This document shows positions 1 to 17,241 of a stretch of 17,241 nt of DNA, one piece after another (within the stretch, counting starts at the first letter, position 1; each line of letters starts with the position of its first letter). The DNA is from Cyanobacteria bacterium UBA11368 (GTDB lineage Bacteria > Cyanobacteriota > Cyanobacteriia > Cyanobacteriales > Aerosakkonemataceae), in the NCBI GenBank assembly GCA_003501785.1, contig DNOW01000491.1, positions 3,989 to 21,229 on the forward strand, given 5' to 3'. The notes below the pieces were generated by a model that was given only the letters and a program-made list of their open reading frames with translations, was not told the origin of the DNA and searched no databases. Position numbers and translations under genes: made by a program.

Positions 1-6072: not shown

Positions 6073-9000
6073 TCAAACTGTCACGCCTTCTAATTCTTCA
6101 TCTGTCAACTCATACAATTCGCGCAACTTCTGTAACTTCTCCGGATCGGCTTCCCAGAAACCCCGTCCATGCGCTTCTAACATTCTGCCGATAATATTGC
6201 GAAAAGCTTCCGGATTTGCCTCTCGCAATTTCTTCGCCATTTCTGCATCCAAAGCATAAGTATCCGCCGCCTGATCGTAAACCCAATTATCAGTAAAATC
6301 AGCCGTACCGCCCCAACCAATTAATGCCGTCATTCGCTGCGAAATTTCATACGCGCCGCCGCTACCTTGATTTGCCATTGCATCTGCCCATTTAGGATTT
6401 AATAGCTTCGTGCGATATTCCATCCTCAGCAAATCTTCTAAATTGCGCGGCGTTGTATCTTTCGAGAAACTTTCGACAAAACTAGCATTAACTTTCTTAC
6501 CTTGTTGTTTCTCCGCCGCCTTTTTCAAACCACCCGTATTGGCATAATATTCTTGAATATCGGTTAAACCATATTCAACCGAATCAATTTCTTGCACCAC
6601 GCGGCGAGTAGTTTGCAACAGTTGGTTTAAAACTGCCTTGCGAGATTGACCTTTATCATTTCTGCCGTAACTGAAAGCATTGCGACTTGACCAAGTATCC
6701 GCCAACTCTTCTCCAGAGTCCCAATTTCCATCAGTCACTCGCTCATTTACTAGCGAACCAAAATCGCCAGCGGGGTTCGAGAATAGACGCGCAGTGGGAT
6801 TGGGGATATTTTGCTCGCGCATCCCCAAAACATGTTTCCTGATAAAATTCATCTCCTCCGGTTCATCAACATCCGCCGCCCGTTGAAACAAGTCATCTAA
6901 CAACTCAATAATATTGACAAAACTATCGCGAAAAATCCCCGAAAGATTAGCCAATACATCAATCCGAGGATGCCCAACTTCCTCCAAAGATTTCAACTCA
7001 TAACGCACAATCCGCCCCGTACCTTCCTTGACGGGTTCAGCACCCACCAACTCTAACAAAATCCCCAAAGATTCACCCTTAGTTTTAATCGCATCCAACC
7101 CCCACAACATAACAGCAACCGTCTCCGGATATTCCCCATGTTCTTCTAAGTGTTGATCGATAATTTTCCGGGCAATTTCCCTCCCCCGTTCGTAAGCACC
7201 AGCAGAAGGCATCCTATAAGGATCTAAAGCATGAATATTCCGCCCCGTAGGCAAAACACCCGCACCATCTCTTAACAGATCGCCCCCCGGTGCAGGAGGA
7301 ATATACTCCCCATTCAACCCCCGCAACAAATTCCTCAACTCCTCCGTATTCTGCCCCAACAAATCTCCAATCCTTCTCTCCTCTTCTTGGCGTTCTTGGC
7401 GTCTTGGCGGTTCGTTATCTTCCTCTCCAAAATAAGCATCAAAATACGATGCCAACTCCTCATCCGTCGGAGGTTCACCCAGCGTATGCAACCCCGAAGA
7501 AAACAGACGAGTTTCCAACACTTGCAAATACTCGTACAACTTGACTAAATAATCATTAAATGCATGGGCGCTGAACATCCGGACATTCTCCGGCGTAAAA
7601 GAAATCCCCAACTTTTTAGCATCCTCAAACGCACAATCGGCATCCAATCCAGTATCGACAATCTTCTTACAAATCGCCTCCTTAAGCGCATAATTCTTTT
7701 GCGGATCTTCTCGATATTCTGAGATTAAATCTCGCAGCGCCACCAATTCCTTATACAACCCCGCCCTCCCATAAGGCGGCACGTTGTGAGAAATCAGCAC
7801 CCCATAACCGCGACGCTTCGCCAAGATAGATTCAGACGGATTATTTGCCGCATAGATATACAAATTGGGAATATCTCCCAATAAAATATCAGGCCAAGAA
7901 TAACCTGTATTTCCTAACGGAGATCCGGGCAACCATTCAACCGTACCGTGCATTCCAAAGTGGATCGCAGCATCGGCTTGAAACTCATTTTGCAACCATT
8001 TATAAAAAGCAGCATATTGAGGATGAGGCGTCATATCCCGTTCAAACATTAGCCGCATCGGATCGCCTGCAATTCCCAATGGTGGTTGCACGCCGATCCA
8101 AATATTTCCTAACTCAATACCGCCGATATGATATTCATCTCCATAGGTTTTGATGCCGCTGCTGGTGAGAGATTTCCACTGCTTTTCGATGCGGGTTGTT
8201 AGTAGGTATCCCAGCCATTTATCTAGAGTTTTGGCGTTGACGGTGTTGTATTCGTTTCCATCAAGTATCGAGTCAATAACTGGTTCTTCTTGGCTACGAA
8301 TTTGAGGTTCATCTGCTTGTTTAACGCGGCGGATTAATTCTTCTCCATCTTCGGGTAATTCGCCGATTGTGTAACCTTGTTCTTTGAGTGCTTGGAGTAA
8401 TTTAAGCAAACTGCGGGGGACGTTTAATAATGCAGCCGTTCCCGTTGCACCATATCCAGGCGGGAAGCCGTAGAGAAGAATGGCAACTTTGCGTTCAGAG
8501 GCAGGTTTTTGTCTTAATTCAATCCAATTTTTCAATCTGCCAGTTAAACGCTTGACTCGTTCGGGAATCAGATAAATATCTTCTCCTACTAAACCGCCTA
8601 AAGGTATTGTATCAATGGCTCCATCTAATTCTGGCAAGGCATATAATACGACACTTTGCAATCCCCCAATACCTTGGCGCGTCCAAGAATGGATATCTTG
8701 AATTAGCAAGGGTGCGGCAACGATGTAAGGTATATTTTTGGCAGTTAAAATTTTAACAGCTATTTCTGTTTGGCGCCCGGCTTCCATTGAACCAGCAGGG
8801 CCACCTACTAACGGGAAACCAATGGTAGAGACAATTGCATCTACTTCTACGGCTTCTTTGGAGAGGGTAGCAAAAGGGGAGCTAATCCGTTTCGACACCT
8901 CTATTTGGCGACCAGCTTCTTGATCAACGCCTAATGGCATCTGAGGTTTGCTGGTTTCCCCTTTTGCTAATTTAATTATCGCTTGTTCGTGGGAACTTGT

Positions 9001-9951
9001 CATCCAATCTCGTACAGCAACATGAGCTTCAACGCCATTGATAAAGATGGGCAAGGGAATAAGTCCGGCTTGCTCAAAGTAGTTAATTAATTTTGGAATA
9101 TAAGGCTGTTTGGTTACGACGTGTTTGCGATAAAGTAAGATTCCAACTACTGGACTGGTAAGTGGTAATTCTTCTTTTTTGTCCGTTCCTCTGCTATCTT
9201 GGTCGCAAGTCGGGGCGGGTTTATTTAAGTTATCTGTTTGAGTTGTAAGGTTATTGGTGAAACCCGCCCCTACAAATCTGCGCCGATACCATTCTAAATA
9301 TTGGCGCGGCGATTCAAAATAGCCTTGATATTCAGGATGTAACAAACCCATGTTGGGGGTTTCGACTGGGGGCGGGATTTCTCCTACTTTTAATTCCAGA
9401 TATTTTTCTGCTATTGTCCAGAACATGGAGGCGACGTTATCTGTGCCGCCAGCGTTCCAGTAACCGTAAATAATCAGCCAGTTTCGCAAGTCTTGAACTT
9501 TTTGTACTGGGACGTATTTTAATAGTTTTGGCCCTACTTTTAGGAAGCTGATATAACCGGCGAGTTTGTCTTCTTCTTTGCCGTTGCTGAATTTATCTAA
9601 AATGAATTTAACGGGTTTGGGCATTCCTTTTGGTTTATCGCCAATTTTGAAGGCACCAATTTGAGTTAAACTCATCAATTCTAAGGCTGACTCGAAGACG
9701 AGGCGGATGGGGATGTGCTGCACTCTTTCGCGCAACCACATCACTTGGTCGTAGTCAAAGATTAAACTGGCGAAGAAGACATCTGCGCCTTTGAGGGCGT
9801 CGGCGACGACTTGCGGTGAGGTGTTGAGGGCGCGATCGCTAAACACCCGCACATCCAACTCCGGACAGCGGGAATTCGCTAACTGTGCGGCTTTCCGGTA
9901 CAAGTCAGCGTTGAAGGATTCAAACCCAGCGATTAGAACAATGCGTTTCAT
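6073..9951 (-). CDS. CobN/magnesium-chelatase subunit H family protein (ChlH-like paralogue, possibly cobaltochelatase CobN)
   Basis: A 1292-aa ORF. The N-terminal region aligns with the ChlH N-terminus (ASLIF.YD...PKLLKYVPVQKVQDLRNW...YWNAGGTDN versus ChlH ASLIFIEDL...PTVLKYLPVEKAQDARNF...YWLGGSQEN), but at only moderate identity, so it is not the canonical, highly conserved ChlH. The CobN/Mg-chelatase fold-sized body is present throughout. Confidence 0.8.
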   Translation of the reverse strand: MKRIVLIAGFESFNADLYRKAAQLANSRCPELDVRVFSDRALNTSPQVVADALKGADVFFASLIFDYDQVMWLRERVQHIPIRLVFESALELMSLTQIGAFKIGDKPKGMPKPVKFILDKFSNGKEEDKLAGYISFLKVGPKLLKYVPVQKVQDLRNWLIIYGYWNAGGTDNVASMFWTIAEKYLELKVGEIPPPVETPNMGLLHPEYQGYFESPRQYLEWYRRRFVGAGFTNNLTTQTDNLNKPAPTCDQDSRGTDKKEELPLTSPVVGILLYRKHVVTKQPYIPKLINYFEQAGLIPLPIFINGVEAHVAVRDWMTSSHEQAIIKLAKGETSKPQMPLGVDQEAGRQIEVSKRISSPFATLSKEAVEVDAIVSTIGFPLVGGPAGSMEAGRQTEIAVKILTAKNIPYIVAAPLLIQDIHSWTRQGIGGLQSVVLYALPELDGAIDTIPLGGLVGEDIYLIPERVKRLTGRLKNWIELRQKPASERKVAILLYGFPPGYGATGTAALLNVPRSLLKLLQALKEQGYTIGELPEDGEELIRRVKQADEPQIRSQEEPVIDSILDGNEYNTVNAKTLDKWLGYLLTTRIEKQWKSLTSSGIKTYGDEYHIGGIELGNIWIGVQPPLGIAGDPMRLMFERDMTPHPQYAAFYKWLQNEFQADAAIHFGMHGTVEWLPGSPLGNTGYSWPDILLGDIPNLYIYAANNPSESILAKRRGYGVLISHNVPPYGRAGLYKELVALRDLISEYREDPQKNYALKEAICKKIVDTGLDADCAFEDAKKLGISFTPENVRMFSAHAFNDYLVKLYEYLQVLETRLFSSGLHTLGEPPTDEELASYFDAYFGEEDNEPPRRQERQEEERRIGDLLGQNTEELRNLLRGLNGEYIPPAPGGDLLRDGAGVLPTGRNIHALDPYRMPSAGAYERGREIARKIIDQHLEEHGEYPETVAVMLWGLDAIKTKGESLGILLELVGAEPVKEGTGRIVRYELKSLEEVGHPRIDVLANLSGIFRDSFVNIIELLDDLFQRAADVDEPEEMNFIRKHVLGMREQNIPNPTARLFSNPAGDFGSLVNERVTDGNWDSGEELADTWSSRNAFSYGRNDKGQSRKAVLNQLLQTTRRVVQEIDSVEYGLTDIQEYYANTGGLKKAAEKQQGKKVNASFVESFSKDTTPRNLEDLLRMEYRTKLLNPKWADAMANQGSGGAYEISQRMTALIGWGGTADFTDNWVYDQAADTYALDAEMAKKLREANPEAFRNIIGRMLEAHGRGFWEADPEKLQKLRELYELTDEELEGVTV

Positions 9952-10060
9952 ACCCCAAACCCTGAAATATTTCTTTACTTTTATTTTAAGATCGGTTTCA
10001 GGTTATGGGCTGGGACGGGCAAGATGCCCATCCCACAATAAGCCGAACGACTAAAGTCGC

Positions 10061-10092
10061 GGCTACACAAACAAAGCCCGCCTTCGCGGGCT
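10061..10092 (-). terminator. Rho-independent-like terminator for the minus-strand membrane-protein gene, embedded in a dispersed repeat copy
   Basis: On the minus strand the sequence reads agcccgcgaaggcgggct (7-bp GC stem, 4-nt loop) followed by ttgtttgtgtagcc (T-rich). It lies 34 nt downstream of the stop of the 10126..10689 gene. The same sequence block recurs at 13372-13398 and, inverted, at 13445-13470. Confidence 0.5.
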
Positions 10093-10125
10093 ATAAAATA
10101 CCAGATTTGGTATTAGGTAGTTGCC

Positions 10126-10689
10126 TTATGCTTGGGCTTTAGGCGCGACATCCCGCCTACCCCAGGGTTTGATAATAGAAATAGCAATAATCAGAACAAG
10201 GCTTGCTACTACGATCGAACCTCCAATTGTTGCACCTTTGATGTCGAACATGAACAGCGGATTAGTTAATGCTTTGATTCGTTCTGTTTGGGAAATTGAA
10301 GTGGCAGCATCTGCCCAAGGTTTAAGCCATAATGAGCCAAAGATAATCAGCAATAAAGTTGCTACCCATTTGACGATTACCCAATAAAATTTGAAAAATC
10401 CCCAAACGGTTAACCAGCATAGCAGCGTACCTGTTATAACTGATGCGATCGCAGACGGAATCACGACAAAATCATCCAGCAGTTTGACCGCTAAGTTAAA
10501 GGCGTACAGTTCATCGCCATCGGTCATTTTTAAGCTGCTTAATCCAATCAATACCATGCAAAATGCCGTGCCAATCCAAATCGCACCGGATGTCAGATGG
10601 GCAGAAACTAACCAGTGTTTTGGCAGTCCGGTTAGTTTCTTTCCAGGCCGATCCTTTTTATCTTGGATCGTCATAGAGGGATTGGTCAT
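10126..10689 (-). CDS. Hypothetical integral membrane protein, about 4 predicted TM helices
   Basis: A 187-aa ORF with four hydrophobic stretches (AIWIGTAFCMVLIGLSSL; VVIPSAIASVITGTLLCWL; WVATLLLIIFGSLWL; IGGSIVVASLVLIIAISII) and a basic N-terminal tail. I recognised no specific family. Confidence 0.55.
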   Translation of the reverse strand: MTNPSMTIQDKKDRPGKKLTGLPKHWLVSAHLTSGAIWIGTAFCMVLIGLSSLKMTDGDELYAFNLAVKLLDDFVVIPSAIASVITGTLLCWLTVWGFFKFYWVIVKWVATLLLIIFGSLWLKPWADAATSISQTERIKALTNPLFMFDIKGATIGGSIVVASLVLIIAISIIKPWGRRDVAPKAQA

Positions 10690-10772
10690 TGTTTCCTCTC
10701 AGGTTTTTGCAAAAAGACAAATCTTTCCTCAATCCCCAACGCGATCGCACTGGGAACTTAGCAACAACAATT

Positions 10773-10821
10773 AGAGCGCTCTTGTTTAGTTAGGCTACAT
10801 ATAGTATGCCGCCTAACTAAA
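10773..10821. promoter_or_regulatory. Two adjacent palindromes (agagcgctct; tttagttaggc-N15-gcctaactaaa), a candidate MarR operator or terminator
   Basis: A perfect 10-bp palindrome at 10773-10782 and an 11-bp perfect inverted repeat at 10785-10795 / 10811-10821. They lie in the 181-bp region between the marR stop (10871) and the membrane-protein gene start (10689), both on the minus strand. Confidence 0.35.
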
Positions 10822-10839
10822 GTTTAATCAATATCTGAA

Positions 10840-10865
10840 TCAGATTTTTTGGCTCCCCAATCTGA
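10840..10865 (-). terminator. Weak candidate hairpin just downstream of the marR stop
   Basis: tcagatt-N12-aatctga, a 7-bp inverted repeat that starts 6 nt after the marR stop on the minus strand. There is no strong U-tract. Confidence 0.2.
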
Positions 10866-10870
10866 GCGAA

Positions 10871-11473
10871 CTACGTATTACGCAAAGCAGGGGTTCCAGC
10901 TTGTAGCTTTGCCAACAAACCAATCAGGGTTTCCTTTTCAGCGTCCGTCAAATTAGCCATCAAACCTGTAGTACGGCAGAAGTGATCGGGCAACATTTTA
11001 CACAGTAATTCTTGTCCCTTGGGGGTGATGCGAACGTTTAACATCCGCCTGTCTATAGGATGAGGTTGGCGCTTCACCAAGCCATCGCGTTCTAGTCCGT
11101 CTAAAAGTCCTGTAATCGTGCCTCGCGTTACTCCAGCGCGTTCGGCACATTCAGAAGGTGCAAGTCCTTGTTCGCCAGCGTGGAGTAGTTGCATCAGTAT
11201 GGTGAATTTTCCCATCGATAAACCATATCTGGCAAAATGCGTCTCATATGCTTCGTAGACCTCAGCCGTTGCATTCAAGAAAGCCAAACAAGCCTCTACT
11301 GAAGCGAGATCCATTTCGGGATATTGACTTGCAAGGCTGAGCAGTACCTGTTGATTGGGATGCGATCGCGGCGTTAGCATAGGGGATAATTTGGTGACAG
11401 CCTTATTATATTGTGCGTAATCGGTACGTTCAGCGTAAAACGCATTTCTCCTCACCATCCGCACTCGCTCCAT
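10871..11473 (-). CDS. MarR-family transcriptional regulator
   Basis: A winged-HTH region typical of MarR: LSMGKFTILMQLLHAGEQGLAPSECAERAGVTRGTITGLLDGLERDGLVKRQPHPIDRRMLNVRITPKGQELL. The true start may be an internal Met (e.g. MLTPRS..., giving about 169 aa) rather than the 200-aa maximal ORF. Confidence 0.85.
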   Translation of the reverse strand: MERVRMVRRNAFYAERTDYAQYNKAVTKLSPMLTPRSHPNQQVLLSLASQYPEMDLASVEACLAFLNATAEVYEAYETHFARYGLSMGKFTILMQLLHAGEQGLAPSECAERAGVTRGTITGLLDGLERDGLVKRQPHPIDRRMLNVRITPKGQELLCKMLPDHFCRTTGLMANLTDAEKETLIGLLAKLQAGTPALRNT

Positions 11474-11620
11474 GCAGTTTTGAAATGCTTGAGTTTACTT
11501 AATAGTAAGAATCCCAAAGAGAGAGCTATTTTAAGCAGATACTCGCTCAGAGTTTTACTTGGCGCTGGAGCGCGATCGCATTTCTCTTTATTCAAGCACT
11601 TTATCGCCAAATCAGCAATG

Positions 11621-13075
11621 TTAGGTTTCTACTGCAAAGGCTTCGGGGTCAACGTCCCAATTTACCCAGCGAATGGCTTCACGCGCAGAAGTGAGGTTAG
11701 GAGGAACGCGCAAGACGTGAATATGATTCGTGCTAGGGCAAGTCATTTTCAACAGATGAATCGGTTCGTCATCGATATCCGCCTGAATCTTCAACAGCGA
11801 GTATTCACGCCAAGTATCTAGTTCTACGGCTTCAAGCTCTTGCAGGATGCGATCGTACCCAATTCCTTGAATCAAAACGCGCCGAAGTTCTGCGTTTGGT
11901 TCTTTTAGTAGCCATTGCGATCGCCAATTCTTAGACAAAACCGCTCCGTACTTCTGGGGAATCTCGGTTCCATGCCAAAAATAGTAGCACTCCCACTCTG
12001 ACCATTGAACGGCAGGCTGACCGTCTGCGTGAAGCCGATCGTCTTGAATTCGCATTACCGGAAGGGTCAAGGCAACGACTTTTGTTTTTGTCACCCAAAA
12101 ACAAAACAACCCTGCTTCAACCGCATCTACAAATGGCATCCACACAGCACACAATTGCTCGTGCTGAGGCTCGCTAGTCGTGGAATTAACGCAAACAGTA
12201 GCCCACCCAGCAGCCCACAGAGCCTCCATTTCCTTCATATCTATCGGGTCGCCAGCCCACGCTGCGATAAAAGCAGCATCTCTGGCACTACCCTTCGCAT
12301 CAAGCCACGTACCAAAAGACGGAGCATCCCACGCAGCATCCTCCGCATACTTAGACGCGCGATCGCTGGGATAATCATCTTTAGGTTTCCATCTGGCCCT
12401 AAATGAATCAGTAAATGAATCAGCCCATGCAGATCTAGCAGATCGAAATGCAGCACCACTCCCAGGCTTCTTCACATCATCCCACACAGCATTCTTCGCA
12501 TTAGACCAAGCCAAAGAAAACGCTATACCAAATACCGTATTAAACGCCTCATTCCACAAAGGATTACTGGCAGGTTTCCTGACAACTCTAAGTGCTGCAT
12601 TAAATGCCGCATCAGATGCGGTTTTATACGCTGCATCAAATGCCGACTTAAACGCGCCAGCGTGTGGGGCATCACTTACCGCCGCCAACACTACCTCTAA
12701 AGCAGCCTCCAAGACAGCCTCTAATACCGCATCACTTGCAACCTCACTCACAGCATCATCGGCAGCTTTCCTCGCCGCTTTGTGAGCCGTATCCAAAACA
12801 GCTTTCCTCGATGCCTCAAACGCCTTTTCCCACTGGAAATCATACTTACCACTCTCCCACGCCGCATCAAATGCCGCATAAAACGATTGATAAATCTCAA
12901 CAAAGCGATCGCGCTGATTCAGTGCTATTAAATGTTGGGAAAACGCATCTCGAATTCGCTGTTCGCAAATCTTCGGGTTTTCGTAGTCGATCGCAGCGAG
13001 TCGAGCGATTATCTGTTGAGCCTTGGGCAATAGATCGGTCGGCAACATAGCGCTATCGGTGCGGTTAATATTCAT
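11621..13075 (-). CDS. Hypothetical protein with N-terminal Ala/Trp-rich degenerate repeats and a DUF6745-like C-terminal domain
   Basis: The N-terminal roughly 300 aa are full of xAxDAAW/AAF motifs (AAFDAAWESG, SAFDAAYKTASDAAFNAAL, AAFRSARSAWADSF, AEDAAWDAPSFGTW, ARDAAFIAAWAGD). The C-terminus (YYFWHGTEIP...NAELRRVLIQGIGYDRILQ...HVLRVPPNLTSAREAIRWVNW) matches my recollection of the conserved core of actinobacterial/cyanobacterial DUF6745 proteins (...NAEVRRVMIERYG...LRVPP...TAREAVAWTF). I ran no search. Confidence 0.65.
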   Translation of the reverse strand: MNINRTDSAMLPTDLLPKAQQIIARLAAIDYENPKICEQRIRDAFSQHLIALNQRDRFVEIYQSFYAAFDAAWESGKYDFQWEKAFEASRKAVLDTAHKAARKAADDAVSEVASDAVLEAVLEAALEVVLAAVSDAPHAGAFKSAFDAAYKTASDAAFNAALRVVRKPASNPLWNEAFNTVFGIAFSLAWSNAKNAVWDDVKKPGSGAAFRSARSAWADSFTDSFRARWKPKDDYPSDRASKYAEDAAWDAPSFGTWLDAKGSARDAAFIAAWAGDPIDMKEMEALWAAGWATVCVNSTTSEPQHEQLCAVWMPFVDAVEAGLFCFWVTKTKVVALTLPVMRIQDDRLHADGQPAVQWSEWECYYFWHGTEIPQKYGAVLSKNWRSQWLLKEPNAELRRVLIQGIGYDRILQELEAVELDTWREYSLLKIQADIDDEPIHLLKMTCPSTNHIHVLRVPPNLTSAREAIRWVNWDVDPEAFAVET

Positions 13076-13278
13076 CGCTTTTTCTTACTTAATACCCAGC
13101 TTTTAATGCTGAAGGCAGTCGCTGCGATCGCTCTGCCGAAACTAGCACGATCGGTAATCAAGTTGGTCAGTCATTGCAGTAGCCCTACTTTTCTCCAGGA
13201 TGCAAATATAACCAATAACTACAGTCAGTCAGTTTGAATTCCGCAACTCGGCAATCAAATCGAAACATTTCTTCATCT

Positions 13279-13296
13279 TTCTCTTAATTAAGAGAA
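13279..13296. promoter_or_regulatory. 18-bp perfect palindrome ttctcttaattaagagaa in the divergent promoter region
   Basis: Read directly; it is its own reverse complement. It lies about 200 bp upstream of the minus-strand 484-aa gene start (13075) and about 220 bp upstream of the MVP start (13514). This fits a dimeric transcription-factor site shared by divergent promoters. Confidence 0.4.
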
Positions 13297-13360
13297 TCGT
13301 CGGCTAAAACAGAGAAGGAGAGGGAGCATGTCAGCAATGCAAATCTACACCAACACCCTG

Positions 13361-13480
13361 AAGGGTGCGGCTATACAAACGAGAGCCATCCTTCGCGGGC
13401 TAAAACTTTTAAAGCCTGCGTTCGCGAAGCGTTCCCGAAGGGTAGGCAGGCTTTGTTTGTGTAGCGACACCCTTTAGGGT
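13361..13480. repeat. MITE-like palindromic repeat element, about 120 bp, imperfect inverted arms with terminal hairpins
   Basis: The left arm (caccctgaagggtgcggctatacaaacgagagcc...cttcgcgggcta) and right arm (ggcaggctttgtttgtgtagcgacaccctttagggtgtc) are imperfect reverse complements. Terminal mini-hairpins are caccct-gaa-gggtg and gacaccct-tta-gggtgtc. The arm sequence gcggcta(c/t)acaaac...agcc...cttcgcgggcta also occurs at 10056-10093, and the central core gcgttcgcgaagcg recurs in reverse complement at 956-969. Confidence 0.6.
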
Positions 13481-13513
13481 GTCGGCTACTCTTTTATCAC
13501 CTTCTTTGAGTGT

Positions 13514-17241: not shown

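Follow-up and report, generated by a model that had tools for sequence, protein, structure and literature searches.

The locus described here raises the question of whether the gene lying divergently beside a bacterial major vault protein (MVP) gene encodes a partner of the vault protein. Bacterial MVP homologues have been described previously (PMC3762200; bioRxiv 10.1101/872010), and gene neighbourhood goes unmentioned in the bioRxiv study. As bacterial MVPs are without known partners or function, a neighbour that was conserved would have offered a welcome lead. In the window, i.e. the whole analysed stretch of 17,241 nucleotides, MVP is accompanied by a DUF6745-family gene, and the original prediction had read this layout as what a co-regulated divergent pair would look like. 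A survey of 62 MVP loci now removes the lead. We consider that the pairing is probably historical, a relocated array copy lying beside MVP, and not a functional unit.

The neighbour of MVP is a DUF6745-family gene

The following features of the two genes and of the DUF6745 gene's downstream flank were delimited.

11474-11620, minus strand: spacer from the DUF6745 stop to the MarR start, with a TacA/DUF1778-like antitoxin remnant (DNA match to L007)
11621-13075, minus strand: DUF6745-family gene, solitary copy, 484 aa (ORF, Pfam PF20530, identical protein on L001-L004)
11624-12175, minus strand: conserved C-terminal region, aa 301-484, with DUF6745 inside it at aa 327-481 (Pfam, alignments, AlphaFold)
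12176-12883, minus strand: hypervariable Ala/aromatic period-4 helical region, aa 65-300 (composition, periodicity, AlphaFold, identity profiles)
12884-13048, minus strand: conserved N-terminal module, aa 10-64 (alignment, module HMM)
13514-16138, plus strand: MVP homologue, 874 aa (Pfam Vault, Vault_2/3/4, MVP_shoulder)

The predicted minus-strand ORF with its Ala/aromatic repeat middle is present and begins with ATG. An identical protein was found in independent gene calls on four further contigs of the same species. The C-terminal domain had been called DUF6745-like, and this was confirmed by a PF20530 match of 52.9 bits (E 3.8e-14, profile positions 43-201 of 206), the gathering cut-off of the family being 27 bits. 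The protein retains each of the family-invariant residues (H349, E392, N394, E396, D435, K443, C446-P-S-T449, R456, W470 and N472-W473). The alignments further revealed the DUF6745 motifs LHA[DE]G.PA, Y..HG..[IL]P.KYG, E.NAELRR.LIQGIGY, LLKMTCPST, LRVPP and W.NW. H349, C446 and H453, together with acidic residues, were considered as a candidate Cys/His catalytic or metal site. The N-terminal module is 75-96% identical across 32 full-length homologues, and an HMM built from it matched DUF6745 loci only.

From 32 close homologues, AlphaFold produced a full-length model of poor quality (overall pLDDT 53, pTM 0.39). The C-terminal domain was therefore re-predicted from a more diverse alignment, which yielded a model with pLDDT 83 and pTM 0.70. 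Comparison of this fold with solved structures returned no significant similarity. Neither the DUF6745 protein nor MVP matched any NCBIfam model or any PADLOC anti-phage defence model, and the PHROGs search gave phrog_31813 only, which is unannotated.

The middle region contains 25% Ala, and every fourth position is aromatic (autocorrelation 0.39 at lag 4 and 0.29 at lag 8). At the DNA level, 12/24-nt periodicity is limited to short stretches, which makes this a degenerate periodic sequence rather than a clean tandem repeat. AlphaFold predicted successive helices of 19-33 residues over aa 80-320, with pLDDT 70-89 at aa 100-240. The repeat region is thus predicted to be all-helical, within a full-length model of low confidence (pLDDT 53). 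A Pfam scan of the 484-aa protein found no HEAT/ARM families, and a sequence-profile search of the PDB returned designed helical repeat proteins only, as weak, compositional matches (E 0.01-0.5). Identity to the positional orthologue P0012 is 96% in the N-terminal part, 49% in the middle and 88% in the C-terminal part; the corresponding values for the array copy P0002 are 93%, 89% and 87%. A sliding-window identity profile of the DNA agrees with this protein-level pattern. As judged from these identity profiles, the middle region is a recombination mosaic.

Downstream of the DUF6745 gene, the interval before MarR matches L007 DNA at 98-100%, at two places in L007. One match lies inside the antitoxin-like L007 ORF 561-959(-), at L007 709-760. 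The other is at L007 1-65, at the contig edge and just past ORF 51-557(-). The minus frame of the interval reads ...SKTLSEYLLKIALSLG....

The pair is confined to two closely related lineages

The neighbour had been named as MVP in divergent orientation, which holds: the 874-aa protein matches Pfam Vault (224 bits), Vault_2, Vault_3, Vault_4 and MVP_shoulder (184.8 bits), and the two genes lie on opposite strands. By eye, the translation shows an Ala/Glu/Arg/Gln-rich, helix-like C-terminal stretch at about aa 690-800. MVP loci were gathered from GTDB species by peptide patterns, so the survey covers MVPs at least ~67% identical, with flanks of up to 10 kb. Among the 62 loci obtained, 48 from other species retain the start of MVP together with 2 kb or more of the sequence ahead of it. 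The original prediction had asked whether DUF6745-like genes recur beside MVP homologues. By tblastn and family HMMs, none of these 48 loci carries DUF6745 next to MVP, so essentially no synteny was found. Nor does any other conserved gene family accompany cyanobacterial MVP; the largest cluster, of the sensor-kinase type, is present at 15 of the 62 loci.

The intact pair is limited to the window species (four independent contigs) and the sister lineage L077-79, and the two differ by ~6% at the DNA level. MVP DNA identity to the window is 94.4% for L007, 93.1% for L008, 93.3% for L009 and 93.9% for the pair-bearing L077. Three lineages as close as L077 are without the DUF6745 gene, and upstream of MVP they encode a NACHT/HEAT-like or a PEP-CTERM protein instead. 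In view of these lineages, along with the composite spacer described below, the reading of the layout as a co-regulated or functionally linked pair is not supported. The sole trace outside the intact pairs is an 84-aa decayed DUF6745 fragment in L066, where a single deletion took the 5' parts of the DUF6745 gene and of MVP together. This joint deletion is neutral as evidence on a functional link, though compatible with joint dispensability of the two genes.

Three parts make up the spacer

The predicted 438-bp spacer between the two genes was recovered at 13076-13513. Its features, and a related repeat unit elsewhere in the window, are as follows.

13076-13244, minus strand: DUF6745-side part, moving with the DUF6745 gene (alignment with relatives)
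13142-13196, minus strand: stump of a ~46-aa small array ORF, leader plus MTDQLDYRSC and stop (34-nt match)
13205-13232, minus strand: weak sigma-70-like promoter match toward the DUF6745 gene (9/12 positions)
13259-13321, plus strand: 62-bp block, candidate MVP promoter/operator region (alignments, BLAST of the block)
13279-13296, no strand: perfect 18-bp palindrome TTCTCTTAATTAAGAGAA (inverted-repeat search, shuffles)
13322-13490, no strand: lineage-specific REP doublet, REPIN-like (alignments, hairpin z, partial copies)
13350-13380, no strand: left inverted-repeat arm, degenerate tag ATAG beside a stem-loop (inverted-repeat search, sequence)
13455-13485, no strand: right inverted-repeat arm, GTAG, then a GC-rich stem-loop of 8 bp and a T-run, resembling a terminator, with the MVP start 30 bp on
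13491-13513, plus strand: conserved proximal MVP leader and ribosome-binding region (kept in L007, L009 and L077)
10040-10096, no strand: single unit of the spacer's dispersed-repeat family, GGCTACACAAAC plus inner hairpin (sequence search)

On alignment evidence, the spacer is made up of three parts that differ in their distribution among relatives, and is not one conserved regulatory unit. The DUF6745-side part is near-identical in the pair-bearing L077 and L078, and absent from L007-L009, which have no DUF6745 gene. Within it, the small-ORF stump has a 34-nt match to the small-ORF start in L069, L071, L072 and L074. The promoter match in this part is weak, and promoter and terminator sites in the region were no more numerous than in shuffled sequences. 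An Rfam scan of the whole window at gathering thresholds returned no family, so the spacer is without a riboswitch, known sRNA or vault-RNA-like element.

All six related lineages have the 62-bp block ahead of MVP, with or without DUF6745. The 18-bp palindrome within it was confirmed as perfect and is the only one of its kind in the window. Of 200 shuffled versions of the 17 kb, four contained a perfect palindrome of 18 bp, as did four of 5000 shuffled versions of the 438 bp. Among the relatives, it is perfect in L007, L077 and L078, has one mismatch in L008, and carries three non-compensated mismatches in L009. When the regions upstream of 50 more distant MVP genes were searched, the closest sequences differed at 5-8 positions, no better than background, and a role as a general MVP operator was therefore ruled out. 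The block marks a likely MVP control region in the Microseira-like clade and offers a handle for finding the regulator. The MarR protein encoded at 10871-11473 was rejected as the palindrome binder: L007-L009 keep the block without MarR (tblastn found no copy of the window MarR protein in their flanks of up to 10 kb), and L077 has lost most of MarR. In the window and in L077-79 the palindrome lies no more than ~250 bp from both start codons. As the pair is intact in two lineages and the palindrome is near both starts, the DUF6745 gene and MVP may share some regulation.

The third part is the 169-bp REP doublet, which stands in place of a leader of ~100 bp in the relatives (102 bp in L077) and constitutes a natural variant in which the MVP leader is replaced. 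The GTAG unit of its right arm comprises GTAGCGACACCCTTTAGGGTGTCG at 13472-13484 and flank. Folded as DNA, the inverted repeat within it reaches -37.8 kcal/mol (z = -6.1), and none of 200 shuffles was as stable. The 120-bp palindromic element reported here previously is real, though it is actually an inverted repeat with 31-nt arms (84% complementary) and a span of 136 bp. Partial copies of the doublet were found at 10040-10096 in the window, between the ChlH/CobN gene and a gene for a 187-aa membrane protein, and in L007, L008, L009, L014, L066 and L067. Across 1.16 Mb of loci the core motif was counted five times, where ~1.1 would be expected. No transposase family was found by Pfam among the eight largest ORFs of the window. 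A view of the structured spacer as one regulatory unit does not hold, since the palindrome block is conserved without DUF6745 and the large hairpin is a lineage-specific insertion of a dispersed repeat.

Close homologues reside in same-strand arrays

Genomic context was looked up for 11 DUF6745 proteins, the window's own among them. P0002, P0007, P0008 and P0010 (81-88% identical) sit in arrays that also contain other DUF6745 paralogues, together with an LRR protein and a small ORF. P0016 and P0018 (61-67% identical) likewise belong to DUF6745/LRR/small-ORF arrays. MVP was absent from the vicinity of all six. The array form, on one strand, is one or two Ala/Trp-repeat-DUF6745 genes, one to three LRR-DUF6745 genes, an LRR gene of ~300 aa and the ~46-aa ORF.

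The family as a whole is very large. In a search of representatives clustered at 50% identity, 4491 clusters matched the C-terminal domain, and in the best 150 of these 4491 the domain ends at the last residues of the protein. Its N-terminal partners are LRR, pentapeptide, WD40, HEAT, GGDEF, REC or unannotated parts; ~35 relatives with an Ala/aromatic period-4 N-terminal part were among the matches listed. Some cyanophages carry DUF6745. Our literature search found no paper that mentions the domain. Arrays with LRR proteins, exchange of repeat regions among paralogues and occurrence in cyanophages form a pattern typical of recognition or conflict genes, and the family merits study apart from MVP.

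Origin of the pairing

The DUF6745 copy appears to be a stray from arrays found elsewhere and the spacer is a patchwork, so the pairing looks accidental, the outcome of genome rearrangement. In view of the domain identity, the absent synteny, the spacer dissection, the mosaicism and the array context observed above, the gene appears to belong to a multi-copy, recombining family that is normally at home in the same-strand arrays, and to be a lone copy that has relocated. A piece of such an array may have landed between the ChlH/CobN gene and MVP, a rearrangement-prone stretch, in the ancestor of a narrow Microseira-like clade. Some 170 bp of sequence from upstream of the gene, small-ORF stump included, would have come along with it. 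With an array piece relocated next to MVP, the juxtaposition would be historical rather than functional. The spacer would then have three origins, namely this DUF6745-side sequence, MVP's own palindrome block, which is presumably part of the MVP promoter/operator, and the head-to-head REP doublet. The doublet is likely to have replaced the ancestral MVP leader in the window lineage only. A transcript that contained it would carry a strong hairpin, as well as a terminator-like stem with a T-run, 30 bp ahead of the MVP start, and the doublet might thereby affect MVP expression.

After such an insertion the DUF6745 gene could have been co-opted, and a bidirectional control region with the palindrome at its centre might now regulate it together with MVP. 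Both genes are indeed intact and divergent in the window species, on the four independent contigs, and in L077-79, and the palindrome, perfect in both pair-bearing lineages, is statistically unusual. However, the block is equally well conserved in L007-L009 without a DUF6745 gene, the window lineage tolerates the 169-bp repeat element between block and MVP, and both genes are destroyed in L066. In addition, the middle region is only 49% identical to that of the positional orthologue, so that no constant partner surface has been kept. We regard a clade-restricted pair of this kind as rather unlikely. It is also unlikely that the solitary copy is a functionless passenger heading for decay. The gene is flanked by stumps (the small-ORF stump and the tacA-like remnant), the conserved sequence upstream of the arrays' first gene is missing here, and the equivalent copy in L066 has already decayed, all of which would fit a passenger. 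Yet the ORF is full length and free of frameshifts in two lineages, identity between these lineages is 88-96% in the N- and C-terminal modules, and every family-invariant residue is retained.

DUF6745 might alternatively be a constant C-terminal module by which variable repeat proteins dock onto the vault shell or enter it, much as eukaryotic VPARP does through its C-terminal vault-interaction domain, and this would make the neighbour a cargo or scaffold. The domain is always C-terminal and has very diverse N-terminal fusions, an architecture expected for targeting, and one copy adjoins MVP here. The DUF6745 protein resembles known shell-targeting domains neither in fold nor in sequence, and nothing was found in support of the earlier, speculative suggestion that the repeat region could be a scaffold or cargo-like partner of the shell. 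We hold this reading to be very improbable. Hardly credible, too, is the broader notion of a universal docking domain that would bring interchangeable repeat proteins (LRR, pentapeptide, WD40, HEAT, Ala/Trp helices and even a GGDEF enzyme) to one shared structure, the vault in MVP-bearing cyanobacteria; if true, no prokaryotic vault cargo or adaptor would have been recognised before the gene beside MVP. Under the accidental adjacency that we favour, the 484-aa protein would be a cytoplasmic modular binder that joins a constant DUF6745 module, serving a common task, to a variable helical-repeat recognition surface, and this surface would be swapped among paralogues by recombination.

Comparison with known systems

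Eukaryotic vaults carry VPARP/PARP4, which is bound via its C-terminal vault-interaction domain, as well as TEP1 and vault RNA. As read from the sequence, the MVP homologue of the window has the full repeat, shoulder and cap-helix layout, and the C-terminal domain of its neighbour is constant, as would be expected for targeting. In contrast to the eukaryotic system, cyanobacterial MVP has no conserved partner gene alongside, the DUF6745 fold bears no significant likeness to solved structures, and the window contains no vault-RNA-like or other Rfam family.

With the PF20530 proteins of filamentous cyanobacteria, the window protein shares the family-model match over the C-terminal ~155-180 residues, its position at the extreme C-terminus, and the invariant residues. 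It differs in that its partner is an Ala/aromatic helical region, whereas most members have LRR or other parts, and in being solitary, while the six closest relatives with readable context are all in arrays.

F-box proteins with LRR or WD40 domains join a constant module to interchangeable repeats. DUF6745 proteins resemble such adaptor families in combining one constant module with LRR, WD40, pentapeptide, HEAT or helical repeats, in having many paralogues per genome, and in the fast evolution of the repeat part. This likeness is one of architecture alone, with no kinship in sequence or fold, and the constant module of DUF6745 proteins is C-terminal.

The GTAG-tagged class of REPs has been defined and is reported from filamentous cyanobacteria (PMC3733652). 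Like these elements, the right arm in the window consists of GTAG and a short GC-rich stem-loop. As in REPINs, the units stand head to head and form one long hairpin. Related units, seen as partial copies, lie scattered between genes in this genome and in related ones. Unlike GTAG-tagged REPs, the window doublet has a degenerate left tag (ATAG), and each of its units contains an inner hairpin and a GTTTGTGTAGC core.

The DUF6745 protein and its MVP neighbour

The window derives from a filamentous cyanobacterium whose nearest named relatives are Microseira spp., and identical contigs are found in the MAGs GCA_031969635.1 and GCA_036726825.1 and in two further datasets. The original prediction had described a divergent pair with the layout that co-regulation would lead one to expect, in which a 484-aa protein with a degenerate repeat region and a DUF6745-like C-terminal domain faces a major vault protein (MVP) gene across 438 bp containing an 18-bp perfect palindrome and a large palindromic element. 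Since all of these features are present, the description was accurate:

11621-13075, minus strand, DUF6745 ORF, 484 aa
13514-16138, plus strand, complete MVP homologue with Vault repeats and shoulder domain (Pfam)

Pfam assigned residues 327-481 to DUF6745 (PF20530; 52.9 bits, cut-off 27). Residues 65-300 contain 25% alanine and carry an aromatic residue at every 4th position (lag-4 autocorrelation 0.39); periodicity of the underlying DNA is limited to short 12/24-nt stretches. In an alignment of 32 full-length relatives, the N-terminal module (aa 10-64) is conserved and the C-terminal part of ~180 aa strongly so, and the middle between them is hypervariable. AlphaFold predicted long consecutive helices for the middle (moderate confidence) and a confident beta-hairpin and helix fold for the C domain (pLDDT 83), for which no significant match was obtained in the PDB. 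No signal peptide was seen upon inspection of the N-terminus by eye. In alignments A3 (70 rows) and A5 (105 representative sequences), H349, E392, N394, E396, D435, K443, C446-P-S-T449, H453 and R456 are invariant or nearly so; a catalytic or metal-binding centre might be made up of these polar residues.

The pair is confined to a narrow clade

MVP loci, with flanks of up to 10 kb, were collected by peptide patterns from GTDB species, each represented by a single genome. This yielded 62 loci, mostly cyanobacterial and in a few cases from Chloroflexota and Thiomargarita; 48 retain the start of MVP together with 2 kb or more of upstream sequence. They were searched by tblastn with the whole DUF6745 protein and each of its parts, and every ORF was compared with HMMs of the N- and C-modules. 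None of these 48 loci, all from other species, contains a DUF6745 gene, and clustering of all neighbours revealed no conserved neighbour of cyanobacterial MVP of any kind. In the three closest species (L007, L008 from Microseira wollei NIES-4236, and L009; MVP DNA 94.4, 93.1 and 93.3% identical to the window), the gene upstream of MVP encodes a 965-aa NACHT/HEAT-like protein or a PEP-CTERM repeat protein.

Conversely, the contigs of ten DUF6745 relatives were inspected as a sample. The sole one paired divergently with MVP was P0012, the positional orthologue on contigs L077-79. MVP DNA of this lineage is 93.9% identical to the window, so the pair-bearing lineage is no closer than L007-L009. 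A third relative, L066, retains the MarR (window 10871-11473), 187-aa membrane-protein and ChlH/CobN genes of the window. In place of the pair it carries a fusion, which indicates that one deletion took the 5' ends of both genes:

L066 9797-10853, 84-aa stump of the DUF6745 repeat region joined to MVP residues 594-874 (last third)

As only this last third remains, MVP is dispensable in the L066 lineage. A 519-aa multi-span membrane protein is encoded between stump and MarR gene. With the pair in the window and L077-79, a remnant in L066 and absence from L007-L009, the arrangement appears to have arisen once, in a narrow clade, where lineages of equal relatedness are polymorphic for its presence or absence.

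The spacer is composite

By alignment with its relatives, the 438-bp spacer is assembled from parts of different origin. The stretch from 13076 to about 13244 is common to the window and L077/78 only and probably arrived with the DUF6745 gene; within it, 13142-13196 corresponds to the start (leader plus ten initial codons, MTDQLDYRSC*) of the small ORF associated with DUF6745 arrays. A 62-bp block (13259-13321) is nearly invariant in six of six lineages, three of them without a DUF6745 gene, and belongs to MVP. It includes the palindrome (13279-13296), the only perfect 18-bp one in the window; a perfect palindrome of this length arose in 4 of 5000 shuffled spacers. Its symmetry is complete in four lineages and broken by one mismatch in L008 and by three, all uncompensated, in L009; MVP genes of more distant origin showed no such palindrome upstream. 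The block is a candidate part of the MVP promoter or operator, in which palindrome symmetry is not strictly kept.

The segment 13322-13490 is restricted to the window lineage and substitutes for a ~100-bp leader found in all five relatives. It contains the large palindromic element, predicted as 120 bp and here delimited as a 136-bp inverted repeat (arms 13350-13380 and 13455-13485), which folds far more stably than shuffles (z = -6.1). Each half comprises a terminal GC-rich stem-loop, a GTTTGTGTAGC core and an inner hairpin, and GTAG precedes the right terminal stem-loop. Copies of one unit, or of part of it, are present at window 10040-10096 and in L007, L008, L009, L014, L066 and L067. The element fits the GTAG-tagged REP class, reported in filamentous cyanobacteria and often found as inverted dimers (PMC3733652). 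The right arm and T-run of this REP doublet score as intrinsic-terminator-like 30 bp before the MVP start, so the doublet might dampen MVP expression in the window lineage. The doublet also creates a 49-codon upstream ORF (13328-13477) directly after a conserved AGGAGA (13314-13319); the relatives lack this ORF, and it is probably of no significance. Conservation resumes at 13491-13513, the proximal leader of MVP.

DUF6745 genes reside in arrays and recombine

About 35 full-length relatives of the window protein were present among the listed matches, and hundreds more share just the C domain, which matches 4491 representative clusters at an E-value of 1e-3 or better. In essentially all best matches it is located at the extreme C-terminus, behind partners including LRR, pentapeptide, WD40, HEAT, GGDEF, receiver and lectin-like regions. 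The nearest relatives (81-88% identical) are located in arrays. Such arrays were seen at the following loci:

L069, L071-L074, L076, L005 and L006, whole loci, same strand within each array, DUF6745 arrays

Typically, one or two Ala/Trp-repeat DUF6745 genes come first. Next are one to three LRR proteins whose C-terminal end is formed by the last ~115 residues of DUF6745, and after them a ~300-aa LRR protein and a ~46-aa ORF, which is conserved (MTDQPDPLTFTRFIDWCR...). The pattern recurs for homologues of 61-67% identity in two Microcoleus genomes, and MVP was absent from every array inspected. The first genes of the arrays have in common a conserved upstream sequence, missing from the window copy, and an IS630-type transposase adjoins the array in L071.

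The variable region (window 12176-12883, aa 65-300) was compared with L077 3072-4493, L069 202-1641 and L071 3074-4507. Against the positional orthologue in L077, the window gene is 98-100% identical over nt 1-180, only 54-72% over nt 181-800 and about 90% beyond; against array copies from unrelated metagenomes, nt 181-800 are 92-97% identical. The window gene is thus a recombination mosaic, its variable region being nearer to array copies than to its positional orthologue, and this region has been exchanged as a cassette between paralogues. From this evolutionary behaviour and the architecture, we propose as a working model that the protein is a modular binder or adaptor of the cytoplasm, in which a constant C-terminal module is joined to a recognition surface that can be exchanged.

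Origin of the adjacency

The original prediction had speculated on a functional pairing and named missing synteny in other genomes, with independent transcription and regulation, as the sign of coincidence. Its DUF6745 assignment of the C-terminal domain was correct; the functional pairing found no support. The pair recurs in the narrow clade only and its spacer is composite, and the adjacency is best explained as coincidental: the DUF6745 gene would have been inserted historically into a variable flank. Co-option with MVP restricted to this clade, to which the shared divergent layout of window and L077-79 might be ascribed, is unlikely. A decaying passenger is slightly less probable still, and the speculative reading as vault cargo is very improbable.

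The flanks bear other signs of repeated rearrangement. The DUF6745 stop lies 147 bp from the start of MarR, and this stretch (11474-11620) holds a remnant of a TacA/DUF1778-like antitoxin gene (...SKTLSEYLLKIALSLG...), with 98-100% DNA identity to two places in L007, one inside a TacA-like ORF; by inspection, this ORF adjoins a 168-aa GNAT-like ORF. Upstream of Microseira MVP lies an N-terminal fragment (MNLDVIVIGSGIGG...) of an FAD-dependent oxidoreductase (L008 9440-9670, L009 7350-7562), while the intact gene is downstream of MVP in the window species (compared in L001 and L047); this arrangement too speaks for rearrangement around MVP.

Other window genes and phage homologues

The ChlH/CobN-type chelatase subunit (6073-9951, minus strand) has 1292 aa versus 1252 and 1235 aa in Microseira (L008 2689-6447, L009 1404-5111), and inserts that vary are located near aa 225-265 and 330-350; intragenic repeat insertions may underlie these differences. 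In L002, another contig of the window species, the gene is called as two pieces.

DUF6745 homologues were further found in Microcystis phage Ma-LMM01 and on seven IMG/VR contigs; two of these contigs have them amid early DNA-metabolism genes:

L082 5707-6564, DUF6745 homologue, IMG/VR viral contig
L084 5086-6411, DUF6745 homologue, IMG/VR viral contig

Their surroundings encode a Sak4-like annealing protein, SSB, Holliday-junction resolvase and exonuclease, and from this placement a role in phage-host interplay may be suspected. Encoded in the left part of the window are a putative toxin-antitoxin pair (75-1013; by inspection, a 168-aa protein and a 142-aa PIN-like protein), a Cas4-like nuclease of PD-(D/E)XK type (1252-1899), and a 308-aa uncharacterised protein followed by a 960-aa TPR-CHAT protein (2136-6023). 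Genes of these kinds are characteristic of the conflict systems of multicellular cyanobacteria.

Follow-up and report, generated by a model that had tools for sequence, protein, structure and literature searches.

What is the long palindrome that lies directly upstream of the gene for a major vault protein (MVP) homologue in the 17,241-nucleotide stretch of cyanobacterial DNA analysed here (the window), and does it belong to that gene? We find that it is lineage-specific selfish DNA, and neither a vault RNA nor a conserved regulator. An approximately 120-bp palindrome with inverted arms and terminal mini-hairpins had been predicted at 13361-13480, and such a structure is present: on the + strand, 13350-13485 folds as a single long hairpin at -75.5 kcal/mol, far beyond shuffled sequences (mean -41.9 kcal/mol, z = -9.0, with 0 of 200 shuffles equalling it), and the - strand of the same stretch reaches -65.6 kcal/mol (z = -6.9). 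The element is, however, wider than the predicted interval. It aligns end to end with its paralogues L046, L110 and L022, and homology with six relatives of the locus ends at 13321 and restarts at 13491, which sets the limits at 13322-13490 (Table 1).

Within these limits we found, in order, an outer inverted-repeat arm, a REP unit, an A/T-rich spacer and an inverted REP unit. A unit is approximately 57 nt long and consists of a variable hairpin, a conserved linker (GGCTACACAAACRAAGCC) and a second hairpin; a covariance model of it, R1, detects exactly three units in the window, two of them in this element. The left unit has CTAT in place of the CTAC tag. In the right unit, hairpin 1 is lengthened by GTAGC/GCTAC to 13461-13489, and the identical copy of this unit in L001 scores 63.3 bits with R1 once the insert is spanned. 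The right outer arm is absent from the window element: the partner arm present in the paralogues, TTGACATGCTCC, has been deleted here after GGCTACTCT. Paralogue L046 keeps both outer arms, 163 bp apart, and L110 also has both. We considered whether hairpin 1 might derive from target-site sequence, prompted by a CACCAAC...CCC stretch in the relative L132, and rejected this, as the same stretch occurs within the L046 paralogue.

Table 1 Coordinates of the repeat element, its units and related features in the window
Feature	Positions	Strand	Evidence or remark
Second HIP1-splitting insert, GCGAT/ATGCCAAGGGCTAGCTGCGCGAT/CGC	18..40	-	Direct repeat D11 and family listing
SDR5-like insert in PIN gene	944..966	-	23 nt; splits HIP1 octamer (GCGAT/.../CGC, 939-969)
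Solo REP unit	10038..10094	+	R1: 63.4 bits, E = 6.7e-20
Solo unit, hairpin 1	10048-10059	+	
Solo unit, linker	10062-10078	+	
Solo unit, hairpin 2	10075-10092	+	
Second-type outer arm, remnant	10100..10113	+	ACCAGATTTGGTAT (compare CCGGATTTGGTAT)
Upstream block	13250..13321	+	Conserved at every MVP locus of the Microseira clade, irrespective of the next gene upstream
Whole repeat element	13322..13490	+	168 bp; right end +/-2
Left outer inverted-repeat (TIR-like) arm	13322..13333	+	GGGAGCATGTCA; compared with paralogues
Left REP unit, degenerate	13346..13403	+	R1: 40.4 bits, E = 2.8e-12
Left unit, hairpin 1	13354-13367	+	CACCC-TGAA-GGGTG; terminal mini-hairpin
Left unit, linker	13370-13387	+	GCTATACAAACGAGAGCC
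Left unit, hairpin 2	13384-13401	+	AGCCATC/GCGGGCT, two mismatches
A/T-rich spacer between units	13402..13413	.	AAAACTTTTAAA; from sequence
Right REP unit, inverted	13413..13489	-	R1: 46.1 bits, E = 3.5e-14 over 13426-13489
Right unit, hairpin 2, interrupted	13413-13452	-	AGCCTGC...GCAGGCT
Nested SDR5-like insert	13421..13442	+	TTCGCGAAGCGTTCCCGAAGGG; 22 nt (+/-2); in hairpin 2 loop, after GCG
Right unit, linker	13449-13465	-	
Right unit, hairpin 1	13465-13484		CGACACCC-TTTA-GGGTGTCG; terminal mini-hairpin
Major vault protein homologue	13520..16138	+	Pfam Vault, Vault_2, Vault_3, Vault_4, MVP_shoulder

The third unit lies alone between the 3' end of the ORF at 10126-10689 (-) and the start of cobN (-). 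The original prediction had noticed a solo arm copy here, which we confirm: the window contains just two copies of GCTACACAAACAAAGCCYGCCT, one on the + strand (10062-10083) and one on the - strand (13444-13465), against 0.00 expected from 200 shuffles. On the - strand, hairpin 2 of the solo unit followed by TTTGTTTGTGT scores as terminator-like, so that the terminator role proposed for this copy is possible for it singly. The family as a whole does not share it: beside gene 3' ends, both orientations are found without bias (46 versus 58), and on that ground we ruled out a family-wide terminator role. The arm remnant beside the solo unit is of a second type, which elsewhere bounds one-unit elements of approximately 118 bp; full copies are found in L087, L038, L016 and L033, and also on the Gloeothece PCC 7822 plasmid (L134).

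Further copies and conserved arms were looked for, and both exist. A scan for the 17-mer linker gave at least 120 matches, and at least 109 of the loci are cyanobacterial and come from many genera. Full-text literature searches for the linker and the outer arms turned up nothing but unrelated primers. The linker's invariance is partly by construction because the search pattern fixed the 17-mer, and the GCTAC tag was likewise forced in the alignment. The linker was, however, met independently, with variants, beside transposase genes described below, and the GCTAC that directly follows hairpin 1 in all copies is independent of the pattern beside such genes in L139, L141 and L217. The general scheme of the unit is a GC-rich hairpin with a stem that differs between copies, a near-invariant single-stranded linker (GGCTAC-ACAAACRAAGCC) and a hairpin of the form AGCC-YRC...GYR-GGCT. 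On the opposite strand the linker reads as GTAG at the base of the hairpin, a feature shared with classical REPs. Both hairpins covary. Hairpin 2, found at 114 of 128 sites, is 96.9% paired, with swaps between CG and UA and between GC and AU, and three of its pairs are changed on both sides. For hairpin 1 we counted at least 44 different stems, and double changes affect seven of eight pairs. In these covariation pair counts, the observed structure beats all slid registers.

Near-identical full-length paralogues of the 168-bp element, which are small, non-coding and multi-copy, lie at unrelated sites in sister genomes (L046, L110, L022 and L102). In 250 kb of DNA from the Microseira clade, 77 units are significant, and most of these form arrays or doublets with a spacing of approximately 64 nt; roughly 90 kb of unseeded DNA from the same clade holds approximately 15 units. 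Most units are intergenic (109 of 121, approximately 90%), in convergent (30), tandem (44) or divergent (13) settings. The family had been likened to repeats of the Nostocales. It is not specific to that order, as it ranges over Oscillatoriales as well as Nostocales, has variant copies on two Chroococcales plasmids (BLAST of plasmids gave two partial matches, in Gloeothece PCC 7424 and PCC 7822) and is represented here in an oscillatorian window. The source organism itself is a relative of Microseira wollei and not a member of the Nostocales.

Elsewhere in the family, the units flank a gene for a small tyrosine (Y1) transposase. In L060, a 135-aa ORF lies between inverted units, 5 nt upstream and about 30-110 nt downstream, and its product matches Pfam Y1_Tnp (3.9e-23) and NCBIfam transpos_IS200 (73 bits; cut-off 55). 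Of the matches to two transposase queries, only the one confirmed by Pfam and NCBIfam was used. At 19 of 20 metagenome loci with relatives of at least 58% identity, units with E<1e-7 stand beside the Y1 gene, usually as (+) upstream and (-) downstream, and a Trichormus variabilis-type contig and Allocoleopsis franciscana PCC 7113 likewise have a single Y1 gene enclosed by two inverted units. REP/REPIN-RAYT systems are arranged in this way, and many of these proteins are named 'REP element-mobilizing transposase RayT' by JGI. The unit-flanked transposases are about 137 aa long, of low copy number and mostly cyanobacterial. They share three motifs, DH[IV]H, WQ and Y...Q..HH, and 117 of 120 homologues have the third. 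The window has no Y1 gene within it and the link to the source genome is by family only; that genome is presumed to encode such an enzyme.

We put the probability at approximately 80% that the element is a non-coding, selfish REP-type doublet (a REPIN-like hairpin) within outer inverted repeats, which landed by MVP in one lineage. The family has probably been spread by the small Y1 transposase. In this scheme, a single-copy Y1 (HUH) transposase, IS200-like and of the 'subclass 1.2' type, would recognise the units as single-stranded DNA hairpins and would cut and join them beside the CTAC/GTAG tag. The spacer of the doublet corresponds in position to the Y1 gene of transposase-bearing relatives (the geometry of L139, L141, L137 and L217); because the gene occupies the place of the A/T spacer in these other cyanobacteria, the doublet would be the gene-less derivative of that 'REPtron'. 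In this lineage alone, it would have inserted at a variable site within the leader or promoter region of MVP, and afterwards the window copy would have lost its right outer arm and gained a 22-nt SDR5-like mini-insert in one hairpin loop. The family is a clean example of layered mini-mobile DNA, with a 22-nt insert in a REP doublet in an inverted-repeat shell.

The resemblance to REP/REPIN-RAYT systems (E. coli BIMEs and Pseudomonas REPINs; Bertels & Rainey 2011, PMC3116915) extends to several features: hairpin units that are short and carry GTAG/CTAC as a tag at the stem foot; units that occur mostly as inverted pairs forming a long hairpin, as at 13346-13403 (+) and 13413-13489 (-); high-copy, mostly extragenic units, of which REP/REPIN systems have hundreds of copies; and a low-copy Y1 (HUH) transposase gene flanked by inverted units. 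Unlike classical REPs, the present unit has two hairpins and a highly conserved 17-nt linker, and the stem beside GTAG, which is conserved in classical REPs, varies freely. The associated protein is also unlike RAYTs, being IS200-like and scoring below the threshold of the RAYT model (24.9 bits for the L060 protein against NCBIfam REP_Tyr_transpos; cut-off 80), which places it outside the RAYT (TnpA-REP) clade. The Nostoc punctiforme REP given in the same paper (gttgggtt...aacccaac), a further candidate, differs in sequence from the present unit. Closer to cyanobacteria are the GTAG-tagged stem-loops (GTAG-12, -15 and -16) of Anabaena variabilis, PCC 7120, N. punctiforme and Cyanothece/Gloeothece PCC 7424 (Di Nocera et al. 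2013, PMC3733652). Going by that paper's description of the families, these form dimers 20-100 bp apart, some within longer palindromic shells, and have G.T pairs in their stems, as in the present family; neither Microseira nor a two-hairpin unit figures in that description. The window element is a 90% match to a unit on the PCC 7424 plasmid.

TnpA-Y1 subclass 1.2 was described by Quentin et al. 2018 (PMC6006769) as part of class 1 (IS200-like) and is listed there without REPs and without typical IS200 end structures. This listing, like the sub-threshold RAYT score, speaks against our preferred reading. The unit-flanked transposases carry the signature motifs of the subclass; unlike the published subclass, the members found here in cyanobacteria stand between copies of a REP-like unit of high copy number. 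We propose tentatively, at slightly less than an even chance, that subclass 1.2 Y1 transposases have the two-hairpin unit as their cognate, high-copy substrate and that the two form a distinct REPIN-RAYT-like replicator across cyanobacteria. If so, this replicator would have arisen from the IS200 side, independently of classical RAYTs, in Oscillatoriales, Nostocales and some Chroococcales; its conserved part would be a 17-nt single-stranded linker and not a hairpin stem; and the still smaller SDR5-like inserts, which are found beyond Nostocaceae, would also use the unit as a landing site. On this hypothesis, one of the most widespread repeats of cyanobacteria would probably owe its mobility to a transposase class thought to be repeat-less.

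The outer arms suggest another origin. As the outer repeats (GGGAGCATGTCA) resemble the ends of DDE-type MITEs, a second transposase may move the whole element, and in a rival reading the element is a classical MITE, which would have arisen by deletion from a DDE-type insertion sequence and would be moved via the terminal inverted repeats GGGAGCATGTCAA/TTGACATGCTCC, with the hairpin units as passengers or internal structure. The full-length 163-bp paralogue L046 with both arms agrees with this, as do the many 96-125-bp elements of Oscillatoria sp. SIO1A7, in which the same arms (GGGAGCATGTCA/TTGACATGCTCC) surround a single unit, the second arm set (ATACCAAATCCGG) around single units elsewhere, and a possible 6-7-bp flanking duplication (CCTTTC) at L046, which is, however, not reproduced at L110. 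By description, the element is also like the cyanobacterial MITEs covered in a review (Nezha and the Anabaena MITEs; PMC3184786), in its length (130-170 bp), in the inverted repeats at its ends (of which the window copy keeps the left one), in the high predicted stability of its fold, and in being intergenic and present or absent between close relatives. Nezha has ISNpu3-type ends and a target duplication; for the present element, no autonomous partner was found. In about 1 Mb of loci, we found no insertion sequence with these ends and no adjoining transposase: outer-arm pairs up to 3.5 kb apart enclosed no autonomous element, and the ORFs adjoining lone outer arms are not transposases. Moreover, shells of at least three kinds enclose one and the same unit, which is also found shell-less, as head-to-head palindromes and tandem arrays, and it is units, not shells, that flank the Y1 gene. 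We therefore consider the classical MITE unlikely, if by no means negligible.

At the MVP locus itself, the conserved start of the protein is ATG 13520 (MNTAERK), giving an 872-aa protein that matches P0001 at 100% identity; translation from the first ATG (13514) would give 874 aa, but this is not the conserved start, and the recorded protein begins at the second ATG. Because the conserved start is ATG 13520, the element ends approximately 29 nt before it; the original prediction was right to place the palindrome just 5' of MVP, but not at a distance of 34 bp. The element abuts the 3' end of the block at 13250-13321, presumed to be the MVP promoter or leader. The block is not conserved in Aerosakkonema or Allocoleopsis, and because the sequence upstream of MVP aligns nowhere beyond the Microseira clade, phylogenetic footprinting does not place the MVP promoter; a consensus promoter scan of the + strand found no site. 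The six relatives with an MVP 96-98% identical (L005, L007, L128, L130, L131 and L132) are without the element between conserved flanks. Their site holds other sequence and not a simple gap, with no clean target-site duplication or empty site, and the insertion site upstream of MVP is a hot spot with three different states among relatives. All four assemblies of the source strain carry the element. The contigs of two same-strain assemblies terminate inside it, and the element explains this break of short-read assemblies.

Could this one copy have been co-opted as a cis-regulator of the MVP leader, tuning expression by attenuating or terminating transcription, through a hairpin that affects mRNA stability, or by supplying an upstream ORF? 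The element stands between the conserved block and the start codon in all four assemblies of the strain. A transcript starting upstream would carry a very stable structure and two terminator-like modules, in which, on the MVP sense strand, TTTGTTTGTGT follows hairpin 2 and GCTACTCTTTTAT follows hairpin 1; the flanking AAGGAG (13315-13320) together with the element's ATG at 13328 would open a 49-codon upstream ORF. Against this, every relative is without the element at a site that has three states, the family has no orientation bias at gene ends, and units are least often found in divergent, promoter-side settings (13 of 87). Such a role is improbable, and for the MVP locus the element is of little importance. 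An independent small RNA akin to vault RNA, the more speculative suggestion in the original prediction, can be dismissed: the strong predicted structure on both strands and the position beside MVP are set against the absence of the element from all other MVP loci examined, namely those of the six close relatives, which alone disqualify it as a vault-associated RNA, and of Aerosakkonema and Allocoleopsis, against identical units at more than 100 unrelated loci, and against the lack of any promoter-like site or Rfam match, vault RNA included. Rfam gave only chance-level matches (gathering threshold for the whole window; permissive E-values for 13080-13560), and no tRNA or tmRNA genes were found. 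The alternative first put forward, a generic dispersed MITE-like repeat and not a locus-specific RNA, is thus borne out by the many loci, the paralogues at unrelated sites, the MVP relatives that lack it and the blank Rfam search.

A 14-nt core of the palindrome had also been reported to recur in the PIN gene. The recurrence is real, but the shared stretch, TGCGTTCGCGAAGCGT, is 16 nt long (13417-13432 (+) and 955-970 (-); 0.01 expected), and it is not a fragment of the repeat element. The core is part of a separate, 22-24-nt SDR5-like insert, TTCGCGAAGCGTTCCCGAAGGG, nested in the right unit. This insert is missing from paralogues L046, L110 and L022, in which the loop of hairpin 2 is only 3-4 nt. 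The nested and the PIN-gene inserts are identical at 18 of 24 positions, with a compensatory exchange in their hairpins (CCC/GGG versus GCC/GGC).

For SDR5 (Elhai et al. 2008), we relied on the behaviour summarised in PMC4390886 and PMC5861425; the former gives insertion of an element of about 21-27 nt between bases 3 and 4 of the HIP1 octamer, GCG^ATCGC. At 944-966 and 18-40, the present inserts are placed exactly there, after the third HIP1 base. As described for SDR5, they have an internal hairpin with compensatory changes, nest within minitransposons and leave filled and empty sites between close relatives: one SDR5-type insertion site is filled in L005, L007, L128 and L130 and empty in L131 and L132. 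They differ from SDR5 in length (22-24 nt here; 21 nt according to one later paper), and from SDRs, which have been said to be confined to Nostocaceae, in that Aerosakkonema and the Microseira clade have them. HIP1 sites outside Nostocaceae thus also carry SDR5-like inserts, and these can inactivate genes. The 944-966 insert, of which M. wollei has an identical copy elsewhere (L043), frameshifts the PIN toxin gene: its ORF is 142 aa in the window against 189 and 172 aa in orthologues, with the downstream homology in another frame, and the orthologues in L005 and L007 are without the insert.

The palindromic element 5' of the major vault protein gene (MVP) is a new copy of a kind of repeat already known, a doublet of REP units or MITE-like repeat in which an SDR-like insert is nested. 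Folded as RNA, window 13350-13485 gave a single long hairpin on the plus strand (-75.5 kcal/mol; shuffle mean -41.9, z = -9.0, with 0 of 200 shuffles equally stable) and -65.6 kcal/mol on the minus strand (z = -6.9), bearing out the strong palindrome of the original prediction. The terminal mini-hairpins that it described were found in the sequence, and its solo arm copy was recovered as a 22-mer, GCTACACAAACAAAGCCYGCCT, at 10062-10083 (+) and 13444-13465 (-), with 0.00 expected. A 14-nt core thought to recur near 956-969 does recur, in fact as 16 nt (TGCGTTCGCGAAGCGT; 13417-13432 (+) and 955-970 (-), 0.01 expected), but it belongs to a separate smaller element and is not a fragment of the palindrome.

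We compared 132 sites bearing the 17-mer GCTACACAAACRAAGCC, which defined a unit of ~57 nt: hairpin 1 (stem 6-9 bp, loop ~4 nt, at least 44 distinct stem sequences among the 132 sites), a linker, G-GCTAC-ACAAACRAAGCC, and hairpin 2 (AGCC-YRC, loop, GYR-GGCT). In a gapless alignment of 70 sequences, hairpin 2 was 96.9% paired with CG-to-UA and GC-to-AU swaps in both directions, and seven of the eight pairs of hairpin 1 had double changes, with many G.U pairs; when the real register was compared with slid registers, all of the latter fell far below it. A covariance model of the unit found exactly three copies in the window, so the element consists of two inverted units paired as a doublet around an A/T spacer.

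Repeat units and other features of the window
Feature	Position	Strand	Remark
Solo unit	10038-10094	+	63.4 bits
Doublet, left unit	13346-13403	+	40.4 bits
Doublet, right unit	13426-13489	-	46.1 bits
Left outer arm	13322-13333
Insert in right-hand hairpin 2 loop	13421-13442		~22 bases
Right-arm remnant, second shell type	10100-10113
Divided HIP1	13-43
Divided HIP1	939-969		GCGAT, 23 nt, CGC
Insert in PIN gene	944-966		23 nt
HTH gene	75-581		intact
PIN/VapC-like gene	585-1013		frameshifted, truncated
DUF6745 gene	11621-13075	-	divergent from MVP
Conserved upstream block	13250-13321
Proximal leader	13491-13519
Complementary flanks	13313-13321, 13496-13507		AGAAGGAGA, TCACCTTCT
Upstream ORF	13328-13477		49 codons, predicted
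MVP	13520-16138		ATG at 13520

Paralogues at unrelated loci of sister genomes (L046, MAG CAYXCW01; L110, Microseira sp. BLCC-F43; L022, UBA11372) align to the window from 13322 to ~13492 and reveal outer inverted arms, GGAGCATGTCAA...TTGACATGCTCC. Of these, the window copy retains the left one but not the right, which has been lost after GGCTACTCT; it also carries extra bases in its right-hand hairpin 2 loop relative to the paralogues. The same arms enclose one-unit elements of 96-125 bp in Oscillatoria sp. SIO1A7. A second type of shell, ~118 bp with ATACCAAATCCGG arms, occurs at L087, L038 and on a Gloeothece PCC 7822 plasmid (L134). The solo unit derives from this type by decay, and what is left of the right arm lies beside it.

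In a genome scan the 17-mer was present at 120 or more loci. Among the matches listed, 109 were cyanobacterial (Microseira, Oscillatoria, Hormoscilla, Allocoleopsis, Coleofasciculus, Laspinema, Calothrix, Rivularia, Tolypothrix, Scytonema, Stigonema, Fischerella, Nostoc and others), and the 11 non-cyanobacterial ones were without hairpins and in a number that fits chance expectation. Plasmids of Gloeothece PCC 7424 and PCC 7822 each carry a variant unit. The window comes from an oscillatorian closely related to Microseira wollei, outside Nostocales, and the unit family spans many genera. Microseira-clade loci totalling 250 kb contained 77 significant units, for the most part as doublets or tandem arrays; in unseeded MVP-centred loci the density was ~1 unit per 6 kb. 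Most units were intergenic (109 of 121), in convergent (30), tandem (44) or divergent (13) settings, and showed no preferred orientation with respect to gene 3' ends (46 versus 58). Two Logan assemblies from this strain have contigs that terminate inside the element, as expected of a repeat. At L092 1582-2008 in M. wollei NIES-4236, six or more units follow one another in tandem every ~100 nt, so the family also makes higher-order clusters beyond doublets.

Screening all ORFs of the fetched loci against two Y1 (HUH) transposase sequences gave one cyanobacterial match, L060 2241-2648 (Pfam Y1_Tnp, 3.9e-23; NCBIfam transpos_IS200, 73 bits, cut-off 55). A unit ends 5 nt ahead of its ATG and a doublet lies past its stop, so that the gene is bracketed by inverted units. 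We then fetched 80 metagenome loci encoding relatives and applied the unit model to them: where the relative was at least 58% identical, 19 of 20 loci had units adjoining the gene (E<1e-7), typically (+) upstream and (-) downstream, with arrays at some, and matches at more distant relatives were weaker or partial. The complete Allocoleopsis franciscana PCC 7113 genome and a Trichormus variabilis-type contig likewise have a Y1 gene bracketed by inverted units. The gene lies precisely where a doublet has its A/T spacer, which makes the doublet the gene-less form of a 'REPtron'. A Y1 gene flanked by inverted units is the defining arrangement of REP/REPIN-RAYT systems (PMC3116915; PMC3733652). The L060 protein falls below the RAYT-model threshold (24.9 versus 80). 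The Y1 proteins share the signature motifs of 'subclass 1.2', namely DH[IV]H, WQ and Y...Q..HH (117 of 120 homologues have the last of these). Quentin et al. 2018 described this subclass as mostly cyanobacterial, low in copy number and lacking REPs, whereas the genes here are bracketed by units; JGI annotates many of these proteins as RayT. An IS200-like Y1 class formerly listed without repeats appears to have this widespread two-hairpin repeat as its partner, a by-product of the element analysis that is worth following up. The Y1 enzyme, which the source genome presumably encodes, would cut at the CTAC/GTAG tag and move the units, and the family probably moves by this route. At L156 (1201-1732) the Y1 match is stretched to 532 nt with two REP units inside (1615-1671 and 1744-1800); the units have apparently inserted into the gene for their own presumed transposase.

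The smaller element divides a HIP1 octamer (GCGATCGC). PIN orthologues at L005 and L007 are without the 23 nt, and the insert has frameshifted the window gene, whose product is 142 aa versus 189 and 172 aa in the orthologues, with homology resuming in another frame. Because the HTH gene upstream is intact and the PIN gene broken, the two may be a decaying toxin-antitoxin pair. The same insert family divides a second HIP1 in the window, and ~230 nt 5' of MVP a HIP1 is divided by an insert in L005, L007, L128 and L130 and uninterrupted (GCGATCGC) in L131 and L132. A 23-mer identical to the PIN insert lies elsewhere in M. wollei (L043), and the junction motif had 23 matches in 1 Mb versus ~4 expected, nearly exclusively in the Microseira clade. 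The element's own insert follows GCG in the hairpin loop, matches the PIN copy at 18 of 24 positions and has a compensatory inner hairpin (CCC-GAA-GGG versus GCC-GGA-GGC). Insertion between HIP1 bases 3 and 4 is the hallmark of SDR5 (PMC4390886), to which we liken these inserts by this described behaviour; SDRs were reported to be restricted to Nostocaceae (PMC5861425), whereas the present inserts are in the Microseira clade and Aerosakkonema. The Aerosakkonema case, a further mini-insert outside Nostocaceae, lies 5' of MVP in a degenerate HIP1 (L135 ~1290-1330; GTGAT, ATGCCTACGGCAGGCTAAGCCAA, CGC). Hairpin 2 loops of units at L018 and L032, in other genera, hold further nested inserts, 25-50 nt long and with GCGAAC at the end (for example, CTTGTCTACGACACGCTACGCGAAC), and several mini-insert families seem to land preferentially in this loop.

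MVP encodes a full-length homologue with Vault repeats and a shoulder domain; its 2747 homologues at E<1e-50, named 'colicin uptake protein' at NCBI, are from filamentous cyanobacteria almost throughout. The protein from ATG 13520, the start kept in distant homologues, is 100% identical to a 'Cyanobacteria bacterium UBA11368' protein and 96% to that of M. wollei NIES-4236. The element sits in the 444-nt gap between the DUF6745 gene and MVP. Six relatives with 96-98% identical MVP have the upstream block and proximal leader in common with the window, and all six lack the element: the site holds an unrelated 72-nt segment in L005, L007, L128, L130 and L131 is short in L132, and carries the 168-bp element in the window and its three sister assemblies. 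With the unit at 109 listed cyanobacterial loci, this supports the earlier view of a generic dispersed, MITE-like repeat rather than a locus-specific RNA. Upstream regions of Aerosakkonema and Allocoleopsis MVP did not align with the window and Rfam gave no match, so a vault-associated RNA is excluded for practical purposes. The element is of little interest for the vault locus, and most likely it has no selected effect at MVP; MVP is intact and identical across four assemblies. If transcription started in the conserved upstream block, the leader would acquire a hairpin of -75 kcal/mol, two predicted sense-strand terminator-like modules and the predicted upstream ORF, which takes its ATG (13328) from the left arm, 7 nt past AAGGAG in the flank (13315-13320), and traverses the palindrome.

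The MVP neighbourhood is rearranged among the strains whose MVP is 96-98% identical. A duplicated N-terminal FAD amine-oxidase fragment lies just 5' of MVP in relatives (L005 9443-9655, L007 9440-9670, L128/L130 2437-2649), and in the window the DUF6745 gene is in its place. On either side of the insertion hot spot the conserved flanks are complementary to each other and could form a conserved leader stem closing a variable loop; covariation in L132 gave this stem no clear support. The proximal flank, ATCACCTTCTTT, resembles the 16S rRNA 3' end at the position expected for a Shine-Dalgarno sequence. Elsewhere in the window, a 20-mer, TTAAATAATGGCAAATAATT, is perfectly duplicated in tandem at 2008-2047, in the gap that precedes ORF 2136-3062.
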